The translations under genes and the position numbers were made by a program. The notes under the pieces are model-generated. The model was given only the letters and a program-made list of their open reading frames with translations, ran no database searches and was not told the DNA's origin. 64,000 nucleotides of DNA from an uncultured Verrucomicrobiae bacterium (GTDB taxonomy: Bacteria; Verrucomicrobiota; Verrucomicrobiia; Limisphaerales; Palsa-1400). The stretch's first letter is position 1, and each line of letters starts with the position of its first letter. The DNA lies in the NCBI GenBank assembly GCA_963702845.1, contig OY969763.1:3616001-3680000 (forward strand), written 5' to 3'. Of this stretch, positions 1-64,000 are shown one piece after another.

Positions 1-755
1 CACCTTACGTCGCGATGACCCAGAAGCTGATCGACGCCTTCGCAAAAAACAACGGCGAGTTTGCAATTGAGCCAGACACTTCCAGCGCCAGCTACTTTGT
101 CGCGGCCAATTGGTTGGTGCGTTTGATCGCGCGCGAAAGTTTGGACCGCGAAGAATACAATTCCGAGAATTACCGGCACAAGCAGCGGGGCTATACGGAA
201 CTTTACAACCAACTGACGCTCGTCCATGTCACCGGTTTTCCAAAATCGGATTGGCAAATCGACACCGCGTTCGAGCATTTCATCCCGCTGCCAAAACAAA
301 TCTCGCGCCACACGGAGCTTGGTGACAGCATCATGACCGCCATGGTGCTCGCGCCCTTCGCAAATCAACCGACCACGTTCACAGACCTGCAAAATCTGCG
401 TCTGCAGGAATGTGATCGCGTCAGCGCCATGCAGACGGAACTGACCAAATGCGGCGTGCGGGTGGAGGTTTCCGGTGACGACTTGACCGTTTTTCCATCG
501 TCAAAGACATTGCACGGTGCTGAAATCGAGACCTATGATGACCATCGGATGGCAATGTGTTTTGCAATCTTCGGGTTGCGTGTTCCGGGGATTAGGTTAA
601 TAAATCCTTCGTGCGTGAAGAAAACATTTCCCAACTTCTTCCAGAAACTCGCGACCCCGGCGCCGGCAGGCCTTGGCGTGCAGATTCTGGACGCGGAAAC
701 GCAATTGGTTTTGTCGCCACAGGAGTTGGCAGTCAACCTGGAACAATCAACCTGA
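1..755 (+). CDS. aroA: 3-phosphoshikimate 1-carboxyvinyltransferase (EPSP synthase), 5' part outside the window
   Basis: EPDxSSASYF, LRLQECDRV and ETYDDHRMAMCF...CVKKTFPNFF C-terminal motifs; upstream of cmk. Confidence 0.9.
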   Translation, partial: PYVAMTQKLIDAFAKNNGEFAIEPDTSSASYFVAANWLVRLIARESLDREEYNSENYRHKQRGYTELYNQLTLVHVTGFPKSDWQIDTAFEHFIPLPKQISRHTELGDSIMTAMVLAPFANQPTTFTDLQNLRLQECDRVSAMQTELTKCGVRVEVSGDDLTVFPSSKTLHGAEIETYDDHRMAMCFAIFGLRVPGIRLINPSCVKKTFPNFFQKLATPAPAGLGVQILDAETQLVLSPQELAVNLEQST

Positions 756-761
756 CCGCCC

Positions 762-1439
762 GTGAACCAGCCCATCGTCATCGCGATCGACGGCACGAGT
801 GCCAGTGGCAAAAGCACCAACGCGCGGATTATTGCGCGCGAACTCGGCTACATCCATGTCGATACCGGCGCGATGTATCGCACCCTCGCCTGGTATTGCT
901 TGCAGAAGAAAGTGGACGTCGACGATGTCAAAGCTGTGTCCGCCTTTGCCGCAGTTGGAAGACCAGCCTGGAATGCGTCGACAATGAAATTTCCATTCTC
1001 GTCGAAGGTTACCATCCAGCCAAAGAGATTCGCACTGCTCAAGTCACCGAAGCGGTCAGTCCACATCGCCGCATACCCAAAAGTGCGCGATTGGATGAAA
1101 GCGAAGCAGCGCGAATGCGCGAAGTTCGGCAATCTCGTCATGGAAGGCCGCGACATCGGCACGAATGTCTTTCCAGAATCGGAATATAAATTTTACCTGG
1201 ATGCTTGCTTGAAGGAGCGCTCCAAGCGCCGCGCTGCCGACGGTGTGCAGGAAAACCTCGCTGCTCGCGATCAACGCGATAGCCAGCGCGCCAGCGCTCC
1301 GTTGATGGTCGCGCTAGGGGCGATGATCGTGAACACGTCTGAGATGACAGCTCAGCAATCCAGCGAAAAGATTCTGGCCGAAATCCGAAAGCGGCTCGCC
1401 GCCAATCAACAGGAGCGACTGGCCAGAGCACAGACGTGA
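762..1439 (+). CDS. cmk: cytidylate kinase (two compensating indels at about 940 and 1060)
   Basis: IAIDGTSASGKST, VDTGAMYR, VMEGRDIGT and RDQRDSQR motifs; the middle segment reads correctly in another frame (KEIRTAQVTEAVS). Confidence 0.9.
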   Translation: MNQPIVIAIDGTSASGKSTNARIIARELGYIHVDTGAMYRTLAWYCLQKKVDVDDVKAVSAFAAVGRPAWNASTMKFPFSSKVTIQPKRFALLKSPKRSVHIAAYPKVRDWMKAKQRECAKFGNLVMEGRDIGTNVFPESEYKFYLDACLKERSKRRAADGVQENLAARDQRDSQRASAPLMVALGAMIVNTSEMTAQQSSEKILAEIRKRLAANQQERLARAQT

Positions 1440-2074
1440 ACTTTTCCTATCGGCTCGGCTGGCACTTTTTTCGCGCGCTGTTCAAACTGTATTTCCGCTG
1501 GCGCGTCTACAATCCCGAACGCGTTCCGCTCGAAGGCCCGGTAATCCTTGCTGCCAATCACGCCAGTTTCATTGATCCGCCTCTCGTCGGAGCAGGACTG
1601 CCGCGCCTGGTCAATTATCTCGCTCGCGAATCGCTCTTTCACGTGCCTGTTCTCGCGGCCATTTTGCGTTCGTGGAAAGTCGTTCCGGTCGATCGCGACG
1701 CCGGGACCGGCCGCGGATTGAAAACCATCCTGCAGCGCCTTGCCCAGGGCGGCGCCATCATTCTGTTTCCAGAAGGCACACGATCGAAGGATGGCAATCT
1801 GCAACCGGCTCGTTCCGGCATCGGCTTAACGGTCATCAAGTCCAAAGCTCCGGTCGTGCCCGTGCGCGTATTCGGAACGTTCGAAGCTTATGGCCGGAAT
1901 AACAGATTCCCCCGCCCTCATCAATTGCAGGTGAAATACGGCAAGCCGTTGCTCTTCGAAAAAGAACGCGCCGAGGCGGAGAATTGCACCAAGGATCGCC
2001 TCAAACAAATCTACCAGGAAATCGCCAACACAATCATGCGCGAGATTTCCACGCTTGAGCCACGCACCGATTAA
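1436..2074 (+). CDS. plsC: 1-acyl-sn-glycerol-3-phosphate acyltransferase
   Basis: NHASFID and FPEGTRS motifs; overlaps the cmk stop. Confidence 0.9.
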   Translation: MNFSYRLGWHFFRALFKLYFRWRVYNPERVPLEGPVILAANHASFIDPPLVGAGLPRLVNYLARESLFHVPVLAAILRSWKVVPVDRDAGTGRGLKTILQRLAQGGAIILFPEGTRSKDGNLQPARSGIGLTVIKSKAPVVPVRVFGTFEAYGRNNRFPRPHQLQVKYGKPLLFEKERAEAENCTKDRLKQIYQEIANTIMREISTLEPRTD

Positions 2075-3318
2075 AGCGCCGCTGCAACTGCCGATGGCGG
2101 CACGGCTTTTTCTTCGCGTGTGCCGAGATTTTTCACTTTCGCAATGAGCGCGCCCTGCTCATCCGCTTCGATCTTCACCGTATACCGCGCTTTCAACTCC
2201 ATCGCCCGTTTGAATTGCTTGTCGGACTTCGCAGGCGTGAATGAGTATTCGACCGCATGGCCGCCATCGCGCAATTTCTGCACCAAATCGAGCGATGTGT
2301 TCCGCAACGCTTCGTCCTCAATCATGACAAAAACGGCGATTTTGGAATCGAACTGCGGGAGCAAGCCACGCTCCTTCAGCAATTCCAGCAGCACGACGTC
2401 GCCCATTCCAAAGCCGAGCGCCGGCGAATCCACTTTGCCGCCGCTGATGAGCTTCACGAGATTGTCATAACGACCACCACCAGCGATGGCGCGAAACTCG
2501 CCTTTCCGATCGAACGCTTCGAATACGACACCGGTGTAATACGCGAGACCGCGAATGACGTGGTAGTCGATTTTCACGTAGTCACCCAGACCACGCGCCT
2601 GCAAGTTTTTGACGATCACGTCCAGCTCCGGCGTCGGCTCACCGCTCTTGATGAAGTCGTTCACTTCTTGCAACGAGATACCGACGGCAGCCAGCTTTTT
2701 TTCGCTTTCTTCGGGCACATCGCGCTCGAGCTTGTCGATGGCTTGATAAAACGCGTAGGCCTGCTCCGGCTTGCCATTGCGTTTCTGAAAAAAATCCTGC
2801 CACGCATTGCGGCTGCTGAGGCGAATGACGAAATCGTCCGCCTTCAACCCGAAACCTCGCAACGAATCAATCAACAAGGCCAGCAATTCCGCGTCCGATG
2901 AGCTGTCGCTTTCGCCGAGAATGTCGGCGTTAAATTGAAAGTGTTCGCGCAGACGGCCCTTCTGTTGCCTCTCGTAACGGAAGAGTTGTGGAACCGCGAA
3001 CCACTTCACCGGCTTTTTGTAATTGCGCTCGTGCGCTGCAAACATGCGGGCCAAGGTCGGCGTCATCTCCGGCCGCAACGAAACGGCGCGTTCGCCTTTG
3101 TCCGTAAAATTGTAAAGCTGACCAACGATTTCCTCGCCGCTCTTGAGCGTGTAAAGTTCCAACGGCTCAATCGGCGGACCATCGTATTCGCGAAACCCGT
3201 AGCGACGGGCGACATTGCGCCAGGTGTCGAAGATGTATTGGCGCGCGTCGGCGCTCCAGACGTCCTTGTGGGGCAAGGGTTCCGGATAGAAATCGCGAAA
3301 GCCGGGCAGTCGTTCCAT
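2071..3318 (-). CDS. hisS: histidine--tRNA ligase
   Basis: LRPEMTP, FRYERQQKGRLREHFQ, RGLAYYTG and GGGRYD motifs. Confidence 0.97.
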   Translation of the reverse strand: MERLPGFRDFYPEPLPHKDVWSADARQYIFDTWRNVARRYGFREYDGPPIEPLELYTLKSGEEIVGQLYNFTDKGERAVSLRPEMTPTLARMFAAHERNYKKPVKWFAVPQLFRYERQQKGRLREHFQFNADILGESDSSSDAELLALLIDSLRGFGLKADDFVIRLSSRNAWQDFFQKRNGKPEQAYAFYQAIDKLERDVPEESEKKLAAVGISLQEVNDFIKSGEPTPELDVIVKNLQARGLGDYVKIDYHVIRGLAYYTGVVFEAFDRKGEFRAIAGGGRYDNLVKLISGGKVDSPALGFGMGDVVLLELLKERGLLPQFDSKIAVFVMIEDEALRNTSLDLVQKLRDGGHAVEYSFTPAKSDKQFKRAMELKARYTVKIEADEQGALIAKVKNLGTREEKAVPPSAVAAAL

Positions 3319-3423
3319 ATCAGACGTTCCAAAAAGCCAGAAAACCTGTGTTTTGAGAATACAAATCGTCAGCGAACCTGATTTCTCGCGAAGGACGCAA
3401 GGGGTTCTCGATAAAATTCAAAA

Positions 3424-3665
3424 ATGTTTCCCATTCCTTCCCTTTCTTTCCCATTCCTTCTCTTTGGAGAAACATGGAGAAACATCCGAGAAGAGTTGGA
3501 GAAACTTCGGAGAAACTCTTTAGCGATAAAGTTGCCCCAATGTTTCTCCGTTGCGGCTTCTTGCGAAAGCCTGCGAAAAATAAAAATTATTTTTTTTGGC
3601 GTTATGAGCCGTTATAAAGCGTTATGAACCGTTATGACCCGCTTTGAGGCGTTACAGGCGTAACG
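3424..3665 (-). repeat. cluster of different short direct repeats phased at 10-11 bp (hisS upstream region)
   Basis: TTCCC/TTCTC at 3428/38/48/58; GGAGAAAC at 3466/76/98/3509; TGCG at 3552/62/72; GTTA-like unit every 10 bp from 3601 to 3651. Confidence 0.85.
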
Positions 3666-3807
3666 GATGATGTCGTAGCAACTTTGTATGCGTCCAAATT
3701 CGTCGGCAGGTAACAAAAAAGTTGCGCTGCCCGGTTTCCATACACTGCTTCCGTGTCGGCTCGGGTCTGCAAAACACCCCTGGCGTCGTGTCGATCCCTG
3801 GTTCCCG

Positions 3808-3870
3808 TGTCAAAGAGCACCAAGCAAAGCTTGGAACCACCTTGTTAAGGTGGATGCTGCCATTTTAGCA
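3808..3870 (-). promoter_or_regulatory. extended -10 promoter, two hairpins and boxA-like antitermination element
   Basis: minus strand: TGCTAAAAT (3870-3862), hairpins CCACCTT..AAGGTGG (3853-3837) and CCAAGC..GCTTGG (3834-3820), then TGCTCTTTGACA (3819-3808), 11/12 to E. coli rrn boxA TGCTCTTTAACA. Confidence 0.6.
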
Positions 3871-3903
3871 GCGGCTGTATATTATAATGAAGTAGCGGCT
3901 TAG

Positions 3904-4404
3904 TCAAATCGTTTTGCGTTCTTTGAGCAATGCTTCGAGATCGAGGGGATGGGTGAACATCTGGAGGTTGCCTTGTGCGTCGCGGGGCCATTCAGCCTGT
4001 GGACGGTCCCAGTAGAGTTCGACGCCGTTGTTGTCGGGGTCGCGGAGATAGAGGGCTTGGCTGACGCCGTGGTCGGAGGCGCCTTGGAGTTGGATTCCGG
4101 CAGCGATGAGCCTGCTCAAGGCGTCGGCGAGTTCGGCGCGCGTCGGATAGAGAATAGCCACATGATAAAGGCCGGTCGTGCCGTCGGCGGGTGGCCGGCC
4201 GTCTTTGCTCTCCCAGGTGTTGAGGCCGATGTGATGATGGTAGCCGCCGGCGGAGAGGAATGCGGCTTGTGTGCCGTAACGTTGGGTGAGTTGGAATCCA
4301 AGGATATCGCGATAGAAAGCGAGGGCGCGATCGAGGTCGGCGACCTTCAAATGAACGTGGCCGATTCGGACGTCGGGATGGATCGTTTTTGCGGTCGTTT
4401 GCAT
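3904..4404 (-). CDS. VOC/glyoxalase family protein (CatE-like)
   Basis: IGHVHLKVADL, GGYHHHIGLNTW, DHGVSQALYLRDPDNNGVELY. Confidence 0.9.
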   Translation of the reverse strand: MQTTAKTIHPDVRIGHVHLKVADLDRALAFYRDILGFQLTQRYGTQAAFLSAGGYHHHIGLNTWESKDGRPPADGTTGLYHVAILYPTRAELADALSRLIAAGIQLQGASDHGVSQALYLRDPDNNGVELYWDRPQAEWPRDAQGNLQMFTHPLDLEALLKERKTI

Positions 4405-4458
4405 GACAGGTGCAAGTTGGTGTCAACGGTGGGCTGGGTCAAATGAGGCGTGGTGGAG

Positions 4459-4690
4459 GTCGAAAGTCGAAAGTCGAGGGTCGAGGGCTAAGGACGGAAC
4501 GAACTGAAGGCGCGGAGGTTTCACAGAAGGGAACGAAGTGGGACCGCGAAATGCGCTAAATGCGCTAAATGCGCGAATGGATTCAGTTGGATGAGAGTAG
4601 AACTAACCGCTGAACCGCTGAAAGGGATGGCCGCGAAAAGGCACAGAAGGCGCACAAGGGATTATTTGGAAATCAGGAACTCAGGAAATG
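4459..4690. repeat. mosaic of 7-9 bp tandem repeats at the island boundary
   Basis: (GTCGAAA)2(GTCGAGG)2, (AAATGCGCT)3-like, (AACCGCTG)2, GGAAATCAGGAACTCAGGAAAT. Confidence 0.75.
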
Positions 4691-4822
4691 GTTGTGGTCG
4701 ATAGTCGAAGCCAAAGTCACTGCATTGGATGTTCAGTGTGTGTGTTTTACAGCAACAAAAATCCTTTCACTTTCCCACCCCGTCGCGTAAGACATTCCAG
4801 GACTCCGGCGAATCAACCAAAC

Positions 4823-5065
4823 GTGAACAACGACTCTAATTCCAAATCCAAAAAGATTTCCGACGGTTCAGCCTTTGAATTGGAAGCACAGCTTTGGGCC
4901 GCAGCCGAGAAAATCCGCGATTTCATTCTCGCCAACTTGCCATTCAACATGAGCGATTGGGGCGACGAAAATCTCCGTCAGGAAATGCGCTGGAAGTTCG
5001 GGATGCTGTCCCGCCTTTCCGCGCTGCTGTCGGACGAGTTGCGCGTAAAGGAGGCTTATGCCTGA
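4823..5065 (+). pseudogene. collapsed type I restriction-modification remnant (hsdM N-terminus + hsdM motif IV region + hsdS C-terminus)
   Basis: [12 protein letters not shown] (HsdM N-term-like) joined to [15 protein letters not shown] (NPPF motif region) joined to [11 protein letters not shown] (HsdS C-term-like). Confidence 0.75.
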
Positions 5066-6047
5066 AGCACAAAAACGACATCGCCGAATGTTTTCGGTAA
5101 GTCACGAACTCGTCGAAAAATCGCGAGAGGCGGCCTTGGCGGCTGTTCAGATCTTCAACAATCCTCAAGTCACTTTCAAATCAGAGATATTCATCGTTTT
5201 GATGAACATCGCGTGGACATATCTTTTACATGGCTACTACCGAAAAAAAGGGATTGAGTATCGCTACTTTGAATTGAAAGGCAAAATCCGCCGATTCGAT
5301 CATACCAAGGCTGGTGCTTACAAATATTGGGAGCTAGAACGCTGCTTGAACGAGAAAAACAGCCCTGTAGATAAAGATACGTCGAACAACCTTGGATTTC
5401 TAATTGGGATACGGCACGAAATTGAGCATCAAATGACAACTCGAATTGATGCCTCGCTAAGCGCGAAATTCCAAGCCTGTTGCCTAAACTACAACGATTA
5501 CGTCAAAAAGCTTTTTGGTAACGAGTTGGGCATTGATAAGCATCTTGCGTTCAGCCTGCAGTTCTCTTCCATTTCTCGTGAACAAGCGGACACGTTAGGA
5601 GCCGCATCGAACCTCCCCAGCCATATCAAAAGCTTTGTCGATGGTTTTGAAGGCAAACTTTCGGATGAAGAGTTTAACAGCCCCAAGTTTGCCTATCGCG
5701 TGCTGTTTGTGGCAAAAACCGCAAATCGTAAGGGACAAGCCGATCAGGTGGTCGAATTTGTGAAGTCTGATAGCGAACTGGCAAAGCAAGTTAACGCGAC
5801 ATATGTCATCACAAAAGAGACAGAGCGACAGAAATATCGGCCGGGAAAAATTGTCGCCATAATGCAGAAAGATGGTTTCAAGGCTTTCAATATGCACGAA
5901 CACACGGAATTCTGGAAAGCCGAAGATGCAAAAATGGATGGGAAAGGTTTCGGTGTGTTAGTCGAAGATTGCTGGTATTGGTACGAACCTTGGCTCGAAA
6001 AAGTGCGAGAGCATTGCAAAGCAAATGAAGCCCATTACAAACAATAA
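5058..6047 (+). CDS. DUF3644-family protein with HEPN-like RxxxxH motif (putative defence effector)
   Basis: [16 protein letters not shown]...[20 protein letters not shown]-terminus; RHEIEH motif; visibly AT-richer than the flanks. Confidence 0.7.
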
Positions 6048-6109
6048 TTCCAGCAGGCTAGCGCTGCCCTCGAGCGAGTTGCGCGCGCCCAAACTTCAGA
6101 ACTGAGTCC

Positions 6110-8205
6110 ATGCCGTACAATCCTACACGTGCTCTCCAACTCCTGCGCCTCGGCACGCAGAATCCCGCTGCCGCCTTCCATGACAGGCAGGAAGCAGCCA
6201 TAGAACATGTGGTGGACGGCCGCGGGCGTTTATTGGTTGTACAAAAGACTGGCTGGGGCAAAAGCTCGGTATATTTCATTGCGACCAAGCTGCTGCGTGA
6301 AGACGGGCTTGGACCGGCCATATTGATTTCGCCACTGCTGGCTTTGATGCGGAATCAAATTGCAGCGGCAGAACGGATGGGTGTTCGTGCTGTGACCATC
6401 CACTCCGGAAATCGTGACGAGTGGAATACATTGAGACGGCCATAGCTCGAAACGAAGTAGATATCCTCCTCATCCACCCGAAGCGTCTGATGAACGAACA
6501 GTTCAACACTCAGGTGCTGGCTCGAATCGCTGGAACCGTTTCGATGTTGGTCATAGATGAAGCTCATTGCATTTCGGATTGGGGCCATGATTTTGTTCCC
6601 GAGTATCGCCTCATTGAGCGACGGATTCGGCTGCTACCGCAGAATCTGCGCGTGCTGGCAACCACTGCGACCGCAAACAACCGAGTGATGGAGGACTTGG
6701 AAACGGTGCTCGGGCCGAATCTGGCAGTGTTGCGTGGGGATCTGAGCCGTTCTACTTTGCTGTTGCAAACCATGCGAATGCCAAGTCAGGCAGAGCGGCT
6801 GGCGTGGCTTGCAACCCACCTCCCGAACATCCCAGGCAGCGGCATCATCTACGCGCTGACGCAACGTGACGCCGAGTGCGTAGCTGCGTGGCTGAAATTG
6901 CGCGGACTGGCTGTAGAGGCATACCACAGCGGTCTCGCACCAGAACACACTAATGCCTTGGAAGACGGACTCCTCGCGAATGAGGTAAAAGCATTGGTTG
7001 CCACCACCAAGCTTGGCATGGGCTTCGACAAACCAGACCTTGCCTTCGTGATTCACTACCAGACGCCCGGTTCGGTCGTTGCTTACTACCAACAGGTGGG
7101 CCGTGCCGGACGAAATCTTCCTGCCGCACTTCCTGGAGCGCACGCAGTATTACTGAGCGGCAGAGAAGAGACCGATATCACAAATTATTTCATCGGGAGT
7201 GCCTTTCCCACAAGGGACGAAGTGGCGGCTGTGTTGGCCGCACTCGCTACGGAAGCGGAAGGTCTTTCAATAAACGGATTGATGGAGCGGGTGAATGTTA
7301 GCTACGGAAGAATCGAGAAAGCGCTGTTGCTCATGTCGCTGGAATCGCCTGCGCCGATTGCCAAGCAGGATAGCAAATGGACGTTAACAGCATCGAATCT
7401 GAGCGAGGAATTCTGGCAACGTGCCGAACGATTGACTGCACTACGCCGAACCGAACAGTCACAGATGCAGGAATATGTTCAGATTCAGAACGGCCACATG
7501 GAGTTTCTGATACGTGCGCTTGATGGTGATCCCAGTCTGTATCATCCCCCCAATCTCGCGCCGCTATCAGCGACCGTAAGCGCAATTATCGCAAGAGATG
7601 CTGTGGCATTCCTACGGCGAACAAGTCTTCCCCTGGAACCTCGCAAAAAATGGCCGCCGGGAGGTCTCGCGAGTATCGGCGTGCGTGGTAATACAAACAT
7701 AGCGCCGGAGCAGAATCTACGGTCAGGAAAAATTCTGTGCATGTGGGGAGACGCCGGTTGGGGCGAGTTGGTTCGCTTAGGGAAGTATCACGATGGCCAT
7801 TTCTCAGACGATCTGGTGACCGCCTGTGCGACTCTGGTTCGGGAATGGTCACCCGTCCCTGCACCGCAATGGGTGACGAGCATTCCTTCTCTTCGCCATC
7901 CAAACCTCGTGCCAGACTTCGCGCGACGCCTCGCCGCCGCCTTGAATTTGCCATTCCAGCCCGTGCTGCAAAAGTCAGACATGCGCCCGCCGCAAAAAGA
8001 GATGGCGAACAGCAGCCAGCAGGCACGGAACGTGGACGGCTCTCTACGGATTCAGGGCAATGTGCCGACGGGTCCTGTGCTGCTAGTGGATGATATGGTA
8101 GATTCAAAGTGGACTTTGACGGTTGCCGCTTATCTTTTAACCTCAAACGGCAGCGGGCCGGTGTATCCTTTGGCACTGGCTTCAACTGCAAACTCTGACG
8201 AATGA
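6110..8205 (+). CDS. RecQ-family helicase with C-terminal phosphoribosyltransferase domain (PsyrT/RqlH-like); 1-bp frameshift near 6424
   Basis: TGWGKS, SPLLALMRNQ, DEAHCISDWGHDF, LGMGFDKPD, YYQQVGRAGR; C-terminal VLLVDDMVDSKWT; ORFs 6110..6445 and 6421..8205. Confidence 0.9.
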
Positions 8206-9491
8206 TCGAGCCGCTTACACCAAATACGCAAGCCATCCTGTTACTGACCGCCCCGCTGATCGCCGGACGCAGTGATTCATCGCGCGATCTGCTTACCTTG
8301 GGCGAATACAACCGGCTCGCCCGCATTCTGCGGGAGAAGCAGAAGCAGCCCGCCGATTTGATCGGACCAGACGCAGAGGAGTTAATCGGGCTTTGTGCGC
8401 AGCCTTTTGGCAGGGCGCGATTGGACGCGCTGCTCGGGCGAGGGTTTTTGCTCAGTCAGGCAGTGGAGCGGTGGAACACACGGGCGATTTGGGTAATCAG
8501 CCGGGCGGATTCACGTTATCCCAAGCGTCTGAAAGCACGGCTCAAGGAAGACGCTCCGCCGCTGCTTTATGGCTGCGGCGAAATTGCTTTGCTGGAAAAA
8601 GGCGGTTTGGCGGTCGTCGGTTCGCGACATGTGGATGACGAACTCATCAGTTTCACAGAGGATGTGGGGCGGCTTGCGGCAAAGGCGCACCGAACCATCA
8701 TCTCCGGCGGAGCGAAAGGAATTGATCGGGCAGCAATGCATGGCGCTGTACTCGCGGACGGCGATGTCGCAGGCGTAATGGCGGACAGTTTGGAACGGGC
8801 AGCGTTGGCGCGAGATAATCGGGAGCCTTTGATGGAGGGCCGACTGATTCTAATTTCTCCTTATGATCCGGCAGCGGGATTTAATGTGGGGCACGCGATG
8901 CAGCGCAATAAGGTCATCTACGCACTTGCCGATGCGGCTTTAGTGGTGACTTCAGATTTTGAAAAGGGAGGCACTTGGACGGGGGCGATAGAGCAGCTTG
9001 AACGTTTTCATTTTGTTCCGGTATTTGTGCGGAATGGAAGCAATGCTGGGCGTGGAAACTCGGCGCTCATCCAGCATGGTGGGTCGCCATGGCCGAATCC
9101 GAAGGATGCAGAAGAACTAGGTCAGATGCTTTCGGCAGCACTGGAATCGGTGGCTGCGGAACCGAAACAGGAAGCGCTTTCATTCGCGCTCAAGGAGCAA
9201 CCAATTGTTTACAGGGCCTCGGCCAAGGCAGTCGAGCCTGCCACCATCGATGATGCGCCCAAAGTAAGTTCGTCCCCAGCCGAAGAACTTTTCAAAACCG
9301 TGCGAGAGATACTGAGACGGGAACTTGTGGTTGGCCAAACTGAAGCGGAGATCGTGAGTTTGTTAGATGTCACCAAGTCCCAAGCAAAGGAGTGGCTGAC
9401 CAAACTGATGAAAGAAGGAACGATCGAGAAAGTCAAAAAAACCAAGCCAGTTCAATATCGGGCATCAACGGTCTCTGACCGGCTGCTTTAA
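8202..9491 (+). CDS. DprA/Smf-like protein with C-terminal HTH (PsyrA/RqlI-like)
   Basis: YPKRLK..APPLLYG, AVVGSR, ISGGAKGID, AMQRNKVIY, GGTWTGA; overlaps the helicase stop. Confidence 0.9.
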   Translation: MIEPLTPNTQAILLLTAPLIAGRSDSSRDLLTLGEYNRLARILREKQKQPADLIGPDAEELIGLCAQPFGRARLDALLGRGFLLSQAVERWNTRAIWVISRADSRYPKRLKARLKEDAPPLLYGCGEIALLEKGGLAVVGSRHVDDELISFTEDVGRLAAKAHRTIISGGAKGIDRAAMHGAVLADGDVAGVMADSLERAALARDNREPLMEGRLILISPYDPAAGFNVGHAMQRNKVIYALADAALVVTSDFEKGGTWTGAIEQLERFHFVPVFVRNGSNAGRGNSALIQHGGSPWPNPKDAEELGQMLSAALESVAAEPKQEALSFALKEQPIVYRASAKAVEPATIDDAPKVSSSPAEELFKTVREILRRELVVGQTEAEIVSLLDVTKSQAKEWLTKLMKEGTIEKVKKTKPVQYRASTVSDRLL

Positions 9492-9590
9492 TGAGCTGGG
9501 AACATTTGCCGATTGAAATTGACTACAAGAACACCGCAGGTCGGCCCAAAACAAGCCCGACTCCTCTGCGCTGAGTAGGCTGGTTAAAAT

Positions 9591-9633
9591 AAAAACCCAC
9601 GGATTACGAAAAAACGCAATCCGTGGTTTGGAA
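9591..9633 (-). terminator. intrinsic terminator-like hairpin (copy 2) downstream of tsf
   Basis: CCACGGATT..AATCCGTGG stem with an adjacent A-run on the plus strand. Confidence 0.6.
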
Positions 9634-9671
9634 ATGAACCTGCGGCGCGCGGCGGAACGCCGCCCGAACTC

Positions 9672-9693
9672 GCAGGCGGGACGCCTGCGCTAC
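9672..9693 (-). repeat. GTAG-type REP palindrome
   Basis: minus strand GTAGC-GCAGGCGTCCCGCCTGC hairpin. Confidence 0.65.
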
Positions 9694-9697
9694 CCAC

Positions 9698-9738
9698 AAA
9701 AAAACCACGGAGCGCTAAATGCGATCCGTGGTTTGGAA
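9698..9738 (-). terminator. intrinsic terminator of rpsB-tsf
   Basis: AAACCACGGA..TCCGTGGTTT stem followed by a T-run on the minus strand. Confidence 0.75.
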
Positions 9739-9778
9739 TTGTTTATCGGAACCGCTTGCTGACGCGCGCAGCTCTGTT

Positions 9779-10621
9779 TTAAGCGGTTTTTTCGCCGACT
9801 TGGAAGCGGACGAAGCGGCGGATAACGATTTCGTCACCTAATTGCTTCGCGATGCTGCCTAGGTGCTCTTTGACGGAGACTTCGGAGTTGCGCTTGACGA
9901 AGCCTTGGTCAACTAAGCAATGGGTCTGGTAGAACTTTTCCAGTTTGCCTTCGACGATTTTGGCGATGGCTTGCGGTGGTTTGCCTTTGACTTGTTCGGC
10001 GGCGATTTCCTTTTCCTTGGTCAGGACGTCGGGATTAATCTCGTCGCGGTGAACGGCGTGCGGGCTGCCAGCAGCAATCTGCAAGGTGATGTCGCGAACG
10101 AGTTGTTTGAAGTCGTCGGTGGCGACGGTCGAGTCTTTGCCAGCGCCGACTTCCACCAATACACCAACTTTCGCACCGGTGTGGATGTAGGCGGCAACCA
10201 TTCCGCTGCCGTTGATTTCAAAACGGACGAAGCGCGGGATCTGGATGTTTTCACCTGTCTTGGCGACAGCGGCGACGCGGTCGGGTTCGAGCGACGCGAT
10301 GGTCGCGCCGGTGGCGAATTTTTTGGCGACGTCATCGCAGAAGGCTTTGAAGCTTTCGTTGCGGGCGACGAAGTCGGTTTCGCAGTTGATTTCGGCCAGG
10401 ACACCGACTTTGGAGCCGGGCTGGATGTATTGCGCGATCAAGCCGTCTTTGGCATCGCGATCGGCCTTTTTGGCGGCAGTAGCGACGCCTTTTTTGCGCA
10501 GGAGATCGACAGCGGCTTCGACGTTGCCGCCGGTCTCGACTAAAGCTTTTTTGCACTCCATCAGGCCTGCGCCTGTGAGTTCGCGCAGTTTGCCCACGCT
10601 TGCAGCAGTAATTTCGCTCAT
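9779..10621 (-). CDS. tsf: translation elongation factor Ts
   Basis: LRELTGAGLMECKKAL, EINCETDFVA, IRRFVRFQVGE. Confidence 0.98.
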   Translation of the reverse strand: MSEITAASVGKLRELTGAGLMECKKALVETGGNVEAAVDLLRKKGVATAAKKADRDAKDGLIAQYIQPGSKVGVLAEINCETDFVARNESFKAFCDDVAKKFATGATIASLEPDRVAAVAKTGENIQIPRFVRFEINGSGMVAAYIHTGAKVGVLVEVGAGKDSTVATDDFKQLVRDITLQIAAGSPHAVHRDEINPDVLTKEKEIAAEQVKGKPPQAIAKIVEGKLEKFYQTHCLVDQGFVKRNSEVSVKEHLGSIAKQLGDEIVIRRFVRFQVGEKTA

Positions 10622-10705
10622 TTTATAAAATGGTTGAGGGTTGAGGGTTGATGGGCGGAAAAGCTAATGCTTCTCCGCCCACCGATATTCTCTCGCCCGT
10701 TATTG

Positions 10706-11500
10706 TTAGGCGGTGGCCGGAGCGGGTTCCGCAGCGGGTGCGGGTGCAGCAGCCGGCGCAGGTGCCGAGGCCTGCTCTTCAGCAGCGTCGCGACGGCGAA
10801 CGTGTTTGGCCACGTATTCGGCGCGAGCCTGGGTGATCGTTTGCACGACGGTTTGCAGGATCAAACGCACGGAACGAATGGCGTCGTCGTTGGCGGCGAT
10901 AGGATATTCGACGAGGTCAGGATCGCAGTTGGTATCAACAATGGCGATGATCGGGATCTTCAAGCGACGCGCTTCAGCGATGGCGTTGTGTTCGCGCTTG
11001 ATGTCGACGACGAACATGGCTTGCGGAAATTTTTCGAGCATACCGCGAACGCCGTCGAGGTTCTTGAACAAACGGGCGGCTTCACGGCGATACATGGATT
11101 GCTCCTGTTTGCCGTATTGATTGATGCTGCCGTCGGTTTCCCATTTTTCAATGGTCTTGAGACGCTTGATGGAGCGTTCGACGGTTTTGAAATTCGTTAA
11201 GGTGCCGCCGAGCCAACGTTCGGTGACATAGTATTGACCGCAGGTCTTGGCCGATTCTTTGACGGCTTCCTGGGCTTGCTTCTTGGTGCCGACAAACAAA
11301 ATTTGTCCGCCACCGGAAACGATCTTGCGCATGAATTCGCAAGCTGCGTCGAGTTGGGCGAGGCTCTTGCTGAGGTCGATGATGTGGATGCCGTTGCGGG
11401 CGTCGAAGATGAATTTCTTCATCTTGGGGTTCCAACGTTTGGTCTGGTGACCGAAATGAACGCCTGCGTCCAACAATTCTTTAATACCAATGCTGATCAT
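10706..11500 (-). CDS. rpsB: 30S ribosomal protein S2
   Basis: [35 protein letters not shown]. Confidence 0.98.
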
Positions 11501-11723
11501 AATTTTCCTTTGTTAAAGACTCACTCGAAATTATATCGAGTCAGCCATCCCGCGGAACACGGGATTGATTTAGGTGTTGTTATGGCCGCCACCCTCACGC
11601 GAGGATGACCGGAAGCTCCGGCTGCCGTTTAGACCATTTTCCTTATGGCACCGAACTTCGGTTCCAAAAGGGCCGGTAAACGTAACAGACGGAGCGCATT
11701 GCGCCAATTGTTTTTTGCAAATT

Positions 11724-12251
11724 GTGAAACAGGTGTTTGAAGTATGGATTTTAGCGGGAGGCCTGAGCTCGCGGATGGGGCGTGATAAATCGGGTATCCA
11801 CCTGCACGGCAAGCGTTTACTGGCGCGCATAAAACAGGAAGCTGCCAAAACGGGCTGGGCGGTGCGGGTTTTGCGAAAGGATGCGGTGGAACGGTGCGGC
11901 CCTCTGGGAGGCGTGTATACGGCACTGAAAAGGTCGCGGGCGGATGCTGTTTTGTTGCTCGCGTGCGATATGCCGTTTCTGTCGGTCACGCTTCTGAAGC
12001 GCCTGGCCAACGCGTTGAAATCGAATACGACGGCGGTTTTTACGAAGCAAGGTAAGTATGCTGGATTTCCTTTCGCACTGCGGACGAGCACGGTGACGCA
12101 AGTTGAGGAGCAAATTGCATCCGGCGATTTTTCGCTTCAAACTCTCGCGCGCTCCATGCGTGCGAAATTGATCCGTGCCAAACAATCTGAGTTGTTCGAC
12201 ATCGATACGCCGAGCGACCTCGCAGCAGCGCACGAACGGTTGAAGAAATAA
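11724..12251 (+). CDS. mobA: MobA-like NTP transferase (molybdenum cofactor guanylyltransferase family)
   Basis: ILAGGLSSRMGRDKS, GPLGGV, LACDMPF, DIDTPSDL; start inferred at GTG 11724. Confidence 0.75.
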   Translation: MKQVFEVWILAGGLSSRMGRDKSGIHLHGKRLLARIKQEAAKTGWAVRVLRKDAVERCGPLGGVYTALKRSRADAVLLLACDMPFLSVTLLKRLANALKSNTTAVFTKQGKYAGFPFALRTSTVTQVEEQIASGDFSLQTLARSMRAKLIRAKQSELFDIDTPSDLAAAHERLKK

Positions 12252-12253
12252 AT

Positions 12254-13144
12254 ATGCAAATCGTCCAGGTCGCACGAAACGCCATGGCTACGAGGTTCGA
12301 GATCGTCCTTCATGGCACGAACGCGACGGCGTTGCGCGCGGCGGGCGAAGAGGCGTTGGACGAAATCACGCGGCTCGAAGGGCAGTTGAGTCTCTACAGA
12401 GCGAGCAGTGAAATTGCGCGAGTGAATGCTCGTGCGGCCTACGAACCGGTCCGAGTCACACCCGCTGTTTTCAAGCTTCTGCAACATGCGCGCGATTTGA
12501 GTGAGCAGTGCGGCGGCGCTTTCGACATCACGATCGCGCCGCTCGTGCGATGCTGGGGTTTCATGGGCGGCACCGGCCAGCCTGCCGACCCAAAACAACT
12601 CGCCGAAGCTCGCCAATGCATCGGCATGGCCCACGTTCATTTCGACGACGCAAACCACACGATTCGATTCGCCAAACTTGGAATGATGATCGACCTCGGA
12701 GCGATCGGTAAAGGCTACGCTATCGACCGTGCTGTGGAATTCCTTCGCGAGGCCGGTATTGAAAGCGCGCTGATCCACGGCGGCACGAGCACCGTTTACG
12801 GCATCGGCAAGCCGATGGATAGCGAGGCATGGAAAGTCGCGGTCGCGGACGCCTTCGGAACGCCCGCAGCCACTTCGGCGAATCTGCCGACGATGACTCT
12901 TCGCGATGAGGCCCTGTCCGTCTCCGCGATCTGGGGCCGCTCGTTCGAGAAGGATGGCAAAACGCTCGGCCACGTAATTGATCCACGAACGGGCGAGCCT
13001 TGCCAAGGTGCTGCATTGGCTGCGGTTATCAGTAAATCAGCGACGGATTCAGACGCCCTCTCCACTGCCCTGCTCGTCCTCGGACGGGACGGTGAAAGCC
13101 GGCTGAAACAGGCATTTCCTGCTATACGCACTTTTCTCCTCTAG
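12254..13144 (+). CDS. apbE: FAD:protein FMN transferase (ApbE family)
   Basis: GAFDITIAPLVRCWG, IDLGAIGKGYAID, HVIDPRTG, DALSTAL. Confidence 0.9.
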   Translation: MQIVQVARNAMATRFEIVLHGTNATALRAAGEEALDEITRLEGQLSLYRASSEIARVNARAAYEPVRVTPAVFKLLQHARDLSEQCGGAFDITIAPLVRCWGFMGGTGQPADPKQLAEARQCIGMAHVHFDDANHTIRFAKLGMMIDLGAIGKGYAIDRAVEFLREAGIESALIHGGTSTVYGIGKPMDSEAWKVAVADAFGTPAATSANLPTMTLRDEALSVSAIWGRSFEKDGKTLGHVIDPRTGEPCQGAALAAVISKSATDSDALSTALLVLGRDGESRLKQAFPAIRTFLL

Positions 13145-13234
13145 GAGACGTTATCCGAATTCAATCTGCGGCTAAAACGAGCTTTTCAGCGCGAAGTGAT
13201 TGAAAATCGTCCGCAAAACCGCTATCGTGGTTGC

Positions 13235-14137
13235 GTGCTAGATGACCGATCTTACATGCGCACGGATGCCCGCTTTCGCTGGTCGGTCACGACTGTGCTG
13301 TTGATTACGCTGGTCGTCTGCTACATCGCGCAGCTTATTCTACAGCGCGCTTTCCCGACGATTCAGTATCTCGATGGCAGTCGTGGCGGTTTCTTCGCGA
13401 ATTTCGCACTGAGCGTCGACGGTTTGAAACATGGGAGAATTTGGGAACTAATCACGTTCCAATTCATGCATGCAAGCGTCATGCACCTGTTGATGAACGC
13501 GCTCGGCGTTTTCTTTTTTGGACGTGCGATCGAAGAAGCGATCGGCGGTCGGGAATTGCTCAGGCTTTATTTGCTCAGCGGAACATTCGGTGGACTGCTC
13601 CAGGTTGGCTTGGAACAAATGTTTCACGGATATTTCCCGGAGAGCGTCGTCGGCGCCTCGGCCGGTGTGTTCGGTTTGATTGCTGCATTCGCCACGCGCG
13701 CTCCGGACATGCCGATCACGTTGCTATTGTTTTTCTTTCTGCCGGTGACCTTCCCGGCGAAAGTTTTGCTGATGATCGAAGCATTGATCGCGATTTTTGG
13801 CCTGCTTCCCATTGGATTCATGCCGGGAGTCGCTCACGGCGCGCACCTTGGTGGAATGCTGACTGGCATTGGTTTCATCAAATGGATGAATCGCCCGCGG
13901 CGATCTGTCGTGGTGTGGAAGCCCGAGCGTCGCAAACCGCAACTTGTCAGCAACGCGCCGAAACGCGCAGCGTGGCGCAAGCCGCGCAAGAAAGCCGAAG
14001 AAGTTCCAACCGGCGAATTCATCAGCCGCGAAGTCGATCCTATTTTGGAAAAAATCTCTGCCCACGGCATCCACAGCCTGACCGATCAGGAGCGCAAAAT
14101 CCTCGAAGCCGCTCGCGATAAAATGGCCAAGCGGTAA
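13235..14137 (+). CDS. rhomboid-family intramembrane serine protease
   Basis: FMHASVMHLLMN, GASAG, AHGAHLGG; C-terminal VDPILEKISAHGIHSLT domain. Confidence 0.9.
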   Translation: MLDDRSYMRTDARFRWSVTTVLLITLVVCYIAQLILQRAFPTIQYLDGSRGGFFANFALSVDGLKHGRIWELITFQFMHASVMHLLMNALGVFFFGRAIEEAIGGRELLRLYLLSGTFGGLLQVGLEQMFHGYFPESVVGASAGVFGLIAAFATRAPDMPITLLLFFFLPVTFPAKVLLMIEALIAIFGLLPIGFMPGVAHGAHLGGMLTGIGFIKWMNRPRRSVVVWKPERRKPQLVSNAPKRAAWRKPRKKAEEVPTGEFISREVDPILEKISAHGIHSLTDQERKILEAARDKMAKR

Positions 14138-14207
14138 GTGCGTTGGATCAACGCGCCAACATTTTGGACTGCGCCATTTGTTCGTTTTGTTTCGAAGAGC
14201 AAGTCAC

Positions 14208-14239
14208 AAAAAAACCGCGATGCATTGGCTGCATCGCGG
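14208..14239 (-). terminator. intrinsic terminator between convergent genes
   Basis: CCGCGATGCA-5nt-TGCATCGCGG stem with T7 on the minus strand. Confidence 0.75.
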
Positions 14240-14263
14240 AATACAAAAAGTTAATTGTAGGCG

Positions 14264-14581
14264 TTAAGGGCTAGACATCATACTCAACTGCGCCTGCGCT
14301 ACGCGGGATAAATTCGTAAAGAGCATGGAAATCAAATAGCCAGCATGGCGGTTGCCATTGCACGCCACGATCACTCCGGTGCATTCGAGTTTGCGCTCGC
14401 CGCCCGGAACTTCGAGCATGAGGTTCATCTCCGTCCAGGTTTCAATTGGCTCGTAGCTGCGGAACTCGATTCCGTTTTTACGCACTTTGACAGAGTGGGC
14501 TGGCAGCGTCAGACAAAGTTGGTTGCTTTGACGAACTGCAGCGCCAGGAAATGTTGTTTCCAGAGATTTTCTTGCGCTCAT
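14264..14581 (-). CDS. small PilZ-like domain protein
   Basis: beta-rich 105-aa ORF (NGIEFRS...CTGVIVAC...YLISMLF) followed by a terminator. Confidence 0.55.
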   Translation of the reverse strand: MSARKSLETTFPGAAVRQSNQLCLTLPAHSVKVRKNGIEFRSYEPIETWTEMNLMLEVPGGERKLECTGVIVACNGNRHAGYLISMLFTNLSRVAQAQLSMMSSP

Positions 14582-14898
14582 AGTGATTACCTCAGTGTAG
14601 CACCGATTGAGCACGGGTCAAATGTCCGAGGGCCGTTAATGGCATTTTCTCTGGACACTTTTTGCCGTGGCTTCCCCAGTAAATGTAACATGAAACTGTG
14701 CCTCGACGTGGTAGGTTAGGACTGAGGAGACATCTCGAGGGAAATGGCAAACAGGCACGTTCGGCTGAAGCAACTGCACGAGCAAAGGCAGATGTTTGGA
14801 TCGGCGCTAATGCGCAAGAGTAGTTGTTCGTTTGGATTTACACAGCCGTTCTCCGGCTACGTTCGGTGCATATTCGTATGCATTCGAATCCTCACTGA

Positions 14899-16305
14899 TT
14901 ATTGATCTGACGCGTTGGCGTTTTGGGAAGCATTCGGATTGATGGCGGCGGCTTGTTTGGCTTTCCGTGCTTGTTTTCTGGCTTTTTTGGCTTGCGCGGC
15001 TGGACCGTTCTTTTCAGCCGGGGCCTGGATGCCTCCGGCGGGATTGAGTTCGTCCAAGACGCCTTGAAGGTGTTTGCGCTCGGCGGTAGCCGCTTGGTCT
15101 TGACTGTCTGAGGACACGAGAATCTCTTTGAACGGAGCCCCGCGCATGTCGAAGAGTTCGCTGGATTCGTTCAGTTTCCAGTCGCGGTCACGGTCGAACC
15201 ATTTGCGGCCGAGTTGGACGTAGATCCAGTCGCGCGGCCAAGTGGAAGATTGGCCGAGGAGTTGCGGGGCGAAGGTTCGGCCGTCGATGATGCGTTTCGG
15301 CGGCAGTGTTGCGCCGGCGATTTCGGCGATGGTGGGATAGAAATCGGTGATGTTGATGAGGGCTTCAGTGACTTTGCCAGCGGGGACTTTTCCGGGCCAA
15401 TTGGCGAGGCTAGGAACGAGTGCGCCGCATTCGAGCATGGTGGCTTTGTGGCCGCTGAGGTCTTTGCCGTGGACGGTGCAGCGCGTGTACCACGGCGCAG
15501 CTGTGCCGTTGTCGCCAGCGAAAAGGATGAGGGTGTTGTCGCGCAATTTCAGACGGTCGAGTTCGGTTACAAGTTTACCGATGAGTTTGTCCATGTAAGT
15601 GACGTTATCTTTGTATATTTGAAAAAGGTCTTTGGTGCCGGGCGCGGTGTCGGGTGTGCGCAGGATTTGGCCGTGAACGTGGGACATCGGATAGTAGAGA
15701 TAGAAAGGCTGGTCCTTGTGGCGGTTGATGAAGTCGACGACGAATTTGTGCATGACGTCGGGCAGGTATTCGCCGTCGTGCAACGGAACTTCTTTGCCGT
15801 TGAGTGTGTAGAACTTGGCCTGGGGTTGGGTGTTCCAGTATTTGCCGCTGCCGACGAAGCGCAGGTATTCATCAAACCCCCAATCGCCGGGTTGCAGCGG
15901 CAGTTGAGCCCATTTGCCGCACTGGGCGGTGACGTAGCCCGCTTGTTTGAGGATGACGGGCATCATGGTTTCGTTGGCGGGTTTGAGGAGGTTTCCGGTG
16001 TCGTTGCGGGTCATACCGGTGTGAAAAGCGTATCGGCCGGTCATGAGCAACGCGCGAGACGGACCACATAGCGGCGCGGCATAGCAATGGTCAAAGCGCA
16101 AGCCGTCTTTCGCAAGGGCGTCGAGGTTCGGCGTCTTGAAGTTGTCGGCGCCGTAGCAACTGACGTTGCCGATGCCAAGGTCGTCGGCGAGGATAAAGAT
16201 GATGTTTGGTTTGGCCGGTGCGCCGTGGGATAGACAAGCGAACAAAACGAGGAAACAAGCAGTGAGGATTGGTTTGGTTTTCACAATATTATGCAACGAT
16301 GCCAT
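14899..16305 (-). CDS. secreted sulfatase
   Basis: signal peptide, PNIIFILADDLG, CGPSR formylglycine motif, GDNG. Confidence 0.92.
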   Translation of the reverse strand: MASLHNIVKTKPILTACFLVLFACLSHGAPAKPNIIFILADDLGIGNVSCYGADNFKTPNLDALAKDGLRFDHCYAAPLCGPSRALLMTGRYAFHTGMTRNDTGNLLKPANETMMPVILKQAGYVTAQCGKWAQLPLQPGDWGFDEYLRFVGSGKYWNTQPQAKFYTLNGKEVPLHDGEYLPDVMHKFVVDFINRHKDQPFYLYYPMSHVHGQILRTPDTAPGTKDLFQIYKDNVTYMDKLIGKLVTELDRLKLRDNTLILFAGDNGTAAPWYTRCTVHGKDLSGHKATMLECGALVPSLANWPGKVPAGKVTEALINITDFYPTIAEIAGATLPPKRIIDGRTFAPQLLGQSSTWPRDWIYVQLGRKWFDRDRDWKLNESSELFDMRGAPFKEILVSSDSQDQAATAERKHLQGVLDELNPAGGIQAPAEKNGPAAQAKKARKQARKAKQAAAINPNASQNANASDQ

Positions 16306-16456
16306 GGGGTCGGGTAAACAGACGCGGGCGGGAAGGGTTGGTTACAAGACTTACGTCGCTCACAACTATTCAACCGCTGTGTATGGAGGCCATCCACTCC
16401 AAAAACTCGCCCGAATTGTAATTGGAAATTCTCCGCCCGAAGCCTAAAGTTGCCTC

Positions 16457-17050
16457 ATGGATACCCAAATCCTGCTGAGCATTTGTGTCGGGATCGGTTT
16501 GAGCGCAGCGTGCGGTTTCCGCGTGTTCGTTCCCCTGCTCGCTGTCAGCATCGGCGCGCTGACCGGGCACCTTCACCTCGCACAGAATTTTGCGTGGATT
16601 GGCAGTAAACCCGCGCTCATCGCTTTCGCCGTCGCGACCGTTTTCGAAATCGGTGCATATTACATTCCATTTCTCGACAACGTTCTCGACACAATCGCCG
16701 GTCCAACAGCTGCAATCGCCGGCATCCTGGTAACCGCCTCGGTAATGGCCGACGTGGATCCGATGTGGCGCTGGACTCTGGCCGTTATCGCTGGCGGCGG
16801 CATCGCAGGCTCAACCCAGCTCGCCACCACGAAACTGCGCCTCGCCTCCAGCGCAACCACAGGCGGATTTGGCAATCACGTCCTGTCCACGATCGAAGCG
16901 GTATTTTCGTCCGGCCTTTCTTTTCTGGCGATTGCTCTGCCCGTAGTTGCCGTTCTTTTCGTCATCATTATTCTGATCGCTTGCTGGCTGTTGATTTACG
17001 CCATCGGCAAACGCCTCTTCCGCTGGCTTCGACCAAAGCCAGCGGCTTAG
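16457..17050 (+). CDS. DUF4126-family membrane protein
   Basis: GLSAACGFRVFVPLL, EIGAYYIPFLDNVLD. Confidence 0.8.
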   Translation: MDTQILLSICVGIGLSAACGFRVFVPLLAVSIGALTGHLHLAQNFAWIGSKPALIAFAVATVFEIGAYYIPFLDNVLDTIAGPTAAIAGILVTASVMADVDPMWRWTLAVIAGGGIAGSTQLATTKLRLASSATTGGFGNHVLSTIEAVFSSGLSFLAIALPVVAVLFVIIILIACWLLIYAIGKRLFRWLRPKPAA

Positions 17051-17054
17051 GGTC

Positions 17055-18425
17055 ATGGAAGCGCTACTGCTCATTGTTATTGTTGGCGCGTTCATCGCAA
17101 TCGTTGTCGACCTGCTCGAGCAACTGCCCACAATCGAAAGCCACAAAATCCGAAAGTGGCTCATCGCATGGTTTATCAAAGGCGTCATCGTCCCAATCGT
17201 GGTCTGGATGCTTTTCAACATGGGCGTGTTCCAAAACCTGCCCGATTTTGTTTCGTCCCGAATGCTCCAAAAAATGGGTGGTGTGAATCGCGATGCCACG
17301 CTCCTGCTCATATTCGTCGGCGTCATCGTGATTACCACGTATTGGACAGCGCTCACGTCTGGTTGGCTCCTTGCCATGTTAACTTCTTACGATCTCGACG
17401 GGCGCGAGGTCTTTAAACGTATTCGTTGGCTCGCGGTTCTGTTAAGTCCGCTCGCGCTGTTGATTGTTGCGTCCTTCGGCTGGGGCGCACTTGGTGTCGC
17501 CGGGACCGTGTGGTTGCTGCCGGTCGTGAAAGCCGCTGGTTCCGTCACCGGCGAACCCAAGCGTCGGACCCGTCCTACTTATTCCAAAGCCGCTGTTCAC
17601 CTCCAGCGCGGCAAATACGAAGACGCAGAACAGGAGGTCCTCGCCGAACTGGAACGATGCCAGGATGATTTCGACGGCTGGATGCTTCTCGCCGATCTCT
17701 ACGCCAATCACTTCAACGACCTGCCCGCTGCGGCACGCATGATTAATGAAACCTGCGACCAGCCTACAACCACTATTTCTGAAATCGCCGTCGCATATCA
17801 CCGACTCGCCGATTGGTATGTGAAACAGGATAACAATTCCAATGCCGCGATCGAAGCTCTCGAGCAAATATGCCGTCGCTATCCCAACACCCACGTCGAG
17901 CGCATGGCGCGCTTGCGCATCCGCAACATCAGCGGCGAAGAAGAACAAAAACCCACCGCAAGCCGCACGATTCGGCTCCCATCGCTAGGCAAAGAAATAG
18001 AGCGCGAGAGTCCGAGCGAACAGAATGTTGAAGCCGCTGCCGCTCAAGCCCGTCGTTACTCTGAGATCCTGAAGAAAAACCCCAACGACCTCGCCGCCCG
18101 CGAAACATTTGCGCGCGTCCTTGCTGAACAGCTGGGCAAAGCCGATGTCGCGATCGAACAACTCGAATCTTTGCTCGACCTCGCCGCAACCGACGAAGCC
18201 GCTCAAGCCAGAATTCCAGAGTGGCTCTCGCTCATCAGCTCATGGCAATTAAAATATCGCAACGACGAACCCGCCGCTGTTGCAATAATGAAACGCCTCG
18301 TCCGCGATCATTCGAGTACCGCCCAAGCCTTCGCCGCGCAACGCCGGTTGCACATGATCGAAATGGAACACCGGATGCGCAGGCATCGCGATTCACGCGC
18401 ACTCACAGGATTATCCGAAACGTAA
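17055..18425 (+). CDS. membrane protein with C-terminal TPR-like helical repeats
   Basis: about 5 N-terminal hydrophobic helices followed by TPR-like repeats. Confidence 0.65.
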   Translation: MEALLLIVIVGAFIAIVVDLLEQLPTIESHKIRKWLIAWFIKGVIVPIVVWMLFNMGVFQNLPDFVSSRMLQKMGGVNRDATLLLIFVGVIVITTYWTALTSGWLLAMLTSYDLDGREVFKRIRWLAVLLSPLALLIVASFGWGALGVAGTVWLLPVVKAAGSVTGEPKRRTRPTYSKAAVHLQRGKYEDAEQEVLAELERCQDDFDGWMLLADLYANHFNDLPAAARMINETCDQPTTTISEIAVAYHRLADWYVKQDNNSNAAIEALEQICRRYPNTHVERMARLRIRNISGEEEQKPTASRTIRLPSLGKEIERESPSEQNVEAAAAQARRYSEILKKNPNDLAARETFARVLAEQLGKADVAIEQLESLLDLAATDEAAQARIPEWLSLISSWQLKYRNDEPAAVAIMKRLVRDHSSTAQAFAAQRRLHMIEMEHRMRRHRDSRALTGLSET

Positions 18426-18432
18426 TCCCACT

Positions 18433-18804
18433 CTACTTCTCGATCGGAAGTTCGCTCTCCTTCCAGGCCTCAAAGCCACCTTCCATCTCCACCACGGGAT
18501 AGCCGCGACTCGCGAATTCAACGGCTGCTTTCGCAGCGAGATGGCATTGCTGCGTGTAGCAATAAAGAATGTTCCGTTTGTCCTTCTCCAATCCTTCGCA
18601 CGTTGACCATTTGTCTGGCGGACAATTCGTCGCGCCTGGAATGTGCCCCTTCGCGTAATCGTCTGCATAACGGACATCGATGACGTTTACGTCCTCGTGT
18701 TCATCGATGAGATGGCTGACTTCGACAGGTCCAGTCGTAAACGAGAGTTTATCTTCGAAGAATTCTTTGCATTGAGCCGGATTTGGTAATTCAGCAGTTA
18801 ACAT
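18433..18804 (-). CDS. rhodanese-like domain protein
   Basis: VIDVR, GHIPGA, YC..CH, MEGGFEAW; GGAGG RBS before ATG 18804. Confidence 0.9.
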   Translation of the reverse strand: MLTAELPNPAQCKEFFEDKLSFTTGPVEVSHLIDEHEDVNVIDVRYADDYAKGHIPGATNCPPDKWSTCEGLEKDKRNILYCYTQQCHLAAKAAVEFASRGYPVVEMEGGFEAWKESELPIEK

Positions 18805-18871
18805 ATTTACCTCCCTAATAAAACCAAACCCCGAAGCGCGATCCGGGCAAGTTGAAGTTGTCCGTCGCAAC

Positions 18872-21133
18872 TTAGAATCCGCGGAAATTACGGCAGGCAA
18901 AAAGCTGGACGCGGCGCATCACTCCGCGATCGGCATATTTCACATCAAATACCCCGAGGTCCGTGACCGATCCGAACTCTTTTGCGATATCCGGAGGAGC
19001 CGGTTTAAGCTTCAACGGTTCGTGACTAAACAAATCTCCTTCGCGATTCCACCAGCGCTTCACCCAATCGTCGCGCAACGGCTCACGATCAATCTCTCTC
19101 ATGAAAATCGCATTGTCTCCAAATCGATTCGTGTAGCTTGGCCAAAAATAAAACTGATTCGCCGGATGCGTGCTTGCTTCGAAATAAACCAGCGGTGCGT
19201 TCGCCACATTGGTTTTCGCTTCTGGTAGATAAAACGTCACCTGCGCAGTGAATCCATAATGCTCACCAATGATGAATGTCGGTTTACCTTCAGTCGCCAA
19301 TTGCGTTCTCACGTCACCCACAATCGCGGCCAATTCCTTCCAGCCATGAACGCGATGCAACAGATCTTTTGCCGGCGGTAAAGATCGACCGAGCATTTTG
19401 TCAATGAGCTTAGTATCGTGCGCTAGCACCACGGCAAGCCCACCCACAACAAGGCCAAGCACAATTCCGAATTTCAGAACCCACCTCAACAACCTCAGAA
19501 TCCCCTTCGACCATCCCTGAACGCGTGGCCATATATTTTGCCACCAAATGACCGTCAGCGTGAACCAGGGAATGACCGCAGGAACAATCCAGTTTTCCAA
19601 AATGCGCGTGTGAAAACTCAGAATGAAATAAAAGACAACCACCGGTGCTCCCATAGCGAACAGATAAACGTGCAGCGGCGTGCGATTTCTTTTCCAACAT
19701 AATGCCACGATCGTGGCCAATGTTCCGATGACATAGATTGGGTTCAGCAGGCCAAATTCGCTCGATACGAATCGGCGTACGAACTTCCATTGCAACTGCA
19801 ACTTCTCGTGGAGATTTCCATCTGTTGCGACATGCTCCACGGTGATCCATCCGTGTTGCGCATTCCAAATCAGAATTGGCAATGAGCAGAGGCCGACAAT
19901 TAGCAATGCAAGATACGGTCCCGCCGTTTTCAAATGCTTACGCGCGATTGGAACCAATGCAAACACCAACACCCAACTCAACAACTGAAACAGGTTCGTA
20001 TACTTGCTCAGTAGTCCAAGTCCCATCCAGACGCCAACGAGTAACCAATCGCGCAATGTTCCATTCTCCTGAACCGCGCGCCAACCAACAATCATCGCCA
20101 GCGTGTAGAAGAAAACCGATAGCGGATCGATCGTCATCAGAATCGAACCTAGTGCAATTAATGGAGCCGTCGTCGTAATCGCAACCAGCCAAACACCTGC
20201 ACGGGCATTCGCGACCCTTGCCATAAAACGCAAAACCGCCAACGACAATAACGCTCCAAATACTGGAGAGAAGAACCGCACCCCAAATTCGCTGTCACCC
20301 CAGATGTGCGTGCCGAGCCACTGCGTGTGCGCGATCATCAATGGCTTGCTGTAATAAGAAAGCGCCGGATGCTTCGACCAAATCCACTGATAGGCCTCGT
20401 CCTCGCTCAGTTCGAGTTTACCCGAAGCGAGAAAAAGCAACCGCGCCAACAGCAACACGCCAATCAGCACATAACCAAAGCGCAACCATTGGAGCTCGCG
20501 GGTCGCCGGGGTTGCTTCAATGCGCTTCTCGCTCGTCAGCCTCGGCTCCAGCAGCGACGGCATTTTATTGAACCAAATCGGAAACCAGCGCGGGCCGAAG
20601 TTCTTCCAAAGCGCATCCAGCGACCAAACAATTCCCGCGCCGTAACCGGCACCCAGAATTGTCCCTGCAAGCACATCGCTCGGATAATGCACACCATTGT
20701 AAATTCGCGATAACCCAACGAGAACGGCGATTGGCAGCATCACCCAGATACTCCGCCGATAGTAGATGAACGCGATCATCGTTACCGAAAACCAATTGGC
20801 CGCATGCGCCGATGGCATGCTGTAGCTCCCACCCATTCCAACCCGGAGGCCGACGTCCGGTAATCCGAGGAACGGCCGCGGCCGCGCAACAGCGTGCTTG
20901 ATCGTGTTCACAATGAGCCCATCTCCAATAATCAGTCCAAGCACCAACATGATGGCGCAGACCGGTCCCCGTCGTCCGCCCCTCCACACGAGCAGCACGA
21001 CAGCGAGTGCGATAAAAGTGCCGAAGTGCGGCGGTGAACTGGCGAAGGGCATCAGCCAATCGAAAAACGAATTGGACAGCGACGCGTTGATGAACCGAAA
21101 AAGGTTCACGTCGATAGTTTGGAGCCAGTGCAT
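18872..21133 (-). CDS. PAP2 phosphatase fused to ArnT/GT39-like glycosyltransferase
   Basis: KHAVARPRP, PSAHA, SRIYNGVHYPSDV (PAP2); DEAYQWIWS, YYSKPLM, GLGLLSKYT (ArnT/PMT_2-like). Confidence 0.85.
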   Translation of the reverse strand: MHWLQTIDVNLFRFINASLSNSFFDWLMPFASSPPHFGTFIALAVVLLVWRGGRRGPVCAIMLVLGLIIGDGLIVNTIKHAVARPRPFLGLPDVGLRVGMGGSYSMPSAHAANWFSVTMIAFIYYRRSIWVMLPIAVLVGLSRIYNGVHYPSDVLAGTILGAGYGAGIVWSLDALWKNFGPRWFPIWFNKMPSLLEPRLTSEKRIEATPATRELQWLRFGYVLIGVLLLARLLFLASGKLELSEDEAYQWIWSKHPALSYYSKPLMIAHTQWLGTHIWGDSEFGVRFFSPVFGALLSLAVLRFMARVANARAGVWLVAITTTAPLIALGSILMTIDPLSVFFYTLAMIVGWRAVQENGTLRDWLLVGVWMGLGLLSKYTNLFQLLSWVLVFALVPIARKHLKTAGPYLALLIVGLCSLPILIWNAQHGWITVEHVATDGNLHEKLQLQWKFVRRFVSSEFGLLNPIYVIGTLATIVALCWKRNRTPLHVYLFAMGAPVVVFYFILSFHTRILENWIVPAVIPWFTLTVIWWQNIWPRVQGWSKGILRLLRWVLKFGIVLGLVVGGLAVVLAHDTKLIDKMLGRSLPPAKDLLHRVHGWKELAAIVGDVRTQLATEGKPTFIIGEHYGFTAQVTFYLPEAKTNVANAPLVYFEASTHPANQFYFWPSYTNRFGDNAIFMREIDREPLRDDWVKRWWNREGDLFSHEPLKLKPAPPDIAKEFGSVTDLGVFDVKYADRGVMRRVQLFACRNFRGF

Positions 21134-21161
21134 CGCTTGGTTGTTAGCGCGGAGACACTAG

Positions 21162-24041
21162 CTAACTGCCTAACGCCTCAAAAGCGTTTTTTAGCTGTTG
21201 CTGTTTGTTATGCCAATCGACGAGCCGCTGTTTGTGTTCGTCAATGACGTTGGCAGGGGCTTTGAGGAACGCGGGGTTCTTCAACTTGGCTTCCACTTTG
21301 TCGATCTCCGCCTGGACTTTCGCAAGCTCCTGTTCGAGCCGCGCCTTTTCCGCTGTGACATCGATCAATCCTTCGAGCGGCAAATATAAACTGCCCAAAT
21401 CAGCAATATGAACTGGCGTGCCCTTTGGTGGTTCGTATTCAGGATTAACGTCCAAAGATTCGGCATTGAGCAACAGCTTCATCACGGCGAGATCGTGCTC
21501 GGGCAGATCCTGCGCCGGCTTGAAAACAAACGGAACCCGTTTGCTCGCCTGAATGTTTGCCGTTTGCCGCAAATTGCGTCCGTTCACTATGAATGCGTTG
21601 CGGTCTTCGACGTATTTCAAATAGCAATCGTCGAGGCCGTAGAAATCGCGGAAGTCCTGGTCAAACGACTTCGGCCAGTTCGCGAACATGATCGTTTTAC
21701 CACCCTGGTTGTCCGGCAATTCCTGGTGGAAGCCCATGCCTTGCCAAAGCTCTTCGGTGATGAACGGCAAGAACGGATGGAACAAACGCAATGTGTTCGA
21801 CAAAACAAAATCAATGACGGCAAGCGTGTTCGCCTTGCGTGGCTCATCGGTGCTGTGCAAGGTCGGCTTGCAACTCTCGACATACCAGTCGCAAAACTCG
21901 CTCCAGAAAAATCGATACAGAACTTGTGCCGCCTCGTTAAACTTGTATTCGTTCAACGCCTCGGTCAGTTCGCGAATTGCTTGATCCAGCTTGAGCAGGA
22001 TCCATTTGTCGTCGTTCGTCAAAAGCTGCGGATTGATTTCGCCTTCCACTTCACCCGCGTGCATCTGACGGAACCGGCACGCGTTCCAAAGTTTGTTACA
22101 GAAGTTGCGCGCCAGTTCGACCTGCTGTTCATCAAACAATACGTCCTGTCCCAACGGTGCCGAGCGCATCACGCCGAACCGCAACGCATCCGCGCCGTAC
22201 GTTTTGATAAGATCAAGTGGGTCCGGCGAGTTGCCCAGACTCTTCGACATCTTGCGCCCCTGCTTGTCGCGGATGATGCCCGTGAAATACACGTTCCGGA
22301 ACGGCATCTCGCCCATGTATTCGTAACCCGCCATGATCATGCGCGCGACCCAGAAGAAAATGATGTCTGGGCCGGTGACGAGATCGGTCGTCGGATAAAA
22401 CTTCTTCAACGTGGGCGTCTTTTCCGGCCAACCCATGGTCGCAAACGGCCAGAGCCACGAGCTGAACCATGTATCCATCACGTCGGGATCCTGTTCGTAT
22501 CCAAGTTGCTTTAGTTCCTCTTCAAGTTCAGGCCAATCAGTCGCGACCGTAATTTTCAACCCATTCTCAACTGACACTAAGTCGAATCGCCAATTATAAT
22601 CTCCCATCGCAATACTTGTGTCCGCTGCATCCTTGGGCACGGGATTAGTTTTGCGGTTTACAGTTCCGGTAAGATGTTGGGCAGTGCCGGACTCTGGCCA
22701 AGCGAACAACTCTTTTGGACCAAGCTTCGGGCGTGCTGCCGCAAAGGTTTCTTTGGTGACAACTTTTGTCCATACCGGAATGCGATGCCCCCACCAAAGT
22801 TGCCGCGAGATGCACCAGTCCTGAATGCCTTGCATCCAGTGGGCATAAACTTTTGACCAGCGCTCGGGATGGAACTTCATGCTTCCATCTGCGACGCATT
22901 TGGTCGACGGCTCAAGGCTCGGATATTTCAAAAACCATTGTTCGCTCAGATATGGTTCGATCGGAACGCCCGCGCGTTCGCTGAAGCCAACATTATTCTC
23001 ATACGGCTTTTCTTCCACCATCGCGCCGATTTCTTTCAGCTTCTCGACGGCGACTTTGCGCGCCTCGAAGCGATCGAGCCCGCGCAGATCCGCGCCGGCC
23101 AAATCATTCATCGACGCGTCCGGATTCATGATGTTCACGAGCGCGAGCTTATGCCGTTGCCCGATTTCAAAGTCCGCCTTGTCATGCGCGGGCGTCACTT
23201 TCAACACGCCGGTGCCGAATTCAAAATCAACATGCTTATCGCCGATAATCGGAATCAGCTTTTGCTCCTGAGGCAATTCGACCGGCAGCGGTCGCACAAT
23301 ATGTTTCCCAATAAGATGCGCATAACGCTTGTCATGAGGATTCACCGCCACCGCTGTATCACCTGGAATTGTTTCCGGCCTGGTCGTGGCAATCGTCAAC
23401 CACGTATTCGGCTCTTCGGCAACCTGCACCTTGAAGTGATACATGAAGCCCTTCTGCGGTTTCATTTCCACTTCTTCATCAGACAACGCCGTCTGCGTCG
23501 CTGGACACCAATTGACCAAGCGCTTCCCGCGATAGATCAGGCCCTTCTTATAAAGATCAACAAACACCCTCGTGACGCACTGCACATATTCGGGGTCCAT
23601 CGTGAACCGCTCGCGTGTCCAATCGCACGAACAGCCCAGCTTCTTCAATTGATCGATGATGATGCCGCCGTGCTTTTCCTTCCACGTCCAAACGCGCTTA
23701 ATAAATTCCTCGCGCCCGATATCTTTCTTGGCCTTCTTCTCCTGCGCACGAATTTGCTTTGCCACAATGCCCTCGGTCGCGATCCCCGCGTGATCGGTCC
23801 CCGGCAACCAAAGAACTTCCTTCCCATCCATGCGCGCCTTGCGCGAGAGAATGTCCTGGATCGTGTTGTTGAGGACATGCCCCATGTGCAACACGCCGGT
23901 CACGTTCGGCGGTGGAATGACGATCGAGTATGCCGGCTTGGCAGAATGTTCGTTGCCGTGGAAGCACTTCTGCTCCAGCCAATAGGAATACCATTTCGAT
24001 TCAACCGACTGCGGTTCGTAAGCTTTTGGAATTTCAGCCAC
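21162..24041 (-). CDS. valS: valine--tRNA ligase
   Basis: PPPNVTGVLHMGH, DWCISRQLWWGHRIP, KMSKS, C-terminal coiled coil. Confidence 0.98.
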   Translation of the reverse strand: MAEIPKAYEPQSVESKWYSYWLEQKCFHGNEHSAKPAYSIVIPPPNVTGVLHMGHVLNNTIQDILSRKARMDGKEVLWLPGTDHAGIATEGIVAKQIRAQEKKAKKDIGREEFIKRVWTWKEKHGGIIIDQLKKLGCSCDWTRERFTMDPEYVQCVTRVFVDLYKKGLIYRGKRLVNWCPATQTALSDEEVEMKPQKGFMYHFKVQVAEEPNTWLTIATTRPETIPGDTAVAVNPHDKRYAHLIGKHIVRPLPVELPQEQKLIPIIGDKHVDFEFGTGVLKVTPAHDKADFEIGQRHKLALVNIMNPDASMNDLAGADLRGLDRFEARKVAVEKLKEIGAMVEEKPYENNVGFSERAGVPIEPYLSEQWFLKYPSLEPSTKCVADGSMKFHPERWSKVYAHWMQGIQDWCISRQLWWGHRIPVWTKVVTKETFAAARPKLGPKELFAWPESGTAQHLTGTVNRKTNPVPKDAADTSIAMGDYNWRFDLVSVENGLKITVATDWPELEEELKQLGYEQDPDVMDTWFSSWLWPFATMGWPEKTPTLKKFYPTTDLVTGPDIIFFWVARMIMAGYEYMGEMPFRNVYFTGIIRDKQGRKMSKSLGNSPDPLDLIKTYGADALRFGVMRSAPLGQDVLFDEQQVELARNFCNKLWNACRFRQMHAGEVEGEINPQLLTNDDKWILLKLDQAIRELTEALNEYKFNEAAQVLYRFFWSEFCDWYVESCKPTLHSTDEPRKANTLAVIDFVLSNTLRLFHPFLPFITEELWQGMGFHQELPDNQGGKTIMFANWPKSFDQDFRDFYGLDDCYLKYVEDRNAFIVNGRNLRQTANIQASKRVPFVFKPAQDLPEHDLAVMKLLLNAESLDVNPEYEPPKGTPVHIADLGSLYLPLEGLIDVTAEKARLEQELAKVQAEIDKVEAKLKNPAFLKAPANVIDEHKQRLVDWHNKQQQLKNAFEALGS

Positions 24042-24134
24042 AGGTCAGAATATTACAGGAGAGTTCGGCGAGGACAACTCTTGAGGTTTAGTGTGTCAGA
24101 TTGTCCCAAAGCAGCGCCAAAACTTTTCCGGGAA

Positions 24135-24310
24135 GGTGTATTTTGGTGTATTTAGGTGTATCCGGACGGTGGTTCTGCGGATTGATTAACATCTTTTGGT
24201 TTTGGTTTAAAAAAGTTTAAATTTGTTTAAATTAGGGTGGGCTGCGTGGATCGCAGGTAAATTTAGGCTCGGTTAACTTCGGTTAACCTCGGTTAGCTTC
24301 GGATTATCGA
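24135..24310 (-). repeat. three arrays of short direct repeats phased at 10 bp (valS upstream region)
   Basis: GGTGTA at 24135/45/55; GTTTAA at 24205/15/25; GGTTA at 24271/81/91 plus GGATTA at 24301. Confidence 0.85.
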
Positions 24311-24333
24311 TAACGCTAAACTGAGCATCCGGA

Positions 24334-24433
24334 TTTCAAAGAACATTACGGATTTCAGGTCTGGCCGAGAGTCCGCGGCCGGAATGCACCGGCGGTTGCT
24401 GCATAGACTATAGTGAAGGTACGACAGTGTCAA
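24334..24433 (-). promoter_or_regulatory. sigma70 promoter followed by GC hairpins and a boxA-like element
   Basis: minus strand TTGACA (24433-24428), 17 bp spacer, TAGTCT (24410-24405); TGTTCTTTGAAA at 24345-24334. Confidence 0.6.
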
Positions 24434-24499
24434 GCCGAACGTCGGCCTCGCATAGTTGAGTGTTGATGGATGAGGGAAGAATTAACCACGGATGGACAC

Positions 24500-24692
24500 G
24501 AATCAACGCAGATGGGATGAGCAGGTTGTTTGGGTGGTTTCGCCTTTCAAGAGAGTTTCGAAATGGGATGGTGCGAGTGGCGGAATCGATTTGCAGGTTT
24601 GTCATATGGTCGTATTTCTGGATGCGTTCGTTTGCGTAGTGCTTGGCTCCGGCCTGGAGCGCCCAATCTTTGAATGTTCGGACTAAGCCCAC
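24500..24692 (-). pseudogene. truncated small hypothetical gene fragment
   Basis: ORF MGLVRTFKDWALQ...LQIDSATRTI shifts frame (FETLLKGET) and runs into a CCACGGATGGACACG-type repeat. Confidence 0.4.
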
Positions 24693-24833
24693 GGGAAATT
24701 TATCTCACTAACGGCTAATTTACACTAGTCGGAACGAACTTGGGAGGTGGATGGCTTGTCGAAAAAACACTACGTGGGAGATGCCCGATTTCCCCTTTCC
24801 TCGAACCATACGATTCGTTAGCGTTTGGGTCTC

Positions 24834-26649
24834 ATGGGCGGCCGTTACGGATCAATCCATATTCGAACTGACGACCGCGACGCGGTGCTGCGCGCGCTGG
24901 ATAAATTCGAGGTGAATCTAACGCGCAACTTTCTGGTCGCTCCAGTGATCGATGGTTGGGTCACTGTTTTTCCGGAGCACAACGGACAAGATGCGGCCGT
25001 TTTCGAACCTTTAGCCAACAAATTGTCCGGTTACGCTCTTGTTTGCTGTTTGGTGCACGATGACGATGTATTCGCGTATTGGTTATACGATCGAGGGCAA
25101 CTCATAGATAGTTACAACTCTTGTCCTGACTACTTTGGTTCGAAAGAGCCCTCCGCTACGCGGAGGCAATGCGCAGTCGTTCCGTTTTCTCGTATCAGAT
25201 GCGACAAAACTCCGTGAACTGCAGAAAATATTGGATGCGGACCGGTTTGCTTTCGAGTTGGAGCGGCAAGACAAGTTTGCGGAAATATTGGGGCTGCCGA
25301 ATACGGCGTATGCGTATGAATATCTTCGGGCTGGTGAGACAGATGGCGTGCGAGGGTGGAAGAAGTTTGTCCATGTCCCCAATCTTGCTCCTGAAAAGGC
25401 GGCAAAGCGCGCAGCGAGGGCAAAGCTCAAAACCGACTTCAAACAGTTGCAGAGCGAAGGAATGTTGCTCGTCGACGAACTTGGCGAAAAGGGGAAGGTG
25501 AAGGGACGGTTCGACTATCCACTTTGGACGGCGAACCCTTCGACACCTGAAGTGCTGATGATGTGGAAGGACTCGGCGATGGTGAACCCGGAGGCCGGAG
25601 AGTGGCGGCGATTGTCTGGCCCGAATTGGCAAGAAGGTTCTTGCGACTGCCCGGCGGCTACAGATGCACGTGAAGTTAAGATCAGCCCCTCTGGAAGGTT
25701 ACTTGCAGAAATTTCACGACTTGGAGATCGTGTTAACGTGTGGGATTTGCGAGAGCGGAAAATCCTCCGCACAAAAACCTTTCCGCGAATGGCGAAGGGA
25801 CTGACATTTTCTCCTGACGAGAATTGGATATACACAGTTGCGCCACCAATTGAACTGCATCGCATCTCGCTTCGCTCTGGAATTGAAGACTGCGTGCTTG
25901 GAGGCGATTACGTCAGCTTTGAACACGTTGCTGTGCATCCGGATGGTTTGATGGCTGCAGTTGTAGACAACTTTGGTGTTCTTATCGCTGTCGATTTAAC
26001 GCAAATGCGCATTATCAATGAGGTTTGGATTAAAGAGACGAAGAGCCTGCTTTCGGAAAATCAGAGGGAAGAGTTAATTGCGCGAGCGTCGCAGAGTATA
26101 GTTGCCGAATTGAAGCAGCATTTGCCGCAATCGGAGGTTGATGAGCACATTAAAAGGTCAGCGCGTCATCATCTTCCAAAAGATGCGATCCGACTTTGCG
26201 GGTTCAGTCCCGATGGGAGATTCTTGTTCTGTGGAACACACGAGGGCGTTCGTGTACTTGATTTTAACGAGGTGCTTCGTTGTTCGAGAATGCAGCCCGT
26301 CCGTGTACAATCCGGTGCTGATGCCGACGAGTTGCCCGGAGACGATGCCTCTTACTCGGTTGGCCACAAGCTTGTCTATTGTATCGTATATGATGCGCTA
26401 GCTAACCGCATTATATTCTCTGGCGTGGAAGGGAAAATTAAGTTTTTGGATTTGGAGACGCAGAACGCGGGAGACTTGATTACCATCCCCGGGAGGCTGG
26501 CAATTTCGCACCTTGATCTCACTGCTGATCGATCGGCCTTCGTAACAACAGCGATGCGGGTGCAGTTCAAAGGAGCTGATCCAACGCCAACTCGTTTTCA
26601 ATTGTGGAATTATCGCGCACTGTGTGAACGAAACAACCTGCGTTGGTGA
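24834..26649 (+). CDS. hypothetical protein with C-terminal WD40/beta-propeller repeats; frameshift near 25145
   Basis: ORFs 24825..25217 and 25135..26649 overlap; ISPSGR, FSPDEN, VHPDG, FSPDGR repeats. Confidence 0.65.
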
Positions 26650-26975
26650 GTAGCCCCATCTACGCGTCCGTGAAAATCGGTCCACGATGTGATCACGCCG
26701 CCAAACGGTGAGAGTTGGGAATTGGGACCGCGACAGCCGCGCCGCCCCCCATTCAAAAAATTAGGGAATTTACCCAAGGTTTCAGGGCAATCCCACGGCC
26801 CGCGCCTACATCCTAGGCTATTATCATGTCATCCCTCTGGGATTTCAAAGTGGCTGCGCGAGGCCGGCTATTTTGCGGCGCAGCGGCCGGTGTTTGCGAG
26901 TAGGTGGCGATGTGGCCGGGTTATGGCGGATTCTGCGGTTGATTGAAGGATGATGGACCAAGACAAGTAAAAATC

Positions 26976-27000
26976 GGACGACGTGGAAGTCGTCCCTACC
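26976..27000 (-). repeat. GTAG-type REP palindrome
   Basis: minus strand GGTAG-GGACGACTTCCACGTCGTCC hairpin. Confidence 0.65.
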
Positions 27001-27066
27001 AGATTTTGGACGATTCCTAAATAGTTGTGAATGGTTAGCATCGCCTTGTGGCATCCTCATAAAACG

Positions 27067-28125
27067 ATGAGCGACTTCGTAAATGTCCGGTTCAGGTTCA
27101 CGATTACTTTGCTGTTTGGGTTCTTGCTGATTGTGTTTACGGGGCAGGCAGCGGAACCGGCTAGCTTGCGGGAGGCGGCGCAGGCGCGGGGCAAGCTGGT
27201 TGGGTTCGCGATGTTTGGTAAGCCCGGACGGGAGGCAAAATTTGATGAGACGGCGGCGCGGGAGTTTAATGTGGTGGTTTGCGAAAATGCGATGAAGTTT
27301 GGATGCGTTTGCCCCAATGCGCGGGGGCAATATGACTTCAGTGTACCGGATGCGATCGTCGGTTTTGCGCAAACGAATAATATGAAGGTGCGCGGGCATT
27401 GCCTAGTGTGGCACTTTCAGCAACCGCAATGGTTTTCGCGAGAGAATTGGTCGAAACAAGAAATGGCGGATATCGTCCATGAACACATTCGCACGATGCT
27501 CACGCGATACAAAGGGAAGGTTTTTGCGTGGGATGTGGTGAATGAGGCGATTTCGGATTCGGCAGGCCCGCGCGATATCTATCGCAAAGACAATTACTAT
27601 GACGTGCTTGGGCCGGAATATTTGGACATGGCGTTTCGTTGGGCGCGCGAGGCCGACCCAAATGCCAAGCTTTTTTATAATGAGTATGGGACGGAATTTG
27701 GCGGTGTGAAGTTTGAGAAGATGTATGAGATGCTCAAGGGCATGAAGGCGCGAGGGGTTCCGGTTGATGGTGTGGGGCTGCAAATGCACATCGGTCTAGG
27801 GGCGAAAGGCCAAACGAAGAAATTGGCCGACACGATCCGAAGATTGGGTGAGTTGGGCCTGGAGGTGCAGATCACGGAATTGGACGTTGCGATGGACTTG
27901 CCCAGCAATGCTAAAAAGCTGCAAACCCAGGCAGAAATCTTTGGCGACATAACAGCAATCGCAATGGAGGAACGCGCATGCACTGCATTGTTGATGTGGG
28001 GTTTTACGGATAAGCACTCCTGGCTGCCGCAGTTTTCAGATGGCAAACGCGGCTGCGGCTTGATCTTCGACGAACAATACCGGCCCAAACCCGCTTACAC
28101 CGCCATGCTCAAGGCGTTGAAATAA
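27067..28125 (+). CDS. endo-1,4-beta-xylanase (GH10)
   Basis: ENAMKF, RGHCLVWH, WDVVNEA, GLQMH, ITELDV; signal peptide. Confidence 0.93.
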   Translation: MSDFVNVRFRFTITLLFGFLLIVFTGQAAEPASLREAAQARGKLVGFAMFGKPGREAKFDETAAREFNVVVCENAMKFGCVCPNARGQYDFSVPDAIVGFAQTNNMKVRGHCLVWHFQQPQWFSRENWSKQEMADIVHEHIRTMLTRYKGKVFAWDVVNEAISDSAGPRDIYRKDNYYDVLGPEYLDMAFRWAREADPNAKLFYNEYGTEFGGVKFEKMYEMLKGMKARGVPVDGVGLQMHIGLGAKGQTKKLADTIRRLGELGLEVQITELDVAMDLPSNAKKLQTQAEIFGDITAIAMEERACTALLMWGFTDKHSWLPQFSDGKRGCGLIFDEQYRPKPAYTAMLKALK

Positions 28126-28236
28126 GTCGAAAGTCGAAACCGCAGATAGACACGGATGAACACCGATGGACTGCGAAGGTCGTGTTAGCGCTGCAATAGT
28201 TGGAACCGACGCCTGTTTCCGTCAATGTTTCGGGAT

Positions 28237-28731
28237 TTATACGGCAGCAGTCAGGGTTGCTTTGCGCGGCTTTTTAGAGCGGGGCAGAATTGATTTGGCA
28301 GCCAATTTCGGAGCTTTCTGTTTTGGGACCTTGATGACCGGGGCATTTCGATCTCGAAACGCGATGGCATCCTCGTCGAGCAAAATGAGATAGCGTCCGC
28401 AATTGCCGCAGGTCGCGGCGTCGAGGCCGAGGACCAAAGAATTGATCACGTTGAGTGGGACCTGGATTTGGCAGCCTTTGCAAACACCGTTTTGAACCCG
28501 CGCCACGCCTTTTTTCCCGCGCGAGAGGAATTTGTCGAAGTGATTGAGGATGTGAGCGGGAATCTGTTCACGCAAGGCCAGTGAGACGGTGGGGTCTTTA
28601 CCAGGCGTTTCGAGAGACATCGTTTGCAGCGTCAACAATTGCGAAATACATTTCTTCACAACTGACGTTGGTGCCGAAAGTTCGAGATAGCGAGACTTTA
28701 ATTTGGCGCCGCGAGGAACCTGCTTTAACAA
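28237..28731 (-). CDS. C4-type zinc-ribbon domain protein (start uncertain)
   Basis: GVCKGC...CGNCGRYL motif; lysine-rich tail. Confidence 0.7.
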   Translation of the reverse strand: MLKQVPRGAKLKSRYLELSAPTSVVKKCISQLLTLQTMSLETPGKDPTVSLALREQIPAHILNHFDKFLSRGKKGVARVQNGVCKGCQIQVPLNVINSLVLGLDAATCGNCGRYLILLDEDAIAFRDRNAPVIKVPKQKAPKLAAKSILPRSKKPRKATLTAAV

Positions 28732-29135
28732 ATGACTTCAAACTCGCCGACTTGACGGAAGTGTTTATCAAACGACGCCGCCCGCTGTAAACCAAGACGA
28801 CGCATGACAACGAACGACACAGCATCGCAAAACGAATATTGCTTGTCATTGTGCTGCCGCAATAAATCCAGCGCTTCTGATTCCTCGACTGGCGATATCG
28901 GCTCCCACTTCATCGCCCGATTCTGTTGGGCATCGTTGATTATTTGTAAACGGATCTGAGATGAGCGTGTGAAGTGCGCGTGGACTTCGGCAAAAACCAA
29001 ACTTGTGAACACAAGCTGCGTTCGCTCGGCGAGAAGTTGTCGGGTCGATTGGCGAGCCTTTTCATGCCACGGCTCCCGACAGTCGCGCAACGCAATCCAG
29101 AACGAAGAGTCTATAAAGACCTTTCCGGTCATCAA
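28725..29135 (-). CDS. vapC: PIN-domain toxin (VapC family)
   Basis: VFIDSSFWIAL, E, YSFCDAVSF, SFDKHF. Confidence 0.9.
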   Translation of the reverse strand: MMTGKVFIDSSFWIALRDCREPWHEKARQSTRQLLAERTQLVFTSLVFAEVHAHFTRSSQIRLQIINDAQQNRAMKWEPISPVEESEALDLLRQHNDKQYSFCDAVSFVVMRRLGLQRAASFDKHFRQVGEFEVIC

Positions 29136-29614
29136 CGCTTTCGCTCCTCTTCTTCCAATTTGCTGATCATCTCGTCGTAAGCTTTGGCACTCGCCGGATT
29201 TTCAAAGTAATCGTCCGGCAACGGCGGCGCCTCCACCCACTCGCCCTTTTGCTTAATCCATTTTTTCGGGCCGCCGTAGAGGTAATGATCATGGTTGATC
29301 GCGCCGTCCTCAGGGCCCATGAAATTTGGATCAGCCGGCTGATCAAGCAGCGGGTTGTTCATCCAAACGTCATCCGGAAGCTCCATTTTTTCATCGATGT
29401 AATCGCGAATAACCGCAGCCATCGGTGTGCCCAGGCGCGATGCTTCTGCCTGCACGAACTGATGTTCCTGCCTGCTCAAGTATATTTGCGTTCTAATCAT
29501 TGGGCTCCCTCCCAGCGTTTCTTCAGGCCGCAGCGCCAGCGCGTCCCGCAGCATCGCACCTTGCGGTTTATGCGCAGGATATTTTGCGGACTTAACCTGT
29601 TTCTTCGCTTTCAT
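29132..29614 (-). CDS. RHH/CopG-like antitoxin with extended termini
   Basis: MIRTQIYLS...MAAVIRDYID RHH pattern; NHDHYLYG; overlaps the vapC start. Confidence 0.75.
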   Translation of the reverse strand: MKAKKQVKSAKYPAHKPQGAMLRDALALRPEETLGGSPMIRTQIYLSRQEHQFVQAEASRLGTPMAAVIRDYIDEKMELPDDVWMNNPLLDQPADPNFMGPEDGAINHDHYLYGGPKKWIKQKGEWVEAPPLPDDYFENPASAKAYDEMISKLEEEERKR

Positions 29615-29621
29615 ACATTCC

Positions 29622-29649
29622 AATGTATATACATCACTGCTCCTGTCAA
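29622..29649 (-). promoter_or_regulatory. TA promoter with palindromic operator
   Basis: TTGACA (29649-29644), 16 bp spacer, TACATT (29627-29622); perfect palindrome ATGTATATACAT at 29623-29634. Confidence 0.65.
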
Positions 29650-31220
29650 CCTTTTTTCATCAAGCAATATTCCATGCTATCGACAAGCGCCTGGAGGCTC
29701 GCCTCGATAATGTTGTCATCGACTCCGACAGTCCCCCATTCATCCTTGCCATCGCTCGATTGGATGAGCACACGCGTCTTTGCCGCTGTGCCCGTGGCTG
29801 AATCCAGAATGCGCACTTTATAGTCGGTGAGCTTTATTTTTTTCACCTGGGGATAAAATTCCGACAACGCTTCGCGCAACGCTTTATCGAGAGCGTTCAC
29901 GGGACCGTCGCCTTCAGCAACAGTGTGTGCCTCTTTGCCATCAACGTGCACCTTGATCGTCGCTTCACAAATCGACTTACCACCTTCACCGCGCATCGAA
30001 ACATGATACCCATGCACTTTAAACGGCAATTGGTGGTGATGCATCGCCTTGCGAATCAATACGGCCAGCGATCCAGCCGCTGCCTCAAATTCATAACCCT
30101 CGTGTTCCAGTTGCTTGATTCGACCCAAAATTGCTTTCAACTCCGGCGTATCATTGCTCAGCTTGATGCCGAGCTCCTGCGCCTTCATCACAATATTACT
30201 GCGCCCGGCCAAGTCGCTGATCAGCACCGTGCGAGTATTACCGACGACCGATGGATCGACATGCTCGTAGCTGCTGACCAACTTCTGCACCGCATTCACA
30301 TGCGTGCCGCCCTTGTGTGAAAACGCCGCCGAGCCTACCCACGGCTGCCGCGGGCTGTGGCGCAAGTTCGCAATCTCATCCACAAACTGCGACAATTCCT
30401 TCAACTGGCGCAACGCGCGATCCGGCAAACAAAACTTCTTCATCTTGAGAGCCACGTTCGGAATCACGCTCGTCAAATTACAATTGCCCGTGCGTTCGCC
30501 GTAGCCGTTGATCGTCCCTTGCACATGCACCGCGCCGACTTCTAAACCGGCCAAGGCATTCGCCACTCCGAGACCGATGTCATCGTGCGTATGCATGCCG
30601 ATCGGACGCTTCAAATGTTCGCGCGCCACCTTCGTGATGGTCGCAATCTCGCCAGGCAAAGAGCCACCGTTTGTGTCGCACAAAACGATGATATCTGCTC
30701 CAGCCTCCTCGGCCGCCTTCCATGTCGCGATAGCATACTTTGGATCGAGCTTATAACCGTCGAACGCGTGCTCTGCGTCATAAACGACATATTTTCGATG
30801 CGACTTTAAATGCCGCACCGTATCCGCGATCATCGCCAAATTCTCCGCCGGCGTCGTTCGCAAAACTTCCTTCACGTGCAACATGGAGGTCTTCCCGTAA
30901 ATCGTCACGACAGGCGTCGCGGCGTCGAGCAATAGCTGCACCTGTTCGTCGTCCTCAACGCGCACTCCTTTTCGCCGCGTCGATCCAAACGCCGCCAGTT
31001 TCGCGTTCTTAAACTTCTTCCGTTTCGCCTGTGCGAAAAATTCAATATCCTTTGGATTCGACCCCGGCCAGCCGCCTTCAATGTAATGCACACCGAACGC
31101 GTCGAGTCTTTCGGCAATTCGCAGCTTATCCGCGACCGAAAAATTGATGCCTTCACCCTGACTGCCATCGCGCAGGGTCGTGTCATATATTTCCACTTCA
31201 GGTCTCATAAAATCCGCCAC
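29646..31220 (-). CDS. cimA: citramalate synthase (LeuA/CimA family)
   Basis: YDTTLRDGSQGEG, IEGGWPGSNPKD, GYGERTGN, GPVNALD. Confidence 0.92.
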   Translation of the reverse strand: MADFMRPEVEIYDTTLRDGSQGEGINFSVADKLRIAERLDAFGVHYIEGGWPGSNPKDIEFFAQAKRKKFKNAKLAAFGSTRRKGVRVEDDEQVQLLLDAATPVVTIYGKTSMLHVKEVLRTTPAENLAMIADTVRHLKSHRKYVVYDAEHAFDGYKLDPKYAIATWKAAEEAGADIIVLCDTNGGSLPGEIATITKVAREHLKRPIGMHTHDDIGLGVANALAGLEVGAVHVQGTINGYGERTGNCNLTSVIPNVALKMKKFCLPDRALRQLKELSQFVDEIANLRHSPRQPWVGSAAFSHKGGTHVNAVQKLVSSYEHVDPSVVGNTRTVLISDLAGRSNIVMKAQELGIKLSNDTPELKAILGRIKQLEHEGYEFEAAAGSLAVLIRKAMHHHQLPFKVHGYHVSMRGEGGKSICEATIKVHVDGKEAHTVAEGDGPVNALDKALREALSEFYPQVKKIKLTDYKVRILDSATGTAAKTRVLIQSSDGKDEWGTVGVDDNIIEASLQALVDSMEYCLMKKG

Positions 31221-31329
31221 AGCGGAACTCAGTATTTACGTCATGGAAGCTTCAATTGCACGAATTATCAAGGGAGCGGGCACCCTCAAAACCAGCTGGC
31301 ACACGTGTGAATAATTCCCTCTGGTCTCA

Positions 31330-32499
31330 ATGCAACTGCGCAGTAAGTTACCCTGTATGGCCGCTTCGCAGACTGCAAAACCACTGACTTGGGCATCCGG
31401 CTCCACGCCGGGCTTGAAAGCCGGCACTTCAATTATTCACAGGATGTCGCCCATCTCGATAACTATCCTGACCGCCGCAACCGCTCTCGGACTGGACCTC
31501 GCGATCGGCACCTTCGCCTCGGAAGCGACCGATGCCTTCTATTTTATGGCCGCTGCAGCCGGCGCTTACGTCGGGGGCTGGCGGTTCGGGTTGTTCTCTG
31601 TCGCACTAGGACTGCTGCCAAACGTCGTCCTCTTCAACACCCCACATTACTCACTTGCGATCGGTGTCTATGGTTGGGAACACGTTGTGGTAACCAGCGT
31701 CATAGCGGCGGTTCTCGCAGCACTTGTGGGGCGCCTGCGCAAAGAACAAGACGCTTTGAAAAACCTCAACAACGAACTCGAAATTCGCGTTAGCCATCGC
31801 ACTGCCGAACTCAAGGAGTCCAATCGCCAACTCGAAGCCTTTTGCCACACCCTCGCTCATGACCTCCGCGCTCCGTTGCGCGCTATCCAAGGCTTCTCTC
31901 AGATTACACTCGCCGACCACGCTCACCAAATCGGCGACATCGGCATACAAGATCTAACCCGCATCGGCACCTCCGCCGAGATGATGGGTCGCCTTATCCA
32001 CGACCTCCTCAGATACACCCAACTCGACCGCACTGAAATTGCACTAACCAAAATTAATCTCGAGGAAGTCATTGACCGCGTGCTGCAAATACTCGCGCCA
32101 GAAATCCATGACAAAAACGCTACAATTCAAATCGACCGCCCGCTTCCGGCCGTCACCGCCGATTTTGTCTTGCTCGAACAAATTTTCCTAAATCTTACTT
32201 CCAATGCCTTAAAATTCAGCCATGACAACGTCCCTCCTCAAATCCGCATCTGGGGAGAACCGCGCAATCAAACCGTTCGACTTTCAATCCAAGACTACGG
32301 CATCGGCATTCCTGCGGAATACGTGGAAGACGTTCGTCTGTTCGGCCCCTTCCAACGCCTGGAGGACCGCTCGAAATATCCCGGAACAGGCATGGGACTC
32401 GCTATTGTGAAAAAAAGTGTCGAACGCATCGGGGGCAATATCGGCGTCGAATCTCAACCGAACCAGGGCAGCCGATTTTGGATCGAACTTCCAAATTAA
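31330..32499 (+). CDS. membrane sensor histidine kinase
   Basis: N-terminal TM helices; AHDLRAPL, NLTSNALKF, DYGIGI, GTGMGLAIVK. Confidence 0.92.
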   Translation: MQLRSKLPCMAASQTAKPLTWASGSTPGLKAGTSIIHRMSPISITILTAATALGLDLAIGTFASEATDAFYFMAAAAGAYVGGWRFGLFSVALGLLPNVVLFNTPHYSLAIGVYGWEHVVVTSVIAAVLAALVGRLRKEQDALKNLNNELEIRVSHRTAELKESNRQLEAFCHTLAHDLRAPLRAIQGFSQITLADHAHQIGDIGIQDLTRIGTSAEMMGRLIHDLLRYTQLDRTEIALTKINLEEVIDRVLQILAPEIHDKNATIQIDRPLPAVTADFVLLEQIFLNLTSNALKFSHDNVPPQIRIWGEPRNQTVRLSIQDYGIGIPAEYVEDVRLFGPFQRLEDRSKYPGTGMGLAIVKKSVERIGGNIGVESQPNQGSRFWIELPN

Positions 32500-32569
32500 A
32501 CAGCCTGAACTTTTTTGAATTGAGGCACTTTCACTTTCACTTTCACCAGCGACTTGTTAGCCTGCTTGC

Positions 32570-33658
32570 ATGGATATTTTCTACAAAATTTTGAAAGCTG
32601 CGGTTGACGGGGGGGCCTCTGACGTCCATCTGAAGCCAAACACTCCGATTATTTTCCGAATCAACCGTCGCCTCGTCTCCGTCGATGGTCCGATGCCCAC
32701 TGTGGAATGGATGGAAAATGTGGTGCCGAATATTTTACCCAAACACCTCCACAAAAAATTCGAGACCGATCGCGAATGCGACTTCTCCTACTTCGCCCCT
32801 GACATCGGCCGTTTCCGCACAAACGTCTTTTGCCAGCGCGGCCAACCCTGTCTCGCCATGCGTTTTGTGAAAACTCAGGTGCCGAGCTTTGACGATTTGG
32901 GATTGTTGCCAATCTTGAAGAGAATTGCAGAAGTGCCGCGCGGTATTGTCCTGCTCGCCGGCACCACCGGCTCCGGCAAATCGACGACGCTTGCGGCAAT
33001 GATCGAACACATCAATAGCAACTCGCGCAAACACATCATTACGTTGGAAGATCCGATTGAGTACGTTTTCGAAGATAATCAATCCGTCATCGAACAGCGC
33101 GAAATCGGCCTCGACACGATGGCATTCGAAACAGGATTGAAACACGTGCTGCGCCAGGACCCCGATGTCATCATGGTCGGTGAAATGCGCGACTCGACCA
33201 GCTTCCAGGCGGCGATGAGCGCAGCCGACACCGGTCATCTCGTGCTCTCGACCGTTCACACCACGAACGCCGCACAATCGGTTGGTCGTATTCTCGACTT
33301 TTTCAAACCTGAAGAGCGCGACCAGATCCGTCGCCAGATCGCCGGCACGTTATACTCGGTCATCTGCCAGCGCATGGTGCCCTCGCTGGCCGGCAGCATG
33401 ATTCCCGCTCAGGAAATTCTTATCAACACAGCGACCGTCCGTAAACTGATCGAAGAAAACCGACTCGAAAAACTTCCGGCCGCGATTGAAACCGGCGGCG
33501 AAGACGGCATGTTGAATTTCAACCAAGCGCTGTTCCAATTGGTGAAGGATGGAAAAATTTCCGAGAAAGAAGCACTTGCGAAAGCGACAAACGCGCAAGC
33601 GCTGGAAATGAATTTCCAGGGCATTTTCCTCACAGAAGGAAAACGCATTCTTGGTTAA
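32570..33658 (+). CDS. pilT: PilT/PilU-family pilus retraction ATPase
   Basis: GASDVHL, GTTGSGKSTT, EDPIE, LRQDPDVIMVGEMRD. Confidence 0.93.
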   Translation: MDIFYKILKAAVDGGASDVHLKPNTPIIFRINRRLVSVDGPMPTVEWMENVVPNILPKHLHKKFETDRECDFSYFAPDIGRFRTNVFCQRGQPCLAMRFVKTQVPSFDDLGLLPILKRIAEVPRGIVLLAGTTGSGKSTTLAAMIEHINSNSRKHIITLEDPIEYVFEDNQSVIEQREIGLDTMAFETGLKHVLRQDPDVIMVGEMRDSTSFQAAMSAADTGHLVLSTVHTTNAAQSVGRILDFFKPEERDQIRRQIAGTLYSVICQRMVPSLAGSMIPAQEILINTATVRKLIEENRLEKLPAAIETGGEDGMLNFNQALFQLVKDGKISEKEALAKATNAQALEMNFQGIFLTEGKRILG

Positions 33659-33762
33659 ACCGCTATCCCGCCTGCTCCGGCTCTTGTCAGACAAATACTG
33701 ACAAGAAGTCGGGGCGGCAGCCGACTTACACCTTTTAATGGCGTGCTACCGTAAGCACCGTC

Positions 33763-34038
33763 ATGTCCTCCAATAACATTGCGTTGAGTCCAGCCCGGCC
33801 CGCCGAAGTCGTTGTTTCCAACTTTGCGCTCCAGAGCAAATTCTTTTTGCAACAGGCGCACACGAACCGCTTCTTCCAAGGAATCGAACGTTGGACAAAT
33901 GAGCCCGATCGCGCACTGGTTTTCTACGATGTTCAGGAAGCGCTCTATATCTGCCGCTGGCTTGGTCTCAGCGACGTGCGGATTGTTAGCGATCTCGAAC
34001 ACGTCGATTGCGTTTCAGCTCTCGCGTGCGTCGCGTAA
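33763..34038 (+). CDS. small hypothetical protein
   Basis: 91-aa ATG ORF filling the intergenic space. Confidence 0.4.
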   Translation: MSSNNIALSPARPAEVVVSNFALQSKFFLQQAHTNRFFQGIERWTNEPDRALVFYDVQEALYICRWLGLSDVRIVSDLEHVDCVSALACVA

Positions 34039-34103
34039 TCACGCCGGATGCAATTGCTCCGCGCGGGCTTCTTCGACTCGTTGCAATCGTGTGCCGTATA
34101 CGC

Positions 34104-34511
34104 TCAAGCCGCCGCTGCTATTGCGCTTGAAGTCGCAAACTGCTGCTGCCGTCGCTCAGTAAACCTTTCCGGCCACTCGCCAGAATGAAAATGAATCAAG
34201 GTTTCGCCCAGTTCGCCGACAATTTCCAGGACTTTGCCTCCGTCAGATTTCCGACGTGCTATGATATGGATCGGTTCAACCACTTGCTGTTCAAGCCGCC
34301 GCTGACCGTCCTGCGTGGCGCGAATCGTCAGCACGTCATTGCACGCGTCGCTATGGTCAAGGGCCAGGCCTTCGAATGGGATTTCGCGCGCGACTTCGCG
34401 GTGCACGTTTTCAGGATCGACTGTCTCGATGGTGACAAGCGATCCTGCTAACATGCGCGAAAAATTCGCGCAAAACTTGTCCCATTCTGAGTCTCGTATT
34501 TCTTCTGTCAT
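34104..34511 (-). CDS. hypothetical protein (DUF5335-like)
   Basis: EIRDSEWDKFCANFSR...LVTIE pattern; RBS present; operon context. Confidence 0.55.
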   Translation of the reverse strand: MTEEIRDSEWDKFCANFSRMLAGSLVTIETVDPENVHREVAREIPFEGLALDHSDACNDVLTIRATQDGQRRLEQQVVEPIHIIARRKSDGGKVLEIVGELGETLIHFHSGEWPERFTERRQQQFATSSAIAAAA

Positions 34512-34525
34512 ACCTACTCCTTTCA

Positions 34526-35206
34526 TCAATGCGGCGAAGAAACCAAACCGAACTCTCGTTGCGCGCTACGGGCGCGCTCGAGCAGTTCAGCAACTTCTTC
34601 GTCTGTTGTTTGACTAAAATCTCTATACCATTGTCCGACTGAAGCAAAATCCTCCGGCAACGCCACTGCGACAATGTCGTCCACCTCGTACTTAAATTTG
34701 TTGAAAGTATCCCGCGCCGAAACAGGCACGGCCACAATGACGGCAGCTGGCGCGTGTGTTTTAACGCCATTCACTGCAGCGTGCATCGTCGCGCCTGTGG
34801 CTAAACCATCATCCACCAGAATAACTGTCTTGTGCGTGAGATTGAACGGTTGATGAGGATCTCGGTATTTGCTCTCGCGTCGCGCCAATTCCTGCTTCTC
34901 CCGCTGGATGACCGTTTCCAGCATTTGGGGTGGAACTCTCAGGGATTTCACGATGTCTTCGTTGATGAACGTTGTGTTACCTGAAGCGATTGCTCCCATC
35001 GCCAGCTCTTCATGTCCGGGCAAACCTAATTTGCGCACGATGAACAACTCCAGTGGCACTTGCAACGCCATCGCAATTTCAAACCCAACCGGAACGCCGC
35101 CTCGCGGGAGCGCAAGAATGACACCATCTTCGCGCCCGCGAAAACGTTTCAACTTTTCCGCCAACAACCGTCCCGCTTCAAAGCGGTCTCGGAATTGCAG
35201 CGTCAT
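34526..35206 (-). CDS. phosphoribosyltransferase family protein
   Basis: FRDRFEAGRLLA, LALPRGGVPV, ILVDDGLATGATM. Confidence 0.92.
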   Translation of the reverse strand: MTLQFRDRFEAGRLLAEKLKRFRGREDGVILALPRGGVPVGFEIAMALQVPLELFIVRKLGLPGHEELAMGAIASGNTTFINEDIVKSLRVPPQMLETVIQREKQELARRESKYRDPHQPFNLTHKTVILVDDGLATGATMHAAVNGVKTHAPAAVIVAVPVSARDTFNKFKYEVDDIVAVALPEDFASVGQWYRDFSQTTDEEVAELLERARSAQREFGLVSSPH

Positions 35207-35215
35207 AGCTCGGGT

Positions 35216-35602
35216 TTATTCTCCTCCGGCATTGGCTTTGGCCCCTTCCACCATCGTGTCGTGTTCGGCTTCTTCAAGCCCCTCATTGACGAGTTCCTCG
35301 TTCGTCGTTTGCTCGTCGTTGGGCTCGGTGCGATCAACTTCGTGCCCGCTGGTTCCTGGATCTTCATCCCACGTTGTCAGCGCATTCACTGCTTCAAATT
35401 CGTTGTCGTCGTTTTCGTTGCCTTCGATGCCAACCAGTTCGCGCTTGGCTTCGAGAAAATCATCGCGTGTGTAATGATTCGGTTCCCGTCCATTGATGAT
35501 GGAGATTTCGCGTGCGCGTTGAACCACCATTTCGCGAGTGACCGTGCCTAGCCCGCTGGCGTGGCACAATATTTTGCCGTGAGCTACTTCTGGTGCTTTC
35601 AT
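35216..35602 (-). CDS. acidic hypothetical protein
   Basis: ATG ORF co-oriented with the PRTase gene; E/D-rich. Confidence 0.6.
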   Translation of the reverse strand: MKAPEVAHGKILCHASGLGTVTREMVVQRAREISIINGREPNHYTRDDFLEAKRELVGIEGNENDDNEFEAVNALTTWDEDPGTSGHEVDRTEPNDEQTTNEELVNEGLEEAEHDTMVEGAKANAGGE

Positions 35603-35642
35603 ATTGCAACCTACGCACGAACCAGCCGGACGCAAATGACAA

Positions 35643-36746
35643 CTAACCTGCCTGAATCAGCTCCAACATCTGCCGGTCAAGCTTGTGTCCGCGCCAATTT
35701 TCATATGCAACATCTGCGCGTTCGCTGTCCAAAATTCCGAACGTACCGCGAAAATTCCACATCGACCATCCCCACCCTGCTTCCTTCCATAGGTCCAGCC
35801 AATCACGCATCCACGCCAACACCGCACCGTGCGGCGTGTATTTGAACGCGCCCCATTCTCCCACATGCACGCCACTGCCAGACCGCTCCAGCTCTTTCCA
35901 AGGCTGGATGTATTCGCGATGCAACCGTTCCTTGTCCCACATATCCCCGCTTTTAATCTGTAAGGGCCAGGCGGGTTCCGGCCACTTGTCTGAGCCGTGC
36001 ATCCAATTCGCTTTGTAATGACTGACCCGTGTCGGGCCATATCCACGCGTGCTCTGTGCGATGCCAAGCGAAACGAAACTGCGGACGGGCTTCGTCCCCC
36101 ACTTCAACCCGTCGGCAATAATTAACCGCCCCGAATCCTCGTGTCGGATCGCCTCGACCAACCGCTTCACAACACGTGCATAAATTTCTTCAGCAATATC
36201 GGAGGGCTCGTTCAAAAGATCAAAACTCAAACGAGAGTTGGGGATGCCTTTGTATCGTTTCGCAAAATGCGCCCAGTGGAATGCACTTGCGTCCAACGCC
36301 GCATCATCGCGCCATAAATCCAGCGGCTCTTTCGGCGGATTCACACAATAGCCCGGTGCTCGATGAAAGTTGATGTTCACATGAACGCCATATTGCCGTC
36401 CGAGCTCGACAGCCTGGTCAATGTGCTTCAACTCCGGTTCACGAATGCTCAGCCAATCGCGCGGATCGGTCCAACATAGATACGACAGCGGCAATCGAAC
36501 AAAATTGAAACCCCAACCAGCAATCCACTCGAAATCACTTTCGCGAAACGGCGGATTCCCTTCTCGCCGTTGCACATATTGTTCGGTCAAGTTGAATCCA
36601 CGCCAGCGCGGTAATTTCGACGCCTTTGCTGGAGGCAACTGGGGCGTCGCCCCAGCAGCGAGCGAACCGGTTGCATAACCCGCCCCAACGGTCGCGGTCA
36701 GCTTTACAAATTCACGTCTTGTCAGCGCCGCGTTCACGACGGGCAC
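35643..36746 (-). CDS. Tat-exported glycoside hydrolase family 5 protein
   Basis: TRREFVK Tat signal; RGFNL, FNFVRLP, LLNEP, VGEWG, WNFRG. Confidence 0.88.
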   Translation of the reverse strand: MPVVNAALTRREFVKLTATVGAGYATGSLAAGATPQLPPAKASKLPRWRGFNLTEQYVQRREGNPPFRESDFEWIAGWGFNFVRLPLSYLCWTDPRDWLSIREPELKHIDQAVELGRQYGVHVNINFHRAPGYCVNPPKEPLDLWRDDAALDASAFHWAHFAKRYKGIPNSRLSFDLLNEPSDIAEEIYARVVKRLVEAIRHEDSGRLIIADGLKWGTKPVRSFVSLGIAQSTRGYGPTRVSHYKANWMHGSDKWPEPAWPLQIKSGDMWDKERLHREYIQPWKELERSGSGVHVGEWGAFKYTPHGAVLAWMRDWLDLWKEAGWGWSMWNFRGTFGILDSERADVAYENWRGHKLDRQMLELIQAG

Positions 36747-39700
36747 TTTATCGCTCGCGCTCCACCGTGAGAAGATTGTTTTCGCGCCAGATTCTGCAGC
36801 ACCATGCGGGCTTGCTGCGACACGGTCGCGTTGTGGAAAAAGTCCGCGAGCGGAATTTCCACCTGGAACCGGTCGACCACCCGCGCGGCAACCTGCATCG
36901 CGCTGAGCGAGTGCCCGCCAATCTCAAGGAAATCCCAATCCGCGCCAACCTTTTCCATCTGCAGCACGTCCGACCAAATTTTCGCGATCTCATTTTCGAA
37001 TGGAGTAGATGGCGCACTGTAAGCGCGCGCGGTCGCGGTTTGTGCGTCTGCAATCGGCGGCAACGCATTGCGGTCGACTTTGCCATTACTGGTGTGTGGA
37101 ATTGCATTCATAACAACGTAAGCGGACGGTAGCATGTGAGGGGGGAGCGACTCTTTCAAAAAACCGTGAAGCTGGTCGGAAGTGATCGGCCACGCCGTTT
37201 GGATGTAGGCAGCGAGACGTTGCTCGCCTCGCGCAGATTTCGCCAAAACAACGACGCATTCCTCAATGGCCGGATGGCGGCTCAATGCGCTTTGAATTTC
37301 AGAAAGTTCAATACGCATGCCGCGCATTTTCACTTGATCGTCACGCCGTCCGAGGAATTCAATATTGCCGTCGGGCAAATACCGTCCGAGATCGCCCGTT
37401 TTGTAAATTTTTCCACGTAAACCGAATTGTGCCGGACGGGCGACAAAGCTTTGCTTCGAAAGTTTATCGGCGTTCAGATAGCCATGCGCAACACCATTGC
37501 CACCGACGTAAATTTCTCCGGCGGTCCCGATCGGAACCGGTTGCAACTCCTCGTTCAGAACCAACATCTCAGTATTGGCAATCGGCCGTCCTATGGGAAT
37601 TTTCGCCGGAATGGCTTCATCACACTTGTAAACGCTGCACCAGACCGTTGCTTCAGTCGGCCCGTATTCGTTGAACAAATCAGCGCCCGGCACGCACTTT
37701 TGGTGCCTCACCACCAGATCGCGCGGACATTCCTCACCTGCGACAATTACCGTTTCCAAACTGTTTAACCGATCGGCATACGAAAGCAGCAGCGAATACA
37801 CTGACGGCAAACAAAGCAGATGCGACACGCGCGATGTTTCAATCAAACGCGCCAGCGCGGCTGGATCTTTGACCTCCAAATCATTCGGCACCACCAACTC
37901 GCCTGCCTGCGACAAGGTCCAGAAAATCCCGGCAACAGAGCTATCAAACCAGTGCGGACTCGCTAACAAAAATGAACGCACCGGCCGCGCGTAATAATCC
38001 AACCTCGCCAGTGTTGAGTGCAACAAATTGCCGTGTGTCACCTGCACACCTTTCGGCACACCGGTCGACCCTGACGTGAATAATACATAGGCAAGATCGT
38101 TTGCCGTCACTGATGGAAAAATGTTTGCAACGGACGTTTGTTGTCCAGCCGTCATCAACTCGTCGATCCGCAAGACTTTCACCGCGCCCAGTTCATAATT
38201 GAGCGCCCGAGTCGCTAACACGGTGCAAACATTCGCCTGCCCCAAAATCGATTCCACGCGCGCGCGCGGTTGGTTCGGGTCAATTGGCACATAAGCCGCC
38301 CCTGCTCGCAATACGCCCAAGATGCCGAGCAGCGCCTCGACAGAACGCTCCGCAATTATCGCAACGCATTTGCCTTTTGCGTTGGCACCGAGGGCAGTTG
38401 CGATGATTTCCACCGCGTGCGCCAACTCGCGATAACTGATTTGATGTCCGTTCGCTGTCAGCGCAACTCTGTTTGGAACGTTAGCGCACGCGTTGTTGAA
38501 ATACGCGAGAACCGACGTATCGGCAGCCGCGTTCGGCAGGTTCTTTCCGCGCGAAAGCTCCAATATTCTTCGCTGTTCCAACTGCGACATCGGGTTGAAC
38601 TTTTCGTAACGACTGGTCGGGTCTGTCGCAATCGCTTCCAATGTCGCCGCGTAATATCCCGCCAACGCCTCGATTTGTTCTTGTCCGATTTCCGCCGGTT
38701 GAAAGTCAAACCGCAGCGAAATCTCAAGCGTCGCCGGATCAACCTGGAAGAACGCAAAGAATGGAAAATTTGTTGATTCGAAAAACTTGTCCTCAACAAA
38801 GGTCACGGCCCGGTTCTGAAGCACTTTCTCGTAAACATGGAAATGCACCATATCGAAGGCCGTTTCGAACAGCGAAACACCGCCCATCCGTCGCTGCATC
38901 TCCGCAAGTGGATAACGTCGGTGCGGCATCATCTCGCCGATGTGTTGAAAAATATCGCGAGCCAAATCACGCCACGAACCTCCTGCCAGTTTGATTCGGA
39001 AAGGCACGGTATTGAGGAACAGTCCGAGAATTTTTTCACCATCTTCTTCCGAAGGTCTACCTTCCATCACGAAGCCAGTCGTGACGTCCGTCTGGCCGCA
39101 AACAAACGAAATCACTTTCAGGTGCGCCGCAAGTAGCAAACATTTCAAAGGCAACCCTTCCTCTGCCGCCATCGTTCGAAGTTTTTCGGAAACGCCGCAT
39201 GGCAGCGGCACGTTTTGAACGCGAACCTCGCCGATCGCCGCACCTTTGTCACTGCGTGTCCGCGGCAAATTCGTCGGCTGCAAATTTTCCAATCGCTTTA
39301 GCCAAAACTGACGCGAGTTCTCATCCTGAACAGTCGCTTGTTCCAACGCGATAAACCGTTTGTAACTAACCGTCGGAGCAGGCGGCACCGCACCGCCATT
39401 GAGCAGCGCCGAATAGCAATCGATCACTTCCGTAAGCATCGCCGCCAGACTCCAGCCATCGAGAATCGCATGGTGACTGCTGTAGCTAAGTTGAAAATGA
39501 TCCTTGCCGCGCAAATGAACTTTCCACCGCAACAACGGTGCACACGAAAAATCGAAAGGGACTCCCTTCTCCTGTTCGATCCAGTTTTGAATCGCAGCAT
39601 CCTGCTCCCCCGCATTGAGATGCTGGACGTCTTCAACACTGAACGGTATTCGAACGGTCTGGTGCACCAATTGCATCGGCTTCGAAAACCGCGACAATTC

Positions 39701-41805
39701 AAACGACGTCCGCAAAATCGAATAACGATCCCCCAGTTGTTGGATGGCACGATTGACTTTGGCGGCATCGAATTGGCCGCTGATTTTGTAACTGAAAATA
39801 TCGTGGTAAACTGCCGAGCCCGGATCGAGCTGGCCGTGATAAACCATTCCAATTTGCAACTGCGACATCGGGTATGCGTCCTCGACATCCACCGTCAACA
39901 ACTTCGTGTCGCTCTCGCTGATGAGTTGCGCCTCATCGTTGGACCGCGTCGATTCCTGTCGCACGTGCAGCAAGTCGACGATGTTTCCCGCCCTGAACAA
40001 ATCGGCTGCGGTGAAATGAACGCCGGCTTTGGCCGCGCGCGACACCACTTGGATGCTGCGAATCGAATCGCCTCCCAATTCAAAAAAGCTGTCGTGAATT
40101 CCAACTGGCTCCACGTTCAACACACCCTGCCAGATCTCGGCCAAAATCTTTTCCTTGGGATTTCGCGGCGCCACATACGGGTGCGTCAGATGCGGTCGGC
40201 ATCGATTTGGCGGCGGCAAAGCGTTTCGGTCCAGTTTCCCGTTCGTCGTCAAGGGAAACGATTTCAGCGCGACGAACTTTGCCGGAACCATGTAGGTTGG
40301 CAGCTTATCGGACAAAAAATTGCGCACGGCGGTAAAGTCAGCCACCGCGCTCCGCCAGATCACGTAGGCGACGAGCTGCTTGTCTTCGTCCGGCGTTTTC
40401 CTCAATAAAACCTTACAGTCGGCAACTTCTGGATGCTTGTTGATCGCGGCCTCGATGTCGCCGGTCTCAACGCGAAACCCGTGGATCTTCACCTGATCGT
40501 CGTTTCTGCCGAGATATTCCAATTCGCCGTTATCCAATACACGCGCGCAATCGCCCGATTTATACAAACGGCGACCCGGCAAAGGACAAATTGGATCGGG
40601 AATGAAACGTTCCGCGGTCAATTCAGCCCGATTTAAATACCCAATCGCTACCCCTGCTCCACCGACGTAAATTTCACCTTCACCGCCGCGTCCAACCGGC
40701 CGCATGTCCGAATCCAGAACATGCACCTGCAAATCCGGAATCGGCACACCAATCGGACTTCCCCGCCCGCGCTCGACGTCCGCTCGTGTGATTCTTCGGA
40801 ACGTCACATGCACTGTTGTCTCCGTGATGCCGTACATGTTGATCAACTGCGGTTGGCTGTCGCCATGTCGCTCGATCCACGGTCGCAAAGGCGCAAGATC
40901 CAAAGCTTCACCGCCAAAAACGACGCAACGTAAACTCAATTGCAGCTGTTCACGCGCGTTCTCTTCCGCTGAGATCAATTGTCGAAAAGCCGATGGCGTT
41001 TGATTCAACACCGTCACTTTTTCCGCGCTCAGCAAATGATAAAATGTTTCCGGCGTGCGACTGACCCAATACGGCACCACCACAACGCGACCACCATAAA
41101 AGAGCGCACCCCAAAGTTCCCAAACCGAGAAGTCGAAACCATAGGAATGAAACAACGTCCAGACATCATCCTTCGTGAACCGAAACCAGTGCTCGGTTGA
41201 AGTAAATAAACGTGCCACGTTGTAGTGCGACACCACCACCCCCTTCGGCTTGCCCGTCGACCCCGAAGTATAAATCACGTAAGCAGGCCAATTCGACAGA
41301 ACGGTGATATCCAGATTTTCCGTTTGCTCGCGTTCCAACGTCGGTTGCCAATCGTCGAGGTCGAAAACAACTTGTGGCGTTTCTTGGAGCTTCGCCGCGA
41401 CGCTGCGTTCCGTGATCACCAGCGCGACACCCGCGTCGTCCATGATGAACTTCAGCCGTTCCCACGGATAAGCCGGATCCATCGGCACATAAGCCGCGCC
41501 CGACTTCAGCACCGCCAGGATCGCGACCACAGTATTGAGTGAACGGTCCAGGAACAGCCCCACGCGCGAACCTGGTTTGACGCCCGAAGCGCGTAACAAA
41601 TGCGCCAGTTGATTACTGCGCGCGTTCAACTCCTCGTAACTGAGCGTGGTGCCGCCGCAACTCGCTGCAACACGTCCCGGTGACTTGCAGCTTGCCGCTC
41701 AAAAATTCGTGCAATTCCGCCAGCCTGCCATTCGCGTTGTCGCGAAGCGCTTCCCGATGGGTTGCAAACCGCTGGCGCGGGGGCCTCTTTCTCTAGGGTC
41801 GCCAT
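36734..41805 (-). CDS. two-module NRPS A-T-C-A-T without thioesterase; 5' frameshift near 41670
   Basis: two YTSGSTG/FTSGSTG A domains, T motifs GGDSI and GGHSL, C motif HHAILDG; N-terminus continues in ORF 41626..41949 (IARIFERQA). Confidence 0.92.
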
Positions 41806-42003
41806 CCGCGGAATTATGAACCGCACCCGCTTCGTTAAAATCAGGGTTGTTCCGAAACGAATGCAGTTGCAAGCGACGAACAACCGTAGGTTAAAACCCG
41901 AGTCACGACCGAGATGTGATGCGAAAAATGCGCGCGGTCGCAGTCGCATTATATAAATGCGAGCAGCAATCGACGAAGAGCGAACCTATAAGGGCAAACT
42001 AAA

Positions 42004-43845
42004 CTAACGCAATCGCTGGCAAGCGTCTTTGACGATCCAACGGGTCTTCTCCAGCGCGCACACGGCCGCCGCACTATCTTTGCCGGTGATTGCAACCACG
42101 ATGCGCACAGCGCGCTCGCGCAACTTCTTGTTGGAGGCGTTCATGTCCACCATCAAGTTGCTGACCACTTTGCCGATCTGCACCATCGAAAGCGTCGTCA
42201 ACATATTCAGGACGAGCTTCGTTGCCGTTCCCGCTTTGAGCCGGGTTGAACCAGTCAAAACTTCGGGACCGACTTGCGGTGCGATCACGATGTCAGGCAT
42301 CGATTTCGCTGGAATGTCCAGGTGCGGATTGAAACAAAGGAAAACAGTTTTCGCACCGCGCTTCTTCGCGGCATTCAGCGCACCCCAGACAAACGGCGTG
42401 CGTCCACTCGTTGCAATGCCGATCACCGTATCGCGCTTATTCACGCCACGATTGTGAATCGCTTCAATGCCCGCGATGACGTCGTCTTCCGCCCCTTCAA
42501 CAGAACGCCACAATGCGCTCTGTCCGCCAGCGATGATGCCTTGCACTTTGTCCGGCGGAACACGGAACGTCGGAGGGCATTCCGAAGCATCGAGAACACC
42601 CAGTCGCCCGCTCGTTCCCGCGCCGACATAAAGCAACCGTCCACCACGATTGAATGAATCAACAATGAACTCAACCGCCTGCTCGATCCTTTTCGATTCC
42701 TTCAGCAACGCGCCCGGAATCTGGTTCTCTTCTTCGATCATCAACTCGATTGCTTTGCTCAACGGCAGTTTATCGAGGTTCAGCGAACGCGGATTGCGTT
42801 GTTCCGTCGGCGACAAAGTCGTCGATGTCGGGAAAATGGAAGTATCGATTTCCGATTTGTGAACGACGATCGGCACATATTTACGGGTGAGCACTTGCGC
42901 GCCTTTGCTGAAACGTTCCTCAGCAAGTTCGATCGTTCCCCAAATACTTTCGCGCTTCGACGGCGTGACGAACGCCTTCGGCCACATCTTCATCAGCTTG
43001 GTGCGAACCAGCGCGGAAAATTTCGGCTGCTTGAGCAATACGCTGCCGGCAAAAACAAATTCAACAGACGCATTTGCCTTCACCAGGCGCTTCGCGCAAT
43101 TGACTCCGTCGACCGCGAGACTTTCTGCCGCGCTCTCCAAAATGTCCTTGGCAACCTTGTCGCCCCTTTGCGCCGCTTCGAAAACTTTGATCGCAACGCG
43201 TGCGATGTCGGGTTTGGACGCTGTCTTGCACCAATCGATCAAATCGTCGGGCTGATTCAGCAAAAGAAATTCCAGGACAGAACGACCGAGCAAACCCAAT
43301 TCACCGTCGCGGTCCAGATAGTAGACAATCGCCTTCAAGGCACGCAGCCCGATTTCATAACCGCTTCCCTTGTCACCGATGATATGTCCCCAACCGCCCA
43401 GACGCGCCGTCTTCCCTTCGCGCGTGCGTCCGAAACAGCACGAACCGGTTCCGCTCAAAATCAGGACACGCGCCTGATACTTGTGCGCGTTCACATTTTC
43501 GGCCGCGACTAGGGCAGGCTCCAAGTCGTTGGTCGCGTAGCATGGTATTTTAGGCCAGACTTTCGCTGCCGCTTCCCGGACACGCTCACGGTCGGACTCG
43601 TTTCGCGCACCGGCAATACCAATAACAATACCCGCCAAAGGAGGCATTGATTCGGTTTGAATAGTGCGGACACGTGTAAAATGTTGGATGAGTTGGTGAT
43701 CGTCCATTAATCGGACGTTCGCCGGACCATATTCCGCGCGTATGCACGGAAGGTCATCGCCTTGACACAAGAGAACGGTGCTGCGCGTGGCGCCGCATTC
43801 AATCCCGAGCAAGGCACTAGGTTGGGTTTCTATTGCCCCGGACAT
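42004..43845 (-). CDS. murQ: BadF/BcrA-type sugar kinase fused to N-acetylmuramic acid 6-phosphate etherase
   Basis: N-term LGIECGATRS, SGTGS, GGWGHIIGDKGSG; C-term TEQRNP, GAGTSGRLGVLDASECPPTF, GSTRLKAGTA. Confidence 0.9.
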   Translation of the reverse strand: MSGAIETQPSALLGIECGATRSTVLLCQGDDLPCIRAEYGPANVRLMDDHQLIQHFTRVRTIQTESMPPLAGIVIGIAGARNESDRERVREAAAKVWPKIPCYATNDLEPALVAAENVNAHKYQARVLILSGTGSCCFGRTREGKTARLGGWGHIIGDKGSGYEIGLRALKAIVYYLDRDGELGLLGRSVLEFLLLNQPDDLIDWCKTASKPDIARVAIKVFEAAQRGDKVAKDILESAAESLAVDGVNCAKRLVKANASVEFVFAGSVLLKQPKFSALVRTKLMKMWPKAFVTPSKRESIWGTIELAEERFSKGAQVLTRKYVPIVVHKSEIDTSIFPTSTTLSPTEQRNPRSLNLDKLPLSKAIELMIEEENQIPGALLKESKRIEQAVEFIVDSFNRGGRLLYVGAGTSGRLGVLDASECPPTFRVPPDKVQGIIAGGQSALWRSVEGAEDDVIAGIEAIHNRGVNKRDTVIGIATSGRTPFVWGALNAAKKRGAKTVFLCFNPHLDIPAKSMPDIVIAPQVGPEVLTGSTRLKAGTATKLVLNMLTTLSMVQIGKVVSNLMVDMNASNKKLRERAVRIVVAITGKDSAAAVCALEKTRWIVKDACQRLR

Positions 43846-44050
43846 TTTGGATTTGGGTTTAGGTTTGGGTTTAAATTTACGTTTTGGTTTTTTCAAACGC
43901 ACATTTCAGACGCACATTAATACATTGTCAACGAACCGTTTTCCACGTTTTTCTACGGTTTAACGTCATTTTTCTTTCGATAGCGATGGTGTATGTTACA
44001 ACACGCCCCGGTAGCAAGGGAAAGCTCATTTAAACCTTTTTACCCGTATT

Positions 44051-44272
44051 ATGACCGCCGCCGAACGCGAAATCCTGGCCACTCTGGAGCAAATCCAATC
44101 TGCTGTCGCACACATGCGCACCGCCAATCCCAAGCCGGACTTAAAGCCGCTGTTCGCAAAATTAGACAACCTTACCAAAAGCCTTCCCAGGGAAACCGAC
44201 CCGCAACTCTTGCACTTCCTCCATCGCGGCAGCTACGAAAAAGCGCAGCAATGGTTGCAAGCGCAAAACTGA
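44051..44272 (+). CDS. small helical hypothetical protein
   Basis: 73-aa amphipathic ORF. Confidence 0.55.
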   Translation: MTAAEREILATLEQIQSAVAHMRTANPKPDLKPLFAKLDNLTKSLPRETDPQLLHFLHRGSYEKAQQWLQAQN

Positions 44273-44419
44273 GGTCACCTCAGTCACATCCCCTATCTGC
44301 ACGTCCGGTTTCGACGGATAGCTCTGCCTACAAGATGTTAATAAAAAGTAACAAGAACGTCTTGAACTATGACAAGAGCTTCGACAATGTCGCACTGCGA
44401 ATCTTCGGATGCCGCGGAA

Positions 44420-44785
44420 ATGAAACCTAAAGCTGCCGCAACGTATTTAAGCCTCCTCGTCCCTTCCGGTCTCTTTTTTGCGATACTTTGGTCATGGCTC
44501 GCTCCGAACCGCTTCTACCACTGCGCTGACCCGGTTCCGATTCAGTCCTTCATACCGCCCTTTCTGCATAACCATGCTGGCAGATACATTGACTCCTTCA
44601 TCGCACCAGAAATTGCCGTTTACATGACCTGGCTGACGTTCCTCATCCTTGCGCTCGTGCTACCCTTGATCGCGAGCTTCGCCATTGTGCGCGCGTTCCG
44701 TTTCAACCGCTGGCGCGAAGTCCGCCGCGCCGCCACGTCACGTCCACCCACCATGCGCGCTAATTCGATGACGCGAGGGAAATAA
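44420..44785 (+). CDS. hypothetical membrane protein
   Basis: two hydrophobic segments. Confidence 0.45.
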   Translation: MKPKAAATYLSLLVPSGLFFAILWSWLAPNRFYHCADPVPIQSFIPPFLHNHAGRYIDSFIAPEIAVYMTWLTFLILALVLPLIASFAIVRAFRFNRWREVRRAATSRPPTMRANSMTRGK

Positions 44786-44881
44786 ATTCCCTTCCTGCGC
44801 TTCACCCGTGTTCATTCGCTGTTTCATCAGTGGCAAAAAAATCTTTAGCCTTCAGCCTTTAGCCGTTAGCCTTTCTTAAGA

Positions 44882-45289
44882 ATGTCCGCCTCAAAACAGC
44901 TCAAAGAAAGCCAGCGCGCTGCCCAGAAACATCACGAACTGATCGCCGAACTACAGGAATTGGTTCAAGACATCACCCGCTGCGAAAAAACGATCACCGC
45001 ACTGCAAATCGAGTTGAATGAGACGAACGCGAAATATTCCGGCCAACGAAACACCAAACAAGACGTCGAATTTCTGACCGTGTTACTAGATTGCTCTAAA
45101 CGCAAACTGGCCTGGGAAAAACAAATCGCGAGCCTGCAGAAACGCACGCCTGAACTGCTGGAACGGATGACCAGCTTCCTGAACGACCCGGTCAACCCAC
45201 CGAGCAACGAATCGCGCGCGCAGATTTTGGAATCACTCCAAGCCGTTCAATCCACCATGGAAAAACTCCAAACCATCGGAGTTTCGTAG
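44882..45289 (+). CDS. coiled-coil hypothetical protein
   Basis: 135-aa heptad-rich ORF. Confidence 0.6.
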   Translation: MSASKQLKESQRAAQKHHELIAELQELVQDITRCEKTITALQIELNETNAKYSGQRNTKQDVEFLTVLLDCSKRKLAWEKQIASLQKRTPELLERMTSFLNDPVNPPSNESRAQILESLQAVQSTMEKLQTIGVS

Positions 45290-45371
45290 AGCTCGATGAT
45301 ATTCTCCCATTTGAATCTTGGAGCTTGAAGCTTCTTTGAATTTTGGAGTTTGAAGTTTCCTACCCGGCCCT

Positions 45372-46697
45372 TCACGCGCCAATAATCTTCTTCACCAACA
45401 CCCTAGCCGTCGTCACTGGTTGCGGCCCAATCTTGTACGCCTCGTGCAACATTGCCAGCGCTTCAGCCAGCTTCTCGTTGCTGTTATAATGGACCGTTGC
45501 GATCGTTTCCCCCGCCTTCACGGCATCGCCAATTTTCTTGTGCAATTCCAATCCAACCGCGAAATCGAGCACATCCTCCTTCTTATTGCGCCCCCCACCC
45601 AGGACCAGGCTGGCGACGCCGACCTGTTCGCATTGCACACTCTGGATATAACCGCTCACATCCGCCTTGAAATCGATTCTGTTTTTCGCTGTCGGCAAAC
45701 GTGACGTGTCATCAACCACCTGTGCGTCACCCTTTTGCAACTGCACCATTTCGCGAAACCGATTCAGCGCCTCGCCGTTCATGATCATTTCTTCGGAAAG
45801 TTTCATCCCGTCCTGCACTGATGCAACGCGGCCGGCCAGATAAAACATCGACGCCGCCAACCCGAGCGAAAGCGCGCGCAAATCTTCGCTCATTGGCTTG
45901 CGGTCACCGTGCAAAATCTCGATGCATTCCAAAACTTCGAGCGCATTACCAACACATCGGCCGAGCGGCTGATCCATATCAGTAATTAACGCCGCCATTT
46001 TCTTGCCCATGCGTTCGCCGGTATCGACCATCATTTGCGCAAGCAACTCGGCGTCCTCCTGCCGTTTCATGAACGCGCCCGAACCGGTCTTCACATCCAA
46101 CACCAGCGCATCGATTCCCTCCGCCAACTTCTTGCTCATAATGCTCGCGCAAATCAGCGAAGGACTTTCGACCGTCCCCGTCACATCGCGCAACGCGTAC
46201 ATCTTTTTATCCGCCGGCACGATCTCGGCCGTCTGCCCGACAATCGCGCAACCGCATTGCTTCAAAACGGACATAAACTCATCCGGCGACAAATTCACAT
46301 TAAAACCCGGAATGGCTTCGAGCTTATCAAGCGTCCCGCCCGTATGGCCCAAGCCGCGACCACTAATCATCGGCACGGTCAGCCCACCGGCCGCCACAAT
46401 CGGCGCCAGAATCAAAGAAGTCTTATCCCCTACTCCACCGGTCGAATGCTTATCAACCTTTACACCCGAAATCTCCCGCAAATCCATGACCTTACCGGAC
46501 GCCAACATCGCCTCCGTCAAAGCAGCGGTTTCAGCCGTAGACATGCCCTTCAACAAAACCGCCATCATCCAACAAGCCATCTGGTAATCGGGCACATCTC
46601 CGCGAGTGAAGGCTTCGACCAGTGAGGTAATTTCTTTAGGGGTAAGCTCCGCTCCATCGCGCTTTTTGCGGATCAAATCAACAGGACGCATTGCCAT
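45372..46697 (-). CDS. pdp: pyrimidine-nucleoside/thymidine phosphorylase
   Basis: DKHSTGGVGDKTS, SGRGLGHTGGTLDKLE, SIMSKKLAEG. Confidence 0.95.
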   Translation of the reverse strand: MAMRPVDLIRKKRDGAELTPKEITSLVEAFTRGDVPDYQMACWMMAVLLKGMSTAETAALTEAMLASGKVMDLREISGVKVDKHSTGGVGDKTSLILAPIVAAGGLTVPMISGRGLGHTGGTLDKLEAIPGFNVNLSPDEFMSVLKQCGCAIVGQTAEIVPADKKMYALRDVTGTVESPSLICASIMSKKLAEGIDALVLDVKTGSGAFMKRQEDAELLAQMMVDTGERMGKKMAALITDMDQPLGRCVGNALEVLECIEILHGDRKPMSEDLRALSLGLAASMFYLAGRVASVQDGMKLSEEMIMNGEALNRFREMVQLQKGDAQVVDDTSRLPTAKNRIDFKADVSGYIQSVQCEQVGVASLVLGGGRNKKEDVLDFAVGLELHKKIGDAVKAGETIATVHYNSNEKLAEALAMLHEAYKIGPQPVTTARVLVKKIIGA

Positions 46698-46756
46698 TAT
46701 TAAACCGCAAAAAACACACAAAACGCAAAGCTATTCCACGTATCCCAAGTCTCCGC

Positions 46757-46803
46757 GTATCGCAGGTTTCCAAACCTGCTGTATCGCCGGTTTCCAAACC
46801 GGC
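46757..46803 (+). repeat. REP doublet upstream of the RAYT
   Basis: GTATC-GCAGGTTTCCAAACCTGC and GTATC-GCCGGTTTCCAAACCGGC. Confidence 0.9.
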
Positions 46804-46910
46804 AGACGTAAGAAATTTCAAAACCATAAAAACTTACCCCAAACCTCCGTCAACAACACACCTCCATCAATCCCTCTCGACAATCATCAACCGAATTTTA
46901 GGATGAAATC

Positions 46911-47150
46911 GTGGAACGCCCCGACGACGACCAAACAAACCGCGGACTCGATCGAGTTCCCCACGAACTTCGTGCCGACGGCATCAAAGCCGATTCCCGC
47001 ACGCCACTTCGCTCAGGCATCCACAGCCGCGGATACTTGCCCCACATCAAACGCGAAGGCGCATCTTACTTTGTTACGTTTCGTCTGGCTGGTGCGTTAC
47101 CAAAAGAAGTTCTACTGAGATTCGAAGCCGAAAAAGCCCCCCGATTACGG
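46911..47150 (+). pseudogene. truncated duplicate of the RAYT 5' end
   Basis: GIHSRGYLPHIKREGASYFVTFRLA, interrupted by a new REP doublet at 47163. Confidence 0.8.
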
Positions 47151-47162
47151 TGTGTCGCAGCC

Positions 47163-47209
47163 GTATCGCCGGTTTCCAAACCTGCCGTATCGCCGGTTTC
47201 CAAACCGGC
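47163..47209 (+). repeat. REP doublet (second copy)
   Basis: same GTATCGC..GGTTTCCAAACC palindromes. Confidence 0.9.
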
Positions 47210-47314
47210 AGACGTAAGAAATTTCAAAACCGTAAAAATTTACCCCAAACCTCCATCAACAACACACCTCCCAATCCCTCTCGACAATCATCAACCGAAT
47301 TTTAGGATGAAATC

Positions 47315-47994
47315 GTGGAACGCCCCGGCGACGACCAAACAAACCGCGGACTCGAGCGAGTTCACCACGAACTTCGCGCCGACGGCATCAAAGCCGATGC
47401 CCGCACGCCACTCCGCTCAGGAATCCACAGCCGCGGTTACCTACCACACGTCAAACGTGAAGGCGCATCTTACTTTGTTACATTTCGCCTGGCTGATGCG
47501 TTACCAAAAGAAGTCCTGCTGAAATTCGAAGCCGAAAAAGCCCAACGACTGCGACGTTTGGACTTAATGATTAAACGCGGCGAAAAGTCGAACGTTACCT
47601 TGATTGCGGGCACGGAGCTTGTCATCTCCGACGCCCCGATATAGCCGAGTTGGTCGCCAATGCCCTGAAGTTTTTCCACAACGAACGTTATTTACTGAAC
47701 GAATGGGTCGTCATGCCCAATCACGTCCACGCGCTGCTTTGGCCAATGCCCAACCATTTGTTGAGCGAGATTCTAAAATCCTGGAAACAGTTCACATCCA
47801 GAAACGCAAAGCCGATTCTGAAACTCGATGGGGAAGATGAGTTCTGGCAACGAGAATTCTACGACCATTGGATACGTAACGACGACGACAACGCGCGCAT
47901 TGCGCGATACATTCGTAACAATCCGGTCACCGCAGGCTTGTGTGCGCGGACGGAAGATTGGCGATGGAGTAGTGCCAATGCTCAGCCGACTTAG
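47315..47994 (+). mobile_element. REP-associated tyrosine transposase (RAYT/TnpA-REP, Y1 HUH family); frameshift or deletion near 47585
   Basis: RGYLPH..YFVTFRLAD, VMPNHVH (HUH), FWQREFYDHWIR, YIRNNPV..WRWSS; flanked by inverted REP doublets. Confidence 0.88.
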
Positions 47995-48018
47995 CAAGTA
48001 ATCGATATCTCGAGGCCT

Positions 48019-48065
48019 GCCGATTTGGAAATCGGCGATACGGCAGGTTTGGAAACCTGCGATAC
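48019..48065 (-). repeat. inverted REP doublet downstream of the RAYT
   Basis: GCCGATTTGGAAATCGGCGATAC and GCAGGTTTGGAAACCTGCGATAC. Confidence 0.9.
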
Positions 48066-48122
48066 TCCAAGGAACGCTTTTCCTTTGCGACAGCTCCACG
48101 CGCAAGGTAGGTTTGATTTGCC

Positions 48123-48737
48123 ATGAAAAACATCATTTCCACCTCATGCATCGTGGCCGCTTTGCTCCTGCAAACAATCCACCTCCATGCCGACCAGGTG
48201 GACATGCAAAATGGCGATCGCTTCATCGGCAAGGTCCTCTCGCTCGATACGAACACGCTCGTTTTGAAAAACGAGAACCTGGGCGCCATCCGATTGCCGC
48301 GCGCCAAGGTGTCAAACGTGACGTTTGGTTCGAACACGGCAACAAACGCGGCACCGGCGGCGATCGTCCCAAACAGTCAACCGCCAACACCAGCGGTCGT
48401 CACGACAAACGACCAGGCCGATTTGGCCGCTTCCCTCAAAGCGCTCGGCGCGAACACGAACTTTATCAAGCAGGTGCAATCGCAATTTCTCGCCGCCGCC
48501 GGTCCCGAAGCAAACGCCAAGTTCAACGAAATGGTCTCCGGTATGATGAGCGGCAAAATGGACATCAATGGCCTTCGCGCCCAAGCGAAACAAGCCGCCG
48601 CCAACCTGAAGCAATTGAAACGCGAAACAGGCGACGACACCGGCATGCTGGACGGCTACCTTTCAATCCTCGAAAACTTCTTACAAGAGAGTGCGCCCAG
48701 CACTAATTCTCCGCCCCCGAAAGCAAAACAGAACTAG
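48123..48737 (+). CDS. secreted hypothetical protein
   Basis: signal peptide; DQVDMQNGDRFIGKV domain. Confidence 0.7.
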   Translation: MKNIISTSCIVAALLLQTIHLHADQVDMQNGDRFIGKVLSLDTNTLVLKNENLGAIRLPRAKVSNVTFGSNTATNAAPAAIVPNSQPPTPAVVTTNDQADLAASLKALGANTNFIKQVQSQFLAAAGPEANAKFNEMVSGMMSGKMDINGLRAQAKQAAANLKQLKRETGDDTGMLDGYLSILENFLQESAPSTNSPPPKAKQN

Positions 48738-48925
48738 ACCATCGCGCGTCGTCGCGCCTTCGTCGCCCCGAAACCTCCCCTGTCCGCCATAGCCTTCGGC
48801 GACGGCGGAACGCCAGAAATTTGCAACTTCTGGACTCCGCTCTCTTTCTCAAAAACACGCACCCTTTAAATCCCTTGTTCGCTTATTAAAAATCTGCGAA
48901 CGCTTGTCGTATATTAATAGTTGAT

Positions 48926-49216
48926 ATGCGAGCAAAGCTGCAAACGTGCATTTTGGTTTTGGTGCTTGGCGGCCTGTGCCTTGGCATATTCAGTTTCGTT
49001 GGCGATCGTCTGCAGCCTCACTGGGTGCTCCAGCTTGGCGGTGCTGATTATGGGCTGTGGGTTATAAAATCGAACGTATTTTTGCTTTTCCGCAGTGCGC
49101 AGTTCGAGATTTCACGTTTCATAGATACGACAGCTCTTTCCATGCTCGCGCTTGGCTTAATGGTAGGCATGTGGGCTCGGCACAGAGGACGAGGGCGATA
49201 TGGCGCGTCTAACTAA
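48926..49216 (+). CDS. cassette-like ORF 1, small membrane protein
   Basis: hydrophobic 96-aa ORF whose last codons overlap the attC R'' box. Confidence 0.55.
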   Translation: MRAKLQTCILVLVLGGLCLGIFSFVGDRLQPHWVLQLGGADYGLWVIKSNVFLLFRSAQFEISRFIDTTALSMLALGLMVGMWARHRGRGRYGASN

Positions 49217-49330
49217 CCGCTCCAGCCAACACCCGCCGCTCTTGGCATTTCCATTCCGGCGGATATTCTGTTGTCACTGGCTGCGGCCACGTCCCGCTCC
49301 GGCGGCTGCGGCTGAGCTGAAATGTGAGGC
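49207..49330 (+). other. integron attC site 1
   Basis: R'' GTCTAAC, L'' GCTCCAGCC, L' GGCTGAGC, R' GTGAGGC. Confidence 0.75.
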
Positions 49331-49339
49331 ATATACAAC

Positions 49340-49657
49340 ATGAGTGACGTTCGGCCATTAAACCGTGCCGTGTTCGTGCCCGATTGGGTGTTCATCGTGT
49401 TATTTGTGACCACCCTCATTGGTTCTATCGTCACTCAGACCGTTTGGTTCCTTGTTGGCCTTGTCGTTGCAATTCTCGTACAAGGTTTTTACGTTTGTCT
49501 GATTGCCCGTTGTCCCAATTGCGGCGCTCGTGGCTTTTTATTGCGCGGTGGCGAAACAACGGGATACGATCGCCCATATCGCCTGCATTTGGAGTGCCGA
49601 CGTTGTCGCACGCTTTTTGACACAGGCCGGATTCGGAAGAACGAGTACTCTAATTAG
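49340..49657 (+). CDS. cassette ORF 2: two TM helices plus CxxC..CxxC zinc ribbon
   Basis: ATG just after the attC1 R' box; CPNC and CRRC motifs. Confidence 0.6.
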   Translation: MSDVRPLNRAVFVPDWVFIVLFVTTLIGSIVTQTVWFLVGLVVAILVQGFYVCLIARCPNCGARGFLLRGGETTGYDRPYRLHLECRRCRTLFDTGRIRKNEYSN

Positions 49658-49899
49658 CTCATGATGAAATCGGTGCCTAACGATGGCGCTTCAGCGCCTA
49701 TGAGGTTTGTCAATACGTAGTGTGCGTCGATGATAGTTTTTTTGGGGTTGATCGCGCGGAGCGCAGTGGAACGAAGCGCAGTCGCGCGCGGCAGGCGGTT
49801 GGACATTGGTTCGATCCGCACCTGTTGTTCTTCTCGAGTCTCCGCTTATCTGTTCCTCTTCAAAGTTCCTTTCTTATTTCTCTCAAAGCAGGTTGCGTG

Positions 49900-50158
49900 A
49901 AGTTTGCTGCATCGGTGTCGCCGCGTTTTGTGTGTCGGGAGTTTGTCCCGCACCAGCTCCTATCCGGACAGTTGAGATAAGACTCAACGCCCACTGTGTC
50001 TTACTTGCCTGACTGCGGCGACCGGGGAGTCCGCCCCTTCTAACGGACGGATGAACGCAAGGTTCACCAGCTGAAGCTACGGACTGGACTCGCCCGATCG
50101 CAAATTGTTTCACGCTCTTAACTCTGGAGGTTCTACTCACGAAAAAATTAAATGTGGT
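49900..50158 (-). ncRNA. candidate bridge/seekRNA of the IS1111-type element (ends approximate)
   Basis: minus strand contains GCTTCAGC (50077-50070), identical to the target flank, and ATAGGAG (49963-49957), identical to the reconstructed circle junction. Confidence 0.55.
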
Positions 50159-51310
50159 TCACACGCCGACCCAGCCGAGGTCTGCCATGGTGCAACGGCC
50201 GGTTCGCCAGCGCCAGAGGTCCACGGCCAGTTGCCGGGCAAGGGCAATGACAGTTTTCTTCTTCATGGCCGTGCCGGCGGCAAGTTTGGTTTTCATTTTA
50301 AGTGCGGCCTTCCACCCCGGTTGCCACATCAGAAAACGCCAGACCGCTTCCACCAGGATCGCTCTGACTCGTCCGTTGCCCATGCGATCGATGCTGCCGA
50401 CGCGCCGTTTGCCTCCTGAACTGTGTTCGCCCGGGCAACATCCGGTGTAGCTGCCAATCTGTTTGCGATTGTGGAAGCGCTGCCAGTCGCACACTTCGCC
50501 TTCCAGTGTCACAAGAGTGATCTCGCCAAGGCCCTTGGGCCGTGGTTGTTCTTTGACCCGCGCAATCAGTTCCTCTTCCAGTTCCTGCCGTTGTGTCTCC
50601 ATGGCGACGAGGACCTCGCGGAGCTTTTCGAGAACACTGAGCAGCCACGGATCGAGGGTGGAAAGTTTTTTCCAGTTGCGCGCTCCCCACCAGCGATGGG
50701 GCAGTTTGACGTGGCTGTATTCGGCGGCTTGGCCGTGACCGCGATTGGCGAGCATGCGAATGGCTTTGTTGAGGAACTGTCTTCGTCGCGTGCCTTCGCG
50801 CTGGCGCTGCTCTTTGTCCGAAGGAATGCGGATGGGTGCAAGTTCGTTGATGTTGCCATCAACCCAGCGAGAGAGGCGCAGGCAAAGAGCGCGCGCGTCC
50901 AGCTTGTCGGTCTTGCGCTGGCCGTTGAGGGCAATCGGCGTGATCAAAAAACTTTGCGCACCGGCGGCGACCAGTTCGCGATGGAGCACGAAGCCGAACC
51001 CACAGCTTTCCTGCACGCAGAAAACTTGCAGGCCTTCGCTGGTCCACTTCTGAACCTGGGCGATGAGTTGCTCACGGCTGAATTTGCGTGGCGCTTGGGG
51101 TGAAGCGTGATCACGTTGGGCTACCGCCATGATGAACTCCAGATGCACGTCCAGGCCAAGCTTGAGAGCCGGTTTGCCGGCAAGCAGCACAGGACGTGGC
51201 AAAGGCTGGCGCGGCGGCACGTTTGCCAGCTTGCCCGCGGCAGGCACGCTGGTTAGGGTTGGGACTGTCATGTGGGGTTTGAGTAAATATGTTTTCATTT
51301 TCAAAAACAT
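50159..51310 (-). CDS. IS110-family transposase (DEDD recombinase)
   Basis: LGLDVH, QESCGFG, KTDKLDA, GCCPGEHSSGG..G.I..GNGRVRAILVEA. Confidence 0.95.
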   Translation of the reverse strand: MFLKMKTYLLKPHMTVPTLTSVPAAGKLANVPPRQPLPRPVLLAGKPALKLGLDVHLEFIMAVAQRDHASPQAPRKFSREQLIAQVQKWTSEGLQVFCVQESCGFGFVLHRELVAAGAQSFLITPIALNGQRKTDKLDARALCLRLSRWVDGNINELAPIRIPSDKEQRQREGTRRRQFLNKAIRMLANRGHGQAAEYSHVKLPHRWWGARNWKKLSTLDPWLLSVLEKLREVLVAMETQRQELEEELIARVKEQPRPKGLGEITLVTLEGEVCDWQRFHNRKQIGSYTGCCPGEHSSGGKRRVGSIDRMGNGRVRAILVEAVWRFLMWQPGWKAALKMKTKLAAGTAMKKKTVIALARQLAVDLWRWRTGRCTMADLGWVGV

Positions 51311-51849
51311 CGTGACCCCGTGTGGGGCTGCGACTCAACCCTTCATGACATCTGACCGCGGGTTGACGCTGCGTTTACAATCCTTTGGTCAGCGGCCCGG
51401 CGGTCGCTGAGCTGAACGTTAAAGCCCCCTCAACCTCCCCTGAATAATCACGCGCGGCTTCGTTGCGACCAGATACCGCAACGCATTCGCCGTATCGTCT
51501 CCGCCGACCCCATCGTCGTCGGCATCGACCCGTTCGAGAGCGCGCAACGCAGAAAAAGCAACTGACTATTTTACACAAAATGAGCCAAGCCACTACACCG
51601 CAACCTCTTCCTCCAAAAACAAAAAATTTCACTTAGACAGCCTTTGTCCAAGTGACCTTGTTAGACTTCTCTTCGAAAAGTATATGACATGAACATAAAT
51701 ACGAACAACGCCACCGCCGCAAGCGACCTGCCCTCAACCGCGTCTGCCGCCGTGCGTCACCATAGTAACGGCGTCGACCAACCTCAGAACTATCAAATTT
51801 CGAATCTCAAATCGCCGAAAAATCAAACTCCGACACCACAAAAACAACC

Positions 51850-52280
51850 GACGAATCCGCGCCAAACTGCACCAAACCGCGGGAAATCTGACCAACAAAA
51901 TAATCGGAGCCAAAGCTGGCGATGTGGAATGTCACCAACTGTCACTAAATGTCACCGATTTTTTAATCCAGCCTTCTGGATTCCGAATCCTTCGCTTCCT
52001 TCGCGTTCTTCGCGCGAAATCCCTTCGGACACCGGCGGACACCTCTGGACTCAATTTAAAAAAGATAGTTTAACGATCGGATGTCCGGCATGTCACCTTC
52101 TGACACCTTCTGTCGGCTTTTGTCGCCTTCTGACATCAAAAAAAGGATTCTTTTTCATTTTCGAGCCATCGGCGGGAGTAGAAAAATTAAACTCCTGCTG
52201 CACAGAACCACGCGCGCTCAATGGAGGAATTAAACTTCTTTAAACTTCTTTAACCCTAAAAAAAGGAATCCTTTATTTTA
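51850..52280 (+). repeat. arrays of short direct repeats phased at 10 bp, most followed by A/T tracts
   Basis: TGTCAC at 51930/40/50; GGAC at 52027/37/47; TGTC/TGAC every 10 bp from 52091 to 52131; TTAA at 52230/40/50. Confidence 0.85.
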
Positions 52281-52473
52281 ACGTGACTTCCACAAATCGA
52301 AACCGACCTCAACTAAACCAATGAATACTGACACAGAGTTTTTGACAACGACCCATCGGCGATTTCAGGCCAAGCCCTATGCCATTTAAATATTTCCACC
52401 ACATCGGAATGCGAAAAAATATATCGGATTGGCCGCAATTTTTGGCTACGTTGCTACGTCTAATCGTTTGACC

Positions 52474-55400
52474 ATGTTCGCGTACTTTAAAATGGCCTTC
52501 GTTTTTTCTGCTGCCTTGCTGCTCACGCTCAAGGTTGCGGCAGAACCGCTTCGCTTCAACCACGACATTCGTCCAATCCTGAGCGACAACTGTTTTCGCT
52601 GCCACGGCCCCGATAAAAATCAGCGCAAAAAAGGTATGCGCCTGGATGTCCGCGAAGATGCTCTTCAACATAAAGCCTTTGTTCCTGGCAAGCCCGAGGA
52701 TAGCAAACTCGTCACCCGCATCTTCTCGACTGATCCCGATGAGCTGATGCCTCCACCCAACTCGAATAAGAAACTCACCGACGAACAAAAGAATATCCTC
52801 AAGCGTTGGGTCACTGAAGGCGGACAATACGAACCGCACTGGGCCTATATTAAACCGGTCAAAGCGCCCTTGCCCACGGTCAAAGACAAGCAGTGGGTTA
52901 AAAATCCAATCGACACTTTTGTCCTGCACGAGTTGGAAGTAAAAAAATGGAAGCCGTCTCCTGAAGCAGACAAACGCACGTTGCTCCGTCGGCTCAGCCT
53001 CGATCTGACCGGATTGCCACCAAGCATCGAAGAGGTGAACGCTTTCCTGCACGACAAGAGCGCGAACGCTTACGAAAAACAAGTCGATCGCCTGCTCGCG
53101 TCGCCGCACTTCGGCGAATGCATGGCCGTTCCCTGGCTCGATGCCGCGCGTTTCACCGACACCGTTGGTTATCACGGTGACCAGAATGAACGCATCTTCC
53201 CCTACCGCGATTACGTCATTAATTCGTTCAACAAAAACAAACCGTTCAACCAATTTGCCATCGAACAGCTCGCCGGTGACCTCTTACCGAAACCGACCGA
53301 CGAACAGATGGTTGCCACCGGCTTTAATCGTTTGAACATGATGACGCGCGAAGGCGGCGCACAAGCGAAAGAATATCTCGCGAAATATGGCGCAGACCGC
53401 GTCCGCACTGTGTCCGGCGCGTTCCTCGGTTCAACGATGGCTTGCTGCGAGTGTCACGATCACAAATATGATCCATTCAAGACGCGCGATTTCTATTCGA
53501 TGAAGGCGTTCTTCGCCGACATCAAGCAATGGGGAGTTTATTCGGATTACGGTTACACTCCTAATCCGGAACTAAAAGGTTTCGGCAACGAACATCCGTT
53601 CCCGCCTGAAATCGAAGTCCCCAGCCCATATCTGCAGGCACGCCTGACCAATTTCCAGAATCGCATCGATACAGCCATTACAGCGTCATCGAAGAAGATG
53701 ACAAAAAAACAAAAGCAGGATTTCGACGCCTGGCGTAACTGGTCTCTCACTTTCATCAAGACCGAAACCAACGGTTGGGTTACGCCCAAACCATCGGTGA
53801 AGTACGCAAAGAAAGAAATGAACACCGAGCCGAACACGAACTTTCTAGTTGAAGCGAATGGCAATATCCAATTCCTCGGCAAACCGGGCGAGACGGATGT
53901 TTCCCTTTCCCTCAGCAATACTGTTTGGCTCTCGGCGATCCGCGTCGAGTTGCTCTCGGATAAGAAACTAAGTCCCACTTCGACGAAGCGCCGCGAAAAA
54001 GACGCCAGCATCTCGTTCACCGCCGACCTTGAGCAAAACGGGCAACCGAAAACGATCGGGTTTCACCATGCCGAAGCCGACCACAAACAGGAACGGTTCT
54101 CAAACGGGGCTTCTACAGTCGGTGTCGAAGACATGTGGAAACCAGATCCCGATCGCACCAACGAACTTCAAACCGCCGTCTGGGTGTTGCAGAACCCGAT
54201 GCACGTATCGCAGGTTTCTCCCGATGCAATCGGGACCGTATCGCAGGTTTCCAAACCTGCCGTATCGCAGGCTTCCAAGCCTGCAGGGACAAATAGCGCA
54301 ACCAACTCCAGTCCCACCCTCCACCTCCACTTCAAAGAAAACGGCATCGCTGCCATCCGCATTTCCGTTTCACCCTTCGCTGCCGCTGCTCCGCTTGAAA
54401 GCGGTGCCCCCGCAACTGTCGTCAAAGCGCTCCACGCCCATTTCGGCGCCGACCGCGTGCGATTGCAAACCACTTACTTCCTAAGTACCGCGTGGGACAC
54501 GAACACTTTGGCTGACGTTCGCAAATTGGAACGCGAAGCTCTCGAATGCCGCAACGGACGCGCGTTCACCATGGTGACAAAAGAAATGGAACCAATGGTC
54601 ACACACATTCTGCCTCGCGGTAATTGGCAGGACGACAGCGCTCCGATTGTGCAACCCGCGATCCCCGAGTTTCTGCCGACCATTGCGAATCCAACCAATC
54701 GACGCCTGACACGGCTGGATTTGGCCAAGTGGATTGTGTCCCGTGAAAATCCCCTCACCTCACGCGCGATCGTTAATCGCATGTGGAAACAATTTTTCGG
54801 GACCGGCATTTCCACGACCGTTGAAGATCTTGGCACACAAGGCGACCCACCGAGCCATCCCGAGTTGCTCGATTGGCTTGCAGTGGAATTCCAGGACAGC
54901 CACTGGGACGTGAAACATATGGTCAAACTCTTAGTCATGTCCTCGACCTATCGTCAGGCCTCCAACCTGCGCTCTCCGATGCGGGAGGAAGACCCGAACA
55001 ATCGCCTGATCTCGGCCCAATCTCCGCGCCGTCTCGACGCCGAATTCGTCCGCGACAACGCATCTGACCATTTCCGGCCTGATTAATTTGCAAATCGGCG
55101 GCCCGAGCGCGTTCCCCTATCAACCCGCCGGCTACTACGCCAACATTCAATTTCCTGATCGCGATTACATCGCCGACAAAGACGAACGCCAATATCGCCG
55201 CGGCATTTACGCACACTGGCAACGCACCTTCCTCCAACCAATGCTGGCCAACTTCGATGCGCCCGCGCGCGAAGAATCCGTCTGCACCCGCAACATCTCG
55301 AACTCTCCGCAACAAGCGCTCACATTGTTAAACGATCCAACGTTCGTTGAATCAGCGCGCGTCTTCGCTCAAGACGTCTTAACCCAAAGGAAAAAAAGCG

Positions 55401-55651
55401 ATGGAGACCGTTTGGAATATGCGTTCGAAAAAGCCCTCGCCCGTCCGGTGAAACAAAAAGAAAAAGATTCATTGCTCGGTTTCCTGAACACACAACGCTT
55501 CGACGTTTCGGAACACAAAGACGATCCGGATAAGTTTCTGCACATCGGATTGGCAACCCCGTCCGGCACACTCGACAAAAACGAGCTCACCGCGTGGACG
55601 GAAGTTTGCCGAGTGATTTTGAACCTGCACGAAACCATCACGCGTTATTGA
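52474..55651 (+). CDS. planctomycete-type cytochrome c / DUF1549 / DUF1553 protein; frameshift near 55065
   Basis: IRPILSDNCFRCHGPD, RRLSLDLTGLPP, CCECHDHKYDP, PSHPELLDWLA, PQQALTLLN. Confidence 0.92.
54205..54284 (+). repeat. REP cluster inserted in-frame inside the DUF1553 gene
   Basis: GTATCGCAGG x3 with two full palindromes; translated as VSQVSPDAIGTVSQVSKPAVSQASKPA. Confidence 0.85.
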
Positions 55652-55652
55652 T

Positions 55653-57109
55653 ATGAATCATTTTGATCCAGACAAATTCGCGCAATCAATCAACCGCCGT
55701 ACTTTTTTGCGGAACGCCGCCTACGGTCTCGGCGGCCTCGCATTGGCTTCCTTACTTGATCCCGCCATCCTGAGCGGCGCACAAGCGGCGATAGTGAAAA
55801 ACGGCAAATGGCACGGCATCGTCAATCCACCGCACTATCCGATTCGCGCGCGCCGAATCATTCATCTCTGCATGGCCGGCGGCGCCTCACATCTCGAAAG
55901 CTTTGACTACAAACCGAAGCTCAAAGAACTCGACGGCAAACCATTTCCTGAATCCTTCACCAAAGGCCAACAACTCGCGCAGTTGCAAGGCGCAACCCTG
56001 AAAGCACGCGGCCCGTTCTGCGAGTTCAAGAAATTTGGCAAATCCGGCCAGGAAATTTCCACACTCTTTCCCGCACATCGGTAGCATCGCGGACAAAATC
56101 TGCATCGTCCGCTCCATGCACACCGAGCAGATCAATCACGATCCCGCGCATGCATTCATGAATAGCGGCTCGATCATCAAAGGCCGTCCCAGCATGGGTT
56201 CATGGTTGCTTTATGGACTCGGCGCTGAGACCGACAACCTGCCCGGCTTCGTGGTTCTGACGTCGCGTGGCAAATCCGGGACTGCAACCCATCTCCGCTC
56301 GCCAATGGTCCAGTGGATTTCTGAAGAGCAAATTCCAGGGCATACTCTTTCAATCCAAAGGCAATCCCGTTCACTACGTCGGCAATCCCGACGGCGTTTG
56401 CCAAAGTACGCAACGTCAGGTCATCGAAGAAATCAATCGCCTCAACGGCATCGCGAACGATGATCATTACGATCCGGAAATTCAAACCCGCATCAGCCAA
56501 TACGAACTGGCGTTCCGGATGCAGACCTCGATTCCAGAGCTGACTGATTTCAAAACCGAGCCGCAAAACATTCTCGACCTGTACGGCATCAAAGAACCCG
56601 GCGACGGCACCTTCGCCTCCAACTGCCTTCTCGCCCGACGTCTTGCCGAACGCGGCGTCCGCTTCATCCAGCTCTACCATCGCGCTTGGGACCATCACAA
56701 CAACATCGAACCCGATTTCCCGGTCGCCGCCAAAGACGTCGACCAGGCCTCTGCGGCACTCGTCAAAGATCTGGATCAACGCGGCCTGCTTGATGACACG
56801 CTGATTTTGTGGGGTGGAGAATTCGGTCGCACTCCAATGGGCCAGGGCACAGGCCGCGACCATCACATCAATGCGTTTTCAGTTTGGATGGCCGGTGGCG
56901 GCGTCAAAGGCGGACTCACGTGGGGCCAGACAGACGAACTCGGTTACAAATACATCGACGACAATCAGAAGATGCACGTGCATGATTTGCACGCCACAAT
57001 GATGCGTCTCTGCGGCATCGATCACAAACGGCTGACCTATCGGTTCCAAGGCCGCGACTTCCGCCTAACCGATGTTTCGGGTGAAGCAGCGACGGGCATC
57101 ATTGCTTGA
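55653..57109 (+). CDS. DUF1501-family protein; two frameshifts (about 56070 and 56280)
   Basis: NRRTFL, GGASHLESFDYKP, CLLARRLAERGVRFIQ, GGEFGRTP, RFQGRDFRLTDV. Confidence 0.9.
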
Positions 57110-58886
57110 TGCGATAAAACCGCAGCGGCATCTTCGACGAGTTCGTGTCGGTGAACTGCACCGTCGCACTCGTGGTGTTAGTCAGCGTGACCCAATGCAC
57201 CATGTCAGTCGAAGCCTCGAGAACATTCGTTTTATTGACCGTTCCCATCGCCAGCACCTGGAAACCGGGTGCGCTCCACTTTGCCGCCTCCATCAAAACA
57301 TCACACTTCGTTTCGCCAGCTCCGACATCAAACCCGGTCCCCTGCGCAATTGGCACGCCATAAAAATCCTGTTTACCAACATTGATGCCGACCAACTTCG
57401 GCAGGTTCAACGCAGCGTCCAGCATCGGCGAATTCGTCTGCAATTTGTAAGCGGCCAACGCGGTCAACAACGTCGCGTCATTCAAAATTGCACCGCCGCC
57501 CGCATTCGCTAGCTTCGGATCCAAATTGAAACCCACGTTCGTTGTGCCGAGCTTCTCTCGGCCGGTCGATGTCTGCCAATTGGAAAATCCAGAATACGAT
57601 TTACCACCGTCCACAATCGCAAACGCGCCACTGCCCGGCCAATAATCATTGCCTTGCAACACAAGCCCACTCTGTCCGCTCGCGATCCACGCCAACTGCG
57701 CGCCACCACTCGTTTGCAAGATATTGTTATGAATGTGCGAATTGACCACGCCCGTTGCCAACAACAACGCCACCGGTGTTGGCGAAGTATCGCCCATGTA
57801 AACGGTGTTGTTGAAGATCGACGCGTCCGTGATTGCGCCGTAGGTGTGAATGCCGCCGTAGCCATTTTTCCGGCCATCGTTTTGGCTGATGTTGTAACGA
57901 ATGACGTTGCCGCTGTTATTGCCGTCGCAGCAGAGCAAGTAACCAGCACCATCGTTATCGTGCGAGTAATTGTATTGGATGATTGAATTCTTTGTATCGA
58001 TGTCGAGGTCCAGGCCGCCGCCGTCGTGCGCGCCCGACGTGTGATTGTGGTGTGACTCGTTGAACTGCAATGTCACGAATTGCGCGTCGTACGTCCAAAT
58101 TCCAACGGGCCCTTCGCCTTGCACGAGATTATTTTTACCATTGTCGTGCGCGACACAATATTCAACGAGCGCGCCGCTAACATCCCCGAGAACGATTCCG
58201 TTGCCCGTATTTCCAGTTGCCGCCGGGTCGCCAAAATTGTTGTAGGCCTGGCAATAGCCGACATACACGTTGGTGTGCGCGTAAGACGCTTGCGCGTAAA
58301 AGGTAATTCCACCCTTCAAATTATCATGGGAGGAGCAGCCTACGATCGTCACGTTGCTGTAACACGTTCCCCCGCTCCATGCGCCAATGGAAATGCCAAA
58401 CCCGCCGAAACCACTCACTTCGACCTGACTGATCGTTACGCCGGGAAGCACGACGTTATTTTTCAAATCAGTGAAAAAGCTGACACCATCTGTCGTGTTC
58501 ACCGTCGAACCGCTGCCGACAAAATTTAAATTCGAGACGCTCAAGCCCGAACAATTGTAGGCATAAAATCCAATGCCGCTTCCGGCGTTAATGGTCGCGC
58601 GGCCTGTCCCGTATGAGGACACAGTGATCGGGTTTGCAACAGTTCCTTTGTCGGAAGCGTCGAAATTTAAACTGCCGCTGAAACTCTGGCCTCCGGCAAA
58701 TAAAATGACGTCACCAGCGGCAAAACTGGTTCCATTCACTTTGGTGAGCGTCTTCCACGGAGCGCTGCTGGACGTGCCTGCGTTCTTATCATTCCCTGTT
58801 GGGGCGACGTAGTAAGTCATCGCCTGTGCAACAGAACAGACGAGTAACAGCAGAATTAATTGGAGCCCTAAAATCCTCGACCTCAT
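57099..58886 (-). CDS. secreted right-handed parallel beta-helix protein
   Basis: signal peptide, YYVAPTGND..G..PWKT, DGGGLDLD, QYNYSHDN; C-terminal FYRI domain. Confidence 0.8.
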   Translation of the reverse strand: MRSRILGLQLILLLLVCSVAQAMTYYVAPTGNDKNAGTSSSAPWKTLTKVNGTSFAAGDVILFAGGQSFSGSLNFDASDKGTVANPITVSSYGTGRATINAGSGIGFYAYNCSGLSVSNLNFVGSGSTVNTTDGVSFFTDLKNNVVLPGVTISQVEVSGFGGFGISIGAWSGGTCYSNVTIVGCSSHDNLKGGITFYAQASYAHTNVYVGYCQAYNNFGDPAATGNTGNGIVLGDVSGALVEYCVAHDNGKNNLVQGEGPVGIWTYDAQFVTLQFNESHHNHTSGAHDGGGLDLDIDTKNSIIQYNYSHDNDGAGYLLCCDGNNSGNVIRYNISQNDGRKNGYGGIHTYGAITDASIFNNTVYMGDTSPTPVALLLATGVVNSHIHNNILQTSGGAQLAWIASGQSGLVLQGNDYWPGSGAFAIVDGGKSYSGFSNWQTSTGREKLGTTNVGFNLDPKLANAGGGAILNDATLLTALAAYKLQTNSPMLDAALNLPKLVGINVGKQDFYGVPIAQGTGFDVGAGETKCDVLMEAAKWSAPGFQVLAMGTVNKTNVLEASTDMVHWVTLTNTTSATVQFTDTNSSKMPLRFYRIKQ

Positions 58887-58924
58887 TGGTCAGAGGATTT
58901 AGCAGGCCAGATGCCATCGGACGC

Positions 58925-61123
58925 TTATTTGGTCAGATAATATTTGTGCGTGTAATCCTGCACCATGCGCCATGTATTGTATTTAGGCACAAGCGTGGCC
59001 ATGGCGCGGCGAATCATTTTGATCCAGCGCCGAGGAATGCCTTGAGCATCACGTTCGTAGAAGCACGGGATGACTTGTTGAGTGAGCGTCTTGTAAAGGT
59101 TCGCGCTATCGCGTTGGTCCTGCTCTTCCACGGACGCGGGATGGCTGTCATCGCCAATCGCAAAACCGTTGGTCCCGTCGTAATCCTTCCCGCCACCAAC
59201 CGTCGAGAATGCTCAAGTTCAAGCAACCATGACAGCCGGCCTTTTGCCCGCTGGTGCCGGACGCTTCGAGCGGCCGGCGCGGGTTGTTCAACCAGACATC
59301 GCAACCGGAAACCATCTGGCGGGCCACATGCACATCGTAGTTTTCGAGGAAAACAAGATTGCCTTTGAGTTCGCTGTATTTGCTCAGGTGAATGATGCGT
59401 TGGATGTAACGCTTGCCTTCATCATCGCGAGGATGGGCTTTGCCGGCGAAAATAAATTGGACGGGCCGTTTGGTATCCTGAATCAGTTTCACCACGTTTT
59501 CGAACTGATCGAAAATCAGCGGCGCACGTTTGTAGGTCGCAAATCGACGCGCGAAACCGATGGTCAACGCATCCGGGTTCAGCAATTGGTCAAATGCAAT
59601 GAAGTCGGACTGCGACAGGCGCTGGCCTTGAATGAGCAGGCGTCGACGAGCAAACTCAATTAATTCGCGGCGAAGCCTGTAGCGCAAGGCCCAGAGTTCT
59701 TCATCAGAAAGGAAGTTGTGATCCTCCATCTTCTTCCAGAAATCCTCTGAATTAACTTCGCGCTCCAACGAAATAGTGCCGTTGGATCGCGAAAAAGCAG
59801 TCGATTCGGCGCGATTACCCGACAGCGATCCCGCTCCCGAAAGTTTGCGCTGCCAGAATTTTCGGACCGGCCCCTTCATCCAGCCCGTCAGATGAATGCC
59901 GTTGGTGATAGAACCGATCGGCACATCTTCCACCTTCCGGTCAGGCCACATGCAATGCCACATCTCGCGACTGACCTGGCCATGCAGTTCACTGACACCA
60001 TTGGCGGCGCGCGAAAATTTCAAACCCAGCACAGTCATGCAAAATGGCTCGTGCTCGTTCTTCGGATCAACGCGGCCAAGGCCCATCAATTCGTCGATGG
60101 ACATGTTGAGTTGCGCGAGAAATTTCGGCATCGCGTAATGCATCAAATCTTTGTTGAAACGGTCATGGCCCGCTTCAACTGGCGTGTGCGTGGTGAAAAT
60201 ACATTGCGCCTTCGTCGCAGCTTTCGCCTGCTCAAGCGACATTCCTTCGTCCAACTTTTCGCGCGCGAGTTCGAGCGTCAGAAACGCGGCATGACCTTCG
60301 TTCATGTGGAACACTGAGGGTTTCACGCCGAGCGCGCGCAACAATCGCACACCGCCGATGCCAAGAACGATTTCCTGCATGATGCGCATCGTGTTATCGC
60401 CGCCATAAACACGACGTGTCAAATCACGATGATGCTGCGAATTCTCAGGACGATTGGTATCGAGCAGATAAATAATGCTGCGGCCCACGTTCACGCGCCA
60501 CGCCTGGAAAAACACATCCGTCATGTCGATCTGAACAATGCCCGACAAGCGGTTGGCCGGTTTTATCCAGCACTGGCACCATCGGCAGGTTCTGCGGGTT
60601 GAGCAGCGTGTAATATTCCATCTGCCAGTTGTCCTGATTGATCTGCTGCTGGAAATAACCCTCACGATAGAAAAGGCTGACGCCGACAAAACCAATATCC
60701 AAATCACTGGCCGATTTCGTGTGGTCACCCGCCAGAATGCCGAGGCCACCGGCGGCAATCGGCAACGTTTCGTGAAAGCCAAATTCGGCGGAAAAATAAG
60801 CGACAGGATTGTTGATGAGTGACGGCGCATGCTGACGCCCCCACGTTTCCTTCGTCGTTCATGTAGCTATCAAAATCCTGCAACACTAAACGGACGCGCC
60901 GCCCAAAATCAGGATCCAACAATCGCGCGCGGAGTTCTTCCCGGGAAACTTCGTGCAGAATCGCCACCGCGTTGTGGTAAAGGTTTTGCCAGCCGCGAGG
61001 CGATAATTCCTGGAAGATTTCCTGAGCACCCTGGTTCCACGTCCACCAGAGGTTGTGGGCCACTCGGTCGAGGGCTGTGATCGTTTCGTCGATTTCTTTC
61101 TGCGATAAAGGCGCAAGGCTCAT
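58925..61123 (-). CDS. glgP: alpha-glucan (glycogen) phosphorylase; several frameshifts
   Basis: NLWWTW, GGLGILAGDH, HMNEGH, GFARRFATYKR, EASGTSGQK, YNTWRMVQDY spread over consecutive ORFs. Confidence 0.92.
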
Positions 61124-61450
61124 AGCTAAGTCGTAACAGTCTACTGTCAATTCGTTTTCATAAGCTAGTCGGGGCTGGGGAGCATCGCAACCGGTTTTAC
61201 CCTGAAGGCGAATACGTGATGATCCTCAACATCGTGCCCATTTGCCAAAAATGTGACGCGCAGGCCACTACAAGAAAGGCTCACTTCGAAATACAGCATC
61301 CCCGCGCTTGTGAGACCCTAGCTGTGACTGGTTATTGGGGCCTGTGGCAATTCGCTGGTCGTGCCGAGCGAAGACTACGCGTTCGCGGCACGCTCACTCC
61401 CACTCGGAAAAAGAAATGGCGTGCACACTTGATTACGATAAAATCGCGAC

Positions 61451-63130
61451 GTGAAAAAATATCCCTGCTGGCCGCGCAAGCTCACAACTTTTTTGGTCGC
61501 TCTCGTTGCCTTTATATTCGTAGCAGACATCCACGCGGCACGGCGTCCAAACATCGTTCTGATCCTCGCGGACGACATGGGTTTTTCTGATCTCGGCTGC
61601 TACGGGTCAGAAATTCATACGCCGAATCTGGATAAACTTGCCGCGAACGGTCTACGTTTCACGCAGTTCTATAACACCGCGCGCTGCTGTCCGACTCGTG
61701 CTGCGCTCATGACCGGGCTCTACTCGCATCAAGCCGGAGTTGGGCACATGGTCGAGAACATGGGAGAACCCATCGCCAACATCGGCTTTCCTGGTTACGC
61801 CGGCGACTTGAGCCCGCACTGCGTCACGATTGCACAAGTGTTGTCAACGGCTGGCTATCACACCGCCATGTCCGGCAAATGGCACGTCACACCGGCAATT
61901 ACGAACGACAAAAAGAATTGGCCACGCCAGCGCGGGTTCGAAAAATATTTCGGAATCATCCACGGCGGCTCCAGCTACTTTGATCCGAATGGCAATCTCA
62001 TCCGCGACAACGAACCGATCAAAAACATCGGCACGAACTTCTACCTGACCGACGCCATCGCCGAAAATGCGATGCAGTTCATCAGCGATTTTTCACAGGA
62101 CAAAAAGCCCTTCTTTGTTTACGTCGCATTTACCGCGCCGCATTGGCCGGTGCACGCGTTGCCGGAAGACATTGCGAAGTATCGCGGCACATACGGCAAT
62201 CACTGGGAACAATTCCGCGAAGCGCGCTACAAGAAACAGATCGACCTCGGAATCATCGACGGAAAATGGCCGTTGACTCCGCGTGATGCGCCCGGCTCGT
62301 GGACGGACGATAAGTTTGCTGATTGGCAAGACAGCCGCATGGCTGGATACGCGGCACAGGTTGATCGTCTCGATCAAAACGTTGGCAAAATCCTCGCGAA
62401 ATTGCGCGAGACCGGCGAACTGGATAACACGTTGGTTTTCTTCCTATCGGACAATGGCGGTTGCGCCGAACATCTGGGCCCAAAAATCTCAGGCCCGATT
62501 GTTCCCGCGAAATCGCCAACCGGCGGCCCAATGCGCAAAGGCAATTCGCCCAACATTATTCCTGGTGGCCCCGATACTTACGCGAGTTACGGGCAACCAT
62601 GGGCAAACGTCAGCAACACGCCCTTCCGTCTCTACAAACATTGGGTGCATGAAGGTGGCATTTCGACGCCGCTGATTTGCAATTGGCCGGGCGTCACCAA
62701 ACCCGGCACGATGAGTTCACAACCGGGTCACGTGATCGACATTATGGCCACTTGCATCGACGTCGCTGGTGCCAAATATCCAAAGAAATTCCACGACAAC
62801 AAAATCACTTCCTTCGCAGGCGTCAGCCTTGTGCCGATCCTTGAAGGGAAACTCCGCAAAGGTCACGAAGCCATTTTCTGGGAACACGAAGGCAATCGGG
62901 CTGTGCGTTCCGGCGATTGGAAACTCGTTTCAACACACACCAATGATTGGGAGCTTTACAACATGGTTGCCGACCGCACGGAAATGAACAACGTCGCCGC
63001 GCAGCATCCAAAAGAAGTGAAACGGTTCGTCGCCATGTATGAAGACTGGGCAAATAAATCCGACGTGAAACCTTGGGACGAAGTGCAGAAGAAATTCGAC
63101 GAGCTGCGCCCGAAGCGCAAAGCTCAATGA
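61451..63130 (+). CDS. arylsulfatase
   Basis: PNIVLILADDMGFSDLG, RCCPTRAAL, HEGGISTP, WEHEGNRA. Confidence 0.93.
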   Translation: MKKYPCWPRKLTTFLVALVAFIFVADIHAARRPNIVLILADDMGFSDLGCYGSEIHTPNLDKLAANGLRFTQFYNTARCCPTRAALMTGLYSHQAGVGHMVENMGEPIANIGFPGYAGDLSPHCVTIAQVLSTAGYHTAMSGKWHVTPAITNDKKNWPRQRGFEKYFGIIHGGSSYFDPNGNLIRDNEPIKNIGTNFYLTDAIAENAMQFISDFSQDKKPFFVYVAFTAPHWPVHALPEDIAKYRGTYGNHWEQFREARYKKQIDLGIIDGKWPLTPRDAPGSWTDDKFADWQDSRMAGYAAQVDRLDQNVGKILAKLRETGELDNTLVFFLSDNGGCAEHLGPKISGPIVPAKSPTGGPMRKGNSPNIIPGGPDTYASYGQPWANVSNTPFRLYKHWVHEGGISTPLICNWPGVTKPGTMSSQPGHVIDIMATCIDVAGAKYPKKFHDNKITSFAGVSLVPILEGKLRKGHEAIFWEHEGNRAVRSGDWKLVSTHTNDWELYNMVADRTEMNNVAAQHPKEVKRFVAMYEDWANKSDVKPWDEVQKKFDELRPKRKAQ

Positions 63131-64000
63131 TGCAGCAGCGCTTTGATCATCTGGGGTCCATTCTCCCAGAAGACCATGATAACGCCCATCAACGAGCCGC
63201 CGGCAATAATTCCTGACGCCACCGGAAACAGGAACTCCTCCGATTGCTTCGGCTTGCCCTTGTTCCACGCATACGCGCCGAGCGCGCCGAGGAAGAACAA
63301 CAGGCTGTAATACCAATGGAACGTCCATGCCAACCCCAGACCAGCCGCGGACGGCAGATGTTTCTCGGTCTTTGGAAATAACTTCGCAATCAGCGGCAGC
63401 AGAATGCCGACAATCCCACCAATCACAATCGACCAGATTTTCGTAGGTTCCAATGCTTCCAACCCCCTACTGAGCGCAATAGCAACGGCTTTCCACGCCT
63501 GCGCCGCCGGGGCCGGAAACTGATCGGTCCCAAGCACAGACGCATTGGGCACCATGATGCCGAAACAGAATACTGTCGCCACTGTGCCAATAAAGATTCC
63601 CGAAAATTGGGCGATGAACTGTTTACGCGGATTTGCCCCCAGCAAATAGCCGCTTTTCAAATCGGTCAACAAATCGGCCGAACAAAGCGCAGCCGAAGCA
63701 GTGATGTTCGCGGAGAACAGATTGATATCCATTTTGCCAGGGCTGACCGCGCCGAACATTACCTGGGTCACCTTGCCCATCGCACCGACCGGTGTAGTGT
63801 CAGTCTCGCCAGTCACGCGGCAAGCAACGAGCGCCAGAAAAAATGACATGAAAACGGCCAACGCTGTTTGCCAGTAAGGCATACCGAATGTGACGTGGCC
63901 AAGATACGCCAATCCAGTTAAACCTACGAGTTGGCCAGCTACGAACCAGGTAAACGGCGCTTCGATTTTCTCCATTGCGTCCGCCTCACGTGGCGCTTTT
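63124..64000 (-). CDS. OPT-family oligopeptide transporter, 5' part outside the window
   Basis: GETDTTPVGAMGKVTQ, DLKSGYLLGANPRKQ, PAPAA, ASGIIAGGSL. Confidence 0.88.
   Translation of the reverse strand, partial: KAPREADAMEKIEAPFTWFVAGQLVGLTGLAYLGHVTFGMPYWQTALAVFMSFFLALVACRVTGETDTTPVGAMGKVTQVMFGAVSPGKMDINLFSANITASAALCSADLLTDLKSGYLLGANPRKQFIAQFSGIFIGTVATVFCFGIMVPNASVLGTDQFPAPAAQAWKAVAIALSRGLEALEPTKIWSIVIGGIVGILLPLIAKLFPKTEKHLPSAAGLGLAWTFHWYYSLLFFLGALGAYAWNKGKPKQSEEFLFPVASGIIAGGSLMGVIMVFWENGPQMIKALLHH

Follow-up and report, generated by a model that had tools for sequence, protein, structure and literature searches.

How does an insertion sequence come to lie inside the stem of an attC site, and does an RNA of its own lead it there? 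The question is raised by a minus-strand element in a stretch of bacterial DNA 64,000 nucleotides long (hereafter, the window), which a reading made from the letters alone, the sequence-only reading, had called IS1111-type, with segments of a non-coding RNA that match both its target and its own joined ends. From comparison with other copies and with relatives, whose named hosts are mostly Verrucomicrobiota, we consider it very probable that the element is an autonomous recombinase of the IS110 family, guided to attC by a bridge RNA, in a lineage associated with Verrucomicrobiota. Its parts, in window coordinates, are as follows.

49697..51353, minus strand: complete IS110-family element of 1657 bp; present six times, with shared ends and differing flanks
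50159..51310, minus strand: DEDD recombinase, 383 aa; the start may be the ATG at 51298
49917..50103, minus strand: predicted bridge/seek RNA, ~187 nt, a target-binding arm and then a donor-binding multiloop
51336..51353, minus strand: left end, placed by sequence and coordinates; a 7-nt extension and an imperfect subterminal inverted repeat (51346-51336)
51347-51342, minus strand: -10 half of the predicted junction promoter, within the left end; from the -10 tally over 49 left ends
49697..49713, minus strand: right end, with a TTGACA -35 box (49713-49708), the inverted repeat (49709-49700), and a 3-nt extension

The window's own genome (G000) holds six copies, five of 1657 bp and one of 1654 bp, and the element ends are placed at 51353 and 49697 because all six begin and end at the same bases, just where the sequence-only reading had put them. 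Three copies are identical, the window copy is one base off those three, and another is three bases off, a near-identity (0, 1, and 3 base differences) that indicates recent movement; the sixth copy (G000:441916-443569, 1654 bp) is 95% identical. The end pattern is that of IS1111, with 7 nt and then the inverted repeat on the left, and the inverted repeat and then 3 nt on the right. TTGACA is found in 38 of the 41 right ends of the element and its relatives, and the inverted repeat of the window element, 10-11 bp long, has one bulge and one mismatch, where most relatives have one bulge; for the IS1111 group, PMC11187229 gives repeats of 11-13 bp that are perfect or almost so. Downstream of the transposase gene, 462 bp of non-coding DNA lie within the element. 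A second conserved hairpin-like block, common to most relatives, sits near the right end in the 49764-49795 region, outside the guide RNA.

Judged by its sequence, the transposase is an IS110-family recombinase with a DEDD RuvC-like domain and a C-terminal Tnp domain that bears an S-G motif. It scores 171.7 bits against NCBIfam NF033542 (cut-off 140) and matches PF02371; PF01548 falls below significance on the window protein (E threshold 0.001) and is recorded for some close relatives. The DEDD residues (D54, E101, D135, and D138) are invariant across 27/27 aligned relatives, and S298, within G-x-x-P-x4-S-G, aligns with the IS621 serine loop. A sequence search of solved structures reached IS621 at an E of 0.36 only, the AlphaFold model is weak (pLDDT 63, pTM 0.40), and its top fold matches, IS621 and ISCro4 at a TM of 0.23, add little. 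The transposase measures 379-383 aa, against the 330-350 aa expected of the IS1111 group. Another IS110-family transposase, 29% identical, is present in G000 in three copies (1599938, 98283, and 2836108).

The site that the element interrupts can be rebuilt from its flanks, and a comparable site next to it is unoccupied.

49675..49696, plus strand: left part of the interrupted attC, with R'' (49675-49681), a spacer, L'' (49688-49695), and one more base
51354..51424, plus strand: right part of the interrupted attC, which contains L' and R' in the rejoined fold
49340..49657, plus strand: cassette-like gene whose attC is interrupted, 105 aa, no Pfam family
49207..49330, plus strand: neighboring attC-like site of 124 bp, unoccupied, which follows a cassette-like gene of 96 aa (48926-49216)

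When 49675-49696 and 51354-51424 are rejoined, they form a 93-bp attC-like hairpin whose bottom strand has a folding energy of -19.5 kcal/mol and in which the cut adjoins a bulged base, in keeping with the earlier statement that excision restores an attC stem. The names R'', L'', L', and R', here and at other targets of the element, presume the general anatomy of attC sites. The attC-like sites have the build expected of them, namely, R''/R' boxes, an L''/L' stem with bulged bases, and a position right after a gene. Among the empty sites of the six own copies, three are complete attC-like hairpins (92-93 bp), two are half-sites that have R'' and L'' only, and one is an unrelated sequence; the five attC-type sites carry R''-L'' in one shared register, and in all five the cut falls one base past the L'' box. 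Five of the six own copies lie in attC and point against the cassette, and the sixth (G000:441916-443569) interrupts a 319-codon open frame at a site outside any attC. On the R'' side, GTT is present in 33 of 39 right flanks, and two soil-type runs from a single sample contain related uninterrupted sites as loose ends. No match to the integron integrase model TIGR02249 over its cut-off was found in G000 (one contig, 89.8% complete), and two of four genomes that hold relatives of the element have such a match.

Two further observations concern the genomic surroundings. A 110-270 bp repeat, which we take to resemble the 3' end of a phosphoketolase gene, occurs in about 20 or more copies in G000 and clusters with attC-like sites (at 176-183, 1700-1731, 2185-2198, 2836-2851, 4285-4318, and 4833-4836 kb); two element copies occupy half attC sites right beside it. 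At 46756-48065 and 54237-54346 of the window, 49-nt REP-like inverted repeats lie around a transposase-like gene, presumably that of a REP-associated tyrosine transposase, in a region that includes a 404-base tandem duplication.

On the attC top strand, which is the plus strand of the window, the target reads as seven bases (GCTTCAG), a two-base core (CG) behind which the cut falls, and five bases (GACCG). The predicted donor junction is likewise 7 bases (ATGACAT), a 2-base core (CT) followed by the cut, and 5 bases (CCTAT). Along the RNA, the guides run GCTTCAG-CT, a hairpin, CCGTT-AG, AAGACAC, a hairpin, and ATAGG-AG, set in the following elements.

50069..50077, minus strand: first target guide (LTG in IS621 terms), GCTTCAG and core guide CT; reads the attC L'' box
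50038..50046, minus strand: second target guide (RTG), CCGTT and core guide AG, with handshake AA; missed by the sequence-only reading
49994..50002, minus strand: first donor guide (LDG), weak, AAGACAC (50002-49996), left end match 5/7; likewise missed
49955..49963, minus strand: second donor guide (RDG), ATAGG and core guide AG (49963-49957), with handshake CT
50018..50101, minus strand: closing stem of the target arm, in which GCGAGTCC (50093-50086) pairs with GGACTC (50032-50027)
50050..50068, minus strand: hairpin between the two target guides, from the predicted fold and covariation

Among 64 loci other than the own copies, 42 have a readable attC-type RNA and 30 of those have both flanks; the six own copies raise these numbers to 48 and 36, and the loci include near-copies (L002/L007/L009, L031-L033, L039/L040, and L045/L047). 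Over the 36 loci, the first target guide matches its flank at 7/7 bases in 24, 6/7 in 6, 5/7 in 1, and at most 2/7 in 5, and the second at 5/5 in 15, 4/5 in 15, and 3/5 in 6. Guide-target covariation, which had been proposed as a check, is thus seen across relatives: in L010 and L038 both target guides and both flanks have changed together, and in L019 the second target guide has changed with its flank, while the other flank does not fit. More distant relatives (36-39% identity) share the RNA layout and have non-attC targets; their first target guide changes with the flank, and their last donor guide is ATAGC, with a right end that reads CATAGC. In the window element, RDG matches the right end at 5/5 bases plus the core and has an unpaired probability of 0.84-0.90, and one base of LDG follows the left end in L006, L039, and L040, not in L035. 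When guide types were permuted against site sets, 1 of 200,000 permutations was as good (10 guide types), and 6 of 5,040 were as good within the attC clade (7 types), figures that overstate the case because the register was chosen after seeing the loci and because kin are not independent. ISPa21, which played no part in setting the register, shows four guide matches in the same order (6/7, 5/5, 6/7, and 5/5). In L031, L032, and L033, the first target guide ends in CG, the usual target core, not in CT, and the second guide still codes the donor core.

This map departs from the one first proposed, in which GCGAGTCC and GCTTCAGC (50077-50070) served as target guides and ATAGGAG (49963-49957) and a GACAC downstream of it as donor guides. 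All four motifs are indeed present at those places and in that order, and two of them hold: GCTTCAGC as a target guide, by its covariation with the flank and the 7/7 match in 24/36 loci, and ATAGGAG as a donor guide, being unpaired and tracking the right end in distant relatives. Each of these two occurs in about 1 of 100 simulated 442-nt sequences, and both together in 12 of 100,000. GCGAGTCC, however, matches the flank without gaps at only 4/8 positions at the window site and reaches no more than 5/8 identities over the 36 loci; it lies in the stem with GGACTC at a mean unpaired probability of 0.13, and four of its columns show compensatory change with the stem partner in 7, 10, 9, and 14 of 26 sequences, so that it covaries with that partner and not with the flank. 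The downstream GACAC is also in a stem (unpaired probability 0.13) and is variable among relatives. In the fold check suggested with the first map, ATAGGAG is unpaired, and GCGAGTCC and the downstream GACAC are paired. Because two of the four guide calls failed, the earlier guide order is not supported, and the first map as a whole retains next to no credibility. CCGTCCG (50050-50044) was also considered as the second target guide and rejected, as relatives show the CCGTT-AG register three bases further on.

The scaffold that would present these guides is itself conserved, the block 50103-49917 being retained in relatives at 56-85% protein identity. In an alignment of the window with 25 of 40 full-length loci (26 sequences), 97% of the cells in the proposed helices are paired, and 16 of 34 pairs show compensatory change. 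None of 500 shuffles reaches the observed pairing, and slid controls pair at 54% at most, although these controls lean toward the structure because it was derived from the consensus of the same alignment. Taken by itself, the window RNA is no more stable in its folding than shuffled sequences are (z -1.59), and part of both target guides is paired in its lowest-energy fold, as it is in the alignment consensus. A search of Rfam gave no match.

The core is where guide and target part company. The guides code a CT core, as in the donor, and the donor core is kept in 49/49 left ends. The target cores are CG in 26, CC in 7, CT in 2, and TG in 1 of 36 loci, a tally in which some of the ten non-CG loci are out of register. 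The 41 right junctions read CG in 30, GG in 7, AG in 3, and CA in 1, the target's base being kept. A top-strand cut 3' of the core, as Hiraizumi et al. (2024, PMC11208158) describe for IS621, predicts this pattern of left and right junctions and accounts for the lack of a visible duplication. In IS621, the core occupies positions 8-9 and the right half positions 10-14 (parts of PMC11208158 and PMC13626964), and the second core base is an almost invariant T (PMC11208158, in part). Five distant loci with both flanks have a CT core in target and donor alike. The cores of ISPa21 are unequal too (target CA, donor CC), and core tolerance is therefore probably wider than the attC clade. Right junctions are imprecise in L011 and L032 (two extra bases) and in L009 (one base short), and these may be repair scars of the core mismatch.

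Next to the core lie the handshake bases. Of 36 loci, 28 show pairing of the two bases after RDG with positions 7 and 6 of the target. For the two bases after RTG, pairing with donor position 7 is seen in 40 of 41 loci and pairing at both positions in 22 of 41. These counts are weak because most handshake bases never vary; a stronger sign is that the first pair, C-G here, has become G-C in the distant relatives. Handshake pairing in IS621 favors the reaction after strand exchange, according to sections of PMC13626964 and PMC11208158.

Guide match alone does not account for site choice. In the element-free genome, 114 sites score at least as well by guide match as the weakest occupied site, and the unoccupied neighbor in the window matches at 9/12 positions versus 10/12 for the occupied site. 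It may be that the guides are right and that site choice also needs attC context, in the form of a folded strand or a contact on the R'' side, a possibility that we take seriously while giving it somewhat less than even weight. With an R''-like box 6 nt upstream, 5 of 10 sites are occupied, versus 1 of 104 without the box, and outside long open frames the figures are 4/7 versus 0/6. Nevertheless, 98 of the 104 box-less sites lie in long open frames, where lost gene-disrupting insertions can explain much; two occupied sites have no L'-R' arm and hence no full hairpin now; and the criteria and thresholds were set after the occupied sites had been seen. The site of the sixth copy fits the guide of the other five copies better than its own, which suggests, from sequence, that this copy either moved with another copy's RNA or changed its guide later.

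At the predicted circle junction, the two ends would combine into a promoter-like layout of TTGACA, 17 nt, and a TG-extended -10, and a promoter scan of the linear element did not report this junction promoter, as expected. The circle joint itself was not found in contigs of four runs (0.20-0.28 word share), which show presence and not absence, nor in viral contigs or in 78 loci. In the window, the last base of the -10 box is A, against CATGAT in 33 of 49 left ends. Such a weakened box, together with an inverted repeat that has one mismatch more than that of relatives, would suit a window copy that has recently died or that moves only when helped by another copy. We regard this as improbable, as the frame is open with all catalytic residues and five copies 0-4 bases apart all have the same ends. 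From its sequence and from natural variants, the window element is apparently intact and programmable.

The remaining question is whether the element belongs to a known family of attC-targeting elements. Works cited for the IS1111-attC group include those of Tetu and Holmes in 2008 and of Post and Hall in 2009. A search of plasmids and phages yielded no close relative of the element, and a literature search yielded no paper on its lineage. Published attC-targeting IS1111 elements with seekRNAs are ISKpn4, ISPst6, ISPa25, and ISPa21, and the RNAs of ISKpn4 and ISPst6 co-purify with their transposases, as given in passages of Siddiquee et al. (2024, PMC11187229). The four share one row in Supplementary Table 1 of Durrant et al. 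(2024, PMC11208160, seen in part), and the insertion point of ISKpn4 in Table 1 of PMC13604230, a source available in part, equals that of ISPa21. Our ISPa21 was taken from plasmid NZ_CP041734.1 (L082, 105718-106761 plus flanks), whose record says only IS110 family transposase; the locus was identified by the gene order given in part of PMC7232449. It has readable donor and target guides in one register, and the available text of the seekRNA paper discusses target matches only (PMC11187229).

The resemblance to the IS1111-attC group is considerable. The element shares with it an attC target, insertion against the direction of the cassette, the lack of a duplication, end extensions of 7 nt and 3 nt, and a non-coding RNA 3' of the transposase, in which a top-strand complement stands 5' of a bottom-strand match, as portions of PMC11187229 describe for IS1111-attC seekRNAs. 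It shares with ISPa21 the 7+2+5 register, the guide order, and the mismatch between target and donor cores. These likenesses in ends, RNA position, orientation, and guide order would be expected of a plain member of the known group, with one attC-targeting origin shared with ISPa21 and ISKpn4. Against such membership, which we consider very improbable, stand the protein and the placement of the cut. The transposase is 25% identical to that of ISPa21 over 240 columns, and a single clade with ISPa21 is rejected (AU p 2.7e-48). The sister lineages (36-39% identity) target non-attC sites. The cut is 8 bases further in relative to L'', so that it falls 15 bases after AAC of R'' here versus 6 in ISPa21, and the guide that reads the L'' box is the other one. 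The inverted repeat, too, is 10-11 bp and imperfect here, versus 13 bp and perfect in ISPa21.

The transposase tree comprises 23 rows with one long outgroup, and ISPa21 is its sole IS1111-attC member; it leaves out L003, L022, L074, L061, and the genome's other IS110, and the proteins of ISKpn4, ISPst6, ISPa25, IS1111, ISEc11, ISEc21, and IS621 are not in it. The attC clade is supported at 100/100 and nested among non-attC relatives at 100/98. Its lineage joins the ISSfr2/ISEc45 group at 95/91, and the IS1111 references ISPa21, IS4321, ISSm1, ISPsy16, and one unnamed element form a separate 100/99 clade. ISSfr2 and ISEc45, the nearest named transposases at 30% and 27% identity, seem by eye also to combine short subterminal repeats with a long non-coding 3' end; unlike the present lineage, which occupies a separate, strongly supported branch, they have flanks that are not attC-like at the two loci seen. 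The label IS1111-type therefore stands in part: by its sequence, the element fits the IS1111 group in its ends and RNA position and not in its protein, and it works like ISKpn4 and ISPa21 but outside their group.

The comparison with IS621 is equally instructive. Both have the guide order LTG, RTG, LDG, RDG, 14-base sites in which positions 8-9 of the donor are a CT core, handshake bases that follow RTG and RDG, and junctions that fit a top-strand cut 3' of the core. Unlike in IS621, the RNA is located 3' of the gene and reads the opposite DNA strand, the donor guides are in a multiloop (a feature that Durrant et al., 2024, PMC11208160, note for IS1111 elements), RDG is the strong donor guide where IS621 has LDG, and the second core base in the targets of the attC clade is mostly G (CG in 26/36) where IS621 has T. 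These comparisons of sequence suggest that IS1111-type elements, with their "reversed" guide order and missing duplication, have the layout of IS621 as it looks from the other strand when the cores are unequal, and ISPa21 also agrees with this reading. Such a strand-flipped register was not found stated in the available portions of the literature text; Durrant et al. (Extended Data Fig. 10c) and Siddiquee et al. (Fig. 3) may show it.

A cycle of four steps can be proposed on this basis. Following known relatives, the element would first leave as a circle, whose joined ends would form the promoter that drives the transposase and the 3' RNA. As covariation supports, the target arm would then pair with a 14-base site made up of 7 nt of the L'' box, the 2-nt core, and 5 nt, and the donor arm with the circle junction. 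From the register and the junctions, we infer an IS621-like reaction in which the attC top strand is cleaved 3' of the core and then exchanged, the handshake bases pairing with the incoming strands and favoring insertion. Finally, each core would stay with its own left partner, a junction pattern that is observed and from which the strand chemistry is deduced, and a CG target core could be joined to a CT donor core without duplication. With 1657 bp inserted, the attC is split, and the cassette should stay locked until the element is excised exactly.

How such a cycle came to be aimed at attC can be answered tentatively, with the balance of our judgment somewhat against the proposal: the lineage may have come to target attC on its own, starting as a bridge recombinase with a CT core and growing tolerant at the core base beside the cut. 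Should the enzyme indeed be free at that base and also respond to attC context, it would be a bridge recombinase to which IS621's strict core rule does not apply, and its insertions would naturally lock the shuffling of cassettes. The use of bridge recombinases as tools is known to be limited at the second core base, and tolerance there would ease that limit. For the family, the lineage would add a second, apparently independent route of RNA-guided elements to attC sites, one in which natural reprogramming is visible in all four guides.
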